From an uncultured Gammaproteobacteria bacterium (GTDB taxonomy: Bacteria; Patescibacteriota; Microgenomatia; 2-02-FULL-39-11): 64,000 nucleotides of DNA. The DNA is taken from NCBI GenBank assembly GCA_964354025.1, contig CAYGXQ010000001.1:70567-134566 (forward strand), read 5' to 3'. The notes below the pieces were generated by a model that did not search any database, was not told the origin of the DNA, and saw nothing but the letters and a program-made list of their open reading frames with translations. Both the position numbers and the translations under genes were made by a program. This document shows positions 1 to 64,000 of the stretch, one piece after another. Numbering within the stretch: the stretch's first letter is position 1; every line of letters starts with the position of its first letter.

Positions 1-2188
1 GCATGAAGGGATGAAGAAGTTTCAGGCAGACGGTGTAAACATGGATCAGTGTTATCAAAGCATTTTTATCAAGACTTTTTAATCTTTCCTTGATAGACTC
101 CAGATGTTTATCGGCCAGCGTGTGCCAGATGAAAGTGTAAAGGTCTTCGGCCGCCCGGCCGAAATGGTAATCTTCGATGGATTTGGTGGTTTCTTTGACT
201 AATTTGTCCAATTGGGAAGCTATTTTTTTATCTTCCGCTTTTAACTGTTTTTTTATTGTTTCGAAATCAGTCAGGGTTACCCCCTGTTCTTTGTAGGCAT
301 CGATATTCATCCTGATAAACCGGCCGATGTTCCAGAGCTTGTTGGTGAAATTTCTCATGCCGACGATTTTTTCTTCGCTTAAACAAATATCGCTGGCGGG
401 CGCCACGCCCATCACCAAAGCAAATCTCAAAGCATCGGCACCGTATTTTTGCGTTATCAGCAGAGGATCAATGACATTGCCTTTGCTTTTACTCATCTTC
501 TGGCCGAATTTATCAACCACTCTGGAGTGCAAATGGATAACTTTGAAAGGCACTTCACCGGTGACATAAAGTCCCAACATCATCATCTTGGCAACCCAGA
601 AAAAGAGGATATCCCAAAGGGTATCCAGGACGCCGGTCGGGTAAAAATATTTGAATTCGGATGAGCTGTTTTTGGGCTCGTTGATATTTATCCCGAGAGT
701 TGTTAGCGGCCATTGGCCGGAAAGAAACCAGGTGTCGAAAGTATCGGTTTCCTGCAGGATATTTGAACTGTGACATTTATCGCATTTTCCGCCGGAGAGT
801 TGATAGCTGGCCTCTTTATCAGCCATCATCGACTGCAATCCGCCATTGATTTCCTCTAAATGATATTTGTCTTTGAGATTTCTGAACGTGTCGTTGATCC
901 GCTCGCCTTTTTTGTTGATAAAATTTATTTTTATTTCCGGATTACAGTCGAGACAATACCAGACGGGAATTCTCGGTCCCCAGACGATTTGCCTACTGAT
1001 GTTCCAGTCGCGGATATTTTTCAGCCAGTCGAAATACATTTTCTCAAATCTTTTTTTTGGGATGATTTTCGTCCGGCCGGTTTTCACCGCCACAATAGCC
1101 GGCTTGGCCAATGGTTTCATCTTGATAAACCATTGGGGGATGACCATCGGTTCGATAGTCGTATGACAGCGGTAGCAGGTAGCCACACTATGGAGATAAT
1201 TCTCATCAACATGGTCGATCAAACCCATTTCTCTCATGGCCGCAAAAACAGCAGTTCTCGCCGGCGCCACTTTCATGCCGGCAAACCTGCCGGCCAGTTC
1301 ATTTAACCGGCCGTTCAGATCAATGACTTTTTTGACCGGTAAATTATGTCTTTGGCCGATTTCAAAATCCATGGCATCGTGTCCGGGAGTGACTTTCTCT
1401 ATCCCGGTGCCGAATTTGGGATCGATCGCCTCGTCGGCAACCACTTTGACTTTAAAAGGACCGTTAACGCCTTTGATTTCTATTTCCTGCCCCAGATATT
1501 TCAGGTATCTTTTATCGCCCGGGTGGAAAGCCACTGCCGTATCGCCGAATTTGGTTTCCGGCCGGGTAGTCGCCAAAACAAAAGGACCGTATTTTAGGAA
1601 GTAGAGCGGGTCCTTTCTTTCAACATATTCGATTTCCAGATCGGAAAAGGCCGTGCCGCATTTGGTGCAAAAATTGACGATCCGTTCCCCCCGGTAAATT
1701 AAACCGTCTTGGTGGAGTTTGCGGAAAGTGGCCATCACTTTTTCGACGATTTCCGGCTCCAGACTGTAGTGGTACCTGGTCCAATCAAGCGAGAACCCGA
1801 GTTTTTTGAGCTGGTCGCGGTTGATAGCCCGGTTTTTCTCCACGAATTCCCAAATCATTTTATAAAGGGTATCGCGGTCAAAATCAAAACGGCTTTTATC
1901 CTGTTTGGCCAGATGTTTTTCAAAGACAAACTGGGTTTCGATTCCCGCGTGGTCAGCCCCAGGCAGCCAAAGGGTTGGGCTGCCTAACATCCGGTGGTAG
2001 CGGATCATGATGTCCTGGATGGTGAAAAGGGCATGTCCCATGTGCATCGGATCATTGGCGTTTGGCAGAGGCAAAAGGATAGTAAAGGGCTTTTTATTGT
2101 TATCAATTTTCGGAATAAAATAGCCGGCCTTTTCCCAAAGCTGGTACCATTTGTCCTCAATCGTGTTGGCTTTATAGACTTTATCCAT
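1..2188 (-). CDS. valS: valyl-tRNA synthetase, 3' part truncated by window start
   Basis: Manual minus-strand translation from ATG at 2188: MDKVYKANTIEDKWYQLWEKAGYF..., PMHMGHA (HIGH-like), PGADHAGIETQ, ATTRPET, DPKFGTG..VTPGHD, KMSKSKGNVIDP (KMSKS). Class I ValS signature order. Confidence 0.85.
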   Translation of the reverse strand, partial: MDKVYKANTIEDKWYQLWEKAGYFIPKIDNNKKPFTILLPLPNANDPMHMGHALFTIQDIMIRYHRMLGSPTLWLPGADHAGIETQFVFEKHLAKQDKSRFDFDRDTLYKMIWEFVEKNRAINRDQLKKLGFSLDWTRYHYSLEPEIVEKVMATFRKLHQDGLIYRGERIVNFCTKCGTAFSDLEIEYVERKDPLYFLKYGPFVLATTRPETKFGDTAVAFHPGDKRYLKYLGQEIEIKGVNGPFKVKVVADEAIDPKFGTGIEKVTPGHDAMDFEIGQRHNLPVKKVIDLNGRLNELAGRFAGMKVAPARTAVFAAMREMGLIDHVDENYLHSVATCYRCHTTIEPMVIPQWFIKMKPLAKPAIVAVKTGRTKIIPKKRFEKMYFDWLKNIRDWNISRQIVWGPRIPVWYCLDCNPEIKINFINKKGERINDTFRNLKDKYHLEEINGGLQSMMADKEASYQLSGGKCDKCHSSNILQETDTFDTWFLSGQWPLTTLGININEPKNSSSEFKYFYPTGVLDTLWDILFFWVAKMMMLGLYVTGEVPFKVIHLHSRVVDKFGQKMSKSKGNVIDPLLITQKYGADALRFALVMGVAPASDICLSEEKIVGMRNFTNKLWNIGRFIRMNIDAYKEQGVTLTDFETIKKQLKAEDKKIASQLDKLVKETTKSIEDYHFGRAAEDLYTFIWHTLADKHLESIKERLKSLDKNALITLIHVYTVCLKLLHPFM

Positions 2189-2218
2189 AAGTAATTTTCG
2201 TTTATTATAATCGCCAGG

Positions 2219-3310
2219 CTATCCAACTTCAACTTCCAAGTCCGGACGGGCCTGAATTTCTCTCCAGAGTACCGGGTGGTTGTGGAAATAAGCGTAACTG
2301 GCGATATAGCTGGCGTTGTCAGTGCAAAGGGAAGGAGGAGGAATATATAAATCAATTTTTAATTTTAAATTTTCAATTTTTAATTTGAACTTTTCCGTTA
2401 ACCGTTTATTAGCAGCGACACCGCCACCGAGGAGAATGGATTTCACCCGATATTTTTCGGCGGCTTTCAGGGTTTTATCCACGAGGACGTCAGTAATCGC
2501 TTCCTGGATTTCGTAAGATAGTTGTTGAATGGTGTAAGAATTAAGTTTCTTAAGTGCCTTAAGTTTATTTACTTCTCTTAAAACCGCGGTCTTCAGTCCG
2601 GAAAAGGAAAAATCAAAATTATCTTCATGCATCATCGGTCGGGGAAGTTTCACAATGTCATGCTGAACTCGTCCTGATTTAATCGGGATAAATTCAGGAT
2701 GATCATTACAGAACTTTGCAGCAGCATCTGCAATAGCTGGTCCACCGGGGTATCCAAGTCCCAAAAGTCTGGCAGTTTTGTCAAAAGTTTCTCCGGCCGC
2801 ATCATCGCGGGTCCCGCCGAGCCATATAATATCCCGGTGATTTTTCATCAAAAATAATTCCGTGTGTCCGCCGGAGACAACCAAAGCGATGGCTGGAAAA
2901 GAAGGAGGTTTTTCGACATCAAGCCAGTTGGCGTAAAGATGGGCCAGGACATGGTTGACCGGAATAATCGGTTTACCGGTAAGATAAACGATGGTTTTGG
3001 CTGTTTCTACGCCGACTAAAAGCGAACCGATTAAACCCGGTCCAATGGTTACTGCGATGGCGTCGATTTTTTCAATTGTTGCATTGTTGCATTGCTTGCC
3101 CTGAGCGGAGTCGAAGGGTTTCATTGTTTCATTTATTACGGGTATCATACACTTCACCTGTTCCCGGGCGGCCACTTCCGGAATAATCCCGCCGGTTTTC
3201 GTATGCAGGTCTTTTGAAGAGGAAACCACGTTGGAGAGAATTTTGACACCGTCCTCCACCAAAGCCGCAGCGGTTTCGTCACATGATGTTTCAATGCCTA
3301 AAATAATCAT
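2219..3310 (-). CDS. tsaD: tRNA N6-adenosine threonylcarbamoyltransferase TsaD (Kae1/YgjD family)
   Basis: MIILGIETSCDETAAAL..., AIAVTIGPGLIGSLLVG, VSGGHTELF. Start taken at internal Met (ATG 3308-3310) rather than the long ORF start that overlaps the upstream gene. Contains an in-frame repeat-derived insertion PFDSAQGKQ. Confidence 0.85.
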   Translation of the reverse strand: MIILGIETSCDETAAALVEDGVKILSNVVSSSKDLHTKTGGIIPEVAAREQVKCMIPVINETMKPFDSAQGKQCNNATIEKIDAIAVTIGPGLIGSLLVGVETAKTIVYLTGKPIIPVNHVLAHLYANWLDVEKPPSFPAIALVVSGGHTELFLMKNHRDIIWLGGTRDDAAGETFDKTARLLGLGYPGGPAIADAAAKFCNDHPEFIPIKSGRVQHDIVKLPRPMMHEDNFDFSFSGLKTAVLREVNKLKALKKLNSYTIQQLSYEIQEAITDVLVDKTLKAAEKYRVKSILLGGGVAANKRLTEKFKLKIENLKLKIDLYIPPPSLCTDNASYIASYAYFHNHPVLWREIQARPDLEVEVG

Positions 3311-3315
3311 AGGAA

Positions 3316-3771
3316 TTAATCTATTCTTAAAATTTTTGCCAGTTTTGAAGAGGAATAATTTTGGAAAAAAGGAATGATCCGCATTATTGCTCCGCAACTT
3401 TCCGCCTGGTTTTTCTTTCGCTCAAGGAGCGGATCATTTCCGGTAGCGGCGATGACAGCCGGTTTGATTTGCTGAATAATCTTGTCATATTCCGGATCGT
3501 TTTTCAGATACGGTAACAAGATTACATAATCAACAATGGTAAGTGAGGTGAGCATTTCCGCTCTTTCTTTTTGGTTGAAAATCGGTCGGGAAATTCCTTT
3601 CAGTATTTTTGCCTTCTTGTCACTTTCCAAAAGAATCACCAGTCTTTCGCCCCTTTTTTTGGCAGCCCGGAAGAAACGCAGATGGCCGGGATGGAGAAGA
3701 TCAAAACAGCCGCCGGCTAAAACAATATTATTTATTTTTTTTACCTCTTGTAAAGAAATGATTTTTGCCAT
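3316..3771 (-). CDS. RfaE/HldE domain II-like nucleotidyltransferase (cytidylyltransferase fold, HxGH motif)
   Basis: GGCFDLLHPGH and KILKGISRPI resemble the ADP-heptose synthase adenylyltransferase domain (CFDILHAGH ... KRLKGDSRPV). Confidence 0.6.
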   Translation of the reverse strand: MAKIISLQEVKKINNIVLAGGCFDLLHPGHLRFFRAAKKRGERLVILLESDKKAKILKGISRPIFNQKERAEMLTSLTIVDYVILLPYLKNDPEYDKIIQQIKPAVIAATGNDPLLERKKNQAESCGAIMRIIPFFQNYSSSKLAKILRID

Positions 3772-3785
3772 ATCTTCAAACTAAA

Positions 3786-5387
3786 ATGAAATTGTATAAA
3801 TATCCGCTGCTTTTTATTGTATTACTTTTTACCTTTGTCGTTTTTTTCCACTCAGACGGAGCCATCTTACAGGATTTGGGCCGCCATCTGACTTTGGGAA
3901 AAATTATCTGGCAAACCGGAAAAATCCCCGCCACCAATTTATTTTCCTATACTTATCCCGACTTTCCCGTTCTTGATCATCACTGGGGCAGCCAAGTGTT
4001 ATTTTACCTTGTTGAAGTGGCTTTTTCCATCAATGGCCTGATTATCCTGAAATTATTATTGGTGATGGCCGCCGTCGGTCTCGTTTCCTTCTTTACAGTT
4101 AAACGGGGAGACGGATTGGCATATCTGATCTCCGGTTTTTTGGCTCTTGAGATTTTGCGCGACCGGACGCAGATCCGGCCGGAGATATTTGCCTTTTTGT
4201 TTTTTTCGATTTTTTTAGTCATTTTATACAGAGAAAAAGAAAAACCGGGAAGGGGGATTTGGCTGCTGCCTCTCGTCGAAATCCTTTGGACAAACCTGCA
4301 CATCAGTTTTGTATACGGTTTGGCGGTCTTCGGTTGTTTCGCCCTGGAGAGAATACTGATGGCAAAATTCAGAAAGCATTATCTATATATAGGATTAGCG
4401 TTAGCCGTGTCGGTTTTGATAAACCCCTACGGCATAAACGGCGCTTTATACCCTCTGCGGATTTTCCAAAATTACGGCTATCCGATCGTTGAGAACCAGT
4501 CGGTCCTTTTTCTTTCTTCAATGATAAAAAATAATGCCCTTTTCTATTTTAAAGCTGCGGCAATAATATTTCTTGGCATATTGCCGTTATTAATATTTAA
4601 AAAGAAATATTTTGAATTATTGACCGCCGGACTTTTTTGCGGTTTATCCTGGCTGGCGGTAAGGAATTTCCCCTTTTTCGCCATTTCTTTTATTTATCCT
4701 TTGTCTTTAGGCGTCAGTTATTTATTGGAGAAAATTAAAGAAAACAAAATCCTCCCGCCGGACAATTTTCAACTGCTGCGGATTTTTTCTGTTTTGGCGT
4801 TAATCATTTTTGTCTTTTGGGAAATGTATCTGACGGTTTCCAATAAATACTATGATGCTTATAGCGCGCCGGTGCGATTTGGCTTGGGACAAGTCAGCGG
4901 GGAAAAAGGAGCGCTTGATTATTTTTTGGCCAACAACCTGAAAGGCCCGGTCTATAACAGTTTTGATAACGGCAGTTACCTCATCTACCGGTTGTATCCG
5001 AAGGAAAGAGTTTTTACCGACGGCCGGCCGGAGGCCTATCCGGCTGATTTTTTTCAAAAAACCTATATTCCAATGCAGGAAAAAGAAGAGGTCTGGAGAG
5101 AGATTGACCGGAAATACCAGTTTCAGACGATTATTTTTCCCCATACGGATGCGACTCCCTGGGGGAAAAATTTCTTGAAAAGGATCGTTAATGACGGGAA
5201 TTGGCAAGTCAGATATTTGGATGATTATTCGCTGGTTCTTTCACGAAGGGCAGGAACGGTGAAAGACAGCGGTGCTCAAAATTTGGCCGAGATAAAAAAA
5301 CAGGGTCTGGAGTTATTTAAAAAGATAAATCAACAGGATGGCATAAACCGTTTGCGGAGTTTCTTTGATCTGATAGGACTCCGTTAA
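3786..5387 (+). CDS. polytopic membrane protein with C-terminal soluble domain, unknown function (possibly GT-C like)
   Basis: Long ORF, multiple hydrophobic segments in N-terminal two thirds. ATG at 3786 preferred over the TTG at 3765 used by the track. Confidence 0.5.
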   Translation: MKLYKYPLLFIVLLFTFVVFFHSDGAILQDLGRHLTLGKIIWQTGKIPATNLFSYTYPDFPVLDHHWGSQVLFYLVEVAFSINGLIILKLLLVMAAVGLVSFFTVKRGDGLAYLISGFLALEILRDRTQIRPEIFAFLFFSIFLVILYREKEKPGRGIWLLPLVEILWTNLHISFVYGLAVFGCFALERILMAKFRKHYLYIGLALAVSVLINPYGINGALYPLRIFQNYGYPIVENQSVLFLSSMIKNNALFYFKAAAIIFLGILPLLIFKKKYFELLTAGLFCGLSWLAVRNFPFFAISFIYPLSLGVSYLLEKIKENKILPPDNFQLLRIFSVLALIIFVFWEMYLTVSNKYYDAYSAPVRFGLGQVSGEKGALDYFLANNLKGPVYNSFDNGSYLIYRLYPKERVFTDGRPEAYPADFFQKTYIPMQEKEEVWREIDRKYQFQTIIFPHTDATPWGKNFLKRIVNDGNWQVRYLDDYSLVLSRRAGTVKDSGAQNLAEIKKQGLELFKKINQQDGINRLRSFFDLIGLR

Positions 5388-5390
5388 TGG

Positions 5391-6854
5391 TTATGTCTTA
5401 GTTCCATGCAGGAAGACTGCCTGCCAGGGTTGGTAATTGGAATAATAAGTGGTTTGAATAAGCGTTTCTCCGTTTCTGGTGACTTTATAATCAAAGTTAA
5501 CTTTAGCGCCCCAGGCTTTCCAGTCAACCTGTTTAACCGTACCTACCGGCAGGGTCGGGTCATCCTGATTAAGGTCCGGCGGCGGCGGATTCGAGGAAGT
5601 GATGACCGATTTGGAGATTTCCGCCTTTCTGCCATCAGCGGTTCCGTATATTTCAAAGGTTAAAGCGAAATTACCCGGATCCGGTTTGGCCTGGATAAGA
5701 ATATAATTTGGGGTGTCATTTTTGAATTTCAGGTCATAGCTGGGAGCAAAAACAGTGGCGTCAATCCCTGGCGGGGTACCCTGTTCGTAATAGCTAACCC
5801 GGTAGGAATGGGCATGGCGTTCAGTAACCGGCAGTCCGGCATTTAAGATGGCCCGAAAAAGTGTGGTGGAAACCTGGCAGACGCCGCCGCCGTCTCCCAG
5901 GACTGTCCGGCCGTCTTTGATGATGTAAGCCGGCTGGAAACCGGTACTCCCTGAGACGTCTCCCAAGGTGTCGTTAAAAGAAAAAATTTCGCCCGGCGGC
6001 AGCAGATGGCCGTTGATCCGGGAAGCCGCCAGGACGATATTGTGAATCCGGCCGGGGATGGAACCGGCATATTTGGAAGTGCCGACGCTTAAAAGTTCTT
6101 TGACGCCAAAATTATTGGAATCCTCAGTCGTAATCTGCGGCCTGACGGTTTTCACCGGCAGGTCAATGGCGATATTTTGAGGCTCAAACTGCGTTTGATT
6201 ATTTAAGGTATCGATATAGGAAGCAATCATCTGTTTCGTCTGCTGCTGGTCCAATTGCCGGCCCGGTTTTGACATTTTGAAAACAGAGACTTTGCCTTTT
6301 TCAAACTGGAAGAGGGCATCTTCGGTCGGGATATCGATACTGGTGGCCATAGAGGAAACGGTATCGTCGATAAGACCGGTATCCATGCGAAGAACGCTGG
6401 TTAAGTTGATGCCGATGGTAGCCCCTTTCCATTTCTGGTATAAGTCTGAAAAAATATGGCCTGAGCGTCCGATAGAATAAGCCTGTGTAGCCGAAAGTTT
6501 GGCATCATAGGCGATATTCAAATTCCGGCCGGAGATAGTGGCGATTTTATCTTCAAAAACGAGAGTGAATTTCAGGAGGGCAAACGGCAGGTTTTTCCGG
6601 TTATAGTAATCTTCGACCTCGGCCGGAGTTTTTCCCCCGTATGAGATTTTATCCACTCTGACCCCGGGATAGATTTTTCCCTGAAAATTTTTTTCAAAAT
6701 AATAATAACCGCCAAAAACAAGAATAATTGTTAGAAACACTAAAATGAGAATCAGATAAAAAAGGTAAGCAATAAAAGAAAAGCGGCCGGCAGGCTTAAT
6801 ATCAGGCTTTTGTTCATGAAGATGGGTTTTGGCGGATTTCTTTTCCTTGACCAT
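5391..6854 (-). CDS. VanW family protein, N-terminal TM anchor
   Basis: GGGVCQVSTTLFRAILNAGLPVTERHAHSYRVSYY matches the conserved VanW core. Hydrophobic helix near the N-terminus. Confidence 0.7.
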   Translation of the reverse strand: MVKEKKSAKTHLHEQKPDIKPAGRFSFIAYLFYLILILVFLTIILVFGGYYYFEKNFQGKIYPGVRVDKISYGGKTPAEVEDYYNRKNLPFALLKFTLVFEDKIATISGRNLNIAYDAKLSATQAYSIGRSGHIFSDLYQKWKGATIGINLTSVLRMDTGLIDDTVSSMATSIDIPTEDALFQFEKGKVSVFKMSKPGRQLDQQQTKQMIASYIDTLNNQTQFEPQNIAIDLPVKTVRPQITTEDSNNFGVKELLSVGTSKYAGSIPGRIHNIVLAASRINGHLLPPGEIFSFNDTLGDVSGSTGFQPAYIIKDGRTVLGDGGGVCQVSTTLFRAILNAGLPVTERHAHSYRVSYYEQGTPPGIDATVFAPSYDLKFKNDTPNYILIQAKPDPGNFALTFEIYGTADGRKAEISKSVITSSNPPPPDLNQDDPTLPVGTVKQVDWKAWGAKVNFDYKVTRNGETLIQTTYYSNYQPWQAVFLHGTKT

Positions 6855-6885
6855 GAGCTTCGTTTGCGGTTATCATAACATAAGG

Positions 6886-8484
6886 ATGAATAATAATACA
6901 CCTTCACCTTCGGGAGAAATCTTTTCCGGCGGCAACGTCAATAACGCTTCTTACCAGGAAGCATTAAACGTGACCCAGGACAACGAAGTGGCTCAAGCTC
7001 TGACTGACCAGCCGCAAGACCAACCGGGAGCGCAGGCAAACCCGAGTAATTCCGAAGGTTCAAGCGGTTTTCCCAATTATCCTTCCGGCAATCAGCCCAA
7101 TGTTCCATCGTCTGCCGAAGGCCCGCCGCCGTTTGTCGAGAATAACGCCAAGAAATTCCTGATTATCGGAGGAGTGATTGTTCTGCTTGTCATTTTCATC
7201 TTTCTGCTGTTTAAATTTCTCTCGGGCCGGTTTGCCAAACCGCCTGCACAGGCAAAAATCAATCTCACTTATTGGGGCCTTTGGGAGGAAGAGACAGTCA
7301 TCCGGCCGTTTATCGACGAATTCCAAAAGTCACATCCCAACATCACGGTTTCTTACAGCCGTCAGGACCCCAAACAATACCGGGAAAGACTGCAGGCGGC
7401 CATTTCCCGCGGTGAAGGCCCGGATCTTTTCCGCTTTCACAATACCTGGGTGCCGATGTTACTCGGAGAATTGGCGCCGATGCCCAAAACCGTTTATTCC
7501 GATAGCGACTTCGAAAAGATTTTTTATCCGGTGGCCGCTGAAAGTTTAAAAACCGGAGGCAATTTTTACGGGATACCTCTCATGATAGACGGTTTACTGC
7601 TTTTTTATAATGAAGACATATTAAAAAGCGCCAATGTTTCTGTCCCTGTCACCTGGGTTGATGTCCAAAACGCCGTCCCGAAATTGACCGTTAAGGAAGG
7701 TAACCGGATTGTCACTTCTGCCATTGCCCTGGGGACGGCTGAAAACATCGAACATTTCAGCGATATTTTGGGACTAATGATGTTGCAAAACGGGACCCAA
7801 CCGGTAAAATCCGTTTTCACCTGCACAGATCCGGCCAGCACCACCTGCGCGGTAGAAGCGCTTACCTTTTACCGCAAATTTGCCGAGACGCCAAATAATG
7901 CCTGGGATGCCACTTTGGAAAACTCCATTGTCGCTTTCGCCGGAGGGAAAGTGGCAATGATCCTTGCGCCCAGCTGGGAGGCGATTACCATCAAAAATCT
8001 CAGCCCCAATCTGAATTTCAAGACTGCCCAGGTACCGCAGCTTCCCTGTGACCGGACGCCCTGTCCGACGTTGAACTGGGCCAGTTTTTGGGTGGAAGGG
8101 GTTTCGGCAAAAAGCAAAAATCAGGAAGCGGCCTGGGAATTTTTGAAATATCTTTCTCAACCGGAAACGATGCAGAAAATGTATGCCGAGCAGGTGAAAC
8201 TGCGGCCGCTTTTCGGTGAACCTTACTCCCGGACGGATCTGGCCAAACTTTTGGCGGACAACGTTTACCTGGCGCCGCTTATTGTTTCGGCGCCGACGAT
8301 GAAATCCTTTTATCTTGCCTCGCGCACTTTTGACGGAGAAACCGGTTTGAATACTTCCCTTATCAATTACCTCAAAGACGCGGTTAATTCGCTTTCCCAA
8401 GGCACCAGTGTCGAGACGGCTTTAAAGACAGTCGACGATGGTTTCAAACAGGTGTTTGCCCGGTTTAACATCGGGGCCCCCTAG
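6886..8484 (+). CDS. membrane-anchored extracellular solute-binding protein (ABC transporter SBP family 1-like)
   Basis: Low-complexity N-terminal tail and one TM helix, then a domain with SBP-like layout (KINLTYWGLWEEE...). ATG 6886 with AAGG upstream; the track start at 6829 overlaps the convergent VanW gene. Confidence 0.55.
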   Translation: MNNNTPSPSGEIFSGGNVNNASYQEALNVTQDNEVAQALTDQPQDQPGAQANPSNSEGSSGFPNYPSGNQPNVPSSAEGPPPFVENNAKKFLIIGGVIVLLVIFIFLLFKFLSGRFAKPPAQAKINLTYWGLWEEETVIRPFIDEFQKSHPNITVSYSRQDPKQYRERLQAAISRGEGPDLFRFHNTWVPMLLGELAPMPKTVYSDSDFEKIFYPVAAESLKTGGNFYGIPLMIDGLLLFYNEDILKSANVSVPVTWVDVQNAVPKLTVKEGNRIVTSAIALGTAENIEHFSDILGLMMLQNGTQPVKSVFTCTDPASTTCAVEALTFYRKFAETPNNAWDATLENSIVAFAGGKVAMILAPSWEAITIKNLSPNLNFKTAQVPQLPCDRTPCPTLNWASFWVEGVSAKSKNQEAAWEFLKYLSQPETMQKMYAEQVKLRPLFGEPYSRTDLAKLLADNVYLAPLIVSAPTMKSFYLASRTFDGETGLNTSLINYLKDAVNSLSQGTSVETALKTVDDGFKQVFARFNIGAP

Positions 8485-8586
8485 TACTGTATTTCGTTAA
8501 TTTCGCGGCATTATTAGTGTTATGATAGATCGGTACAAAGGTTCAAAGAAAAATCTTTACACCGGAATATTCACGAAATACAGTAC
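8484..8586. repeat. MITE-like element bounded by perfect 14-bp terminal inverted repeats
   Basis: gtactgtatttcgt (8484-8497) and acgaaatacagtac (8573-8586) are exact reverse complements enclosing about 75 bp of AT-rich sequence. Confidence 0.6.
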
Positions 8587-8597
8587 AAGTAATTCTT

Positions 8598-9572
8598 ATG
8601 CCGCGACCACTTGAAAAAGCGATCATGAAAACTCTCATTTATGCTGATCTTTTTGATTATCCATTAACTAAGGAGGAGATTTGGAGAAGGTTGATAAAAT
8701 TACAAATTACAAATGATAAATTACAAATTAAATTAAAAAAATTAATAAATTCAATATTATTTGGGAAAAAAGAGAAATATTATTATTTGGTAGGGAGAGA
8801 GGAAATTATTCAATTGCGGAAAAGAAGGGAGAAATATTCGGAAGAAAAAGTAAAGATAGCCAGGCGGATTGCTAAACTTCTTAAATTTATTCCATTTGTT
8901 AAATTGGTCGGCTTGACCGGAGCGGTGGCCGCAGGAAACGCCGATGAAGATGATGATATCGATTTACTGATTATTACTTCGGGGAATTTGTTGTGGACGA
9001 CGCGTCTATTAGTTACTTTATCAGTTGATCTGATGGGACTTCGGCGAAGACCTGATGATAAAAAAGTGAAAAACAAAATCTGTTTAAATATGTTTATAGA
9101 TGAAAATTATTTGGCAATTGGTAAAGATGAAAGGGATTTGTTTACCGCTTACGAAATCACTCAGATGAAACCGCTGTTTGAAAAAAACCAGATATACAAG
9201 AGATTTATAAAAGCAAATGATTGGGTGGGAAAATATTTACCTAACGCTTTCAATGAACTAAGTACTTGTCCCATTGTCATCCCGACCGACCACAAGCGTG
9301 TAAACCACTTGTGGGAGTGGAGGGATCTTCCATATTCCGGAAGTTGGAAGATTCCTCCCCGATGGCCATCGGGACTCGGAATGACACTTTTTCGCTTGCT
9401 GGAAATACCAAGCAAGCGACTACAGCTTATATATATGAAAAAACGGCGCACGACCGAGAAAATCAAAACCGGAGTAATCCGATTTCACCCGAGGGATATC
9501 AGAAAGGAAATAATGAAACGGTTTGAGACGAGAGCCAAATCCCCCCTTGACAAGGTTTTTTTCACTGAGTAA
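8598..9572 (+). CDS. nucleotidyltransferase-domain protein (Pol beta superfamily) carrying two in-frame repeat insertions
   Basis: GLTGAVAAGNADEDDDIDLLII fits the GS-x(n)-DxD NTase motif. Residues KLQITNDKLQIKLKK are coded by the ttacaaattacaaat repeat (8697-8753). Residues CPIVIPTDHKRVNHLWEWRDL...LGMT are coded by a family-1 structured repeat (9276-9386). Confidence 0.55.
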   Translation: MPRPLEKAIMKTLIYADLFDYPLTKEEIWRRLIKLQITNDKLQIKLKKLINSILFGKKEKYYYLVGREEIIQLRKRREKYSEEKVKIARRIAKLLKFIPFVKLVGLTGAVAAGNADEDDDIDLLIITSGNLLWTTRLLVTLSVDLMGLRRRPDDKKVKNKICLNMFIDENYLAIGKDERDLFTAYEITQMKPLFEKNQIYKRFIKANDWVGKYLPNAFNELSTCPIVIPTDHKRVNHLWEWRDLPYSGSWKIPPRWPSGLGMTLFRLLEIPSKRLQLIYMKKRRTTEKIKTGVIRFHPRDIRKEIMKRFETRAKSPLDKVFFTE

Positions 9573-9600
9573 AATAGCACTCATCACAAGAAAGTGCCAA
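9547..9600 (+). promoter_or_regulatory. sigma70-like promoter (TTGACA-17-TAAAAT) overlapping a degenerate CIRCE operator upstream of groES
   Basis: TTGACA 9547-9552, TAAAAT 9570-9575. aTAGCACTC-N9-aAGTGCcAA at 9574-9600 matches the CIRCE consensus TTAGCACTC-N9-GAGTGCTAA at 15 of 18 positions. hrcA is present in the window. Confidence 0.6.
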
Positions 9601-9671
9601 TCCGCCAGCTGGCGGATTTAACCCAAATAAATATTTTAAAAAATTTGAACGGGTAAAGGAGGTCTTTATAT

Positions 9672-9974
9672 ATGGTTATTAAGCCAAATTCTATCAAACC
9701 GCTTTTTGATTACGTTCTCGTCAAACCCCTTGAAGAAGAAACCAAAACCCCGGGCGGAATATTGCTTCCCGATACAGTCAAAGAAAAACCCCAGATGGGT
9801 CAGGTCATGGCGATCGGTCCGGGAACAACAGACGATAAAGGTCATCCGGTAAAAGTTTTAGTCAAAGCCGGCCAAAAAGTGATGTACAAAAAATGGGGCG
9901 GCAACGAAATCAAAGTCGAAGGCAAAGAATGGTTGCTGGTCGAACAAAAAGATATCTTAGCTGTTATTGAATAA
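9672..9974 (+). CDS. groES: co-chaperonin GroES
   Basis: MVIKPNSIKPLFDYVLVKP...TPGGILLPDT...VEQKDILAVIE. RBS AAAGGAGGT at 9655-9663. Confidence 0.95.
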   Translation: MVIKPNSIKPLFDYVLVKPLEEETKTPGGILLPDTVKEKPQMGQVMAIGPGTTDDKGHPVKVLVKAGQKVMYKKWGGNEIKVEGKEWLLVEQKDILAVIE

Positions 9975-10106
9975 TAATTGTTATAAAGGTTAAGCCCGCC
10001 TGCTCTTACTTCTCGCCTTACCTACTATTCGTAGCGCGGCTCGAAGAGCGAGCTTAGGCGGGTTCAAGAAACTGTAATCCCGATAAGATCGGGAAACAGT
10101 TTCTAG

Positions 10107-11774
<1,668 letters not shown>

Positions 11775-11796
11775 AGTAATCAAAAATTATCAAAAT

Positions 11797-11829
11797 CAAA
11801 AAGTCCCGAGTCTACCTCGGGACTTTTTA
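11797..11829. terminator. bidirectional rho-independent terminator
   Basis: A-tract, stem gtcccgag / ctcgggac with 5-nt loop, then TTTTTA. Lies between convergent groEL and the minus-strand gene at 11849. Confidence 0.7.
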
Positions 11830-11848
11830 TATAGTTGATTTAGTCTCT

Positions 11849-12238
11849 TCACCATGAATTTATAATTGGAGTAACAGGAGATTTTATATTTTGTTGGAAA
11901 AAAAGAGATTTTTCTGATAAAAACGCGTATATTATAAACATATCAAGAAGTAGCGGAATAATTAAGAACAATGAGAAAGAGAAGATAAATGACAGGATAT
12001 TACCGATAGTGGTAAGAGTAATAGTTACTACTCCTGCGTACCAACTCCATTTTTTATGTCTTCTGATTGCAGAACCCAGGAAAAAAGAATAAATTCCTAA
12101 AATTAGTGCTATAAAACCCTGCCAGATTTGGCTGAGACTATCTACTTGACCACCACTAAAAAGTAATGGAAACAATACCATTACAATAAAAGAGAAAATA
12201 AATATCGGAGCTACAATTATAAACAGTAAAAAATACAC
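11849..12238 (-). CDS. small polytopic membrane protein, hypothetical
   Basis: 129 aa, about four hydrophobic helices. The predicted start is a GTG inside the flanking palindrome, so the true start is uncertain. Confidence 0.35.
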   Translation of the reverse strand: MYFLLFIIVAPIFIFSFIVMVLFPLLFSGGQVDSLSQIWQGFIALILGIYSFFLGSAIRRHKKWSWYAGVVTITLTTIGNILSFIFSFSLFLIIPLLLDMFIIYAFLSEKSLFFQQNIKSPVTPIINSW

Positions 12239-13008
12239 ACCAGGTGTGTATTAGCTTGACATATACGGGAAACTGATATAAATTGTAGTCATGCCGTACC
12301 GTAAGACCGTATTTGCTTGCGGAGAATATTACCACATTTACAACAGAGGCGTTGCTTATCAGCCGATTTATAAAAATAAAAGGGATTATGAAAGATTTTT
12401 ATTAACGCTTTCATATTACCGATTTCGGGACTGCCCGGTCAGACTTTCAAAATTATTGCTGACTCCTAAAGAAATCAGAGACGATATATTATCAGCCTTA
12501 GCTAAAGACAATAGTAAAAGAATAGAAATTCTTGCATATTGTCTTATGCCAAATCATTTTCATTTGCTTATTCAGCAAATCAAAGAAGGTGGAATATCAA
12601 AATATCTGCGTCAGTCAATAAATAGTTATGCAAAATACTTTAATACGAAATACAAAAGAGTAGGATCTCTTTTTCAGGATATGTTTAAGGCTGTCCGGAT
12701 AGAATCAGATGAGCAGCTTATACATGTTTCGCGATATATTCACCTTAATCCACTCGTTTCCTATTTGGTCAATCGAGAGGAACTACCCGAGTATCCTTGG
12801 TCATCACTGCAATCATATTTGGGAAAATCTGACTCTGATTTGGTAGTCGCGGAAACTGTTTTGGCCAATTTTAAAAACAAAAAGGAGTATATGCAATTTA
12901 TACTTGATCAGGAAGATTACGGAAAAAAGTTAGAACATATTAAACATCTTATGCTTGACGGAACATAATAATCCGTATGTGCAAACGTAATACACACCTG
13001 GTGTGTAT
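12233..13008 (+). mobile_element. HUH Y1 transposase gene (RAYT/IS200-like) flanked by inverted copies of a 19-bp palindrome
   Basis: atacacaccAGGtgtgtat at 12233-12251 and its reverse complement atacacaccTGGtgtgtat at 12990-13008 bracket the CDS. Confidence 0.7.
12291..12968 (+). CDS. REP-associated tyrosine transposase-like HUH endonuclease (Y1 transposase fold)
   Basis: HUH motif NHFHLLIQ and catalytic Tyr context SRYIHLNPL (compare RAYT YIHYNP). Own promoter TTGACA 12256-12261, ATAAAT about 12278-12283. Confidence 0.75.
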   Translation: MPYRKTVFACGEYYHIYNRGVAYQPIYKNKRDYERFLLTLSYYRFRDCPVRLSKLLLTPKEIRDDILSALAKDNSKRIEILAYCLMPNHFHLLIQQIKEGGISKYLRQSINSYAKYFNTKYKRVGSLFQDMFKAVRIESDEQLIHVSRYIHLNPLVSYLVNREELPEYPWSSLQSYLGKSDSDLVVAETVLANFKNKKEYMQFILDQEDYGKKLEHIKHLMLDGT

Positions 13009-13047
13009 GGTGTTGAAAAAAGGGTAGTTGGATGGTATAGTGAAGTC

Positions 13048-13896
13048 ATGAATAAGAAGGCTATCCTGATAGTCATTCTCTTTATTTCCGGTTTGGCAAT
13101 CGGCGGCTATAAACTCTTAAGCGCTCGCTCCATATCCAATTCCGGCATAAAAATAGCTTCTGTTCCTTCGGCCAGTGTTTTCTTAAACGACAAACTGGTC
13201 GGTAAAACCCCATATGAGGACAAATATCCGCCGGGAAAATATGTCGTCAAACTCATCCCCGAGGACACTTCCGCTAATTATTCTTCCTGGCAGGGAGAAG
13301 TTACCCTTAATTCCTCACTTTTGACCTATCTGAAACGGGAACTGGGTCCCAGTGAACTGCTTTCAGGCGGTGAGACTCTGACTTTAAGCAAGATTTCTAC
13401 GGCCACCGAGGCGCAAATTGACGTTTCTTCCCAGCCGGACGGAGCGAGAGTAATTTTTGACGGACAGGAAAAAGGGATGTCACCGGTTCTGATCCGCGAA
13501 GTTTCGCAGGGAGAGCATGATGTTTCGGTTTCTTCTCCCGGCTTCGTTCCGCGGACGATCAGGGCGCAGGTGACTTTAGGTTACAAACTCAATACCGCTT
13601 TTCAGCTGGCACTCCTTCCGAGCCAGCCGGCAACCGAATCGGGGGAAGTGACGACTACTCCCACTCCTCCTTCGAAAGAAAAGAGCGGTCAGGACAAGAC
13701 GGAAGTAACGATTAAAGATACGCCGACCGGATTTTTACGGGTCAGAAGCGGACCAAGCAGAAGTGCTTCCGAGGTCGCCCAGGTGAAACCGAAGGAAAAG
13801 TACTCCCTTTTGGACGAACAGAGCGGTTGGTACAAGATTGCTTATCTGGAGGGGAAAGAGGGTTGGATATCAAGCGCTTACGCTGAGAAGAACTAA
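13048..13896 (+). CDS. PEGA-domain protein with C-terminal SH3b-like domain, membrane anchored
   Basis: Two PEGA-like units (ASVFLNDKLVGKTPY ; GARVIFDGQEKGMSPV). C-terminal GFLRVRSGPS...SGWYKIAY...GWISSAY is SH3_3-like. Start taken at MNKKAILIV; the track start is a GTG inside the palindrome. Confidence 0.6.
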   Translation: MNKKAILIVILFISGLAIGGYKLLSARSISNSGIKIASVPSASVFLNDKLVGKTPYEDKYPPGKYVVKLIPEDTSANYSSWQGEVTLNSSLLTYLKRELGPSELLSGGETLTLSKISTATEAQIDVSSQPDGARVIFDGQEKGMSPVLIREVSQGEHDVSVSSPGFVPRTIRAQVTLGYKLNTAFQLALLPSQPATESGEVTTTPTPPSKEKSGQDKTEVTIKDTPTGFLRVRSGPSRSASEVAQVKPKEKYSLLDEQSGWYKIAYLEGKEGWISSAYAEKN

Positions 13897-14933
13897 TTGG
13901 ACAATTCTTTCTCATCCGGCAGTTTTCTGATCAGATTTACCCAAAAGATAAATCCCACAATAATGACCATCACCAATATCGTTACGAATACTTTCTGTTT
14001 CGAATTTAACATCAAAGCAAAGATGCCGAAAGCGGCGGTGATGAGCCAATAAAAAACGGCAATTTTTCGCTTCCCCCAACCCAACCGCAGCAGGTGATGA
14101 TGAAGGTGTTCCCGGGTGGCCCGAACCGGTGATTTATGGCTGACAATTCTTTTAAATAACATAAAAACGGCATCAGTCATCGGCATGGCCAAGACTAAAA
14201 GAGCCGTTCCTAATTTGCTGAAAGCCATAATGGAAAGGATAGCCAGTAAAAACCCGGCAAGAGTTTTGCCTCCGTATCCGGGCATAATTTTTTGCGGATA
14301 ATAATTCCACGGCAAAAAACCAAGGAAAGCGCCAGCGGTGAGAAAAGAAAGGACAAGAACCGGCAGTTGTTGCGGATCCAAAAGAGCGAAGCGCAGGGAC
14401 AAGAGTCCGATAATGACTGCCGCAATCGAGACAAAGCCGGGCAGTTGTCCGTCAACTCCTCCGGACCAGCCGATGATATTAGTCGTCCAGATGATCCAGA
14501 TGAAAGCAAGCAGATTTCCCGCCCCGGGAGAAAGCGGGAGGATACCGCCGAAAGGATTAGTGATGTAAGGGATAGTGACGCCGGATGAGACAACGATGAC
14601 AGCGGCCAGGCAGTTGGTAAAAAAGCGAAGATAAGGAGAGCGGTCTTTTCTGTCATCCCAAAGACCGACGGCAATCAAAATGACAGAGGCGATGAAGATG
14701 CCGATGATCTGTTTCATCTGCGGATATAGCAAAACCAGCGGCCAAAAGATGCCGATAAAAATGGCCAGGCCGCCGGCGCGCGGAATTATTCCCTGATGGG
14801 TGTGGGCGGGATGGGGACGGATTTTGGGATTATCTACCAGTTGGAAACGGAGGGCGATTTTTATCACATAAGGAGTAATCAGATAGGTGATGATGGCCGA
14901 AGTGATGATAGACCAGAGAATTAAAAATAGCAT
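13893..14933 (-). CDS. family 4 glycosyltransferase, polyprenyl-phosphate N-acetylhexosamine-1-phosphate transferase (MraY/WecA family)
   Basis: About ten TM segments; GLWDDRKD, NIIGWSGGVDGQ and HLHHHL motifs typical of MraY/WecA-type enzymes. Confidence 0.65.
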   Translation of the reverse strand: MLFLILWSIITSAIITYLITPYVIKIALRFQLVDNPKIRPHPAHTHQGIIPRAGGLAIFIGIFWPLVLLYPQMKQIIGIFIASVILIAVGLWDDRKDRSPYLRFFTNCLAAVIVVSSGVTIPYITNPFGGILPLSPGAGNLLAFIWIIWTTNIIGWSGGVDGQLPGFVSIAAVIIGLLSLRFALLDPQQLPVLVLSFLTAGAFLGFLPWNYYPQKIMPGYGGKTLAGFLLAILSIMAFSKLGTALLVLAMPMTDAVFMLFKRIVSHKSPVRATREHLHHHLLRLGWGKRKIAVFYWLITAAFGIFALMLNSKQKVFVTILVMVIIVGFIFWVNLIRKLPDEKELSN

Positions 14934-15311
14934 TTAAGTGACCAGAAAAATAATTTTTAAACAGGCGATCAGGAACAGAAAAGAAACTACCGTCCCTGAA
15001 ATAACCAGAAGATAAGCGGCGGTTTTCCTAGTTTCAAAGATGCCGGCCGCCAGAAAAAAATTGAGGGAAAAAAAGATGATAGAAAAAAGAAACGGGATAA
15101 AAATGCCGTAAGGGGAAGTAAGCTGCTCTACGCCTCTGGGGAGAGAGTAAAAAAGCGGCAATTGCGGCGGGAGTTTGTTCCATTTGAAGATGATGGCGAT
15201 CAGAAAAACCGCGATAATCCCCAAAAAGATCCTGATTAAATTTTCCGCCAGTTTATCTTTTAATAATACTTTAATCTTTTCTTTCATATCAGCGGATGAG
15301 AAGCAGGTCAT
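14934..15311 (-). CDS. small membrane protein, hypothetical
   Basis: 125 aa, three hydrophobic helices, co-directional with the GT genes. Confidence 0.4.
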   Translation of the reverse strand: MTCFSSADMKEKIKVLLKDKLAENLIRIFLGIIAVFLIAIIFKWNKLPPQLPLFYSLPRGVEQLTSPYGIFIPFLFSIIFFSLNFFLAAGIFETRKTAAYLLVISGTVVSFLFLIACLKIIFLVT

Positions 15312-16587
15312 AAGTCGCGTTATCTTTCATAAGATAAGTTTTTGAAGGCGGAGGAGGAAAATCCGCCCTGGAAACAGCCGGAAAAACGACGTTGACGCCG
15401 ATATAATCAGGAACGGTGATGCTATTGGGATTATAGATAAATACTTTTTCCGGGAATTTATAATAAAAAGCGGATTCCAAAAAAGCAATCGGAGTTTGGG
15501 TATAAACAAAATCAGACGCTTCAGCATTTTTGTTTATTTCCGAAAAAGCGCTCTTGAAATCGGTTTTGCGGTGACCCGGGACCAGGGCGATATCGATAAC
15601 AATGACTAAAAGAAGAAAAGCAGCGGCGGTAAAATTTCTCAATAATTTGTTTTTAATGCTCCAGATGCCCAAAGAGATGCCGAAGATTTCAAAAACAGTG
15701 ATAAAAATAAAATAGCGGTTGACATAAATCGGCCGGCGAAGATATGAATAGCCCAAAACTCCAAATAAGGTAAAAAATATCGGCGTCAAAAATAACAAAG
15801 CCTGTTTCTTATTTTGCCGAAATCCTATCCAGAAGAAAACAAGGATGATGACTGAAAGCCAAAAAGTCAAAGGCCACCAGTTGCCCGGCGTGCCTTCGAA
15901 GTTGGTAAAAAGATTGCCCAAAACTGATTTAACCAGTTGCAGGTCAACCGGGAAGATCCAGGAATCTTTTGAACGTATAAATTGATTTATGAGGACCGGC
16001 AGCCAGGGAAGGAAGAAAAGCAGCGGTTTGGCGGTATTGATTATCAGCCTGCGGTGGTTTTGTTTGGTCAGAAAATAATAAATGATGAAAGATACGGGGA
16101 TAAGGATAAAAAATGACTGGGTGTAAAGTCCCAGGACAGTCGCAACTAAATACCCTTTCCACTCTTTTTTGTACCAGAAATATAAGGAACAAACGGTAAA
16201 CAGGGCATAAAAAGAATACATCCGGATTTCAAAAGCGTAATAGAGAAGCATCGGGTTGAAAAAAGTGAAAGCGGCAACATATAGGGCAAAGCGGCGGGAA
16301 AAGATTTTCTCCGCCAGAAGCGAGGCCACATAAACACTGATAACGAAAGCCAGAAAAGAAAGCAGTCTCAGTCCTACGTCTGATTTGCCGACGATTTGCA
16401 TCCACAAATGCAAAATCAGGTAATAAAAAGGAGGGTTAAAATCATGGGCGGTATTGCTGATGATCTTTATCAGATCCGGTTTAGCCATAAAATATGAAAA
16501 AGCCTCGTCCCGCCAAATTGACTGGATCAGATAAAAAAGCGGTGTTTGGTAGAAAATATAATTAACAATATTCATTTTGTATTCCAA
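15289..16587 (-). CDS. GT-C fold glycosyltransferase (ArnT/PMT family 39/83-like)
   Basis: Polytopic; early DEAFSY loop motif characteristic of ArnT/PMT-type GT-C enzymes. Confidence 0.6.
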   Translation of the reverse strand: MEYKMNIVNYIFYQTPLFYLIQSIWRDEAFSYFMAKPDLIKIISNTAHDFNPPFYYLILHLWMQIVGKSDVGLRLLSFLAFVISVYVASLLAEKIFSRRFALYVAAFTFFNPMLLYYAFEIRMYSFYALFTVCSLYFWYKKEWKGYLVATVLGLYTQSFFILIPVSFIIYYFLTKQNHRRLIINTAKPLLFFLPWLPVLINQFIRSKDSWIFPVDLQLVKSVLGNLFTNFEGTPGNWWPLTFWLSVIILVFFWIGFRQNKKQALLFLTPIFFTLFGVLGYSYLRRPIYVNRYFIFITVFEIFGISLGIWSIKNKLLRNFTAAAFLLLVIVIDIALVPGHRKTDFKSAFSEINKNAEASDFVYTQTPIAFLESAFYYKFPEKVFIYNPNSITVPDYIGVNVVFPAVSRADFPPPPSKTYLMKDNATYDLLLIR

Positions 16588-16590
16588 CGG

Positions 16591-16652
16591 GATCCCTCGA
16601 TCCGCCAGCTGGCGGACTCGGGATGACAGAAAAGATTTAAATCTTTTCTGTC
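16591..16652. repeat. composite structured repeat: 16-bp perfect palindrome plus family-1 end module plus hairpin
   Basis: gatccctcga, then tccgccagctggcgga (16601-16616; the identical 16-mer is at 9601-9616), then ctcgggatgacag, then hairpin gacagaaaagatttaaatcttttctgtc. Confidence 0.6.
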
Positions 16653-18121
16653 ACTTTATATTCTAACCTTTTCCCCAAAAGAAGTCTGGTGTGCGCATCA
16701 AGGGCGGGAAGAGAGGAAAAAAGGAAAGAGACAATCGGCAGTAGAATCCACTGGAAAAGAAGAAGCGGAGTAGTGGAAATAGAAGTGTGAGCCGGCCTTT
16801 TCGGCCGGGATTTGGCATCCAGAATAATCAAGACCAAAAGAAAAGTAGTAGTAATCGTCAAAATCAAACCGGACATTTTCGGTAAATTATGCCCGAGGGT
16901 AGTTCTTGAAAAAACCGGATTAACCAAAGCCGGAATAGAAGCTCCCAACGTCAGGATGAAAAAAGAAGTCGGCCAAAAAAGATGGGTTTCGACAACGTAT
17001 AAGACGCGGTACAGCTTCGGCAGGATGGGGATATGTGAAGAGGTGAAAAACTTCTTCAAAGCATAAGGGACATCGGTAATTCCCCAAGCCCAGCGTTTTT
17101 CCTGTTCATAACGGGATTTGAAAGCATTTAAAAGAGTATTGCTGTTGACGGCATCGCGGGAAATCGTCAGATAAATAGGCAGCGTTTTTACTTTTTCACC
17201 TAAGGTAAAGAAAGCCTGAAGGAAAATATGCCAGTCTTCCGGAATGATATCCGTATCCCAATAACCGATTTTCTCAAGCATTTGTAAAGATAGAGAATAA
17301 GTGGAAATTTGGATTAAACTGCCAGGACGGGCAAGAGAAGCCAGGCGGGTAATGCTGGAAATGGTTGCCTGGATTCTGATGGGAAGAGGCACTTCCCAAA
17401 AATTGCTGTAAAGAAGAACCGGTGCCCAGTAGAAATGGTAGTAACGCTCTCCGTCAGTCAAAAACATAAAAGTCAGGTAGGAAAAATATTTTGCCGGGAA
17501 AAGAGAGTCGGCATCGCTTGAGGTGACGGTCACAAAATCCGGATTAATCTTTTTCTTTCTGATCACTTGGCTTAAATATTTGGCCGCCCAGGCGGCATTA
17601 CTGGCTTTGCCGGCAATTTCCCCGATTTTGGCCTGGTGGTATGTTGCCTCGATTAAGCCGAATTTACCTTTGAACTCGGCGATTAAAGCCTTTGCCCGTT
17701 CATGGGCCTGTTCACCCTCCCTTTCTTCCATGGCCAAAATGATGAAAATACGTTTGACGGGAAAATCCTGATTTACCAGAAATTCAAGGGTTTTTTTGAC
17801 TTTTTCCGTTGTTTCCTTGTAATTAGTGATGATGACAGCGTGATATATTTGGGCGTAATCGGGTAATTTTTTCGACTTTACAGCCCAATCAACCTGCGAA
17901 AGTTTGCGGAGCTTAAGGTAGGAAACGGTTGACATGATGGTCATGGATAGGGACTTGTAAAAGAAATAAACATCAAAACTGAGGATGAAATAGGCAACGA
18001 GGGCCGGGTGAAAAACAGAAAGCCAGACAGGTAAAGTGATGATCAGCCAGGTAGTGACCGGAATGATCATTTCAAAAAAACGCTCGATGAGATGCGGGTA
18101 ACGGTTAAAAAAGGCACGCAT
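16637..18121 (-). CDS. family 2 glycosyltransferase, cellulose/chitin/hyaluronan-synthase-like processive type
   Basis: DADS...QEKRWAWG (QxxRW) motif, cytoplasmic GT-A domain between N- and C-terminal TM bundles. Confidence 0.7.
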   Translation of the reverse strand: MRAFFNRYPHLIERFFEMIIPVTTWLIITLPVWLSVFHPALVAYFILSFDVYFFYKSLSMTIMSTVSYLKLRKLSQVDWAVKSKKLPDYAQIYHAVIITNYKETTEKVKKTLEFLVNQDFPVKRIFIILAMEEREGEQAHERAKALIAEFKGKFGLIEATYHQAKIGEIAGKASNAAWAAKYLSQVIRKKKINPDFVTVTSSDADSLFPAKYFSYLTFMFLTDGERYYHFYWAPVLLYSNFWEVPLPIRIQATISSITRLASLARPGSLIQISTYSLSLQMLEKIGYWDTDIIPEDWHIFLQAFFTLGEKVKTLPIYLTISRDAVNSNTLLNAFKSRYEQEKRWAWGITDVPYALKKFFTSSHIPILPKLYRVLYVVETHLFWPTSFFILTLGASIPALVNPVFSRTTLGHNLPKMSGLILTITTTFLLVLIILDAKSRPKRPAHTSISTTPLLLFQWILLPIVSFLFSSLPALDAHTRLLLGKRLEYKVTEKI

Positions 18122-18169
18122 ATTTTACGGGATTAATCCTTCGGCTACGCTCAGGATGAATCTATTGTA

Positions 18170-18973
18170 TCACAATCCGTGCGGTAAACGAAATAATTTT
18201 AGCGCGTTGGAACAGGTAATTTCCATTACTTTGTCGAGAGTAGTTTTTTTGATTTCCGCGACCGTTTGGGCGGTGTAAACCAAAAAAGCGGGTTCATTGC
18301 GATTGCCTCTTTGGGGGACCGGTGTTAAAAACGGAGCGTCGGTTTCCAGCAATAATTTATCATATGGCGCGTATTCCACCAGCTGCCGTAAATGCCCGTT
18401 TTCCGGATAGGTGATGTTGCCGTCAAAACCGAGGTAAAAGCCCATTTCCAACACTTGGGCCAGTTGTTGAATGTTACCGCTGAAACAATGGAATACACCT
18501 GAAATACTTTTATCCTTAATAATATTTAATAAATCATCAAAGGCTTCGCGGCAGTGCAGGATGACCGGCAAATTGTTTTCTTGAGCCAGTTCAAGCTGAA
18601 AAATAAACAACTCTTTTTGCCGCTTTTTTGAATCTTTATCAACCGCCGGGCCATCTTTATATTGATAATAATCAAGACCGATTTCGCCGACGGCCACTAT
18701 TTTGGGTTGTTTAATCAAGCCGGTTAGAATTTTTTCAAGATCACTCGCCTTGCCGGCATCTGATAACAGATCGGCATGGTGTGGGTGGATGCCGACGGCG
18801 GCAAAACAATTAGTATATTGCCCCGCGATTTCAATTGCTTTCCGGCTGGTATCAATTTTGGCGCCAGGAATAATAATTTTACCTATATTATTATTACTTG
18901 CCCGTTCGATGACTTCCCCAATATCCTTTTTGTATGACTTGAAATTCAAATGACAGTGAGTATCTATTAACAT
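18170..18973 (-). CDS. tatD: TatD family metal-dependent hydrolase
   Basis: MLIDTHCHLNF..., GEIGLDYY, conserved His/Asp pattern. The 5' extension MGLLRFARNDNPNKNS in the track ORF is a translated repeat and is excluded. Confidence 0.85.
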   Translation of the reverse strand: MLIDTHCHLNFKSYKKDIGEVIERASNNNIGKIIIPGAKIDTSRKAIEIAGQYTNCFAAVGIHPHHADLLSDAGKASDLEKILTGLIKQPKIVAVGEIGLDYYQYKDGPAVDKDSKKRQKELFIFQLELAQENNLPVILHCREAFDDLLNIIKDKSISGVFHCFSGNIQQLAQVLEMGFYLGFDGNITYPENGHLRQLVEYAPYDKLLLETDAPFLTPVPQRGNRNEPAFLVYTAQTVAEIKKTTLDKVMEITCSNALKLFRLPHGL

Positions 18974-18990
18974 TGAATTTTTATTAGGAT

Positions 18991-19060
18991 TGTCATTGCG
19001 AGCAAAGCGAAGCAATCCCATCCGAGATTGCCACGGCTACTTCGTAGCCTCGCAATGACA
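18991..19060. repeat. family-1 structured repeat with 12-bp perfect terminal inverted repeats
   Basis: tgtcattgcgag ... ctcgcaatgaca. The internal segment cgaagcgaagcaatcccatccgagattgc occurs inverted in the copy at 32483-32557. Confidence 0.7.
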
Positions 19061-19081
19061 AATAACAATATAATTTATGAC

Positions 19082-20530
19082 TTAAGACAATCTTGGGAAT
19101 AACGGTGATTCTGATTTAATTTCCGGACCCTGGAATTGTTTCAGAATTTTCTCCGCGGTTTGGGGAAGGAAAGGTTGAAGAAGAATGGCGACTTCCAGGA
19201 TTTTTTCGATATAGACATCAAGGACTTTTTTCAGATTGTTGCCTTCCAAAGTCCAGGGTTTATCCTTATCGATTATTTTATTGACGGCGGTAATTTTTTC
19301 CCAAATAAAATATATGGCGTCATTAAACCGGTATTCTTCAAGAGCCTTTTGATAAATGGAGTTACCACTATAATGATACGTATCATTAGAGTGCTTTGGT
19401 TTTGGATTGAAAGGCTGGCTGATTTTAGAAGTCAGGCGGGCAACCCGGGCAACCAGATTGCCCAGACCATTAGCAAGGTCAGCATTATAAATTTCCTTGA
19501 ACCTTCTTTCGGAAAAATCACCGTCGTCATAAGAGGGAATTTCTCTTAAAAAATAATACCGCAATGGATCAGTTCCGTATTTTTCGATCAAATAAAAAGG
19601 ATCGATGACATTGCCCAAAGTTTTGCTCATTTTTTGGCCTTCAACGGTAATATAACCATGGGCGAAAATTGTTTTGGGAAGTTTTAAGCCGGCAGACAAT
19701 AAAAATGCCGGCCAATAAACAGCGTGGAATCTGGTGATGCCTTTACCGATGACATGGACATCCGCCGGCCACCATTTTTCATATTGTTTGTTATCCCAAC
19801 CAAAACCGATACCGGACTGATAAATATTAAGGGCGTCAAACCAGACATAAATTCTTTGAGTGGGATCATCGGGTACAGGGACGCCCCAGTTTTTCGCTCT
19901 TTCATTTGAGCGTGAGATGCTGATATCGTTGAGCGGTTGTTTGAGGAAAGAGAGAACCTCATTTTTCCTAAACTGAGGAATAATTTTTAACTCGTCGGTC
20001 GACACCAGTTTAATCAATTGGTCCTGGTATTTGGAAAGCCGGAAAAAATAATTGACTTCGGAGATATTATCAAGTTTTTTACCCGGATGTTCATGGCATT
20101 CACCTTTTTCGTCAAGTTCATCAGGGGTATAAAATAGCTCGCAACCGACACAGTATAATCCCTCATAAGATTTTTTATAAATATCACCGTTTTTGGCGCA
20201 GCGGCGCCAAAGTTCCTGGCTCGCTTTGAAATGGTGCAACCGGTCACTGCCTTTTTGGAAAACATCAAATTGGACATTTAATTTTTCGGCCAACACTTGG
20301 AAAAGCTTGGCGTTCTTGTCAATAAATGTCTGTATATCTTCGTGGGCTTTTTCTGCTGCTTGGACATTTTTTAGCGCATTTTCGTCTCCGCCGGATAAAA
20401 GGCAAGTTTCTTCGCCTTGCAGACGGTGAAAGCGTGCGATTGCATCTGCCTGTATAAATTCGAGCGCGTGACCGATGTGAGGAGCGGCATTAACATATGG
20501 GATAGCGGTGGTGATATAAAATTTGTTCAT
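19082..20530 (-). CDS. metG: methionyl-tRNA synthetase (short form)
   Basis: PYVNAAPHIGHA, zinc-knuckle CVGCELF, KMSKTLGNVIDP. Confidence 0.9.
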   Translation of the reverse strand: MNKFYITTAIPYVNAAPHIGHALEFIQADAIARFHRLQGEETCLLSGGDENALKNVQAAEKAHEDIQTFIDKNAKLFQVLAEKLNVQFDVFQKGSDRLHHFKASQELWRRCAKNGDIYKKSYEGLYCVGCELFYTPDELDEKGECHEHPGKKLDNISEVNYFFRLSKYQDQLIKLVSTDELKIIPQFRKNEVLSFLKQPLNDISISRSNERAKNWGVPVPDDPTQRIYVWFDALNIYQSGIGFGWDNKQYEKWWPADVHVIGKGITRFHAVYWPAFLLSAGLKLPKTIFAHGYITVEGQKMSKTLGNVIDPFYLIEKYGTDPLRYYFLREIPSYDDGDFSERRFKEIYNADLANGLGNLVARVARLTSKISQPFNPKPKHSNDTYHYSGNSIYQKALEEYRFNDAIYFIWEKITAVNKIIDKDKPWTLEGNNLKKVLDVYIEKILEVAILLQPFLPQTAEKILKQFQGPEIKSESPLFPRLS

Positions 20531-20555
20531 AAATTTGGCTTATTATATCAAGAAG

Positions 20556-20861
20556 CTACCGGTTTCGAAAATACAAATAAAAAGTAATCGTGATACTGCC
20601 GAGAAGAATTAGATTTAAAAGATTGTCCAAGCGGTTTTGCCGCAGGAGAAGAAAAACAACAAGGATAATTGTTGAGAGGCAACTTTTTAGTCTGCCCGTG
20701 AAAATATTGAATGAGAAAAAGAAAGCCAGAAAGATATATAAGTAAAAGAAAAAAAAGGACAAGAGGTTTTCAGGGGGTAAAAAATTGAGGAACAGAAAAA
20801 GGAAAAACAGAGAGATTGCCGCCAGAATGATTTTTTTCCGGTCAAGATGTTTTCTACGCAC
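20556..20861 (-). CDS. small membrane protein, hypothetical
   Basis: 101 aa, very hydrophobic, Phe/Leu-rich; weak call. Confidence 0.3.
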   Translation of the reverse strand: MRRKHLDRKKIILAAISLFFLFLFLNFLPPENLLSFFFFYLYIFLAFFFSFNIFTGRLKSCLSTIILVVFLLLRQNRLDNLLNLILLGSITITFYLYFRNR

Positions 20862-20902
20862 AATTTCATTTTACTTTTTTTGGTGGTAGAATGGAACGAT
20901 GT

Positions 20903-20950
20903 AGTAGCAGACTTTAGTCTGCGTAAGCGCGAACTGAAGTTCGCTATTCC
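20903..20950. repeat. family-2 double-hairpin repeat
   Basis: tagcagacTTTAgtctgcg then agcgcgaacTGAAgttcgct, bounded by aatagc / gctattcc. Related copies at 33490, 38404 and 56392. Confidence 0.65.
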
Positions 20951-20973
20951 AATATTTCGCGTCGCCCATTTTT

Positions 20974-21966
20974 ATGTTGTCTGTAGAATTAATAACATTG
21001 TTAATTATTGTAATTTTCTCCTTGCTTATTTTTACCTTTTCCTTGAAAAAATGGATTACGGATTTGGCTGAGAAGCAAAAACCATCCGAGGATTTGCTTA
21101 AAATCATCCAGATGCTTCAGTCAGGCAGTAAAGAAGACCGGAAAGTTTTACTTGAGAGTTTACAAAGCAACACCCAGGCACTCAATCAGCGGTTGGATAA
21201 CGCCGCTCGGGTAATCGGCCAAGTGCAGAAAAATATCGGCGAGATGAGCGAAATCGGCCGGGGGATGAAGGAATTGCAGGAATTTCTCAAAAGCCCGAAA
21301 CTGCGCGGCAATATCGGCGAGCAGATTCTCAAAGAACTGCTTGGTCAAATGCTGCCCAAACAGTCATTCCACTTGCAATATGCTTTCAAATCCGGAGCCA
21401 TTGTTGACGCGGCGATCAAAACGGGCAGCGGTCTCATTCCGGTCGACTCCAAATTCCCGATGGAGAATTTCCGAAAGCTTTTGTCTGCAAAAGAAGACGC
21501 GGAAAGAAAAACGGTTCTTAAAGATTTTGAAAAAGATGTCAAAAAGCACATTGAAGACATTTCTAAAAAATATATTCTGACAGAGGAAGGAACAATGGAC
21601 TACGCCCTGATGTACATCCCCAGCGAAGCTGTTTATTACGAAGTTGTCAATGACCCTGCGCTTTTTGAATACAGCAGCGCTAAAAGGGTCCTGCCGGTTT
21701 CACCGACGACTTTTTACGCATACCTCAAGGCGATCCTCATGTCATTTGAAGGGCAGAAAATTGAAGCCAAAGCGAAGCAAATTTTACAAACGATCAGGGC
21801 GACTCAAAAAGATTATGAGAAGCTAGCCGATAATCTAGCGGTTTTAGGCAAACACTTAACTAACGCCTATAACCAGATGAATAATGTCACTAACAGTTTT
21901 ACCCTATTGGGACAAAAGCTATCCTCGACAAAAACATTAGAATTGAAAGAGAAGAAAGAACTTTAA
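20974..21966 (+). CDS. rmuC: DNA recombination protein RmuC
   Basis: N-terminal TM, coiled coil, KLRGNIGEQILKELLGQ (compare RmuC LRGNWGEQVLE). Confidence 0.75.
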   Translation: MLSVELITLLIIVIFSLLIFTFSLKKWITDLAEKQKPSEDLLKIIQMLQSGSKEDRKVLLESLQSNTQALNQRLDNAARVIGQVQKNIGEMSEIGRGMKELQEFLKSPKLRGNIGEQILKELLGQMLPKQSFHLQYAFKSGAIVDAAIKTGSGLIPVDSKFPMENFRKLLSAKEDAERKTVLKDFEKDVKKHIEDISKKYILTEEGTMDYALMYIPSEAVYYEVVNDPALFEYSSAKRVLPVSPTTFYAYLKAILMSFEGQKIEAKAKQILQTIRATQKDYEKLADNLAVLGKHLTNAYNQMNNVTNSFTLLGQKLSSTKTLELKEKKEL

Positions 21967-21968
21967 TC

Positions 21969-22056
21969 TGTCATCCCGACCGATCCCGACTTAGTCGGGA
22001 GAGTGGAGGGATCTTCCCAGAGGCGGAAGATTCCTCGACTTCGCTCGGAATGACAG
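21969..22056. repeat. family-1 structured repeat (full-length copy)
   Basis: tgtcatcccgac ... ggagggatcttccc ... ggaagattcctcgacttcgctcggaatgacag. Ends are inverted repeats with nested hairpins. Confidence 0.7.
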
Positions 22057-22066
22057 AGTTAGAAAT

Positions 22067-25063
22067 ATGGATCAAAAGAAGTTAAATAAGGAACAGCTTG
22101 AGGCGATCCGTCACTGGAAAGGCCCGCTTCTGGTGATTGCCGGCGCGGGGACGGGTAAAACAACGGTTATAACCGAGCGGATCAAATGGCTGATTGCCGA
22201 AGGCCTGGCCAAACCAGCCGAAATTCTGGCTTTGACTTTTACCGATAAAGCGGCTCGGGAAATGGAAGAACGGGTTGACCGGGCGCTTCCTTACGGTTAT
22301 ACCCAAATGTGGATTACCACTTTTCATTCATTTGGGGAGCGGGTTTTACGGCAGGAAGCGATCCAGATAGGTTTGAATCCGGGATACCGGCTCATGGCTG
22401 AGGCGGAGAGTATCATTTTTTTCCGCAAAAACCTCTTTAAATTTAACCTGAATTATTTCCGGCCAATGGGAAATCCGAACAAGTTTATTTCCGGTATGCT
22501 GCAGCATTTTACCAGGTTTAAAGATGAAGACATATCACCTAAAGAATATTTTAATTGGGCGAAATTAAACAATGAAACAACCCGCCAGCCGGCGAGGCAG
22601 GTGAAACAATTGAACAATGAGGAAAAAACTATTGAGAGTGAAAAATATATGGAACTGTCTGATGCTTTTCAAAAGTATGAAGAACTGAAAGTCAAAGAAG
22701 GTTTGATGGATTTTTCCGACCTGATAACTAACACTCTAAATCTTTTCCGGTTAAGGAAAAATATTTTGAAAAATTATCAGGAGCAGTTTAAGTATGTCTT
22801 GATTGATGAATTCCAGGACACAAATTTTGCCCAAAATGAACTGGCGGTTCTTCTGGCCGGAAACAGAAAAAACATAACGGTCGTCGGGGACGATGATCAG
22901 GCGATTTACCGATGGCGCGGCGCGGCTGTTTCCAATATTATCCAATTCCGGCAAAAATTCCCGGAGGCAAAGCCGGTGGTTTTGACGAAAAATTACCGTT
23001 CCACCACTGAAATTCTTGACCGGTCATATGACCTTATCCAAAACAACAATCCAGACCGGTTGGAAGTAAAAGAGAAAATTAATAAAAAACTAGAAAGCCA
23101 AAGAGGGATAAAAGGAGAAAAAATAGAATTGATTTATGAAAAGAGAGTGGAAGATGAAGCGGAAAAAGTAGCTAAACAAATTACAAATTATAAATTACAA
23201 ATTACAAATGACGAAGGGAAAGAATTATACAGTTGGAAAGATTTTGCCATTTTGGTTCGGGCCAACAGTCAGGCAGAACCGTTTGCCAGGGCACTATCCC
23301 GGGCCGGTATCCCTCACCAGTTTTTAGGACCGGGCATGCTTTTTAGGCAGTCTGAAGTCAAAGACCTGATCGCTTACCTTAAATTACTCGACGACTTCAC
23401 TGATTCGGTGGCCTTTTTCCGGGTTGTCACAATGCCGGTTTTTGGGATAAACACCCGGGATATTTATGCCGTCAATAATTTTGCCAAAAGAGTCGGGCTT
23501 TCCTTATTTGAAGCAGTTGAGGTGGTGGTGGCGTTTTTCTTAGGCGATGAAGGACATTGGAGCCGGATGAAAAATTACCAGAATTACCTGCCGTATACAG
23601 GCGAAACTACCAAAGAAAAACTGACCAAGATAATGAAAATGATCAACCGGCATTTGGATTTGGCCAGAAAAGAAACCGCCGGTCAGGTTCTCTACTACTT
23701 TCTGGAAGACAGCGGCATTTTGAAAGAACTGGTTGAGTACAAGACGGTCAAAGAGGAAAAGACCGCCTTAAATATCTCGAAATTTTTCGACAAGCTGAAG
23801 ACTTTTGAGACGGAACACGAAGAAGCAAATGTAGCGGCGGTGGTTGATTGGATTGAAATGGCGATGGAACTGGGTGAAAGTCCCCTGGCGGCGGATACTG
23901 ACTGGTCACAAAATGACGCGGTAAATATCCTGACAGTCCATTCGGCTAAAGGATTGGAGTTTCCGGTGGTCTTTTTAGTCAATCTGGTTAACCAGCGTTT
24001 TCCGACAGTTGAGCGGCATGAACAAATTCCCATCCCTGATGAGCTGGTGAAGGAGATATTGCCGGAAGGGGATTATCATCTGGAGGAGGAAAGACGGCTG
24101 TTTTACGTAGGTATGACCAGGGCCCGCGACCGGCTGATTTTGACCGCGGCCAATTTCTACGGAGAGGGCAAAAGAGAAAGGAAGATCTCGCAGTTTGTGA
24201 TGGAAACGTTGGGAGAGAAGAACATCAATAATTTAACAATTCAACCCTTCGACTTCGCTCAGGGTAAGCAATTGACTCTTTTAGAATGGAAAAAAACTGA
24301 AGAATTACCGGCCAAAACTATTAAACAACCCATCGAATATCTTTCTTATTCCCAAATTGAGAGTTTCACGACCTGTCCGCTGCAGTATAAATACCGCTAT
24401 ATCATCAGAATTCCGGCCCCTCCTTCGGCCGCCGGCTCTTTCGGAACATCCATCCATCTGACTTTGCAGAAATTTTACGAGCGGGTTAAAAGAGGCGAGC
24501 GGCCGCAAAAAGAGGATTTATTGCAGATATTGGATGAGGTCTGGCTGCCGGTCGGTTACGGTTCGAAACAATATGAAGAGAAAATGAAGACCAGAGGCCG
24601 CGACATGCTTCAGGCTTTTTTTGAGAAATTTTACGATCCCGACAAAAAGCCAAAAAGCCTGGAGCAGATTTTTAAGATAAAGCTGACACCGACTCTTAAA
24701 ATCGGCGGCAAAATCGACCGGGTGGATGAGACGCCTGACGGAAAGTTGGAAATTATCGATTACAAAACCGGCAAACGTCCCACCGATAAGGCCATCGCCG
24801 AAAACCTGCAGATGACGGTTTACGCGCTGGCCGCCTGCGACTCCGGTATTTACAACAGACGGCCGGAAGAAGTGGTTCTTTCTTTTTATTTTTTTGACGC
24901 CCGGGAGAAAGTAACTTCGACTAGGACAAAAGAACAGTTGGAAGAAGCCAAGAAAAAACTCCTGGAAAAAGCCCAAGATATTGCATCAAGCGATTTCTCT
25001 CCAAAAGTGGGCAAATGGTGCGATTTTTGCGATTTCCGCCTCATCTGTGAAGCCTGGCAATAA
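22067..25063 (+). CDS. UvrD/PcrA-family helicase fused to a C-terminal PD-(D/E)xK (RecB/Cas4-type) nuclease domain with Cys cluster
   Basis: Walker A GAGTGKTT, DEFQDT, VTLTKNYRS, C-terminal YSQIESFTTCPLQYKYRY...IDYKTGK...CDFCDFRLICEAW. Two in-frame repeat insertions at 23175-23212 and 24243-24264. Confidence 0.85.
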   Translation: MDQKKLNKEQLEAIRHWKGPLLVIAGAGTGKTTVITERIKWLIAEGLAKPAEILALTFTDKAAREMEERVDRALPYGYTQMWITTFHSFGERVLRQEAIQIGLNPGYRLMAEAESIIFFRKNLFKFNLNYFRPMGNPNKFISGMLQHFTRFKDEDISPKEYFNWAKLNNETTRQPARQVKQLNNEEKTIESEKYMELSDAFQKYEELKVKEGLMDFSDLITNTLNLFRLRKNILKNYQEQFKYVLIDEFQDTNFAQNELAVLLAGNRKNITVVGDDDQAIYRWRGAAVSNIIQFRQKFPEAKPVVLTKNYRSTTEILDRSYDLIQNNNPDRLEVKEKINKKLESQRGIKGEKIELIYEKRVEDEAEKVAKQITNYKLQITNDEGKELYSWKDFAILVRANSQAEPFARALSRAGIPHQFLGPGMLFRQSEVKDLIAYLKLLDDFTDSVAFFRVVTMPVFGINTRDIYAVNNFAKRVGLSLFEAVEVVVAFFLGDEGHWSRMKNYQNYLPYTGETTKEKLTKIMKMINRHLDLARKETAGQVLYYFLEDSGILKELVEYKTVKEEKTALNISKFFDKLKTFETEHEEANVAAVVDWIEMAMELGESPLAADTDWSQNDAVNILTVHSAKGLEFPVVFLVNLVNQRFPTVERHEQIPIPDELVKEILPEGDYHLEEERRLFYVGMTRARDRLILTAANFYGEGKRERKISQFVMETLGEKNINNLTIQPFDFAQGKQLTLLEWKKTEELPAKTIKQPIEYLSYSQIESFTTCPLQYKYRYIIRIPAPPSAAGSFGTSIHLTLQKFYERVKRGERPQKEDLLQILDEVWLPVGYGSKQYEEKMKTRGRDMLQAFFEKFYDPDKKPKSLEQIFKIKLTPTLKIGGKIDRVDETPDGKLEIIDYKTGKRPTDKAIAENLQMTVYALAACDSGIYNRRPEEVVLSFYFFDAREKVTSTRTKEQLEEAKKKLLEKAQDIASSDFSPKVGKWCDFCDFRLICEAWQ

Positions 25064-25090
25064 TTTTTCGGGCGTGCTATCATAATTTTA

Positions 25091-26230
25091 ATGGTTCCAG
25101 ATCAGATCAAAAAATTTCCCAAACCGCTCATTATCCTGCTGGCAATAATATTCTTTTTCATTGTTTGGCTTATCGCGATAAACATAAAACCGGCCGGTAA
25201 TCAGCCGGCAATTACCTCACGAATTACACCCTCTGCGTTTTTGACGGCGGTCCCGACTAAAACAACCGCGGACAAATCGGAAATTGCCCAAAAAGCCATC
25301 AATTGGCTTAACCTGCAAAAATCCCCGGACGGAGTCTATTATTTGAACCGGATAGTTTTACCAAACCAGCCAACATTACCGCCGACGGAGGATAAGCGGA
25401 TCGGAATAAATGTACTCTGGGGGAAATATAAATATTGGCAAAAAACAAAAGACCCAAAGATACCGGCTGAATTGTCAGAAGAGTTAAATACTCTGTCAGA
25501 TGAAAAACTGACCCGTCTTTTCCAGCCTGATTTTTGGAGTTGCCGGTTTTTATACGAAATCTGGACGGATAAGGATATCGGGCAGGAGATGAAAGACCAA
25601 GCGGACAGTTTATGTTCAAGAGCAAGTTTTGCCATCCCGTCCGCCGGTGAGTTGTCAACCTATCAGGAGAAAGAGACAAATTTACCATCTGTATTTTCCC
25701 CAAGTATAGACAAAATCACTTTGTCTGCCAAAGAAGAGATTGATTTGGGAAAGAAGTCTTACCAATATCCCGCCTTTGCTTCGGATTTTGCCGCCAAATA
25801 CTTATGGCATGGTAGAGTTAACGACCTGCAGACCGCCAAAGCACTTTTTAATCTGACAGTGGAGATTTACCAAAAACAATTGCGATCCGGAGTGATCCGC
25901 AATGAGTGTGTTCTGGGTATGGCTTCGCTTGATTTATACCGGCAGACAAATGACATGAAATATCTTATCTTTGCCGGAGATATTTTCAAAAATGATATTT
26001 TGGCCGGAAAGAGAAGTCTTTTCAGAAAAATTGCCTGTTATCTTTTCGTCGAAGAATTAGATACCGTCAGTCCGGAGATGAAATATGCCAATTTCGAAAA
26101 TAAACTGCTGGAAAATATCCTGTCGGAAAATTATGACCCCGTTTCCGGCGCGTTTTTCAGCGATATCGAAGATATCCGGCTTTATGAAACAAGAGATAAC
26201 GCTCTGATGCTGAAAATTTTATCTGAATAA
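25091..26230 (+). CDS. TM-anchored extracytoplasmic protein, cassette component A1 (paralog of 27192-28511)
   Basis: N-terminal TM. Motifs shared with the paralog: WLNLQKSPDGVYY/WLNMQKDEKGLYS, YWQKTKD/YWKKTKD, FWSCRFLYEIWTDK/FWHCKLFYEIWNDK, ECVLGMASLD/ECLLGIASLD. Confidence 0.6.
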   Translation: MVPDQIKKFPKPLIILLAIIFFFIVWLIAINIKPAGNQPAITSRITPSAFLTAVPTKTTADKSEIAQKAINWLNLQKSPDGVYYLNRIVLPNQPTLPPTEDKRIGINVLWGKYKYWQKTKDPKIPAELSEELNTLSDEKLTRLFQPDFWSCRFLYEIWTDKDIGQEMKDQADSLCSRASFAIPSAGELSTYQEKETNLPSVFSPSIDKITLSAKEEIDLGKKSYQYPAFASDFAAKYLWHGRVNDLQTAKALFNLTVEIYQKQLRSGVIRNECVLGMASLDLYRQTNDMKYLIFAGDIFKNDILAGKRSLFRKIACYLFVEELDTVSPEMKYANFENKLLENILSENYDPVSGAFFSDIEDIRLYETRDNALMLKILSE

Positions 26231-26234
26231 TATT

Positions 26235-27125
26235 ATGAAAAGAAATAATCTTTTTTGGGCTGTCAGCCTGTCTGTTATCCTGATCTTTTCTTTTACCCCC
26301 AAGAATGTTTTTGCCGACAACAGAACGGAGTGTGAAAGCTCGTCAAGCGATCCCAGCTGCGGACCGTGTGATTACAGCGATTCATGGGACGGCAAAAATC
26401 CGAACGGTGAATGTCACGCCGGCTGTTGGGACAATTCCGTTCCTTATGAATATCCGGGTCCCAAAAGAATGTGTACTTTTGAATGTACCTACTGCAATAA
26501 CGGCAATACCTGCGCTTATCCAATATCCGGTACTCCGCCGGTTCCCACCTCAATGCCCGGTACGCCTGTCCCTACCGTGGGTCCCTGTACTTGCGAAAAA
26601 GTAGACGTGGAAGGGATAATCGGCGCCGGCCAGACGATCACCCTGACCACTTATGCCCGTTCGCTTGACCCGGCCAAAAACAAAATTAACAGTATGATTT
26701 ATCATGTTGAGCAAAACGGTCAGGAGATTACCCATTCTGAACCAATCAGCGCCATTGAAGTAACCGGAGAACCCGGCCGGTATTACACCAACTGGACTTA
26801 TACCATTCCCTCAGACGGTATCGGTACGGTTGATTACCGGATTTGGGTAGATATCTTATGCGCTTATAAAACCGCCGCCAGCCAGAGTCAGACTGCGGTC
26901 CTGGGAATAGGGACAACCATCAAAATCGGCATCTTTGATCCCCTGGTCGGATTAATTCAATCAATTTTCACTCCCAAAAACGGCCAACCCGCCCCTTCTC
27001 TTGACACTAATCCGGATTCCTACACCATCCTCAGGCCTACCAGAGTGAATACCCTGCAATTGGGGACGTTTTATCCAACCCTTAAAAAAGGCTGTCATGA
27101 AATCAGTTTTTCCATCCATTTCTGA
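26235..27125 (+). CDS. secreted Cys-rich protein, cassette component B1 (paralog of 28504-30858)
   Basis: Signal peptide; N-terminal domain of about 60 aa with 10 Cys; C-terminal domain SMIYHV...YTIPS...GTVDY shared with B2. Confidence 0.6.
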   Translation: MKRNNLFWAVSLSVILIFSFTPKNVFADNRTECESSSSDPSCGPCDYSDSWDGKNPNGECHAGCWDNSVPYEYPGPKRMCTFECTYCNNGNTCAYPISGTPPVPTSMPGTPVPTVGPCTCEKVDVEGIIGAGQTITLTTYARSLDPAKNKINSMIYHVEQNGQEITHSEPISAIEVTGEPGRYYTNWTYTIPSDGIGTVDYRIWVDILCAYKTAASQSQTAVLGIGTTIKIGIFDPLVGLIQSIFTPKNGQPAPSLDTNPDSYTILRPTRVNTLQLGTFYPTLKKGCHEISFSIHF

Positions 27126-27191
27126 TTCTTGACTAAAATATCGGGAAACGTTAACCTTATTTTAAGGTAAACTTTTATCGGCATTTTTCTT

Positions 27192-28511
27192 ATGGATAAA
27201 AAGAAGATTTTGATTACCGCAGTTATAGTATTAATGGCAATTATCGCCATCGTTGCTATTTTTCTCTCCAAAAAAAATCAGCCGGGACAACCAGTCAGCT
27301 GCAATCTGCAAAATTGTCCTTCCGGCTGCTGCGCGGATGACAAATGCCAGACCCAGGGATCAATTTTTGCCGGCTACTTATGTTTGGGTGCCAATAACTG
27401 GCAGACGCCTGGTCGGCAAGTGGTGACTGGTGCGCCAAAAGAAGTCGCGGCAGAAGTGAAAAAGAATGCCGAAACGGATAAAATCTCTCCCAATCCTGCT
27501 TCGCAAAGAATAGAAATGGCCAAAAAAACGCTTGACTGGTTAAATATGCAGAAAGATGAAAAGGGCTTGTATTCCCTTTACCAAATCGTCCGTGCGAACG
27601 GTGAAGTGGTACCTTATATTACCGACAGCCGGGAAGTGATTGACGTCGTCCTGGCAAGATATGCATACTGGAAAAAGACAAAAGACACAAAGACACTGGA
27701 TCTGTTAAAACAGGATCTGGATGTACTAGGTGATGAGAAAAAACTGCCGCAGTTGATGCCTGAATTTTGGCATTGCAAGCTATTTTACGAAATCTGGAAT
27801 GATAAGCTTATGCCTGGGGATTTGAAAGATAAAGCCAAAGCCAGTTGCGCAAGAAGTATGACCTCCGGTTATCCTGATGTGGACCTTAAATCGATTTTAT
27901 CGGATACAATAACGGTGACTCCTTTTCCGGAAAAATCAATTCAGGAACTTGAGTCAGCCTTAAATAAACCGGAGAAGAATATTACTTTATCACCGCAGGA
28001 GGAGGAAGAACTCCAGCAGAAATATCCGAAATATGCCGCTTACGTTTCCGATTTCCTTAATAAATACCAATGGGAAAAAAAGAACCAGGATCTGGAAGCG
28101 GCCAAAACGTTTTTCAGCTACGCTTTAGACGCCTACAAGAGAGCGGAAGAGGCGGCAGTAATACCGCAAAAAGAATGCCTGTTGGGGATTGCTTCGCTTG
28201 ATTTTTTCAAAACGACTGCCGATGACAAATACCGCTCGTTTGCGCAAAAATTATGGGAAAAAATCTCAATCTCACCAAAAGGATCGCTTTTCTCACAAGC
28301 TACCTGCGCTATTTTTACCAATGAGATAAATACAATCACCCCTGATAAAAAATACGGTGATTTCCTGAAAAACTTGACTGATGAGATTATAAAAAATAAC
28401 CATGAAATAAATTCCGGCGCTTTCTTTTATAAAAGCAATGGAAGTATTATCAAAGAGATCAGGGATAATTGTCTCTTGGTGAAGGTTTTATCGGATTCTG
28501 ATAGTGAGTAG
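27192..28511 (+). CDS. TM-anchored extracytoplasmic protein, cassette component A2, with extra Cys-rich N-terminal segment
   Basis: Paralogous to A1 (see motifs there) plus CNLQNCPSGCCADDKCQTQG near the membrane anchor. Confidence 0.6.
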   Translation: MDKKKILITAVIVLMAIIAIVAIFLSKKNQPGQPVSCNLQNCPSGCCADDKCQTQGSIFAGYLCLGANNWQTPGRQVVTGAPKEVAAEVKKNAETDKISPNPASQRIEMAKKTLDWLNMQKDEKGLYSLYQIVRANGEVVPYITDSREVIDVVLARYAYWKKTKDTKTLDLLKQDLDVLGDEKKLPQLMPEFWHCKLFYEIWNDKLMPGDLKDKAKASCARSMTSGYPDVDLKSILSDTITVTPFPEKSIQELESALNKPEKNITLSPQEEEELQQKYPKYAAYVSDFLNKYQWEKKNQDLEAAKTFFSYALDAYKRAEEAAVIPQKECLLGIASLDFFKTTADDKYRSFAQKLWEKISISPKGSLFSQATCAIFTNEINTITPDKKYGDFLKNLTDEIIKNNHEINSGAFFYKSNGSIIKEIRDNCLLVKVLSDSDSE

Positions 28512-30858
28512 TATGAAAAGATTTTTTTATACAATATTTCTTGCCATTATCCTTTTGGGGATTTTTTATTCCTTTAAAAATAGCGCATATGCTGTAGATT
28601 GTTCGATTCTCAGCTCAAATCCTGCTTGCGGTAAATGTGTTATAGATCCATGGTCTGGGAGTGGTGCTTGTATGAAACAGTGTAATCCTGGTGCGATTAC
28701 GTGTTCCGGTAAGGAAGATCTGAATTCCTGCTGGTGGAGATGTAATGCAGCTGAAGGGGGATGTGATAATCCCTACCAATGCTGTTATCCGCCGAGTCCC
28801 ACTCCGACTAATTCACCACCCTCCTGTAACAGCCTGACTGTCCAGCCGGTTACCGTGATGCCTGGAGAGTCGATTACCCTAAAAGCAAACGTCGGCGAAT
28901 TGAACGGCTCGGTTACGAAAGTGGATTTTTATTACGGATTAGTATCGGAAATAGACGGAGGGGCGGCGGTCAATCCTCCAGGCGGTAACTGGCATCCTTT
29001 AGGCAGTGTGTCATCCAGTCAACCGACAATCCCCTTTGCTCCTTTGGTCACGCCGAATGTTAAAACAGGTAAAAGTTGTGACCAGATTTGTCAGGGATAT
29101 CAGGGCAGGTCCTGTTTGTCAGTTGGTACTGATACCGGGGGAACAAACGGGAGCGTGACGAAATTTAATAGTACTGGGAGTGAAGACGGCAGTTGTGATT
29201 CACAAACGGGCGGATGGGCAAGAGAGAAATGCAATGTAGCGATGAATGCTCATGGACAAATGCCTTGCGACTGGACAAATTGCCGCTGTTCGGATTGGCC
29301 GACTTTAACTACATTTACGGATGTTTCTTGGACCGGAACTTTTCCGGGAACAGGAGGAGCCTATTATTTCATCGCCAATGTCTTTGACGCTCAGGGCCTG
29401 TTTTGTTCCGGCAATCCTAAAAAACCGGCTGACGTAAAAGGATGTTCAGCCTGTATGTTGCAAACAACCGTGGTGACGCCATCACCGACTCCCAGTGAGT
29501 CTCCGACGCCTTCAGCAACACCTACATCTACCCCTACTTCTACTCCTACCCCGACACCTCTTGGATGCGGCAATCCCTGCAGCCCGGACAATAACGAATG
29601 TCCCGAAGAATGTCCATTTTGTCCGGTAGATAATTCCTTTTGCGTCGGTCCAAGTTCCACGCCCACTCCCACCCAAGTTCCTTGTAACGGCCCCTGTACT
29701 AACAGCAATGAATGTGATATAAACTGTCCTCTTTGTTCAACTGATCATACCTGTAGGGTACCTTGTGGTGATCTGTGCACCAACAGCAACGAATGCGATC
29801 TGTCCTGTCCGATTTGTACGGCTGATAACAAATGTTTGGCAGCCAGTCCGACTCCCACTAAAGTCCCCTGTACCCAACCATGTACCAATAGCCTAGAATG
29901 CGATATCAACTGTCCTCTTTGTTCAACTGATCATACCTGTAGGGTACCTTGTGGTGATCTGTGCACCAACAGCAACGAATGCGATCTGTCCTGTCCGATT
30001 TGTACGGCTGATAACAAATGTTTGGCAGCCAGTCCGACACCGACAGCTACACCGATTCCTCCGACAGCTACACCGACAGCGACTGTCACTCCGACACCGG
30101 AGCCATACTGCCTTTGCGATAGTATGGAATATACAGGATCTCCGGTACCGGGTGGGACAATGAGTTTCACTACCTGGGGTAGGATACCGGATTATGCCCA
30201 CAATAATTCAGGCATCCAGAGTATGATTTATCGGGTTTGGAACGGAAGACCGGAATCGCAATCTGTGCCTCCGGATGCAGCCGGACCCGTCACTGTACCA
30301 GCCCAAGGTCCGGTAACCGTCGGTGCTGATTACCGGTATTCGACGACTTGGAATTGGCAAATTCCGAGTACCGTGCCGACTTCCGGTTATGTCGATTATT
30401 ATTTCAACGCGGAAATCAAGTGTGTCAGACCAAGATCGACAGCGGATAGCGGCAGTAATCTGGTTCAGGCAAACACGGCGGTGCTGGGTACAACCGAGGA
30501 AAAAAGTCCCGGCTTTTTTGCCTCCATTCTTCGTTTCTTCGGTTCTCTTTTAGGAATTTCTCCATCTGTGGTTACTCCTTCACCGCTAGTACCTACTCCT
30601 ACCTCCTCTGCCCGGCTTGTTCCGCTGGCCGCCGAAGCACTTTCGCCTACACCTACCCAGGTCATGCTTCCTCCTTCTCCCACAATGGGAATGGGAGGGT
30701 ATTGCGCCAGTACTGTTCTTGCACCATCAGGAGTCCATAGCGATCAACTAGGCACTTTTACTCCCAATTGCGCCTGTCCTACCCCAGCAATTATCAAAAC
30801 ATGTACCTGGACAGTCTTAAGAATATATTACGGTGATGATTGTGTGAAGACACCGTAA
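28504..30858 (+). CDS. large secreted Cys-rich modular surface protein, cassette component B2
   Basis: Signal peptide; N-terminal Cys-rich domain homologous to B1; Pro/Thr linkers; five CxxxxECxxxCPxC modules; C-terminal domain homologous to B1. Confidence 0.6.
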   Translation: MSSMKRFFYTIFLAIILLGIFYSFKNSAYAVDCSILSSNPACGKCVIDPWSGSGACMKQCNPGAITCSGKEDLNSCWWRCNAAEGGCDNPYQCCYPPSPTPTNSPPSCNSLTVQPVTVMPGESITLKANVGELNGSVTKVDFYYGLVSEIDGGAAVNPPGGNWHPLGSVSSSQPTIPFAPLVTPNVKTGKSCDQICQGYQGRSCLSVGTDTGGTNGSVTKFNSTGSEDGSCDSQTGGWAREKCNVAMNAHGQMPCDWTNCRCSDWPTLTTFTDVSWTGTFPGTGGAYYFIANVFDAQGLFCSGNPKKPADVKGCSACMLQTTVVTPSPTPSESPTPSATPTSTPTSTPTPTPLGCGNPCSPDNNECPEECPFCPVDNSFCVGPSSTPTPTQVPCNGPCTNSNECDINCPLCSTDHTCRVPCGDLCTNSNECDLSCPICTADNKCLAASPTPTKVPCTQPCTNSLECDINCPLCSTDHTCRVPCGDLCTNSNECDLSCPICTADNKCLAASPTPTATPIPPTATPTATVTPTPEPYCLCDSMEYTGSPVPGGTMSFTTWGRIPDYAHNNSGIQSMIYRVWNGRPESQSVPPDAAGPVTVPAQGPVTVGADYRYSTTWNWQIPSTVPTSGYVDYYFNAEIKCVRPRSTADSGSNLVQANTAVLGTTEEKSPGFFASILRFFGSLLGISPSVVTPSPLVPTPTSSARLVPLAAEALSPTPTQVMLPPSPTMGMGGYCASTVLAPSGVHSDQLGTFTPNCACPTPAIIKTCTWTVLRIYYGDDCVKTP
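29677..30048 (+). repeat. tandem direct duplication of a 186-bp unit (62 aa, two Cys modules) inside B2
   Basis: 29722-29852 is 100% identical to 29908-30038 (131 bp); the upstream parts of the units are about 80% identical. Confidence 0.85.
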
Positions 30859-30913
30859 ACTACATCCAGTTTATGGGATTTCTTATGGGGCTTTATGCGT
30901 GGATGTAGTAAAG

Positions 30914-31228
30914 TTATTTATCCCGGATTTTGAGAGAAGCGAAACTGGTGATTCCTCCAAGAGTCAAGATGCCGCTGATTCCCAAAAGCAATAATGAGTT
31001 TTCCATATTTCCGGATACCGGCGGTTGGGGAGTGGCTGTGGGGCGGGGAGTCGAAGTGGGTGGTGGAGTATTGGTTGGTGCCGTAACGGGTGTACTGGTG
31101 GGGGCACAAGTGATACCGGGAATGGTCGTATCGCAGATGGGGCCGAAGGTATCCTGGGCAAAGACACTCCTTTTGGGAAGCAAAATGACTAAGACAAGAA
31201 TAAAATAGGATAATAATCGGGAATTCAT
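30914..31228 (-). CDS. small secreted Pro/Thr-rich peptide with C-terminal TM and basic tail (cell-surface anchor-like)
   Basis: Signal peptide MNSRLLSYFILVLVILLPKRSVFAQD, CDTTIPGITC, PT-rich linker, LLLLGISGILTLGGITSFASL then KIRDK. Confidence 0.45.
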   Translation of the reverse strand: MNSRLLSYFILVLVILLPKRSVFAQDTFGPICDTTIPGITCAPTSTPVTAPTNTPPPTSTPRPTATPQPPVSGNMENSLLLLGISGILTLGGITSFASLKIRDK

Positions 31229-31301
31229 CCTAAATCCATTGTGATGGATTATTTTTTGGGTGTCAAGTGGAAAGTTTTATGTTAAGATAAAAATTATAGA
31301 T

Positions 31302-31757
31302 ATGAAAAAAAAGCTGATCATCTTAATCGGTCTTATTATTTTAATTTTTATAGCAAAAATGACCGGTTTTAACGGGAAATATTTTTTTAAGTCTTTAGAA
31401 TTTTTACAGGATAATAGAAGTTACTCCGATTCCGGTATTTCCGCTTCAGAACCGACAAAGGTAACAGAAATAAACATCACAAAATGGGCAATCTCGCCGG
31501 AGTCATTGGCCAAATGTCTGGCTGAACGGCGTTTTAAGATGTACGGGACTGATACCTGCAGTTCGTGTAAGATGCAGAAAGAATTTTTCGGCGACAGTTT
31601 TCAGCTGATAAATTATGTGAACTGCGAAACGGAAAAAACTTTGTGTGACGCCAAAGGTCTGCATGCTTTTCCCGTTTGGGAAGACGACACCGGTAAGCAA
31701 TATAAAGGAGCGATAGAATTATCAGTTTTGGCCAATTTAACCGGTTGCGACAAATAA
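31302..31757 (+). CDS. membrane-anchored thioredoxin-fold protein with CxxC (CSSC)
   Basis: N-terminal TM, YGTDTCSSCKMQKEFFG, conserved distal Cys; immediately upstream of the ccdA-like gene. Confidence 0.5.
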   Translation: MKKKLIILIGLIILIFIAKMTGFNGKYFFKSLEFLQDNRSYSDSGISASEPTKVTEINITKWAISPESLAKCLAERRFKMYGTDTCSSCKMQKEFFGDSFQLINYVNCETEKTLCDAKGLHAFPVWEDDTGKQYKGAIELSVLANLTGCDK

Positions 31758-31760
31758 ATT

Positions 31761-32582
31761 ATGATTACCTCCGGTAATTTAATCGGCGCTTTTTTGGCAG
31801 GATTGACGTCCTTTTTTGCCCCGTGTCTGCTGCCGCTTTTTCCCTCTTACTTTTCCGCCGTCTCCGGCTTTACTTTTGCCCAGTTGTACGGACTGGATTT
31901 CGGCAAAATCAGGTTACGGGTCTTTGTCTCCAGTCTTTTTTTCTCGGCCGGATTTGCGATCGTTTTCACGGCTTTGGGAGCCACCGGTTCCCTTGTCGGA
32001 CAACTTCTGGAGAAGTACCTGCCGTATCTTTTGAGGCTAAGCGGGATATTTTTGATACTATTGGGTCTTGTACAACTGGGAATAATCAAAATTCCCTCTT
32101 TTGAATTTGACTATGCTTGGAAAATGCAGAAAAAAATGGCCGGTCTCGGGTTCTTAACCTCTTTGGTAACCGGGATTGCCGCCGCGCTGTCTTGGATTCC
32201 CTGTATCGGGCCGCTTTTGTCTCCGATCCTTTTGCTTTCTGCAGAAAGCGAGACGGTGTTTTCCGGCAGTTTACTTTTATTTATTTTTTCCCTGGGACTG
32301 ACGGTACCGTTTTTGGCCGGCGGATTATTTTTCCCGGCCGTAGTCAATCTTCTTCAGGGTCATAGGCAGCTGTTTCACCGGATTTCACAGCTGGCGGGAA
32401 TATTTATTATCATCCTCGGGATATTATTACTCGCAGATAAATATCAGTTATTGATAAAATTATTTGAAGGGATAGTTTTATCTGTCATTGCGAGTCCCGA
32501 TGTCACATCGGGACGCGGCAATCTCGGATGGGATTGCTTCGCTTCGCTCACAATGACATATAAACATAAATTCATTATATAA
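31761..32582 (+). CDS. ccdA: CcdA/DsbD-family transmembrane thiol-disulfide electron transporter
   Basis: Paired Cys motifs FAPCLLPL and WIPCIGPLL in TM helices. The last ~30 codons (VIASPDVTSGRGNLGWDCFASLTMT...) are read through a family-1 repeat and are probably not native. Confidence 0.75.
   Translation: MITSGNLIGAFLAGLTSFFAPCLLPLFPSYFSAVSGFTFAQLYGLDFGKIRLRVFVSSLFFSAGFAIVFTALGATGSLVGQLLEKYLPYLLRLSGIFLILLGLVQLGIIKIPSFEFDYAWKMQKKMAGLGFLTSLVTGIAAALSWIPCIGPLLSPILLLSAESETVFSGSLLLFIFSLGLTVPFLAGGLFFPAVVNLLQGHRQLFHRISQLAGIFIIILGILLLADKYQLLIKLFEGIVLSVIASPDVTSGRGNLGWDCFASLTMTYKHKFII
32483..32557. repeat. family-1 structured repeat with near-perfect 12-bp TIRs
   Basis: tgtcattgcgag ... ctcacaatgaca. 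Central module is the reverse complement of the central module of the 18991 copy. Confidence 0.7.
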
Positions 32583-32590
32583 GTCCTGAA

Positions 32591-33484
32591 TCATTTGAGG
32601 AAATTTTCCAAGAAGATAATTTTCTTTCCGCCAAAGCCTTCTTTGAATTTTGTAAATCCTTTCCAGGTAAGTGAAGCTTTGGGAAAACGGTCGTCGCAGA
32701 TGCCTTCAAAATCAAAAATCCGACAGCTTTTTCTTTTCGCTGTTCTCAGAGCTTCCCAAACCAAAAGAGTCGGCGCAAAAAGCTTTTTACCTTCCTTCAA
32801 AGCAGAAGCATACCAATAGTAGGCAACTTTATCATACATAAGCAGTAATATTCCGGCCAGGGGTTTCTCATTATTGATAGAAGCGATCGTTTGCATCCGC
32901 GTCAGGGGTTGACTTTTCATTGTTGGATAGGCCAACAGTAAAGCAGCGTGTCGTGGATGGAAATTTTTCCAGAGCATTTTCATTTCTTTGGTGATAAGAA
33001 AACCAATTAGTTTATATTGCTGCTTACGGACTTTGATAAAGGCTTCAAGATCGTTGGATTCTTTGACTGTAATTCCGTTTTTAACTGCCCGGCGGACACC
33101 TCTTCTTTTGGCTTCGGTAAAACTGTTAAATATTGTTTCTTCTTTTTGGGTCAGGTCTATCCGGATAGTGGTGGTGGGATTGAAAGGCGAATGTTCAATT
33201 TTAAAACCGCTACTTAATAATTTCCTTCTATAAAGTTCGGCATTTTTATCCTGAACAAGGAGATATGGGGCGATTTTCAGGCGGAAGATTATGTATTGTT
33301 TGTACAAATATTTTATTTGATTAAGAGAAAAATTTTTGTCCGGCCGGGGAATTTTGGCGAAATGGCCAAACAAAGGGAATTTTTTCAGATAGATATAAGC
33401 GGAACCTATTTTCGCCACCTGCCAGTTGAGATCTCTCATAAAAGCAGCAAATTGAGGTGATTGACGGATGTCTGTCATAATCAA
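32591..33484 (-). CDS. FemAB-family peptidoglycan branch aminoacyltransferase
   Basis: About 300 aa GNAT-like FemX/FemAB pattern (YIYLKKFPLFGHFAKIP ... LLMYDKVAYYWYASALKEG...). Confidence 0.6.
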   Translation of the reverse strand: MIMTDIRQSPQFAAFMRDLNWQVAKIGSAYIYLKKFPLFGHFAKIPRPDKNFSLNQIKYLYKQYIIFRLKIAPYLLVQDKNAELYRRKLLSSGFKIEHSPFNPTTTIRIDLTQKEETIFNSFTEAKRRGVRRAVKNGITVKESNDLEAFIKVRKQQYKLIGFLITKEMKMLWKNFHPRHAALLLAYPTMKSQPLTRMQTIASINNEKPLAGILLLMYDKVAYYWYASALKEGKKLFAPTLLVWEALRTAKRKSCRIFDFEGICDDRFPKASLTWKGFTKFKEGFGGKKIIFLENFLK

Positions 33485-33489
33485 CTCTG

Positions 33490-33534
33490 GGAATAGCGCA
33501 CTTTAGTGCGCGCGCAGACTAAAGTCTGCTATTA
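33490..33534. repeat. family-2 double-hairpin repeat
   Basis: aatagcgcacTTTAgtgcgc gcgcagacTAAAgtctgctatt. Confidence 0.65.
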
Positions 33535-35052
33535 CTTTTTATTTAAATTTTGAATTTTAATCATTATCTCTTTTAACTTTTCCTTCTCTCCCGTTTTTTC
33601 ATAAAGGTCAGCCAACGCATAATAACTGAAAATGAAAGTCGGATCCAGAGCGATTGCCTTTTGATATTCTTCCTCGGCTTCCTTATATTTCCCCTGTTCC
33701 TTATAGATATTGGCCAGGTTGTGGTGAGTATTGGGATAAACATCCGATAAAGCAATCAGATTTTTATATTCGGCTATCGCCAGATCCGTTTGTTTGTTTT
33801 CCGCGTAGGCCATAGCCAGATTATTGCGCATGGGAATATGCCAGGAAGATTGAGTCAGGCTTTTGGTATAAAAAGTGATCGGGTCGCGCCAGTCGTTATT
33901 GCGGATGATAGTCTTAATAATCAGAAGACTGAAGACGGTCAGACAGAAGACGGATAGAATTATCCGGTGATTACGATTGGAGAATTTCTGCCAGAGAAAT
34001 ATGAAAATAGAAGCAACCAGAAGAAAGAAACCGATTGAGGGGAGATACAGATAATGCTCGGAGGCAATACTGTTGATCGGGATAATGCCGCAAACTGGCA
34101 GGATGGTCAAGAAAAACCAGCCGGAGGAAAAAAAGAGGATTTTATTCTTTGTTTTATATATTAAAAAAAGAAGGCCAATGGTGATTAATAAAAACATTAT
34201 CACGGCCGGATTTACGGGAGAAGAAACATAAGTTATATTTCTGGCAAAAATCAGCTCTTTCGGGAAAAGAAGCAGCTGGAGATATTGGAAAAAAGCTTGA
34301 GGAAAAGTCAGCAATCTGACGAAAAGATTTTGGCTATAAAGATTACCAGTCTGGTAGAAGTTCAGGGTGTTGCCGAAATTCAGGACCGTCAGCCGAAGAA
34401 ATATATAGACAAAATCGATACCCAAAAAGACAACAGTTATTATAGACAATTTTTTATGAGAGTATTTACCTGTTTTATCGATTAGTAATATTAAAATCAG
34501 TAAAAAAGGCAAAATGACAGCCGTTTCTTTGGAAAGAAGCGCCAAAATAAAAAAAACAGTAGCGGGTAAAATATTTTTTCTTAAGGAGAAAAGGAGAGAC
34601 AGAAGGACAAAAAAAGAGCAAAGGAGATCGGTCCGGCCGGACGCGTAAGCGACGGCTTCCGTTTGGACCGGGTGGATGATAAATAACAAAGCAGTGACGG
34701 AAGCCAGGATTTTTCGCTTAAATAGACATTGGATAAGAAGAAAAACCAAAAAGGCATTTGCCGCGTGAAGAAAGATACTGGTCAGGTGATAGCCCAAAGG
34801 ATTTACGTTCCAGATGGTATGATCAATGGCAAAAGAAAGAAGGAGAACAGGACGGTACATATTGCTGGTTTTACCCGCCCCGGCCACCATATTTTCGGAA
34901 AAATATTTCGGCCAATATCGAAGGTCAGCGACGTAAGCATTTTTGTAGATCAGCTCTTCATCGTCATAAAAAAGTTTATTATTTAGGATATTGTGATAAC
35001 AGAGGAAGGTAACGAGTAAAAAAAATATCCCGATAAATAAATTATTTCTCAT
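33532..35052 (-). CDS. polytopic membrane protein with C-terminal TPR repeats (TMTC/PMT_2-like GT-C candidate)
   Basis: N-terminal multi-TM region with an early YDDEE loop, C-terminal TPR units (AIAEYKNLIALSD...AEEEYQKAIALDP...). Confidence 0.55.
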   Translation of the reverse strand: MRNNLFIGIFFLLVTFLCYHNILNNKLFYDDEELIYKNAYVADLRYWPKYFSENMVAGAGKTSNMYRPVLLLSFAIDHTIWNVNPLGYHLTSIFLHAANAFLVFLLIQCLFKRKILASVTALLFIIHPVQTEAVAYASGRTDLLCSFFVLLSLLFSLRKNILPATVFFILALLSKETAVILPFLLILILLIDKTGKYSHKKLSIITVVFLGIDFVYIFLRLTVLNFGNTLNFYQTGNLYSQNLFVRLLTFPQAFFQYLQLLLFPKELIFARNITYVSSPVNPAVIMFLLITIGLLFLIYKTKNKILFFSSGWFFLTILPVCGIIPINSIASEHYLYLPSIGFFLLVASIFIFLWQKFSNRNHRIILSVFCLTVFSLLIIKTIIRNNDWRDPITFYTKSLTQSSWHIPMRNNLAMAYAENKQTDLAIAEYKNLIALSDVYPNTHHNLANIYKEQGKYKEAEEEYQKAIALDPTFIFSYYALADLYEKTGEKEKLKEIMIKIQNLNKK

Positions 35053-35053
35053 T

Positions 35054-36079
35054 CTATAAGTTACTTTTAATTCTAAGGAAGAGATTTCTCATTCGATGAC
35101 CAAGGTTGTAGAAACGATAAAGAACCGGATCGATGATCAGATCGTAACTGCCGATAAATTCGACCGGTTTGGGAGAAAAGCCCATCTTAAACCGGTGGAA
35201 TCCAAACCAGGGGTCAGCCGGGTTTGGTTCGGGACCCAGCGCCCCCCACATGTCAAAAATTTTGGCTCCTTTTTTTTGGCCGAAACGGATTATTTCCCAC
35301 ATAAGAAGCGTAGAAGCCATGGTATTTCTGAACCGGTCACTTGAAGCGCCATACGGATAGTACAAAACACCGTTGAAAAGAAAAACAATCCAGGAGGCCA
35401 GAATATGTTTCTGCCCTTCATGAGAATAGGTGGCGGTAAAAAGGTGGGCCATACCGCTTTTTTTCAAGGTTTCCCACATCAGACGGTGATATTTTTCGTC
35501 GTGGGCGTAGAATTTTTGCCTTCTGGTGGTTTCAAAAGTCAGTTTTAAATAATTTTCAAAAGCTTCAGGAGAATCATCTTCGGCAATTACCACTCCGTGT
35601 TTTTGGGCGACTTTGATGTTGTACCGGGTTTTGGGATGCATATTCTTTAATAGATCTTCCTCACTTTTGGTCAGGTTGAGCTGAAGAGTGTATTTGGTGA
35701 AGAGTGGATGAGATGAATTTAGAATTATGAATCTAGAATTATGAATTAAGGATTGTGATTGGGTATTAGTAATAACATTTGGTTCTAATTTTATAAATAT
35801 ACAATGGTGTTTCTTCCCCACACAATATAACTCTTCTAACATTTCGTGGGAAGGAATATGACCTTTGGGGAAATAGCCGATGGTTTTTTTGATAAACGGA
35901 ATAGGATGGAGGGTGATCTGGGCGGTTTCCGCCAATTTATTATTGATATAATTGCCCAGGCGGATTTCTTCCAAACCTGTTTTTCGGCGAAAATCCCCCC
36001 ATTCCCATGACTGAAGGGGGTGGAGAGCCAGATAGTTAAAGGCTTCTTTATCTTCGATGGTAACTGGTTTGATACTCAT
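35054..36079 (-). CDS. FemAB-family peptidoglycan branch aminoacyltransferase (second paralog)
   Basis: FemAB-like length and pattern (LLMWEIIRFGQKKGAKIFDMWG...). Start set at MSIKPVTIEDK because the upstream extension translates the palindrome pair. Confidence 0.55.
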   Translation of the reverse strand: MSIKPVTIEDKEAFNYLALHPLQSWEWGDFRRKTGLEEIRLGNYINNKLAETAQITLHPIPFIKKTIGYFPKGHIPSHEMLEELYCVGKKHHCIFIKLEPNVITNTQSQSLIHNSRFIILNSSHPLFTKYTLQLNLTKSEEDLLKNMHPKTRYNIKVAQKHGVVIAEDDSPEAFENYLKLTFETTRRQKFYAHDEKYHRLMWETLKKSGMAHLFTATYSHEGQKHILASWIVFLFNGVLYYPYGASSDRFRNTMASTLLMWEIIRFGQKKGAKIFDMWGALGPEPNPADPWFGFHRFKMGFSPKPVEFIGSYDLIIDPVLYRFYNLGHRMRNLFLRIKSNL

Positions 36080-36097
36080 AGTATATCTTGTTCTCTT

Positions 36098-36130
36098 CAC
36101 ACCGGGTGTGTGCAGCACACACCCGGTGTG
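36098..36130. repeat. pair of CACACC-N-GGTGTG palindromes in inverted orientation
   Basis: cacaccGggtgtg (36098-36110) and cacaccCggtgtg (36117-36129); same core as the palindromes flanking the Y1 transposase gene. Confidence 0.7.
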
Positions 36131-36174
36131 GTTTTAAGGCACAATGATATTTTATATGTTATCATATCTATGAT

Positions 36175-36562
36175 GAGGAAAAGAAATACAAAATTTTTGC
36201 GTTCGCCACTGGCCAAGACGCCGAAGTGGTTATTGGTTGCTTTCGTTATTTTGATTGCCGGCTTAATTTCCCAAAAAGAAATAAGTTCAATTCAAAATAA
36301 ATATATGGACGGTTCAACTTCAAAATATGTCGAGATGGCAATTTCCGACCTGGTAAACAGGTTAAAAATCGGGAGAGAACAGATTGTACTGAAAGACATA
36401 AGTAAGAAAGACTGGTCGAATACGAGTTTGGGTTGTCCGAAGAAAAATATGATATATGCTCAGGTAATTGTCCCGGGTTATCTTATCACTTTAAACGCTT
36501 CCGGAAATTCCTATATTTACCACGCCGGTTCAAACCGGGTCGTTTCCTGCCAGAGTAACTAA
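36175..36562 (+). CDS. small membrane-anchored/secreted protein, hypothetical
   Basis: MMRKRNTKF..., one TM, about 100 aa extracellular part; the upstream track extension is palindrome-derived. Confidence 0.35.
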
Positions 36563-38371
36563 ATGTTCGGGGATATCAAGGATAAACCGGGAAATCTGGT
36601 TAGCATTCCTCTGACCGAAGTACAGCCGCTGCCGGGCAAAAGTGAGATATAAATTTTCCATCGCCCTCGTCACTCCCACATAACAAAGACGTCTTTCTTC
36701 CTCCAACTCCAAAGTGTCAAGAAGTGAGCGGGAATGGGGGAAAAGACCTTCTTCCATGCCGATGATGAAAACGGTTTTAAACTCCAGACCTTTGGCGGCA
36801 TGAAGAGTCATCAGGGTTAAGGCATCGTTTTTCTCTTGAGGAACAGGATGATCAGGGGTATATTCCTGTTCAACCAGCGCGACATTTTCCAAAAAAAGGG
36901 AAAGGTCGTCAAACTCAGCCGCCACCGAACGGAGCTCCCTGATATTTTCCAGCCGCGAAAATTCCTCTTCGATTTCCGGATCATATAAATCAAGATAGGT
37001 TGACGACTCGAGAGTTTGGTCCAAAATTTCCATAACGGTCAATTTCCGTGATTGTTCTGATTTTTTGAAATCCTGGGCAAAGACTAAAAAGCGCTCATAC
37101 TTTTTCTTGCCGATTTTTTCCGTCCTTTTAAGGGAAACCGAGTCGGCCGGATTAACCAGTAACCGAAGGTATGACAGGACATCCTTGATTTCCTTCCTTT
37201 CATAAAACCGGACGCCGCCAACCAGAAGATAAGGGATGCTTTTGGAAAGAAGCGCTTCTTCGATGACCCGGCTTTGGGCATTGGTCCGGTAAAGGACGAC
37301 GAAATCAGAATAAGCACTTTTCGGATGATAATATCTGTAATCGGAGACTACCCTGATGATGAAGTCCGCCTCATCGTGTTCGTTTCCCGCCTGATAAAGT
37401 TTAATCGCGTTGCCGCTTTTTTTGTCCGTCCAGAGTTTGAGGATCGGGTGCGACTGGTTTTTGGAGATTATCGAGTAAGCGGTATCCAGGATCATCTTGG
37501 TTGAGCGGTAATTTTGTTCAAGGTGGAAAACTTTGGTATCAGGGAAATCTTTCTGGAAATTGACAATATTGCGAAAATCCGCCCCACGCCAGGCGTAAAT
37601 GCTTTGGGAAGCGTCACCGACAACGCAGAGATTGCGCCATTTTTTGGCCAACAGTTTCGTTAATACATATTGGGCACGGTTGGTGTCCTGGTATTCGTCA
37701 ACTAAAATATAGCGGAATTTATTCTGTAAAAAGCCGGCCGTTTCCTTATCCTTTTCCAATAGACGGACGACCATAAAAATGAGATCGTCAAAATCCAGGG
37801 CTTGGTTTTCCCGGAGAATTTTTTGGTATTCAAGATAGATTTTACCGACTTCTTTTTGGAAAGGGCCGTAGGCATACTGCGGATATTCGGTCGAGGAAAT
37901 CAGTTCGTTTTTGGCTGAGGAAATCATAGCCCCAACGATGGTGGGTTTGAATTTGGTCCGGTCAAGATCAAGTTTGCCAACCGCCTCTTTGATAACCTCT
38001 TTTTGGTCCTGGTCGTCGTAAATGAGGAAACCGGGCGGGATGCCTAATTTGCAGCCGTATCGGCGAAGAATTTTAGCACAGATGGCATGGAAAGTACCGC
38101 AGATAGGAAGATTGGTCGCTGGTCGTTGGTCGCTGGTCTTTAGTAAACGGATAATCCTTTCCTTCATCTCCCCGGAGGCTTTATTGGTAAAAGTGACCAT
38201 CAGGAGGTTATCGGGAGAAATGCCTTTTTCAGCGATGAGGTAGGCGACTTTGTAAGTCAAAACCCGGGTTTTCCCCGAGCCGGCTCCGGCTAAAATCAGG
38301 ATTGGTCCGTCAGTCTGTTTGACAGCGGCCGCCTGCGCCGGATTAAGTTGTTTGAGAAGATTATCGCTCAT
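36530..38371 (-). CDS. ATP-dependent DNA helicase, UvrD/PcrA family
   Basis: LAGAGSGKTRVLT (Walker A), DEYQDTN, YRSTK, VGVTRAMENLYL. Confidence 0.9.
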   Translation of the reverse strand: MSDNLLKQLNPAQAAAVKQTDGPILILAGAGSGKTRVLTYKVAYLIAEKGISPDNLLMVTFTNKASGEMKERIIRLLKTSDQRPATNLPICGTFHAICAKILRRYGCKLGIPPGFLIYDDQDQKEVIKEAVGKLDLDRTKFKPTIVGAMISSAKNELISSTEYPQYAYGPFQKEVGKIYLEYQKILRENQALDFDDLIFMVVRLLEKDKETAGFLQNKFRYILVDEYQDTNRAQYVLTKLLAKKWRNLCVVGDASQSIYAWRGADFRNIVNFQKDFPDTKVFHLEQNYRSTKMILDTAYSIISKNQSHPILKLWTDKKSGNAIKLYQAGNEHDEADFIIRVVSDYRYYHPKSAYSDFVVLYRTNAQSRVIEEALLSKSIPYLLVGGVRFYERKEIKDVLSYLRLLVNPADSVSLKRTEKIGKKKYERFLVFAQDFKKSEQSRKLTVMEILDQTLESSTYLDLYDPEIEEEFSRLENIRELRSVAAEFDDLSLFLENVALVEQEYTPDHPVPQEKNDALTLMTLHAAKGLEFKTVFIIGMEEGLFPHSRSLLDTLELEEERRLCYVGVTRAMENLYLTFARQRLYFGQRNANQISRFILDIPEHLVTLAGNDPV

Positions 38372-38403
38372 GATATAATGGATATCTATAATAGCATATT
38401 GTA

Positions 38404-38453
38404 ATAGCAGACTTTAGTCTGCGTAAAACGCGCAATAAATTGCGCTAATCCAA
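38404..38453. repeat. family-2 double-hairpin repeat
   Basis: taatagcagacTTTAgtctgcg taaaa cgcgcaaTAAattgcgc taatcc. Confidence 0.65.
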
Positions 38454-38463
38454 TTATTAACTC

Positions 38464-39144
38464 ATGAAATACTTAATAGCAAACTGGAAATCCAACAAAA
38501 ACAGCCGGGAAGTGGAGATTTGGTTTTCCCAAATGAAGAAAAAATTTACGGACAATCCGGCCGTAAAAATCGACCGGCTGGAAATCGTTATCTGTCCGCC
38601 ATATCTTTATTTACCCCAAGCGGCGAAATTGATTAGTAAATATCAGCTACCTCTGAAATTGGGCACTCAGGACGTCTCACCTTTCCCTGCCGGAGCTTAT
38701 ACCGGAGCCGTCACCGCCCGGATGATTGCCGAATACGCTGCTTATACTATCATCGGCCACTCGGAAAGAAGAAAGTATTTTAAGGAAGATGAGGTTCAAC
38801 TTTCAGCCAAAGTAATCATGGCCAAAGATGAAGAATTAACTCCGGTTTATTGCATCGCCAACAAACAAAACCAGATTCCGGAAGAAGTGACCATTGTCGC
38901 TTACGAACCGGTAGAGGCTATCGGCAGCGGTCAACCGGAAACGCCGGAGAAAGCTTCGGAAATGGCTAATTTTTTGAAAAAACAAAACAGCCAGATCAAA
39001 AATATCCTTTATGGTGGCAGTGTTAAGCCCGGAAATATCAACTCCTACTTAAACGCATCCGGAATCGACGGGGTATTGGTCGGCGGCGCCAGTATGATTG
39101 TTGAGTCTTTTTGGGAGATGATCGTCAATGCTTCATCCGTTTAA
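38464..39144 (+). CDS. tpiA: triosephosphate isomerase
   Basis: ANWKSNKN, IIGHSERRKYF, AYEPVEAIGSG, GGSV. Confidence 0.85.
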   Translation: MKYLIANWKSNKNSREVEIWFSQMKKKFTDNPAVKIDRLEIVICPPYLYLPQAAKLISKYQLPLKLGTQDVSPFPAGAYTGAVTARMIAEYAAYTIIGHSERRKYFKEDEVQLSAKVIMAKDEELTPVYCIANKQNQIPEEVTIVAYEPVEAIGSGQPETPEKASEMANFLKKQNSQIKNILYGGSVKPGNINSYLNASGIDGVLVGGASMIVESFWEMIVNASSV

Positions 39145-40222
39145 GAGAAAATTGATTAAATTCAAGCGAATTCTCCTACCCACTTTGATCGTGGGAGTTT
39201 TTTTTGTGGCGATAATCATTTTAGTGCGGTTTTTTGCCCCTTATTATAACTTCGCCAGAGAAAATAATTTATCGTTCTCTTTAATCCAAAGTCTGGTTTT
39301 TGATAAAAAACCAGATTTGAAAGAATACAAAGGCAGGACAAACGTAGTCCTTTTGGGAATTTCCGGCGGCAGCCATGAAGGCGGAGATCTGACCGATACG
39401 ATCATTTTTACCAGCACGGATTTTGCCAAAAAAGACGTCGTGGTTGTCTCCGTACCAAGAGATGTTTGGCTACCGTCTTTGAAAGACAGGATCAATTCCG
39501 CTTATCATTACGGTGAAGAAAAAAAGCCGGGAGGGGGTTTGATTTTGGCCAAAGCGGCTATTGAGGAAGTTCTGGGACAGCCGGTGCAATACGGTTTGAT
39601 GATAAATTTTTCCGGGTTTGAGAAAGTGATTGATTTGATTGGCGGAGTCGATATTGAGGTGGAGAAATCATTTACGGATAAACTTTATCCGGTTGAAGGG
39701 AAAGAAAACGATACTTGCGGTAGCGACAAAACATACGCCTGCCGTTACGAAACACTGGTTTTTGAAAAAGGGAGGCAACATATGGACGGTAAACTGGCTC
39801 TGAAGTATGTTCGCAGCCGCCACGCCGAAGGGGAAGAGGGGACGGATTTTGCCAGAGGCAGACGGCAGCAGCAGGTGATTTTGGCCGTGAAAAATAAAAT
39901 TATTACCCAAAAACTTTGGAAAGATTTTAACTTAATGAAAAAATTGTATGAGGTTTTTATGCAAAACGTGGCCACTGATTTGAACTGGTCGGAGAAGATC
40001 CTTTTAGGGAAATTTTTCCTGACTATGCCGGAAGGTGTTGTCCGTCAACTGGTTTTGGATACCGGCGATGAAAAACAAAAGAGAAAAGGCTTTCTGGTCA
40101 ATCCGCCGGCCTGGCAGTATAAAGACATGTGGGTGCTGACTCCCCGAAGCGGAGATTTCACTGAAATCCAAAAATATATTTCCTGTCAACTGGAATCCCC
40201 AAGTTGTGAGATAAAACCGTAA
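39128..40222 (+). CDS. LytR-CpsA-Psr (LCP) family cell-wall glycopolymer ligase
   Basis: N-terminal TM; TNVVLLGISGG...DLTDTIIF...VVSVPRDVWLP...YGLMINFSGF. Confidence 0.75.
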   Translation: MLHPFKRKLIKFKRILLPTLIVGVFFVAIIILVRFFAPYYNFARENNLSFSLIQSLVFDKKPDLKEYKGRTNVVLLGISGGSHEGGDLTDTIIFTSTDFAKKDVVVVSVPRDVWLPSLKDRINSAYHYGEEKKPGGGLILAKAAIEEVLGQPVQYGLMINFSGFEKVIDLIGGVDIEVEKSFTDKLYPVEGKENDTCGSDKTYACRYETLVFEKGRQHMDGKLALKYVRSRHAEGEEGTDFARGRRQQQVILAVKNKIITQKLWKDFNLMKKLYEVFMQNVATDLNWSEKILLGKFFLTMPEGVVRQLVLDTGDEKQKRKGFLVNPPAWQYKDMWVLTPRSGDFTEIQKYISCQLESPSCEIKP

Positions 40223-40235
40223 AAATATTGTTCCC

Positions 40236-40448
40236 TTATACGGTTATCATTCTTCTTTCGATCTTTTGAGGAAGAGTATGATATGCACGGTTAAGTATCT
40301 CCTTAGCGTCCATAATCTCGAGAGCGACCGGTTGGCGGAATTTATTGAAATGCACGATGATATTGTCCTTCTTTTCCGCGAAGGCAATGGGATCGTCAGA
40401 TAATTCCATCATAAGTATATCGACGTCTTTACTGTATTTTAATTTCAT
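40236..40448 (-). CDS. DUF2283-like small protein (orphan TA-associated component)
   Basis: MKLKYSKDVDILMMELSD...IVHFNKFRQPVALEIMDAKE matches the DUF2283 pattern (YDKEADALYIKLSD...IVGIEILNA). Confidence 0.5.
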   Translation of the reverse strand: MKLKYSKDVDILMMELSDDPIAFAEKKDNIIVHFNKFRQPVALEIMDAKEILNRAYHTLPQKIERRMITV

Positions 40449-40654
40449 ATCTTCCTTTTAGACAATTTATCAAAATATTGCTTTAAGTTCAATAGAAGGA
40501 TCTTTCGCTTCTTCAGATCGGAAAAAATATATGATTTTATTGCTTAATTGTTCTATTGTTAAATTGTAAATTTTTCGTCTTCCCTCAATCCGTAAATAAT
40601 ATTTAGTCTCGTTAGGTTGTCTTACGTCTGTGTAAGTTATATACTAATACTATT

Positions 40655-40978
40655 GTGAACGTAATTAACAGTGAAACAGATCAAATAATCGAAAGAATAA
40701 TTCAACACTGCCAACCGGAAAAAATTATTCTTTTTGGTTCAGTCGCCAGAAATGAGATTAAAGAGAACTCTGACATCGACCTTTTAATCATCAAGGAAAG
40801 TGATAAAAAGAGGCCGTTCAGAGTAAAAGAAATATTCAAAGCTTTAAGAGGCATGGTGAGAAATTATCCTTTAGATGCAATTGTATATACGCCTGAAGAA
40901 TTGGATAAACGTATTCTGATAGGAGATTACTTTATAAAAAGAATATTGAGTGAGGGAAAGACTGTCTATGGCGACTGA
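40655..40978 (+). CDS. minimal nucleotidyltransferase (MNT) antitoxin-type protein
   Basis: ILFGSVARNEIKENSDIDLLII (GS...DxD). Confidence 0.75.
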   Translation: MNVINSETDQIIERIIQHCQPEKIILFGSVARNEIKENSDIDLLIIKESDKKRPFRVKEIFKALRGMVRNYPLDAIVYTPEELDKRILIGDYFIKRILSEGKTVYGD

Positions 40979-41366
40979 CAAACAAGTTCTTGCCAAGGAG
41001 TGGTTTGATGCGGCGATAAGCGATTACCGGTATGCGGAAATAGGTCTTAAGGAAAATCAGATTTATCCCCAGATTGCCTTTCTGTCTCAACAGGTGGCGG
41101 AGAAACTTCTTAAAGGATTTCTGATACTTCATGACGTTGAACCTCCAAGAATTCATGAATTACCTAAGCTTCTGGATGAATGTGTGAAAATAGATTCTTC
41201 TCTTGATTCTCTTCGTGACGCTTGTGAGTCGTTAACAGGGTTTTATACGGAAACCCGTTATCCACCGGATATCACCGATTATACAAAAGAAGAAATAACG
41301 GAAGCTTTCAATATGGCAAAACTCATCAAAGAGGAAATCGAGTCCATCCAAAACAAACCTCAATAA
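40968..41366 (+). CDS. HEPN-domain protein (toxin partner of the MNT)
   Basis: 4-nt overlap with the MNT gene; conserved TRYPP (R-x4-6-H-like HEPN region) and helical pattern. Confidence 0.65.
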   Translation: MATDKQVLAKEWFDAAISDYRYAEIGLKENQIYPQIAFLSQQVAEKLLKGFLILHDVEPPRIHELPKLLDECVKIDSSLDSLRDACESLTGFYTETRYPPDITDYTKEEITEAFNMAKLIKEEIESIQNKPQ

Positions 41367-41519
41367 TCTTATTTTTTCGCCTCTTCAGACCGGAAATAAT
41401 TCATGAGTTCATGGTTCAATTGTTACATTGTTAAATTGCTAAATTGTTAATTATTCGTCTTCCCTCAATCCTTGAATAGTATTTTTCGAAGACAGATGGC
41501 CGATGGCGGATGACAGATT

Positions 41520-41625
41520 TTTCCGTCCTCTGTATTCTGTCTTCCGATTTCTGTCCTCCATTTTCTGCTTTCAGTCTTCCGTATTCTGTCTTCTGACTTC
41601 CGTCCTCCAACTTCCGTCTTCGATA
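41520..41625. repeat. pyrimidine-rich tandem decamer array (consensus about TTCYGTCYTCC); complement strand GGA-rich
   Basis: About 9-10 imperfect units read directly in the sequence: ttctgtcctcc / attttctgct / ttcagtcttcc / gtattctgtcttc / tgacttccgtcctcc / aacttccgtcttcg. Confidence 0.6.
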
Positions 41626-41711
41626 AGTTTCAGGACTGGGGGAAACCTAAGGAGGTTTGCGCATCAGCGCTAAAGATAGTCAGCGGGGTAGGCTGGTAGA
41701 AATACAACTAT

Positions 41712-41990
41712 TTAACTGAATTGAACACGAAGCGGTGTGTTTAAAACATCAGCCAGGCGTTTAAGAAATGATAAGGTAGGCATTGTTCTGGCGTTTTCCA
41801 CCCGGGAAATAACTGACTGTTTGGTTTTGAGTCGTTTGGCTAGTTCTTTCTGGGTAAAACCGCGTTTTACTCTTGCCATAATCAGAGCACGGGCAATCTC
41901 GTATTCCAGCCGGTTGTCTTCAACGGCTTTACGAATCTCAGGATTTTTTAAAAGTCTTTTTTTATGGGTTTCCCAATCAGTGATGTGCAT
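41712..41990 (-). CDS. higA: XRE-family HTH antitoxin (HigA-like)
   Basis: GFTQKELAKRLKTKQSVISRVEN; lies downstream of the toxin gene on the same strand. Confidence 0.7.
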   Translation of the reverse strand: MHITDWETHKKRLLKNPEIRKAVEDNRLEYEIARALIMARVKRGFTQKELAKRLKTKQSVISRVENARTMPTLSFLKRLADVLNTPLRVQFS

Positions 41991-42030
41991 ATAAAAGATA
42001 ATATCACAATTTTGCTATATTGTCCAGCGG

Positions 42031-42387
42031 TTAAATCAGTGTCCGTGTTTTATATTCAGCTAATCTACTTAAGGCGATTTTAATTTCCTTTATTGGAGTT
42101 TTTTGTTTTTTCTTTTTGAAAGCATGCAACAGTAAAAAAGTGGATTCTTTCACGGTCACGTAGAAAATACGGAGGTTGTCTTCTCCTAATATCCTTATTT
42201 CCCAAAGCGGTGTTCCGGTTAATTTTTTCACGTGGGGTTCCCGAATAGTCAGTCCGAACTCGGTTAACAACTGAAATGTGTTATAAACCTTGGAGATTGC
42301 TTTAGGTGGTAAACTTTCGATAAATTCATAAATTGGTGATGTTCCGGTTAAAGGAGAATAATATTTTATTTTCCAAGTGCCTGTCAT
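42031..42387 (-). CDS. higB: RelE/ParE-superfamily toxin, phage Gp49-like (HigB-type)
   Basis: PLWEIRILGEDNLRIFY...LLLHAFKKKKQKTP matches the Gp49-like toxin family pattern; toxin-first gene order. Confidence 0.65.
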   Translation of the reverse strand: MTGTWKIKYYSPLTGTSPIYEFIESLPPKAISKVYNTFQLLTEFGLTIREPHVKKLTGTPLWEIRILGEDNLRIFYVTVKESTFLLLHAFKKKKQKTPIKEIKIALSRLAEYKTRTLI

Positions 42388-42756
42388 TAATAATAGTATA
42401 TAATATATTTTTTCGCTTCTTCAGAGCGTAAAAAAGTATTTTCTCTGTTTTCGTCCTGCCTTCAGTTTATTGAAGGAATGGACTCATCAGTACCGATTCC
42501 ATCGGTAAAACAGAGAAATTCAGATGGTAAAGGTTATGGTAGGAAGGTAATCCCGAAAAGGGATACAAATTAGAACCTAAGGTTCTAAAACCCCTTCCGG
42601 AAAATACCCAGACACCATAAACCAGCAAGAAAGGCTCATGCAGACAAAGCCGCACAATTTCTCGATATCCAATCGGATACCGATCATGCCTTTCTGCTCC
42701 CTCTGAATTCTCTTGAAGAAAAGATCGATTAGTCAAGGCCGCCAAGCCTTTGACTT

Positions 42757-43221
42757 TTACGGGTACCGGATGGGCTCGCAACCACCCCAGCCAGGGTTGT
42801 ATCTCCAGCCAGGCCCACAGTCGGTTTCAGCTGCACGGCCGAAATGGGCGAGTTCATAGAGCTCATGCCCGTTGGCGTCAATGACGACCAGGCGCCATGA
42901 CCCAGGAGCCGGTGTGTTCGTTCCTTGCTCGAAGACCGTCCGGTACAACTCCGGGTGAGCGAATCTTGCTTCGCGCATGTCATCGACTTCGTCATTGGGA
43001 ACGTACTCCCATTTCACCCGTGATGCAGCGAGTTCGGTATCGTTGCCCTGCACGTAGAACTTTGTTCTGTCCGGGTACCAGGCGCCGTTCACAACGGTGC
43101 CGGTTTTCGCGCCATTCTCGGTCAAGAAAGTGACATTGGATGCCGGCGCGGCGCTCACGTTCACGACGTTCATCAGCAACAAAGCGATCGTCGCGATGTA
43201 AACAATCTTGTAACGGTTCAC
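42757..43221 (-). CDS. small secreted protein, high-GC, probably foreign
   Basis: Signal peptide MNRYKIVYIATIALLLMNVVNVSAAPA; coding GC about 58% against a window background of about 40%. Confidence 0.5.
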   Translation of the reverse strand: MNRYKIVYIATIALLLMNVVNVSAAPASNVTFLTENGAKTGTVVNGAWYPDRTKFYVQGNDTELAASRVKWEYVPNDEVDDMREARFAHPELYRTVFEQGTNTPAPGSWRLVVIDANGHELYELAHFGRAAETDCGPGWRYNPGWGGCEPIRYP

Positions 43222-43578
43222 GGTTTACTCCTTTTTATCTTCTCTTGTACTTGTTTTTCGATAGACACTTCAGCTTGGCGGCGAGACTTGAATATAATAA
43301 GCAAAATTATACCCACGTCTAGCCGTCAAGCCTGATATCATCTTGATCTTTTCTTCATTTTTAAGGTGCGATAAAAATAACCTTTTATCCTGCGCAATTG
43401 CCGGATAAAGATTATTTTTACACGATTTTTCTCTGTAACTCGTGTTTCCTCAGCCCACAAACAAAAAGCGTTTCTGGGCTCAGGAAGTGAGGTAAATTTA
43501 GGGAAGGTTTGGTTGTCAGCGGGGTAGGCTGGCGACATTTCCCTCCTTTGGGTTTACCTCTAGCTTCTCTTGGGTAAT

Positions 43579-45336
43579 TTAGTGGCCTGGGGCCGCTGGG
43601 CGAACCGGCATGGGTTGCGTTGGTCCGGGAACAGTGGGGGTGACGGCGGCGCTCGCCGTGACGCCCGTTGCCTGGATCGTGAAGGGCCCGTACAGATTGT
43701 TTTCTTGCTGGCCCAAAATTTCATGCCTTTCGAGCTCGCCATTATACCAGTTGACCCGGTCGTCTGTATCGACCCGATAGTAGCCAATGCCGGAAAGGTT
43801 CGGATCAACGTTCGAGTAGTAGACCCAATAGTTGCAACCCTGTGACTCACTGGCCACAGTGCTGCATGTGATAGTCTCACCCGGTTTGAGTGAGACTGTG
43901 GTGCCGTTTGGCCACCAGTTGCTAAAAGCCACACCCCGACCAGTCCAGCGGGACCCATCCCAACCAGGGGAAAGATCTTGCCAGAAATCTCCGGGGCCGG
44001 GGACGCGAGGCGGGTTGACATACCCGTCAATCCACCATGAGCCAGTTGTCGGCGCCGTTCCGATGTTAGCAATAATGACCATTGCGTAATTGTTTCTAAT
44101 GGTGCCGGATACCACAACTAGGTCTGGGGCGTAAAGGAAATCGCGTTGTATGACTGGTAGGTACGTTCGGCAGGCGTCCATGCGGACTTGAGCCGCATCC
44201 ATAGCGCTCACGTTTTGTCCGTTTGCCCGGCCGGTGCTCGTGACGGTGTTAGTGAAACTTGCCGTTACGTTGGTCGTGCAGATATAGCCGTTGCTTGCGC
44301 CGACTACTAGCGTCCCGATGGAGCGACTGCAGGTTCCGACCGTGCCCGTCACCGTCACGTTAGACAGATCCAGGTCCCCTGTGTTAGTGACTGCGATAGT
44401 GAAAGTTGCGGATCGGTTGTAGCAGACGGTTTTGTTTTCCGGTTCGATGGTGATGGCGATTGCTGCGGTTTTGATCGTGAACATCGCCGTGACAACCTTG
44501 TTTGCCGTCATCATGACCGTCGTCGGGTTGGCCGTACCCGTGATTGCGCCGGTCCAATTGACGAACGTCGAGGTTATACTCGGCGACGCTGTCAACGTGA
44601 CGACCGTACCAGCCTGGTAGCTGGTCTGGTCCGGATTCTTCGTCACCGTGCCCTGGCCGACTACGTTGGTCGTCAGTTGGTAATTGCAGATGACCGAAAT
44701 CATCTCTTGGACGAGCTGGTCGAGCTCATCTGGCGACGAGGCATTTCCCCAGCTTCCATCGCCAGCCTCGGCGATTTCAGCCAGATAGCCTTCACGGGTC
44801 GAGTCGAGATCCACACCAATGGCGAAGACCCTGAGCCCCGCGAGTTGTGGATCGGCCTGTGCAACCTCGATCGCGGAAACTAGTTGATTGGTTTGAGTAA
44901 TGGTGATTTCCGCATCCGTTACCAACAGCACAACCGGGTCTTCTGCTCCGAGGAGCTGGTTCTTGGCCATAACGAAGGCAGGCACGATCTCTGTGCCGCC
45001 GTTGGCCGTTAGCGCGTTGACCGCGGCGATGACGTCCGTATAGACAGGAGTCAAGGCCAGGTCTACCCGAGGCGTGTCAGCGAAGCTAACCACCCCTTGG
45101 CGGGACCCGGGATTGCTGACTTGCGGTGTTACATGGGCGACCGCACCCTTCAACGCGTCCAGCCGGGTGCCGGAGCCGAAAGCGGTCCCCATCGAGCCCG
45201 ATCGGTCGAGTTGGTACATCAAGTTGACCGTCCGCGAGCAACCCAGCGTCATCGCTTGGTTCGTGATGAAACCAAGCGTCAATAAGGTGGCCAAAAAAAC
45301 CAGGCCCAAAACTTGCGCGAGTCTTCCGCGTTTCAT
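43579..45336 (-). CDS. secreted von Willebrand factor A (VWA) domain protein with C-terminal beta-rich repeats, high-GC
   Basis: Signal peptide; MIDAS DRSGSMG; T...D pattern; Thr/Val/Asn-rich Ig-like repeats; GC about 57%. Confidence 0.65.
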   Translation of the reverse strand: MKRGRLAQVLGLVFLATLLTLGFITNQAMTLGCSRTVNLMYQLDRSGSMGTAFGSGTRLDALKGAVAHVTPQVSNPGSRQGVVSFADTPRVDLALTPVYTDVIAAVNALTANGGTEIVPAFVMAKNQLLGAEDPVVLLVTDAEITITQTNQLVSAIEVAQADPQLAGLRVFAIGVDLDSTREGYLAEIAEAGDGSWGNASSPDELDQLVQEMISVICNYQLTTNVVGQGTVTKNPDQTSYQAGTVVTLTASPSITSTFVNWTGAITGTANPTTVMMTANKVVTAMFTIKTAAIAITIEPENKTVCYNRSATFTIAVTNTGDLDLSNVTVTGTVGTCSRSIGTLVVGASNGYICTTNVTASFTNTVTSTGRANGQNVSAMDAAQVRMDACRTYLPVIQRDFLYAPDLVVVSGTIRNNYAMVIIANIGTAPTTGSWWIDGYVNPPRVPGPGDFWQDLSPGWDGSRWTGRGVAFSNWWPNGTTVSLKPGETITCSTVASESQGCNYWVYYSNVDPNLSGIGYYRVDTDDRVNWYNGELERHEILGQQENNLYGPFTIQATGVTASAAVTPTVPGPTQPMPVRPAAPGH

Positions 45337-45435
45337 GATTTTTCCTCCATTTTGATTTTGTTTTTGTCAGCCTACCCCAGCTGGTGCTGAAGATAAATTG
45401 CTTTACTGCGGATTCAAAAAGAGTAAAATAAAATT

Positions 45436-45639
45436 ATGGTTAAGATTACCTCAAAGAAAATCGAAGTTTTCAGCGATCTGTTTACCGATCTTGCCGCGGG
45501 TTGTTTTGGGACGCTATTGATCTTTCCCGGCGTCATCGGCATAAAAACTCTTCTTGATTTGATACTCCTATTGATCATCAATCTTCCATTTGGTATATTA
45601 TGTTTGTTGATAGCATTAAAATTAAAAGAAAAAATATGA
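45436..45639 (+). CDS. small hydrophobic peptide, hypothetical (a second 35-aa hydrophobic ORF follows at 45638-45745)
   Basis: 67 aa with one or two TM segments; weak call. Confidence 0.25.
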   Translation: MVKITSKKIEVFSDLFTDLAAGCFGTLLIFPGVIGIKTLLDLILLLIINLPFGILCLLIALKLKEKI

Positions 45640-46224
45640 CTCCATCTATTACTTCAACGTCAATCGGTATGGGCATTGCTTTAGGTCTTTTAATTATTGC
45701 CTTTTTACTCTTCTGGAATACCTTCTACAAAAAAACCAGTAAGTAGCAGGTTGATTTTATCTTCAATACCAGCAGGGTAGAACTGACTCAAAAGTCCGCC
45801 TACGCATGAAGCTTCGGCGAGACAAGGGAGGAAAATACCCCTAATAATAAGATTATTACCCCAGTACCAGTCCTGATTTAACCTGAGGACGGTACGGGGT
45901 TGCGACTCCGTTTATTAATGGCGGAGTCTTACCCAAGGAAGCTTGTTAAAGAGCCCCTCGCTTCGCTCGGGGTAAACCCTTCTATTTGACTTAGGCTACC
46001 CTGAACTAAGCGAAGAAAGCCGTTATTAGTTGTCCAAATTTCAGTAATCAGAAGCAAATATCTGAACTTGAAAAAGACAACTTCAAACTTCTTCAGTTTG
46101 CATGCGGATTAATTAACCTATAGTTAAATATCCACAGCCGTTGTATTTATACAACTTTCTATGACAAAATCTTGATCATAAGAGGAGAAAAAGTATCAAA
46201 AATAGGGGATTTTTGACAAAATAC

Positions 46225-46253
46225 TTGACAAACTGTTTAAATTATAGGATAAT
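46225..46253 (+). promoter_or_regulatory. sigma70-like promoter (TTGACA-17-GATAAT) 8 nt upstream of the ATPase-wHTH gene
   Basis: ttgaca 46225-46230, gataat 46248-46253; a second TTGACA at 46213; essentially leaderless start at 46262. Confidence 0.5.
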
Positions 46254-46261
46254 ATCTCAAC

Positions 46262-47539
46262 ATGGATACGAACCAACAGATCCAAAATCAGTACTTCAAT
46301 TTTTATCGGGATAATCTGGAAAAGACAGCCCAAGCGATTCAAAAAGGCAAAGTGTTAATTTTTGTGGGGATGAATTCGATCGGCAAAACTTTGCTGATCA
46401 ACCAGATAACTTCTTCCAGATTCAAGCAGGAATACCTGTCAAATCAAAAAGTACAGACAGTATTTTTGGAATATAAAGACAAGAATCCGCCCACCCCGGC
46501 TCAACTTTATAAATATTGGCTTACCGAAACAGCTAAGATTCGGGGATATAATTTGCCTTTGAATGAAGAATTTAATGACTATTCTTTTTACTATCACCTG
46601 ACGGAAATGACCAAGAATTTAGGGGAAGAGAAACTGGTCTATATTCTCCAAGACACCCAAAAATTGCTTGACCAGGGAGAAGCTTTTTTTCGCAGTCTGA
46701 TCTACCTCCACCGCTTCACTTACGGAAAAGTTTCCTATCTGGTCTTTTCCGAACCGCAAATCCTGGATTGCAAAAACACCTGGGTACAAAGATTTGTGCA
46801 AGACCTTACCAACCATAAATTTATTTTTCTTAAATTATTGGATAAAGCCACGACAATTACTGACATTCAAAGGGAAGAACAGTTCCTGAAAGCTGATCTT
46901 AAACACAGATGGCCTTTGGTGATCAAGTATTCAGGCGGGCTGCATGGAGTAATCGGCGCCCTTTGTTATTTTTTGAAAAAATTTCCGGAAGTGAAAGATA
47001 TCAGACAACTGCGGAAAATTGTCGAAGATGACAAAATGTGTGAGTATTGGTTTAAGGATATTTTTGACAGTCTTCCGCTTGAGTCACTTCGAATTTTAAA
47101 AGAAGTAGTCATGCATAAAGATAACTGGAAAAAATACAACAGGGAGATTTTTGGGGAATACCTGGTCAATTTAGGATTTTTGAAAAATGACGGCACTTTC
47201 CGTCATCCACTGATGCTTTTGTCCCTCAAAAAATACGTGATAGGAGAAAGAAAAAACATCCAGGAACTTACATTGGTTAAAAATGCATTTTTTCTAAACG
47301 GTGCTAAAATAAAATTAACCAAAAGAGAGTTTGCGGTTTTACAGGTTTTGCATAAAAATAAGGGTAAGACGGTGACGACTGACCAGTTAGCCGAAGCTTT
47401 ATGGAAAGACAATCCGGAGGCATTCTCTCTTTGGGCGATCGCGCAGACAGTCCGGCGCTTGAGAAAAAAACTGGCTTTTTATTTTATCCCCCCTCAAACC
47501 ATTAAAAGCATCAGGGGAGAAGGGTATATGATGAGCTAA
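46262..47539 (+). CDS. P-loop ATPase with C-terminal OmpR/PhoB-type winged-helix DNA-binding domain
   Basis: Walker A VGMNSIGKT, Walker B-like VYILQD, C-terminal LTKREFAVLQVLHKNKGKTVTTDQLAEALW...VRRLRKKL...IKSIRGEGY (trans_reg_C pattern). Confidence 0.6.
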   Translation: MDTNQQIQNQYFNFYRDNLEKTAQAIQKGKVLIFVGMNSIGKTLLINQITSSRFKQEYLSNQKVQTVFLEYKDKNPPTPAQLYKYWLTETAKIRGYNLPLNEEFNDYSFYYHLTEMTKNLGEEKLVYILQDTQKLLDQGEAFFRSLIYLHRFTYGKVSYLVFSEPQILDCKNTWVQRFVQDLTNHKFIFLKLLDKATTITDIQREEQFLKADLKHRWPLVIKYSGGLHGVIGALCYFLKKFPEVKDIRQLRKIVEDDKMCEYWFKDIFDSLPLESLRILKEVVMHKDNWKKYNREIFGEYLVNLGFLKNDGTFRHPLMLLSLKKYVIGERKNIQELTLVKNAFFLNGAKIKLTKREFAVLQVLHKNKGKTVTTDQLAEALWKDNPEAFSLWAIAQTVRRLRKKLAFYFIPPQTIKSIRGEGYMMS

Positions 47540-47540
47540 T

Positions 47541-49856
47541 ATGATAGGAGAAACACCAACTGTTTTACCATCTATGTGGGCAAGAATAAGACAAAGACAG
47601 GCAGAAGCAAATGAATTGCAGGGGGATGCCAGAGTAGGAGCGCAAATAACTATTGATAGCTTAACGAGACGTATGCCCAATTTGCCGGAAGAAAAAAAAC
47701 AACTATGTATAGATTATCATCGTGTAGCCGAACCGGTTCTTACTGATTTGCGATGGGCGCCACGTATTACGACGAGAGATGATCTATTCAATACTTTTTT
47801 AAGAAGACGTATCGATGCCTGTCTTGATAATGGGGAAGATCGGGTATATATAGAGATGGCTTTTGGACAACTTAAGTCTTATATAGAACAGACACGCAAT
47901 GAAGTCGTTGATTTCCTTGAGGGATTAGTTCATAAAATGACTGCTACTAAAAATGCGGAAATGGTAGTGATAAATAATGAGGAGGTAAGTTTCAGCGAAA
48001 CCTTTTTAAGAGATTATTTGAGAGATTTTTTTAACAAGTATCCTTTGCAATGGAATGATAGTCAGGTTGATTTAAAGGATAGAATTTCGGCAGTCATGTA
48101 CGCCATCGATGATAATACCAAAGCCAAAGAGGGTGAACGTTATCTCCCGATTATTAAAGTAGGACAAAGGTTTGAGTTTGATATCCCAGAGGAATTCCAA
48201 TATGTTTTGGCCTTAAAAATTCTTGAACAAACTGATTTGACGGATGAAAGAACATCTCCACTATTATATACAAAATATATTAACTGGGATTTCTCGTCAG
48301 AAGCAGTCTTGGCAAAATTGGATGCGGTAAATTGTTTCAAGAATGGGAGATATAAGGATTTCCGTTTTTTATTATCAGCGATAGGAGAAATTATTTATGA
48401 TGATAGGAGTTATAGAGCGACGTTGATCGATTTTCTGACCGGAGTGACAGAAAGGATTGGAGGGAGAGATCCAGTCGAGATGCGCAAAGGATTTGCTTTT
48501 GCCAGAACAATTTTAGATGATTTTGCCAAGTATTACGTTAAGGACAGTAGGGAATCTATAGAATACAGGTTTTTGGAACAGACAAGAGAAGCATTGAACC
48601 AGCGCGAAAGAGAATATTTTTATCCAGACAGAAAACCGGTTGTTCCGGCTGATGTTATGGAGCAAGCGGTTTCGGCTATGGAAAGGAGAGGACCGTCTGC
48701 GATGAATGAAGCCATCTGGTTGGGAATGGTGCCGGAAGGATCAGTGGGAGCGCTTTTCCCGCCGGAGATGAGAGAGCAGATAGAACTAATAATCCAATAC
48801 GCTTTGAAACGGCGGAAAGCGGAAGCAGCAATCATTCCTGGGACTGCTGATGTTTATGGAGCAGATAGTGAGGAAGCGATTTGGATAATGAAACTAAAAC
48901 AGGCTTTTATTGGAGCAATGTTCGCTAAGGATGACGGATATGATATTCATCTACGAAGAGACAATGAGCCGACTTTGCAGGTAACAGAAGGTCCGACTGA
49001 TGCCTCCGAACGGGCGCTATTGATGATTCTGAATGTTATTAACGAAATAGTTAAGATAAAAGCTACAGATAACAGACTAGCTTTAGGTGTTTCTGAAATG
49101 ATGACTGCTGTTTATTATGGTGACGTGGCGAGTAGAAGTCTTTGTTGGGACAAAGAGAGAAAAAGATATGTCTGGGAAAATCCGAAATTTCTCGAACAGT
49201 ATGAGAAAGCAGAACGGGCAATTGCCGGTATTTTTGCCTGGTATCCGCTTTACGCTGGCGAAGTAACTGGATTTCCCGAATCAGGCGCTTTATGGGCTGA
49301 GGCTAACCGTGACTATGGCTATTTGATCTTAGTGGCGAATGATATGGAGGATATCTTGATAAGAGGAAAATATAAGAAACATGAGATGGGTAATGATATC
49401 GGTCAGAAGCCCTCTATTTACCAATGGCTTTTCATGCATCTTGAATTACCGGAAGATGATTCTTTATCTGCTTCCCTGGTTGCTGATCAAGAAATTGTCC
49501 GGAAAGCTTATGATGATATCGGCCGCAAAAGACACGCCGGAGAAAAACTAAACGATGTTGATTATCAGCAAATTGCTCAAGCTTGTGAAGCTCTAACGAA
49601 ATATGCACCAAGAATTATTCCCCAGATGCAAATCATGCTAGAACCGTTTTACACCAGAGCAAGAGAGTCTTTAGCTGAAGCATTTAAAAAATTGCCTTCG
49701 ATGGATAGACGGAATACCACTCAGCAGATAATTTTTGAAAATATGATTGATGGAGTCTGGCAGAAGATCTGCGGATTTTCTGGAAGCGGGGAAGAAGCAG
49801 CTATTGAACAATTATTTCAAGTAAGAGAAAAAGTAAAAGAGGAAGTTCTAGAGTAA
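47541..49856 (+). CDS. large soluble protein of unknown function, translationally coupled to the ATPase-wHTH gene
   Basis: 771 aa uninterrupted ORF starting 1 nt after the upstream TAA; no TM or recognisable motif. Confidence 0.5.
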   Translation: MIGETPTVLPSMWARIRQRQAEANELQGDARVGAQITIDSLTRRMPNLPEEKKQLCIDYHRVAEPVLTDLRWAPRITTRDDLFNTFLRRRIDACLDNGEDRVYIEMAFGQLKSYIEQTRNEVVDFLEGLVHKMTATKNAEMVVINNEEVSFSETFLRDYLRDFFNKYPLQWNDSQVDLKDRISAVMYAIDDNTKAKEGERYLPIIKVGQRFEFDIPEEFQYVLALKILEQTDLTDERTSPLLYTKYINWDFSSEAVLAKLDAVNCFKNGRYKDFRFLLSAIGEIIYDDRSYRATLIDFLTGVTERIGGRDPVEMRKGFAFARTILDDFAKYYVKDSRESIEYRFLEQTREALNQREREYFYPDRKPVVPADVMEQAVSAMERRGPSAMNEAIWLGMVPEGSVGALFPPEMREQIELIIQYALKRRKAEAAIIPGTADVYGADSEEAIWIMKLKQAFIGAMFAKDDGYDIHLRRDNEPTLQVTEGPTDASERALLMILNVINEIVKIKATDNRLALGVSEMMTAVYYGDVASRSLCWDKERKRYVWENPKFLEQYEKAERAIAGIFAWYPLYAGEVTGFPESGALWAEANRDYGYLILVANDMEDILIRGKYKKHEMGNDIGQKPSIYQWLFMHLELPEDDSLSASLVADQEIVRKAYDDIGRKRHAGEKLNDVDYQQIAQACEALTKYAPRIIPQMQIMLEPFYTRARESLAEAFKKLPSMDRRNTTQQIIFENMIDGVWQKICGFSGSGEEAAIEQLFQVREKVKEEVLE

Positions 49857-49970
49857 ATGTTACGATTTTTTCGATCAGATTACTGCCGGGAATTTATGCT
49901 TGAAGTAATATATCATGCTAAAAAGAGCCTGTCAAGCACTATAGGCTTAGTATAATTTACCACTAGATTG

Positions 49971-50026
49971 GAAGATCCCTCAACGAAGTTTATCCTGAGC
50001 GAAGTCGAAGGGTTCGGGATGACAGA
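49971..50026. repeat. family-1 structured repeat, half copy
   Basis: ggaagatccctcaacgaagtttatcctgagcgaagtcgaagggttcgggatgacag; contains the same 22-mer found in frame in tsaD and in the helicase. Confidence 0.65.
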
Positions 50027-50033
50027 TACAATT

Positions 50034-51476
50034 TTACGGAAACAGGAGGAGTTTGGTGCCTAAGAAAAGCAAGGCGGCGGAGGCGGCAAACAGGATGGTA
50101 GTAGGCCCGGTTGAGCCTGATCGGGGAGCGCCGACGGGCGGTGAGGTTGGTTGCGGTTGCAGAGTAGGCGCAATTACAGTCGGTTGAACCGCGGTCGGTT
50201 GAGGAGGGCTGGTGGGGGCCGGTGTAGCTGAAGGAACGGTCGGCGCGGTGGTTGGGATGGTTGTGGGAGACGGAAGGCAAACTGAAGGAGCACAGGTAAC
50301 GGTTATCAGTTCTCCCGATAAGGTGGCCTCGCCCAAGACGCTTTCCCCGCTTTTGAGAACATAAAAAGTTTTCTTGACAGTAACTAATTTCCCGGAAGAA
50401 TCATATGATTGGATAGTGACTTCATGCAAGCCCGGTTCAAGGTTTTTCGGCGGGGTCCAGGACCAGGTACCGTCTTTGGCGGTTTTTATTTTCCCCGTCT
50501 GCGGATCAGATTTAACCGTAATGAGAACCTGACTGCCCGGCCGGGCCACTCCCCGCAGTTTGGGTTTCTTATCCGGAGTATAATCACGGTCGTTTTGGGG
50601 GAAAAGGATATCGATCTCCGCGGGCTTTTCCGGTTTTTTCGTCATGGTGGGAAAAATGGTGACCGCGGTTTTCGCCCCCAAAATATTTTGATTGTTCAGT
50701 TTAGCCAGTTGGTCTTTTTTGGAAAGCAAATTGATAAAATTGTAAGAATTGCCGATGACCATGTCGGGAATTGCCAGGTTTTGTTTGATGGATTTCAGAT
50801 CAATGACGGCTGAAGAAACTCCATCAGAAGAATTTTTCACCGTTATTTGGATAAGATCACTGTCGGATAAATTCGGCCGTGAAAGAAGGTCTCCGGTTCG
50901 TAAATTATTAAAAGGGATAACCCAAAGCCCAAGTTTATCGGTTTTGCCGGACAAGATGGAATTATTGCTCACCGTCAAGTAGACGATAGCACCTTCTTGA
51001 GGTTTGCCGTTTTTATCTACGATGACGCCGTGAGTCGGCGGCAAGTCGAGCGTCGAAGACAATTTCGAAGCGGTTTTTTGGGAAAAAACCGGGCATGCCC
51101 GTTCTTCTTTACAGGAATTTGTCCCGCTGATGACTTTCACCGAATAGTTCGTGTCTTCGCTTAAATTTTTCACTGTTACATAATGAGTATTTCTTGGGCG
51201 CGGCAGATTGTCACTGTCGCCGTCATCCAAAAAGGTTAGCTTTTGCACGTCCGAAGAAACAACAACAGAACCGGTCGTTTCTTGGGCCGTCAGCCAGGAA
51301 ACGGTTAAGGAACTATCAGAGACATTGGTAAATTGGACATCCACCGGTACATTCGACGGATTAGCCATTGAGGTAAACGACTGGGGTCGGCGGTCCAAAT
51401 AAACACCAATGCCTAAGCCTCCGAGGATAAGGAAAAGGGCTATAATTGTCGGAATCTTTTTTTCTTTGCGGTACAT
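50034..51476 (-). CDS. surface protein with FN3-like and Ig-like domains, Pro/Thr linker and C-terminal TM anchor
   Basis: N-terminal TM; PVDVQFTNVSDSSLTVSWLT...TNYSVKV (FN3-like); Ig-like segment; PT-rich stretch; C-terminal ILFAASAALLFLGTKLLLFP. Confidence 0.5.
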   Translation of the reverse strand: MYRKEKKIPTIIALFLILGGLGIGVYLDRRPQSFTSMANPSNVPVDVQFTNVSDSSLTVSWLTAQETTGSVVVSSDVQKLTFLDDGDSDNLPRPRNTHYVTVKNLSEDTNYSVKVISGTNSCKEERACPVFSQKTASKLSSTLDLPPTHGVIVDKNGKPQEGAIVYLTVSNNSILSGKTDKLGLWVIPFNNLRTGDLLSRPNLSDSDLIQITVKNSSDGVSSAVIDLKSIKQNLAIPDMVIGNSYNFINLLSKKDQLAKLNNQNILGAKTAVTIFPTMTKKPEKPAEIDILFPQNDRDYTPDKKPKLRGVARPGSQVLITVKSDPQTGKIKTAKDGTWSWTPPKNLEPGLHEVTIQSYDSSGKLVTVKKTFYVLKSGESVLGEATLSGELITVTCAPSVCLPSPTTIPTTAPTVPSATPAPTSPPQPTAVQPTVIAPTLQPQPTSPPVGAPRSGSTGPTTILFAASAALLFLGTKLLLFP

Positions 51477-51665
51477 TTATTCCTCCCGTTTTTGTAGCTG
51501 TTTGATTATGTCATTATCAAAAGTGGGTGTCAACGGGACAACCTGTTTGAGTTGTATTTCAGTGACGGAAGTAGTTTTGCCGGCACCAAAGACGCTGAAA
51601 AAAATCCAGGCGATGACCGTCAGTAACATGATCAGGGCAATGATGGTAAATTCTCTACGGTTCAT
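51477..51665 (-). CDS. small single-TM protein, hypothetical (pilus operon)
   Basis: 62 aa, one TM, co-directional and abutting pilO. Confidence 0.35.
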   Translation of the reverse strand: MNRREFTIIALIMLLTVIAWIFFSVFGAGKTTSVTEIQLKQVVPLTPTFDNDIIKQLQKREE

Positions 51666-52275
51666 AGTAAGCGGTAGCCTTCAGGGCAATCCGCAAATTT
51701 TTATTATCAGTTCCGCCCTCACGGGTCATTTCCAATGAATTAATAGTGATTATCCTTTTCCAGTTGATAAGGTGTTGTACAAAAAAAGACATTGCCTGAT
51801 AATTGCCGGTTCCGATCAGGCTGAAACTGTATTTCTGGAGTTTGCCGGAAGGCGTGAGTTTAGAAATCGGGACATTATCAATCTGCAGCTGGTTGATGGA
51901 AAGTTCGGAAACCTGGGCAAAATTCTCAATCGCCTGTGCCAGCTTATGAAAAAGGGCGTTACCGGGAATCGCCAAATTAATCAAGGGGAGACTGTCTCTT
52001 ATCTGCTCGTATTCAGTTTGGGCCCGGATAATACCGCTGATTTTGTTTTCATATTCCAGGTCGATTTTTTTCAAATCGGAAACGCTTTTTATCAGTTTGA
52101 CCGCGGTTATGATCGTCGGGCGGATGGCGAAAAAGCCAAAAAATGAAAGCGTAAAAAGCGAGAGGGAAATAGTGAAATAAGAAACAGTCTTCTTGTTTTT
52201 GGTGATTTGCGGCAATTTTTTGTAAGCTTGTGTAAAAAGTGAACGGTTGATATTGAATAGCGGCATATTTATCAA
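51655..52275 (-). CDS. pilO: type IV pilus assembly protein PilO-like
   Basis: Single TM, coiled coil, C-terminal domain; placed directly after pilN. Confidence 0.5.
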   Translation of the reverse strand: MINMPLFNINRSLFTQAYKKLPQITKNKKTVSYFTISLSLFTLSFFGFFAIRPTIITAVKLIKSVSDLKKIDLEYENKISGIIRAQTEYEQIRDSLPLINLAIPGNALFHKLAQAIENFAQVSELSINQLQIDNVPISKLTPSGKLQKYSFSLIGTGNYQAMSFFVQHLINWKRIITINSLEMTREGGTDNKNLRIALKATAYYEP

Positions 52276-52277
52276 AA

Positions 52278-52832
52278 TTATTGGAAAAATTTTTGATTAA
52301 TTTTGGCCTTTACTTTATATTCTATCTTACCGTCTGTCCGGCGTAAAATATCCTCAAGGGTGACCTCAGAAAACTTGTTCTCTTTCTGAAGCTGTTGAAG
52401 AAGGTAGCTGAAACTGCGAAGGTTTGAGGCAGTGGCTGCGAAAGTGATCCGGTCGCCTGAAAGTGAGACGGTGGTGTAGTAAGTGTCGACCGGCGTATTT
52501 TCCTGCAGGAAATGCAGAACCTTACTGTATAAGTTTTGGTTTTCGGAGGTTGTGCGGATATCCGCCAGTTTTCCCTGTACACGTCTGATATCCGTTTCCA
52601 GATCAGCCACTGATTCGACGATAGCCTGTTTTTGGCTGACTGATTCTTTCAAATCGGTATGATCGCGGTCCAGCTTAAAGCGGAGAAAAAAAACGATCAG
52701 GACAGTGATTTGGGTCAGAATGATAATATAACGGCCGTAAGTTAAGGCCCAGGCAAGAAACTGTTCGGAAAAAGAGGTCGGTGCTTCCCGGACGACGAGG
52801 TTGATATTGACTTTCGGTTTTTGGGCAGACAT
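52278..52832 (-). CDS. pilN: type IV pilus assembly protein PilN-like
   Basis: N-terminal KVNINLVVRE (compare PilN INLLPWRE), single TM, periplasmic domain. Confidence 0.6.
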   Translation of the reverse strand: MSAQKPKVNINLVVREAPTSFSEQFLAWALTYGRYIIILTQITVLIVFFLRFKLDRDHTDLKESVSQKQAIVESVADLETDIRRVQGKLADIRTTSENQNLYSKVLHFLQENTPVDTYYTTVSLSGDRITFAATASNLRSFSYLLQQLQKENKFSEVTLEDILRRTDGKIEYKVKAKINQKFFQ

Positions 52833-52836
52833 AAAG

Positions 52837-52893
52837 ACAATTATAAATTACAAATTCTAAATTATAAATTAAATTAAAAATTCAATAATTAAG
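52837..52893. repeat. AT-rich ttacaaatt/ttataaatt repeat, intergenic copy
   Basis: acaattataaattacaaattctaaattataaattaaattaaaaattcaataattaag; same family as the in-frame copies at 8697-8753 and 23175-23212. Confidence 0.6.
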
Positions 52894-52916
52894 AATGAGA
52901 GAGATCTTTAACTAAA

Positions 52917-53183
52917 TTATACTACGGATTTCTTTTTTCGGGAGGTTTTCTTACCAACCAATTTTGCCAGCCGTGATTTCAGTCTGGCGACTTTATTCCG
53001 GTGAAAAATCTTTTTCTTGGCGGTTTCGTCCAGAAGGCTATAGATTTGGGAAAGGAGAGCCGTGGTAGGAGATTTACGGTATTTATTGATGATTTTCTTG
53101 ACTTCTTTTTTCACCAGCAGATTTTGGTTTTGTCTTTTTTTATCCTGGCGTAATTTTTTCCTGGCACCTCTAGTGATTGGCAT
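52917..53183 (-). CDS. rpsT: 30S ribosomal protein S20
   Basis: 88 aa, very basic, MPITRGARKKLRQDKKRQ...SRLAKLVGKK pattern of bS20. Confidence 0.7.
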   Translation of the reverse strand: MPITRGARKKLRQDKKRQNQNLLVKKEVKKIINKYRKSPTTALLSQIYSLLDETAKKKIFHRNKVARLKSRLAKLVGKKTSRKKKSVV

Positions 53184-53213
53184 ATACTTGGTAGTATACT
53201 AAAGAAGAGGCTT

Positions 53214-54881
53214 ATGGTCAAGCTATTTCGAAGTACGCTTTCACTTTTTACCCGCCAGCAAAAAAATATTTTTTCGGCGGCAACTGTCATCATGCTGACG
53301 GTTGCGCTGTCCCGCATCCTGGGTCTTTGGCGGGACAGGCTTCTGGCCGCCCGTTTTTCACCTTCGGATTTGGGTGTCTATTACGCCGCTTTCCGTTTGC
53401 CTAATATGATCTTCGAACTGTTGGTAATGGGAGCCTTAGCTGCCGCTTTTATCCCTGTTTTTACCAGCTATCTGGACACAAAGGGCAAAAAAGAAGCTTT
53501 CATGATGGCCTCGATTGTGATCAATATTGGTTCGGTCGTTTTTCTTATAATCTCTTTACCGTTGGTTATTTTCAGCCGGCAGGTTTCACAGGTATTGGCT
53601 CCCGGTTTTAACCAACAGCAGCTTGATCTGATGGCCGTTTTTTCCCAAATAATGATGCTGGCTCAGGTTTTTCCGCTCATTATCGGTAATTTTATTACCG
53701 GGATGCTGCAGTCTTTCCGCAATTTTTTTATTTCCTCACTGGCTCCGGTGGTCTACAATCTGGGTATTATTTTCGCCATCATTATTTTATCCCCGGCGAT
53801 TGGATTGTACGCGCCGGTAGTCGGCGTCGTTATCGGAGCTGTCCTTTTTGCCCTTGTCCAAATACCGACAATTGTCTCTTATGGCTACCGGCATAACTGG
53901 TTATTTGCCTATAAACACCCGGGAGCGCGGGAAATTGGAAAACTAATTCTACCGAGGACTTTGGGACTGGCGGTAACTCAGATAGATACGACGATTGACC
54001 TAATTCTTTCTTCATTGCTTGGAGCCGGGGCAGTCACGATTTTTAGTTTTGCCCAGCATCTGCAGCAATTGCCGATCGGTTTATTTGGCGTCAGCCTCGC
54101 CCAGGCAACTTTGCCTTCCCTTTCTTCGAATTTTGCCCAAAAAAATTGGCTGGAGTTTAAAAAGACTTTTATTTCCTCATTTCACCAGATTCTTTTTCTG
54201 GTTGTGCCGATGTCCGTCATTTTGATAGTCCTGCGGATACCGATTGTCAGGCTTGTTTTTGGCGCTTCAACTTTGTTTGACTGGGAGAGTACAGTGACTA
54301 CCGGTACGACTTTGGCCTATTTCAGCTTTTCTCTTTTTGCCCAAAGCCTGGTGCATCTTTTAGCCCGGTCTTTTTACGCCATGCATGATACAAAGACGCC
54401 GGTGATTGTGGGAGCTGTTTCTGTTTTGTTAAATTCGGTTTTATCGGTTTTAATGATTATTCATTTTCATCTTGGCGTCTGGTCGCTGGGTTTGACGGCG
54501 ACGGTGGCGAACCTTTTAAATATGTCGTTGCTTCTAATTTTCCTTGATAAGAAAATCGGCCATTTTAGTCGTAGAGAATTATTTTTGCCGGCCGGCAAGA
54601 TTTTTTTGTCCTCGGCTGTTTCCGGCCTGGCTCTTTATATCCCGCTTAAACTTTTTGACCAGCTGGTTTTTGACACCACCAGAACTATTAACCTAATCAT
54701 GCTTACCGGCGTGTCGACTTTTTTCGGCCTCTCGGTTTACCTTTTCCTGGTCTGGTTTTTGGAAGTGCCGCAAATCGGTCTTCTTCGTAAGTTATATAAA
54801 AAGATAAGGAAAGAACCGTATCAGGGAGTCTTGATCGATACCACCGCGGAGGCCGTCAACGTCCAGAAATCCGAGATTTGA
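53214..54881 (+). CDS. murJ: lipid II flippase MurJ
   Basis: SRILGLWRDRLLAARF...YYAAFRLPNMIFELLVMGALAAAFIPVF; 14 TM-type profile. Confidence 0.85.
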   Translation: MVKLFRSTLSLFTRQQKNIFSAATVIMLTVALSRILGLWRDRLLAARFSPSDLGVYYAAFRLPNMIFELLVMGALAAAFIPVFTSYLDTKGKKEAFMMASIVINIGSVVFLIISLPLVIFSRQVSQVLAPGFNQQQLDLMAVFSQIMMLAQVFPLIIGNFITGMLQSFRNFFISSLAPVVYNLGIIFAIIILSPAIGLYAPVVGVVIGAVLFALVQIPTIVSYGYRHNWLFAYKHPGAREIGKLILPRTLGLAVTQIDTTIDLILSSLLGAGAVTIFSFAQHLQQLPIGLFGVSLAQATLPSLSSNFAQKNWLEFKKTFISSFHQILFLVVPMSVILIVLRIPIVRLVFGASTLFDWESTVTTGTTLAYFSFSLFAQSLVHLLARSFYAMHDTKTPVIVGAVSVLLNSVLSVLMIIHFHLGVWSLGLTATVANLLNMSLLLIFLDKKIGHFSRRELFLPAGKIFLSSAVSGLALYIPLKLFDQLVFDTTRTINLIMLTGVSTFFGLSVYLFLVWFLEVPQIGLLRKLYKKIRKEPYQGVLIDTTAEAVNVQKSEI

Positions 54882-54891
54882 TATAGAGCGA

Positions 54892-56238
54892 TTATAACAA
54901 ATAATATGCCGGAATATACTTTATCATGATATTATCTGTCATTTTCTCTTTATAAATATCTCTGGTAACTAAAATCGCACTGTTTAACTTTTCCTGCCGG
55001 CAGAAATATAATAAATTTTTCAGGTCTTCCCGCCTGATCTGTTTCTGGTATTTTACTTCAATCGGGACTAATCCCTGATTTGTCTTCCAAATAAAATCTA
55101 TTTCCTGACCGGCACGTTTCCGCCAGAAATATACTTCTCCGCTTTGTTGGAATAAGTAATTAGCGACAAAACTTTCCGCCAATATACTTTCACTTGGAGC
55201 CCAGCTTGCCTCTTGTATTCCTGAGGCGGATTGCAGCGCCGATAAATTAACTGACGAGGGATAAATTTTTCTTTGCCGGACATTTCTGGTTCGAAATCCC
55301 ATTTTCCAGTTAAACAATTGTTTTACCAGCAAAGTTTTTTCCAACAAATCAATATAGTGCGACAGAGTATTTTTAGCCAGCTGCAAATCAGCAGACAAAT
55401 TTACCAGTTCTATCAGTTGTCCGGGTTTTTCTGTCAGTATCCGGGTCAAATTGACCAGTTCCGCTTCTCTGACCACCCGCAAATATTTGGGAATGTCCTG
55501 CTCCACCACTTTACCAATCACCCAGCTTCTTAAATACTCCTGCTTGTCTTTCCAGGCATCTAATTTTAGAAGATATGGAAATTCGCCCCAGGCTAAATAT
55601 TGTTTAAACAACTGTTCAATTTCCCATTCCGGTCTTTCAAAACTAATATTGGCAAATGGAGCAGTTTTGGTAAATTTTACCCCATGCTGTATACGTAAAA
55701 ACTCTCCAAAACCAAAAGGCCGCATGATAGTTTCTGATATCCTGCCGGCTAAACTTTCCCTGGCCTTGGTTTTAATAAATAGACTGGAAGAACCGCTGAT
55801 AATAAATTTAATTTGCGGATATAAATCGGTGAATTTTTTTAATATCGCGTTCCAATAGTCAACATACTGAATTTCATCGAAGAAAAAATAAAGCTTCCCT
55901 TTAGGATATTTATCTATCCGCATCTGGATAGTTTTTTCTAAAAATTTGGGTTCTTGGGCCAGCACAAACTCTTCGAAGGAAAAATAAAGGATTGTTTGTT
56001 TGTCTATGTCATGATGCAATAAATCAGCAATTACCTGTTTTATTAAGGTAGTTTTTCCTACCCGGCGCATTCCTATAATCGCGGTAATCAGATCTGACTC
56101 AGTAATTTTATTTTTCAGCATTTGATAAATTTCCCGCTTTGGTTTTTTTGCTTCTTCGATTTCCACCCCTTTATCCGCCCACCAGGGATTTTGCTTTATC
56201 AGTTCATTTGCGATTAATTTGTTATCAATATTGATCAT
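54892..56238 (-). CDS. AAA_14-type ATPase with DUF4143-like C-terminal domain
   Basis: NPWW start motif, Walker A GMRRVGKTTL, Walker B LYFFFDEIQYV. Start moved to MINIDNK (cat at 56236-56238). Confidence 0.65.
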   Translation of the reverse strand: MINIDNKLIANELIKQNPWWADKGVEIEEAKKPKREIYQMLKNKITESDLITAIIGMRRVGKTTLIKQVIADLLHHDIDKQTILYFSFEEFVLAQEPKFLEKTIQMRIDKYPKGKLYFFFDEIQYVDYWNAILKKFTDLYPQIKFIISGSSSLFIKTKARESLAGRISETIMRPFGFGEFLRIQHGVKFTKTAPFANISFERPEWEIEQLFKQYLAWGEFPYLLKLDAWKDKQEYLRSWVIGKVVEQDIPKYLRVVREAELVNLTRILTEKPGQLIELVNLSADLQLAKNTLSHYIDLLEKTLLVKQLFNWKMGFRTRNVRQRKIYPSSVNLSALQSASGIQEASWAPSESILAESFVANYLFQQSGEVYFWRKRAGQEIDFIWKTNQGLVPIEVKYQKQIRREDLKNLLYFCRQEKLNSAILVTRDIYKEKMTDNIMIKYIPAYYLL

Positions 56239-56391
56239 AAATGTCACATTAACGATCAATATCGTATCATGATTAACCGTAAATGTCAAATTGAGGATAA
56301 AGAAAGAATTATTCAGTTTTTTATTAATGGATGCGGTCTTTATTGATTTGGGTTGTGATGACAAGATTTAAAGCTTGGGAATTTGTTGGTA

Positions 56392-56564
56392 ATAGCGGAC
56401 TTTAGTCCGCGTCCTTCGGCTTCACTCAGGACAAGTTCAGCGCGCACTTAAAGTGCGCTATTCCAGAAACTGTGGCAAGCCAAATACGTGAATTCAAGGT
56501 GGAAGATCCCTCGACTTCTCCTTCGTCTCGCTTCGTTCGCTCAGGATTCGCTCGGAATGACGAC
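56392..56564. repeat. family-2 double-hairpin repeat fused to a family-1 half copy
   Basis: taatagcggacTTTAgtccgcg...agcgcgcacTTAAagtgcgctattcc (56392-56466), then ggaagatccctcgacttctcc...gctcggaatgacg (56501-56564). Confidence 0.6.
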
Positions 56565-56568
56565 TGCT

Positions 56569-58503
56569 TTATTTATCCACCCGGTTGTTGAAGGTTCTGG
56601 TGATGGTTTGCTCTCCTCCCAAGACTATTTTCAGATTATCGATAGCGGCATTAATCGGATAAAAACGGAGGATGATGCCGTTTCGGACATCAACCGCAGT
56701 TTCCAGTTTGGCGGCCGGCTGGTTATCCGCTGTTAACGACAAACCGTTGATACCCCAAGAAGCCAGTAGGTGATGCCAGGTTTCTCCTGTCCAATTATTG
56801 ATAGGGAGACTAACTCTATCTGTCAGGTTGTTGCCGCCCACCCCGAAAGTTAAAAAATCTCCGGTGTCTTTTTTCTCTTTGGCCAAAAAGAGCCGGTTAA
56901 TGACGGCGGAAGTGGTGGCGTAAGGGGCATCAAAAATCAGAAAAGTTTTATTCTCTCCGTTTTGCCAAAAAGGTTTGATATCAAAGCTGATTTCTCCGCT
57001 TGGACGCAGACGAAATTCCGGCGCACTTAAAATAAACGGAGCGTTATCAGCCAGAACCAGAGCCTGATCGGAAGCAGCGTTACTTCGTCCCGACACAAAT
57101 GAAGCGAGCGGGGCATTGGTTTCCAGTTCCAAAATCAAAATATTATTGGCGGAGATCGGAAATTCCTTAGTCAAATTTCCATTGGTAGCGATTAATTCAT
57201 AAGTACCGTTTGTCTGGCTTAAAGGATACAAATAATTTATTTTATAAGAAGAAGGCGGCAGGCCGGTAAAAGTGACCGGGACATTTTCCGTATTTTTTCC
57301 GTTCAGATCATAATTGGCAAGGACAACGGTAATTTTTTGCTCATTTTTGGAAGCTAGCCCACTGACATAAGTACCTGAGCCGGAAAGCCCAAGCTTTTGT
57401 CCGGAAAGCTTGCTAAGGGCCGAGTAGGCAAAAAAGCGCGGTTTAGGCGACATGGGCGGCGTATTTTTTTCATGGGTAAAAAGCCCCCAGCGGCCGCCTG
57501 ATGGTGGAGGGCCGTCTTTGACTTCAAAAGCAAAGGCCAGGTCAATATCATTGATAAACTGGGTAATCGCGAGTACGGTAAAAGAAGCCGCTGTTTCCGA
57601 ATTATTAATAGGCGTATTTTCCGAGTCAATGCCCCATTCGCTTAAAACAAGGGGCAGCTTGGCATATTTTGGGAAAGCGGCCAGATTTTTGCGGATATTT
57701 TGAGCATCCTGATCAAAAATTCCCGGCCGTTTGTGGTAACGGTGCCAGGAATAAAAATCCAGCCGGAGGTTATTTTGCACGGCGTAAGATAAAAATCCGT
57801 TTACCCAGTTGGGATAATACGAACCGACAGCCGGCCCGCCGAAGAAAAAGTTATTGGTTCCTTGCACTTCGGCAGCTGCGGTGGCCGCATGAAAATATAA
57901 GAGGCGGTAGTCTTTATCACCGCCGATTTTCCAACTGCCGAATTGGGGCAGTTCCGGTTCATTCCAAACCTCATAATAAACGCCGGTCAAATCTTTACCG
58001 GATTTACCGCTGTAGTGTTCAACAGTCGCCTTAACCAGATCCTTCCACCAGTTCCAGTTCGAAGGGACATCGATGACGTTGCCGGAAGCGGTGAAAACAT
58101 TCGGCATATAGGAGAGACTGAAGAAAGGTATTGCCCCGACAGCAATGATGTCGTTGACGGTTTCGTCAAGACGGGAAAAATCATATTCGAAACCGCTATC
58201 TTTCCGTTTGACAATGCCGTAATAATCGTAAATATGATCCAGACGGATGTATTTGGGAGAAATTTCCTTCAACTTCGATACAGCCGCCTTCAGCATCGGC
58301 GGCGGCTCTTCTCCGCCTTGAGAGTGTGAATTCCAAAGTAAAGGAAAGGGACCGAGCTGGTTTTGGGTATCGATGACGATATTGGCCGGTTGGGGAGCCG
58401 CTTTACTCAATAATTGCTGGACTTGTTCAGAGACGATAATCACCAGAGGTAGAGAAAGAAGAATCAGAAGCAGATAGAGCAGCTTGCGGTTCATTAATTT
58501 CAT
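56569..58503 (-). CDS. secreted glycoside hydrolase, clan GH-A TIM barrel (GH39/GH5-like) with C-terminal lectin/LamG-like domain
   Basis: Signal/TM; YYEVWNEPE (acid/base Glu context) and LVLSEWG (nucleophile context). Confidence 0.6.
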   Translation of the reverse strand: MKLMNRKLLYLLLILLSLPLVIIVSEQVQQLLSKAAPQPANIVIDTQNQLGPFPLLWNSHSQGGEEPPPMLKAAVSKLKEISPKYIRLDHIYDYYGIVKRKDSGFEYDFSRLDETVNDIIAVGAIPFFSLSYMPNVFTASGNVIDVPSNWNWWKDLVKATVEHYSGKSGKDLTGVYYEVWNEPELPQFGSWKIGGDKDYRLLYFHAATAAAEVQGTNNFFFGGPAVGSYYPNWVNGFLSYAVQNNLRLDFYSWHRYHKRPGIFDQDAQNIRKNLAAFPKYAKLPLVLSEWGIDSENTPINNSETAASFTVLAITQFINDIDLAFAFEVKDGPPPSGGRWGLFTHEKNTPPMSPKPRFFAYSALSKLSGQKLGLSGSGTYVSGLASKNEQKITVVLANYDLNGKNTENVPVTFTGLPPSSYKINYLYPLSQTNGTYELIATNGNLTKEFPISANNILILELETNAPLASFVSGRSNAASDQALVLADNAPFILSAPEFRLRPSGEISFDIKPFWQNGENKTFLIFDAPYATTSAVINRLFLAKEKKDTGDFLTFGVGGNNLTDRVSLPINNWTGETWHHLLASWGINGLSLTADNQPAAKLETAVDVRNGIILRFYPINAAIDNLKIVLGGEQTITRTFNNRVDK

Positions 58504-58524
58504 ACTAACAGATAAAGGACTCTC

Positions 58525-58561
58525 TTGACAAACATTAGCAGTCGTGGTATTTTAGTGCTAA
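58525..58561 (+). promoter_or_regulatory. sigma70-like promoter with canonical CIRCE operator upstream of hrcA
   Basis: TTGACA 58525-58530; TTAGCAgTC-N9-tAGTGCTAA at 58535-58561 (16 of 18 to consensus); -10-like TATTTT 58548-58553 inside the CIRCE spacer. Confidence 0.8.
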
Positions 58562-58563
58562 TT

Positions 58564-59295
58564 ATGGCAGAATTAACCCAAAGACAACTGCAGATTCTAA
58601 AGGCAGTTGTGGATGAATATATTGAAACCGCCGAACCGGTAGCCTCAGAAACATTGGACAAGAAATACAATCTGGGTGTTTCACCGGCCACCATCAGGAA
58701 CGAGATGGTTAAGCTGACCAAGATAGGATATCTTAAACAACCGCATACCTCAGCCGGAAGGGTGCCGACGCCGGTAACTTTAAAACTATATATCGGCAAA
58801 CTCATGAAACCTAAGGATTTGTCTGTGGCTGAGGAAGTTTCCGTCAAACAGAATATCTGGGAACATCGGACCCAGATGGAGAAAATTTTGAAGGATGCGA
58901 CGCTGGCTTTATCCAAATACACGAAAACGATGTCTTTAGCCGCTACAGATGAAGGTGAAGTCTATACCTCAGGCGTTGGCAATATTTTGGAAATGCCGGA
59001 ATTTTACGACATTGATATCACCAAACATCTTTTGGACACGCTTGACCAGTATAATTTCTGGTGGAATGTTTTATCAAAATATACCGGTGAAGGAGACGCT
59101 TTGTCGGTTATCATGGGCGAAGAGCTGGGGAGCAGTTTTTTGTCTCCCTGCGGCGGGGTTTTTATCCATTTTTCTTCACCGTCTCATAGCGGTGCCATCG
59201 GTGTCGTCGGGCCGGCCAGGCTGAATTACCCGCGGGTCATCCCGATGGTACGTTATATCGGAAGTCTTATTAATGAAATTTCTTCAAACTGGTAA
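58564..59295 (+). CDS. hrcA: heat-inducible transcription repressor HrcA
   Basis: MAELTQRQLQILKAVVDEYIETAEPVASETL...; precedes grpE-dnaK-dnaJ. Confidence 0.85.
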   Translation: MAELTQRQLQILKAVVDEYIETAEPVASETLDKKYNLGVSPATIRNEMVKLTKIGYLKQPHTSAGRVPTPVTLKLYIGKLMKPKDLSVAEEVSVKQNIWEHRTQMEKILKDATLALSKYTKTMSLAATDEGEVYTSGVGNILEMPEFYDIDITKHLLDTLDQYNFWWNVLSKYTGEGDALSVIMGEELGSSFLSPCGGVFIHFSSPSHSGAIGVVGPARLNYPRVIPMVRYIGSLINEISSNW

Positions 59296-59300
59296 GGGAA

Positions 59301-59771
59301 ATGAATAAAAAAACTGACATTTGCCAGCGGTGTGAGAAACAACTTAAAGAACTTCAGGACGAAAATGAAGGATTAAAAAGTAAATATTTACGGGCCCTGG
59401 CTGATTACCAGAACCTGGAAAAAAGAGTCTTCAGTGCGCGTGAGGAAACCGCCAAATACGCCGCCGAGAAAATAATTAAGGAACTTCTGGCAGTTTTGGA
59501 TACGCTTGAAAAAGCTGATAAACATCTGAATGATCCGGGCTTGAGGTTGGGAGTACAGGATTTTTTAAGAGTACTGACAGAAAACGGAGTCAAAAAGATT
59601 GAGGTATTGCATAAAAAATTTGACCCGAATTTCATGGAGTGTGTGGAGATAGCTGAAAGTGACAAAGAAGACGAAGCTATTGAAGAAATCAGAGCAGGCT
59701 ATACGCTTTGGGATAAAGTCATCCGGGTTGTCCAGGTAAAAGTGGGAAAGAAAACGCAAGTTAAAAATTAA
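59301..59771 (+). CDS. grpE: nucleotide exchange factor GrpE
   Basis: Coiled-coil N-terminus ([13 protein letters not shown]), C-terminal beta domain. Confidence 0.85.
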
Positions 59772-59788
59772 ATAAGGAGGTAAATTAT

Positions 59789-61705
59789 ATGTCAAAAATT
59801 ATCGGTATTGATTTAGGAACAACCAATTCCTGTGTGGCGGTGATGGAGGGCGGCAGTCCCAAAGTCATCCATTCAGCCGAAGGCCGGAATGTCATCCCCT
59901 CGGTCGTTGATCCGGTAAAAAGGGTTGTCGGTGATGTGGCCAAAAGACAGATAGTTATCAATCCCAAATCGACGGTTTATTCCATTAAAAGATTAGTTGG
60001 TAGAAAATATTCTGATAAATCAGTGCAGCATGATATAAAACTTTTACCTTATGCGATAAAAAGTGGTCGGGACAATATGGCGGTTGTGGAAGTGGCCGGC
60101 AAAACATACACCCCGCAGGAAATCTCGGCAATGATTTTACAGAAAATCAAGGCCGATGCTGAAAGTTATCTGGGCGAGAAAGTGACGGAAGCGGTCATCA
60201 CTGTACCGGCTTATTTTGACGACAGCCAAAGGCAGGCCACCAAGCAGGCCGGAGAAATTGCCGGTTTGACGGTTAAAAGGATCTTGAACGAACCGACGGC
60301 CGCCGCTTTAGCTTATGGTCTTGAGAAAAAACACGCCCATACAGTGGCAGTTTATGACCTGGGCGGCGGAACTTTTGACATCTCCGTTTTGGAACTGGGT
60401 GAGGGAGTCTATGAAGTCAAAGCCACCAACGGCGATACTCATCTGGGTGGAGATGATTTTGACAAAAAAATCCTTGACTATTTAGCCGACGAATTTAAAA
60501 AGGAAAACGGGGTGGATTTGCGCCGCGACCCGCAGGCACTGCAGCGTCTTCGGGACGCGGCGGAAAAAGCCAAAATAGAACTCTCAAGCAGTCTGGAAGC
60601 GGAGATCAATCTCCCTTTTATCACCCAGGGAAAAGAAGGGCCGCTGCATCTGGTGACCAAGCTAACACGCTCGAAGCTGGAGAGTATTGTCGGTGATTTG
60701 ATCGACAGCACTATTACTCCGGTTGAAGCTTGTCTGAAAGACGCCAAAATCACCAAAGATAAAATTGACGAGATTGTGATGGTTGGGGGAATGACGCGGA
60801 TGCCGAAAGTAGTGGAAGTAGTGGAAAAATTTTTCGGCAAAGAACCGAACCGTTCCGTCAATCCCGACGAAGTGGTAGCAATAGGAGCGGCAGTCCAGGC
60901 CGGTGTTTTGACCGGAGAAGTGCGTGATGTCGTCCTTTTGGATGTGACGCCGCTTACATTAGGAGTAGAAACTTTAGGACGAGTAATGACGCCGCTGATT
61001 ACCAGAAATACGACCGTGCCGACTTCTAAATCGGAAATTTTCTCAACCGCCGCCGATAATCAGACTTCGGTTGAAATAAACGTCCTTCAGGGAGAACGGC
61101 CGATGGCAGCAGATAATAAATCACTGGGCCGGTTTATCCTCGACGGTATCCCGCCGGCGCCAAGAGGAGTGCCGCAGGTGGAAGTGACTTTTGACATAGA
61201 CGCCAACGGCATCTTAAACGTTTCTGCTAAAGATAAAGCGTCCGGCAAAAGCCAGAGCATCAAGATCACCGGTTCGACCGGTCTTTCCAAAGACGAAATT
61301 GAGAAGATGACCAAAGAGGCAGAAGCTCACGCTTCGGAAGACAGCGACAAAAAAGAGAAGATCGAAACCAGGAATAAAGCGGATAACATGATCTATGTGG
61401 CGGAGAAGTCGCTGAAAGACGCCGGTGACAAAGTCAGCGCTGAAATAAAAAAAGAAGTCGAGGAAAAAATCAGCGTCTTGAGAGGGATTTTGGAAAGCGG
61501 TACCAAAGAAGATCTGGAAGTAAAGACGAAAGATCTTTCCGACTCAATGCAAAAAATCGGCCAGGCGATGTATCAACAGCAACAGCAAGCCTCTTCTGCA
61601 AAACCTTCCGAGGAGAAGCCAACCGGTGATGATAAGAACGGGGAGGATAAGAAAAAGAATCATGCGAAAAAAGAGGATGCGCAGGAAGGGGAAGTGGTTA
61701 GTTAG
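59789..61705 (+). CDS. dnaK: molecular chaperone DnaK (Hsp70)
   Basis: [33 protein letters not shown]; RBS AAGGAGG. Confidence 0.97.
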
Positions 61706-61735
61706 TTGTAAGTTGTAGGTTGTAAGTTATAAGTT

Positions 61736-61758
61736 GGGGCGCGCTTCGCGCGCCCTTT
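61736..61758 (+). terminator. GC-rich hairpin with UUCG loop followed by T-run (attenuator/terminator between dnaK and dnaJ)
   Basis: ggggcgcgc ttcg cgcgcccc ttt. Confidence 0.6.
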
Positions 61759-61763
61759 GATAT

Positions 61764-62669
61764 ATGTCAAAAGATTTTTATGGAGTTTTGGGAGTTTCCA
61801 AAACCGCCACGGAGGCGGAGATAAAACGCGCTTACAGGAAATTGGCGCTTCAGTGGCATCCCGACAGAAATAAAAGCGCTGAGGCAAACGAGAAATTCAA
61901 AGAAATCAACAAAGCTTACGAAGTTCTGTCCGATCCGAAGAAAAAAGAAGTTTACGACCAATACGGCGATTCGGCTTTCCAGCCCGGAGCAGGTTTTGGC
62001 GGAGGCGCTCCATACGGTCAGCAGCCCGGACAATACGGACCTTTTACGTATTCATATTCTAACTATGGTGGTAGTGGGGGAGGAACAGGATTCGAAGGGG
62101 TTGATTTCGGCGGATTTTCCGACCCGTTTGAGATTTTTGCTCAGTTCTTCGGCGGCGGCTCGCCTTTTGGCCGAAGATCACAAAGGCGTTCAATTTACCA
62201 ATTACCTTTGGATTTCATGGAGGCGGTGCAGGGAGTAGAAAAAACAGTGGAGATCGGCGGCAAAAAACAAAATATTAAAATCCCGGCCGGGGTAGACAAC
62301 GGCACCCGCATCCGTTTCCAGGATTACGATATTGTGGTTGAAGTCACTTCGGACCCCCGTTTTAAGCGGGAGGACTATGATCTGATTACTGATGTGGAGA
62401 TCAGTTTCCCCCAGGCGGTTTTGGGCGATGTCGTTTCCGTGCCGACCATAGACGGCCCCCTGAATTTGAAAATCCAGCCGGGAACACAGCCGGGCAGTTT
62501 GATAAGACTTCGTGGTAAAGGCGTCCCCCATGTCCGCAGCCACGGCCGCGGCGACCAATATATCAGGGTGAAAGTAACTGTCCCTACCAAACTTACCGGC
62601 AGGCAGAAAGAATTGTTAAATGAATTTGAAGCAGAAAATTCATCCCATAAAAAACACGGGTGGTTTTAA
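61764..62669 (+). CDS. dnaJ: DnaJ-family co-chaperone (J domain plus G/F region, no zinc-finger Cys repeats; CbpA/type II-like)
   Basis: [33 protein letters not shown], Gly/Phe-rich segment, no CxxCxGxG repeats. Confidence 0.8.
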
Positions 62670-62675
62670 ATATCA

Positions 62676-63452
62676 GTGAAAAAAATAATTGTCCTCATTA
62701 TTGTATTATTAGTACCAATATTAATTTTCTTTTTCCGTTGGCAATCTGCAAGAGATATAATTGTTGAACAAGCAGTCACAACCCCAATCATCTCTTCGTA
62801 TCCAAAAAACACGGCAGAAGTTATTTTCGATGAAAATTCATATAGAATTTCTTGGATAAAAATTGATGATGTTAATAAATTATCGCTTATTCCCAATTTT
62901 GCCGAAAAAGAAACAGCCAGGACATTTGCTGATAAAAATAAATGCAGATATTTGACCAGCGCCGGGTTTTATACCAAAGATAATCAGCCTTTGGGATTGT
63001 TTATCGCGGGTGGAAAAGTTATCAAAGAAAAAACAGTCAATAATCTGATTCCGGAAATATTTTATATCACGGATAACGGGCAATATGGTATTGCTGAATC
63101 ATTACCGTCAGGGACGATAAAATATGCCATTCAGCTTGGACCGCCGCTGATAAACAATAATTTACCGAGAAAATTAGCCATCCGTGATGACGAGCCGGCC
63201 AGAAGGATTGTTTTGGCGATTGATATTAATCGGGTAATTTATTTATTAGCCGTTTATGACAAAGAAAATAATTTTCAGGGGCCGACTCTGACGGATTTAC
63301 CAAAGGTACTTGCGGAATTTCAGAAAAAAACCGGTGTCAATTTTCAAAAAGCAGTTAATCTCGACGGCGGCAGTGCTTCGGCATTTATAAAAGATGATTT
63401 ATCGCTTGAGGAATTAACTTCCGTGGGCAGTTTCTTCTGCGTTACCGATTGA
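62676..63452 (+). CDS. phosphodiester glycosidase family protein (NAGPA-like, DUF2233)
   Basis: N-terminal TM; NLDGGSASAF motif near the C-terminus. Confidence 0.5.
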   Translation: MKKIIVLIIVLLVPILIFFFRWQSARDIIVEQAVTTPIISSYPKNTAEVIFDENSYRISWIKIDDVNKLSLIPNFAEKETARTFADKNKCRYLTSAGFYTKDNQPLGLFIAGGKVIKEKTVNNLIPEIFYITDNGQYGIAESLPSGTIKYAIQLGPPLINNNLPRKLAIRDDEPARRIVLAIDINRVIYLLAVYDKENNFQGPTLTDLPKVLAEFQKKTGVNFQKAVNLDGGSASAFIKDDLSLEELTSVGSFFCVTD

Positions 63453-64000
63453 GATATTGAGTGATGTTGGCGTTGTGTTCCTCGATGTCTTTGGCAAAAT
63501 GGGATTTGCCGTTTTTGTCAGCCACGTAATAAAGATAATCATTATCGGGCGCTTCAACGACGGCGTTGATGGCCGCCAGCCCAGGATTGGCAATGGGGGT
63601 GGGCGGCAAACCAGGATTCAAATAAGTATTATAAGGAGAATCAATCGCCATATCCTCGGCCGTCAGATCTTTTTTCCACCAGGATTTTTGCCCCGGCTGA
63701 TAACCGAGGGCATACTGGATGGTGGCGTCGATATCCAGCTTCATCCCGATTCTCAAACGGTTTAAAATGACGCCGGCCACCAGCGGCCGGTCTTCGGTCA
63801 GTTTGGCTTCCCGCTCTACCAGGGAAGCAACCGTGATCAACTCATCCAAATTCAAATTTTTCTTAGCGGCTTTATTTGCAATATCAGCGGTCACTTTTTT
63901 TTGGAAATTTTTGTTGAAAATATCAATAATGGCAGCGGCAGAAGCGTCCTGAGGGATAAGATAAGTGTCGGGAAAAAGATAACCTTCTTTACTCAATTTC
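63442..64000 (-). CDS. mltG: endolytic murein transglycosylase MltG/YceG, C-terminal part (N-terminus beyond window end)
   Basis: LDIDATIQYALGY, YNTYLNPGLPPTPIANPG, YLYYVADKNGKSHFAKDIEEHNAN. Confidence 0.75.
   Translation of the reverse strand, partial: KLSKEGYLFPDTYLIPQDASAAAIIDIFNKNFQKKVTADIANKAAKKNLNLDELITVASLVEREAKLTEDRPLVAGVILNRLRIGMKLDIDATIQYALGYQPGQKSWWKKDLTAEDMAIDSPYNTYLNPGLPPTPIANPGLAAINAVVEAPDNDYLYYVADKNGKSHFAKDIEEHNANITQYLNR

Follow-up and report, generated by a model that had tools for sequence, protein, structure and literature searches.

A conserved gene pair of Microgenomates bacteria encodes a P-loop/winged-helix protein and a highly diverged protein of the trans-prenyltransferase fold

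Introduction

Two adjacent genes of the window (the whole 64-kb stretch of DNA analyzed here), gene A (46262–47539; 425 aa, stop codon TAA at 47537–47539) and gene B (47541–49856; 771 aa), raise the question of what a protein with a P-loop NTPase-like N-terminus and a C-terminal OmpR/PhoB-type winged helix (wHTH) does together with a large partner, in which the initial annotation could place no motif. That annotation called the pair an orphan operon and suggested an NTP-driven regulator, possibly of a defense or stress module. All features described below lie on the plus strand.

A and B form a conserved two-gene module

Both ORFs were confirmed in the ORF list of the window exactly at the coordinates claimed earlier, and the ATG of B lies 1 nt past the stop of A, so that the proposed tight coupling to a large partner was borne out. 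Because homologs were found for both proteins and the pair was syntenic in every other locus examined, A and B are real genes rather than chance ORFs. Wherever the sequence downstream of A was readable, a B homolog began within −4 to +6 nt after it. With at least 12 distinct loci, the pair is a conserved module of two genes, and the term orphan no longer applies.

Loci encoding A homologs and an exhaustive HMMER search supplied the members of the B family. The A and B families comprise ~26 and ~32 clusters, respectively, mostly from MAGs of Gottesman- and Woesebacteria, and the pair has so far been found almost only in Microgenomates (CPR) bacteria, B being annotated everywhere as "hypothetical protein." Mean identity was 28% for B vs. 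49% for A, indicating that B diverges about twice as fast, and the divergences of the two proteins were correlated. One MAG carried three copies of the pair, which resides at variable chromosomal sites, for example between rpsG and fusA in Woesebacteria. A second P-loop/wHTH pair, in locus L009, was considered as a relative and rejected, as it resembles A in the wHTH alone and has a partner unlike B.

A combines a P-loop region with a C-terminal OmpR-type winged helix

The N-terminal region of A (about residues 1–200) is P-loop NTPase-like and is followed by a helical middle region. Its Walker A motif, GMNSIGKT (residues 36–43; 46367–46390), was identified by motif and conservation; G36, G41, and K42 were invariant in 21 homologs, while residue 43 was T in 17 and N in 4 of them. 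The Walker-B-like strand, LVYILQD131-T-Q133, contains D131, invariant in the 21 homologs, and Q133, which was near-invariant in them and invariant in a 12-member subset. Hence both motifs by which STAND/AAA+ proteins are recognized, G36xxxxGK42[T/N] and hhhhD131, are present in A, but the lack of a second acidic residue after D131 makes its hydrolysis competence uncertain.

All NTPase models remained sub-threshold on the A family, namely AAA_14 in 9 of 12 members (best, 7.6e-5), AAA_22, nSTAND3 (21 bits; cut-off, 27.2), and NPHP3_N (1.5e-4). The matches of a PDB profile search with A were confined to the Walker A region of ABC ATPases, and hhalign against the window's own AAA_14-DUF4143 ATPase aligned the P-loop alone. 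An ABC-type identity was rejected on inspection because of the wrong motif order. The P-loop motifs and the sub-threshold family matches thus only suggest that A is an NTPase.

The C-terminal residues 348–424 (47303–47533; recognition helix FSLWAIAQTVRRLRKKL) matched Pfam Trans_reg_C (PF00486) at E = 8.8e-17, with 61.4 bits vs. a cut-off of 26.2, and PDB response-regulator DNA-binding domains matched the same segment with E down to 1.4e-9. Within it, W381, S389, L390, W391, R399, G421, and Y422 were invariant. No Response_reg match was obtained for A in the Pfam search, NCBIfam response-regulator models aligned with only their C-terminal ~90 positions, far below cut-off, and the receiver with a phospho-acceptor Asp that characterizes two-component response regulators of the OmpR family was not found. 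These results upheld the unusual architecture proposed earlier, a P-loop with a C-terminal OmpR-type wHTH and no receiver.

Similar to A, SARP/AfsR-type regulators carry an OmpR-type wHTH and a P-loop NTPase in one polypeptide. However, SARPs start with the wHTH and continue with a BTA domain, to which large SARPs add NB-ARC and TPR domains, whereas A begins with no such wHTH–BTA unit and has its wHTH at the opposite end, as initially annotated. Neither a BTAD nor repeats were matched in A in the Pfam search, and the AfsR and EmbR PDB chains matched A only at E of about 0.05–0.09, over the wHTH. The MalT/LAL-type STAND regulators have, as in A, an N-terminal P-loop NTPase module and a C-terminal DNA-binding domain, the latter being a LuxR-type HTH separated from the NTPase by a large sensor repeat region. 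In contrast, A has only 425 aa, an OmpR-type wHTH, and no sensor region. A defines a new regulator architecture, P-loop plus C-terminal OmpR wHTH, which dispenses with receiver, BTA, and sensor repeats.

The C-terminal half of B has a trans-isoprenyl diphosphate synthase fold

Direct searches of Pfam, NCBIfam, PADLOC, and PHROGs with B stayed empty at E ≤ 0.001, PDB sequences did not match it either, and a word-indexed homolog search, with the single sequence or with an 11-sequence profile, recovered B itself only. The single-sequence AF2 model of B had a pLDDT of 40. The C-terminal domain (residues about 400–745; 48738–49775) was nevertheless recognized as a complete trans-isoprenyl diphosphate synthase (trans-IPPS; all-alpha prenyltransferase) fold, superposable on solved members of the superfamily, with long-chain synthases (solanesyl, nonaprenyl, and decaprenyl) as its best structural matches. 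It is virtually certain that this half of B (~345 residues) has the IPPS fold in a very diverged form, and with its recognizable Asp-rich motifs it replaces the earlier statement that B holds no motif to place. The "hypothetical protein" family B is now placed in the trans-prenyltransferase superfamily.

The N-terminal domain (residues 1 to about 395; 47541–48725) is helical with two beta-hairpins in a confident AF2 model, and its invariant residues are E283 (24/26), G317, Y361, and R364. A search for its relatives gave no PDB profile match and no significant viral structure match. That it might be a duplicate of the IPPS domain was also considered, and the comparison gave no sign of duplication.

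In the C-terminal domain, the region DDGYDIHLRRDNEPT (residues 464–478; 48930–48974) aligned to the first Asp-rich motif (FARM) of solved synthases, ...DDxxDxxxxRRGxPT. The window B retains DDxx(xx)D followed by RRG as D464-D-G-Y-D468...R472-R473, and among 26 family members D464 was conserved in 26, D468 in 25, R473 in 24, and T478 in 20, while position 465 was D in 10 and N in 10. The region NDMEDILIRGKYKKHEMGNDIGQKPS (residues 600–625; 49338–49415) aligned to the second motif (SARM) and its loop, QxxDDxxD...GxDxxxGKxT. Here B has N600-D601-x-x-D604, a pseudo-second motif in which the first residue was Asn in 20/26 and Asp in 1/26 members; D601 (23/26), D604 (21/26), G617 (23/26), and D619 (25/26) were also conserved. 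The "KT" region was replaced by (S/A)W(F/Y)P, and the "GQ" region was replaced as well. PF00348 (polyprenyl_synt) gave no match to the window B, and no canonical IPPS motif was found elsewhere in the window.

These features were compared with those of the canonical trans-prenyl diphosphate synthases (FPP, GGPP, octa-, nona-, deca-, and solanesyl-PP; PF00348), since B might be an ordinary chain-elongating polyprenyl diphosphate synthase, making a lipid-carrier or quinone side chain, with A as its pathway-specific regulator. The whole trans-IPPS fold, the long-chain synthases as best structural matches, the canonical DDxxD first motif of the window B, the retained K426 and R473, and the mevalonate pathway in Microgenomates are in line with such a role. 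However, canonical synthases have Asp where B has the first Asn of the second motif, the "KT" and "GQ" regions are replaced in B, the window B gives no PF00348 signal, and the exhaustive HMMER search over 1.84 billion representatives retrieved only B-like proteins and no canonical synthase. Further, the 395-aa extra domain, the 28% mean identity, up to three copies, the variable sites, and the obligatory linkage to A are untypical of a housekeeping synthase, and we regard this role of B as improbable. The initial annotation had named, as evidence against its own reading, a confident homology of B to a housekeeping enzyme family with conserved synteny. The homology to a housekeeping enzyme superfamily was indeed found, but B is fast-evolving and lineage-restricted, has altered motifs, and is syntenic only with A, at differing sites.

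The motif signature of B resembles that of ComQ-type prenyltransferases

To our knowledge, acceptor prenylation in bacteria is known from very few systems (ComQ and Ord1/XiaM). ComQ and StheQ, the peptide tryptophan prenyltransferases of ComQXPA quorum sensing, are like B in their diverged trans-IPPS all-alpha fold with the first Asp-rich motif kept and a pseudo-second motif starting with Asn, which is N-D-x-x-D in StheQ and likewise in B, and in being coupled to a transcription-regulatory circuit. B shows the FARM and the pseudo-SARM starting with N-D of ComQ-type enzymes, as a pattern match to their description only (bioRxiv 10.64898/2026.08.29.745113). However, ComQ-type enzymes have one domain and about 300 aa, whereas B has ~395 further residues in its N-terminal domain. 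Downstream of comQ lie a gene for a small peptide with Trp and a histidine kinase/response regulator pair, whereas the regulator of the A–B pair is a P-loop/wHTH protein encoded upstream. No comX-like small conserved ORF was found within 400–450 nt of the pair in 9 loci. Ord1/XiaM are all-alpha-helical indole prenyltransferases of Streptomyces; unlike B, Ord1 is single-domain and lies in a natural-product gene cluster, and its pseudo-SARM is D-D-x-x-A vs. N-D-x-x-D in B, so this motif is not uniform among acceptor-prenylating enzymes.

The signature of B thus points away from chain elongation and toward acceptor prenylation, and from the N-D-x-x-D shared with ComQ/StheQ we infer a prenyl transfer to an acceptor other than IPP. 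B is rather likely to be catalytically active on a prenyl diphosphate, while its use of a non-IPP acceptor is a tentative proposal, somewhat short of even odds. B probably represents a new type of prenyl-transferring enzyme rather than an orphan protein.

The replacement of "KT" and "GQ" could also mean lost catalysis. In another reading, B would be a non-enzymatic ligand sensor or co-regulator acting in trans, which would bind an isoprenoid diphosphate or another ligand and switch the nucleotide state and DNA binding of A. A repeat or sensor domain is usual in STAND/LAL-type regulators (MalT, AfsR), whereas A ends directly in its wHTH; the translational coupling and correlated divergences of A and B would also fit. 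Non-catalytic IPPS-fold subunits were present among the structural matches of B, namely 5xn6 (a GGPPS-recruiting protein complex), 3qkc (a GPPS small subunit), and 9kp1_A (heptaprenyl synthase component 1). However, such subunits have usually lost the metal- and diphosphate-binding residues, whereas the B family keeps its Asp, Arg, and Lys at these positions almost without exception, and a pure sensor role appears unlikely.

A conserved tandem repeat overlaps the promoter of A

The initial annotation had proposed a search for a DNA-binding site in the operon's own promoter, and a conserved site was found there. A tandem direct repeat, TTGACAAAATACTTGACA (46213–46230), reads TTGACA-N6-TTGACA with a 12-nt period and is preceded by a T-tract. 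Its downstream copy is the −35 hexamer of the A promoter, a sigma-70-type element (TTGACA, 17 nt, GATAAT; 46225–46253) that agrees with the consensus at 11 of 12 positions. Around the −10, a TATAGGATAAT box (46243–46253) was kept across most loci and had no second exact copy elsewhere in the window. The −10 ends 8 nt before the A ATG, so that the mRNA would be nearly leaderless. Neither the 620 nt preceding A nor the stretch behind B gave an Rfam match.

The TTGACA repeat was found upstream of A in 12/12 distinct loci having upstream sequence, although in a degenerate form (TTGACG/TTGACT) in L025. It occurs exactly once in the window and once per fetched locus, always at the A promoter position. 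Its absence elsewhere in the window and its conservation over the −35 make it a reasonably good candidate for the operator of the A wHTH. The period (12 nt, and 11 in one locus) is slightly greater than the usual 10–11, and the upstream copy, which itself matches the −35 consensus, might belong to the promoter rather than to an operator. The binding sites of SARPs are likewise tandem direct repeats over the −35, spaced by roughly one turn of the helix (PMC10936776). Their promoters have poor −35 elements, in contrast to the perfect TTGACA within the A–B repeat.

A proposed regulator/prenyltransferase module

Taken as a whole, we favor the reading that A–B is a self-contained, probably autoregulated regulator/prenyltransferase module of Microgenomates, with a rough probability of 0.45. 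A would be a transcription factor that binds nucleotides with its AAA+/STAND-like P-loop and, through the OmpR-type winged helix behind it, the tandem repeat over its own −35, as a head-to-tail dimer or oligomer. Its binding would set the expression of the translationally coupled A–B transcript; with a promoter already so close to consensus, A would more simply act as a repressor. B would be a two-domain enzyme, whose C-terminal IPPS fold binds an allylic prenyl diphosphate via Mg2+ at the first Asp-rich motif, while the novel N-terminal domain may recognize the acceptor or contact A.

The pair might also represent a previously unrecognized kind of regulatory module, in which a STAND-like wHTH regulator lacking a sensor and a protein of the IPPS fold work as one unit; we consider this a long shot, in two versions taken together. 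In the first, B would be the trans-acting sensor of A, forming a split STAND switch responsive to isoprenoid diphosphates. In the second, B would prenylate a macromolecule, be it a protein, a peptide whose gene lies elsewhere, or A, and would recognize it through the novel 395-aa domain; if true, CPR episymbionts would possess a prenylation-based signaling or conflict system with regulatory wiring unrelated to ComQXPA. CPR bacteria are a large share of bacterial diversity, and for the majority of the proteins specific to their lineages, neither fold nor function has been assigned. The conserved candidate operator makes the DNA binding of A, its nucleotide dependence, and its link to B testable in vitro without culturing.

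Genomic neighborhood and the defense question

The accessory location described initially was confirmed, as MNT/HEPN and HTH_3/Gp49 TA-like pairs and a VWA gene of 51–56% GC lie upstream in the window, and the pair occupies different chromosomal sites elsewhere. TA modules were also the commonest neighbors across loci (PIN ×4, MazE ×4, BrnT/A, HEPN/MNT, and Gp49/HTH), and the PADLOC candidate PDC-S01 was nearby in 2 of 11 loci. Together with the varying location, including the rpsG–fusA insertion, the three copies in one MAG, and the fast evolution of B, they would suit an anti-phage or conflict module, in which A would detect infection and B, as the effector, would use up or divert prenyl diphosphates or alter a component of the phage. 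However, the PADLOC-DB v2 protein models gave only sub-threshold, P-loop-level matches for A (best E = 4.8e-4) and none for B (best, 2.5e-3 over 34 residues), no canonical defense system was found among 92 neighboring proteins, and the scan of IMG/VR viral contigs turned up no relative of A. CPR genomes are in general very rich in TA modules, so the association of these with A–B is weak, and ordinary regulators typically show such a combination of wHTH and conserved operator. A conflict role is therefore very improbable; for the defense or stress module suggested earlier, the TA neighbors, multiple copies, and fast evolution stand as circumstantial signs, while the family matches and viral occurrence did not follow.

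The repeat near 49971 noted initially does exist, as a GC-rich element at 49994–50012, but it is dispersed in the window in 5–9 copies and is not a boundary of the A–B operon. For the same reason, a flanking GC-rich inverted repeat (about 45954–45998 and 49988–50014) was rejected as a terminal repeat of a cassette, the element being dispersed across the window.

Conservation of the A–B gene pair

The regulator gene A (46262–47539, + strand; 425 aa, stop TAA) and its partner gene B (47541–49856, + strand; 771 aa), with the ATG of B one nucleotide past the TAA of A, were found exactly where the initial annotation had placed two ORFs. That annotation called them an "orphan" operon, a label which has to be dropped, as 26 cluster-level homologs of A (~422 aa, 46–62% identity) were retrieved, the named ones from Gottesmanbacteria and Woesebacteria. 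In the loci obtained via exact look-up plus genome and metagenome scans, wherever downstream sequence was readable the A homolog had, −4 to +6 nt past its end, an ORF of 392–771 aa that matches no Pfam family and is homologous to B (23–27% identity; E = 5e-7 to 4e-43); the copy in the Woesebacteria locus L004 was apparently disrupted. When 1.84 billion representatives were searched exhaustively with HMMER, 32 relatives emerged; the full-length significant ones were B-like, with no canonical enzyme among them, and all named family members are annotated as "hypothetical" or "uncharacterized". Among nine complete pairs, pairwise identity averaged 49% in A and 28% in B, a divergence of B roughly twice that of A, and the two sets of identities were correlated (r = 0.70), indicating that A and B travel and diverge together.

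Three A–B copies were present on three contigs (L008, L012, and L013) of the Candidatus Gottesmanbacteria RIFCSPHIGHO2_02_FULL_39_14 MAG. The MAGs carrying loci L009 and L011/L026 are labelled "uncultured Gammaproteobacteria" and "Bathyarchaeia archaeon", respectively. Since L009 has a hisS–EamA flank in common with CPR loci, and both share the sigma-70-type promoter layout of the other loci, these labels probably reflect errors of binning or annotation.

A is a predicted nucleotide-binding winged-helix regulator

The C-terminal OmpR-type wHTH described initially was confirmed by a Trans_reg_C match at residues 348–424 (E = 8.8e-17; 61.4 bits vs. a Pfam cut-off of 26.2), and no receiver domain was found, response-regulator models aligning via the C-terminal DNA-binding part only. 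The recognition helix, FSLWAI(S/A)Q..RRLRKKL, was nearly invariant among homologs. The assignment as a P-loop ATPase is supported at the motif level. A carries a Walker A motif (GMNSIGKT) in its N-terminus and a Walker-B-like strand (LVYILQD131-T-Q), with G36, G41, K42, and D131 invariant and Q133 nearly so in 21 homologs, but all NTPase family matches (AAA_14, AAA_22, nSTAND3, and NPHP3_N) were sub-threshold. Four of the 21 homologs carry Asn at position 43 in place of Thr, and D131 is not followed by an acidic residue. A is thus likely to bind nucleotide, with hydrolysis uncertain.

A second, divergent pair was found at L009:1657–4480 (− strand), 1.5 kb upstream of the A–B pair. It encodes a P-loop protein of 420 aa (NPHP3_N, 2.5e-4; KAP_NTPase; C-terminal Trans_reg_C, 1.3e-11), whose detectable relation to A is confined to the wHTH, and, after a 1-nt gap, a 519-aa protein that had no matches and is not B-like. 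This suggests that a P-loop protein with a C-terminal OmpR wHTH and a large partner is a broader theme.

A conserved tandem repeat overlaps the promoter of A

A DNA-site search in the operon's own promoter revealed a near-consensus TTGACA-17-GATAAT, ending 8 nt before the ATG, whose −35 hexamer is the second copy in a tandem direct repeat, TTTTTGACAAAATACTTGACA. The upstream layout, a T-tract followed by TTGACA-N6-TTGACA, was identical in all 12 distinct loci aligned, with a spacing of N5 in one and a degenerate TTGACG/TTGACT repeat in another; in most of them TATAGGATAAT lies ~14 nt beyond the repeat. With one mismatch allowed, the repeat occurred exactly once in the 64-kb window, and it occurred exactly once per fetched locus (10–17 kb), always upstream of A. 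A duplicated promoter was rejected as an explanation, as inspection of the aligned upstream regions found no conserved −10 partner for the upstream copy.

PhoB recognises direct repeats that overlap the −35 element and are spaced by about one helical turn. The same mode is documented for OmpR-type domains including SARPs (PMC10936776). Based on this binding habit and the nearly invariant recognition helix, the repeat is a candidate operator of A. Repression is the simpler reading, given that the promoter is already near-consensus, although A could also activate.

Upstream, a 67-aa membrane ORF is separated from the promoter by ~570 non-coding nucleotides (window 45640–46210), which contain a terminator-like hairpin (45894–45911) and a degenerate REP copy and had no Rfam match.

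B contains a predicted trans-prenyl diphosphate synthase domain

B, initially described as lacking any placeable motif, had no matches in Pfam, NCBIfam, PADLOC, PHROGs, or PDB sequences. Polyprenyl-synthase-like strings were spotted by eye and afterwards tested independently. An 11-protein B profile matched solved trans-prenyl diphosphate synthases over nearly the whole enzyme (GGPP synthase 1wy0, E = 4.9e-7; E. coli octaprenyl-PP synthase, E = 1.5e-5). In the alignment, the first Asp-rich motif corresponds to D-N-x-x-D...R-K-G-x-x-T in B, the second to N-D-x-E-D, and the conserved loop after it to G-x-D-x-G...T. Five of the 11 members individually matched Pfam polyprenyl_synt (best E = 3.5e-6), and the AF2 model built on a 26-sequence family alignment was confident (mean pLDDT 83.8, pTM 0.79). 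Together, profiles and model place a complete trans-IPPS domain at residues about 400–745. Residues 1 to ~395 were confidently modelled as a separate helical domain with two beta-hairpins; it had no sequence-profile match and, on comparison, is not a divergent duplicate of the C-terminal domain.

Column identity in the B family averages 26%, but the positions that bind ligand hardly vary: K426 of region I (23/26), D464 (26/26), D468 (25/26), R473 (24/26), D601 (23/26), D604 (21/26), G617 (23/26), and D619 (25/26). Such conservation favors a functional diphosphate/metal site, so that a non-catalytic B sensing in trans for A, consistent as that would be with the coupling of the two genes, appears unlikely. 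The synthase matches would also suit a plain elongating synthase with A as its dedicated regulator, a reading we consider quite improbable, as B departs systematically from such enzymes in three respects: Asn opens the second motif in 20/26 members and Asp in 1/26, (S/A)W(F/Y)P stands in place of the "KT" region, and "GD" in place of "GQ". Its N-D-x-x-D is closer to the acceptor-prenylating than to the elongating branch, a pattern-level resemblance and not proof. Prenyl substrate supply is plausible, as mevalonate-pathway enzymes are present in most Microgenomates (PMC6107057). No comX-like small ORF was found conserved near the pair.

The reading we favor, at a probability of roughly 45%, is an autoregulated module in which A, as a nucleotide-binding wHTH regulator, would act on the tandem repeat at its own promoter, and B would be a two-domain prenyltransferase-fold enzyme, ComQ-like but much larger. 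As both proteins are composed of known folds, the module does not amount to a categorically new system; what appears undescribed is the architecture of the regulator, the N-terminal domain of B, and their obligate pairing, and a literature search for comparable systems found nothing relevant.

Genomic context of the pair

In the window, A–B is preceded by LytR_cpsA_psr, an MNT/HEPN pair, an HTH_3/Gp49 pair, and a VWA gene of 51–56% GC, and followed by a convergent fn3/Big_13 surface protein, PilO-like pilus genes, S20, MurJ, and an AAA_14-DUF4143 ATPase. Among 92 flanking proteins from 11 loci, the recurrent families were PIN and MazE, with four occurrences each, and housekeeping genes (hisS–EamA in three loci; rpsL/rpsG/fusA/tuf; L31/RF1; SUF). 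In Woesebacteria (L001–L004, L014, L020–L023), the pair sits between rpsG and fusA of an otherwise conserved rpoBC-rpsL-rpsG-fusA-tuf cluster, accompanied in L001-type loci by a BrnT/BrnA TA pair and a 290-aa gene of no assigned function.

The location of the pair is thus variable and accessory-like, in line with the accessory context initially described. Evidence for the suggested defence role is circumstantial. PADLOC detected no canonical system among the flanking proteins; apart from generic matches, it found just one candidate family, PDC-S01, in two loci. The PDC-S01 matches are AAA_14-DUF4143 ATPases (window 54892–56364, − strand, and L010:10091–11266; E = 1e-57 and 1.5e-142), both within 5 kb of A–B (2 of 11 loci), and no A relatives were found on IMG/VR viral contigs. 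We therefore regard a conflict or defence module as very doubtful; the initial observation is confirmed and its interpretation partly supported.

Window segment 43000–45400 (51–56% GC vs. 44% for the window), encoding a 585-aa VWA and InlB-B-repeat protein (43579–45336, − strand), looks horizontally acquired. A dispersed GC-rich REP-like element, CCTGAGCGAAGTCGAAGGG, lies at 49994–50012 and at 3100, 18137, 24245, and 56412 (five copies at ≤3 mismatches vs. 0.01 expected; nine by a looser pattern), with degenerate copies near 14384, 22032, 32535, and 45954; copies flanking A–B were rejected as cassette ends, being members of a genome-wide dispersed family. Finally, a candidate type III hammerhead ribozyme (42443–42515, − strand) lies between a 154-aa ORF and a Gp49/HigB-like toxin gene on the same strand; it scored 29 bits against Rfam RF00008 (gathering score 48.5; E = 2.7e-4 in a 401-nt search), with the core CUGAUGAG...CGAAA and stems I–III intact.
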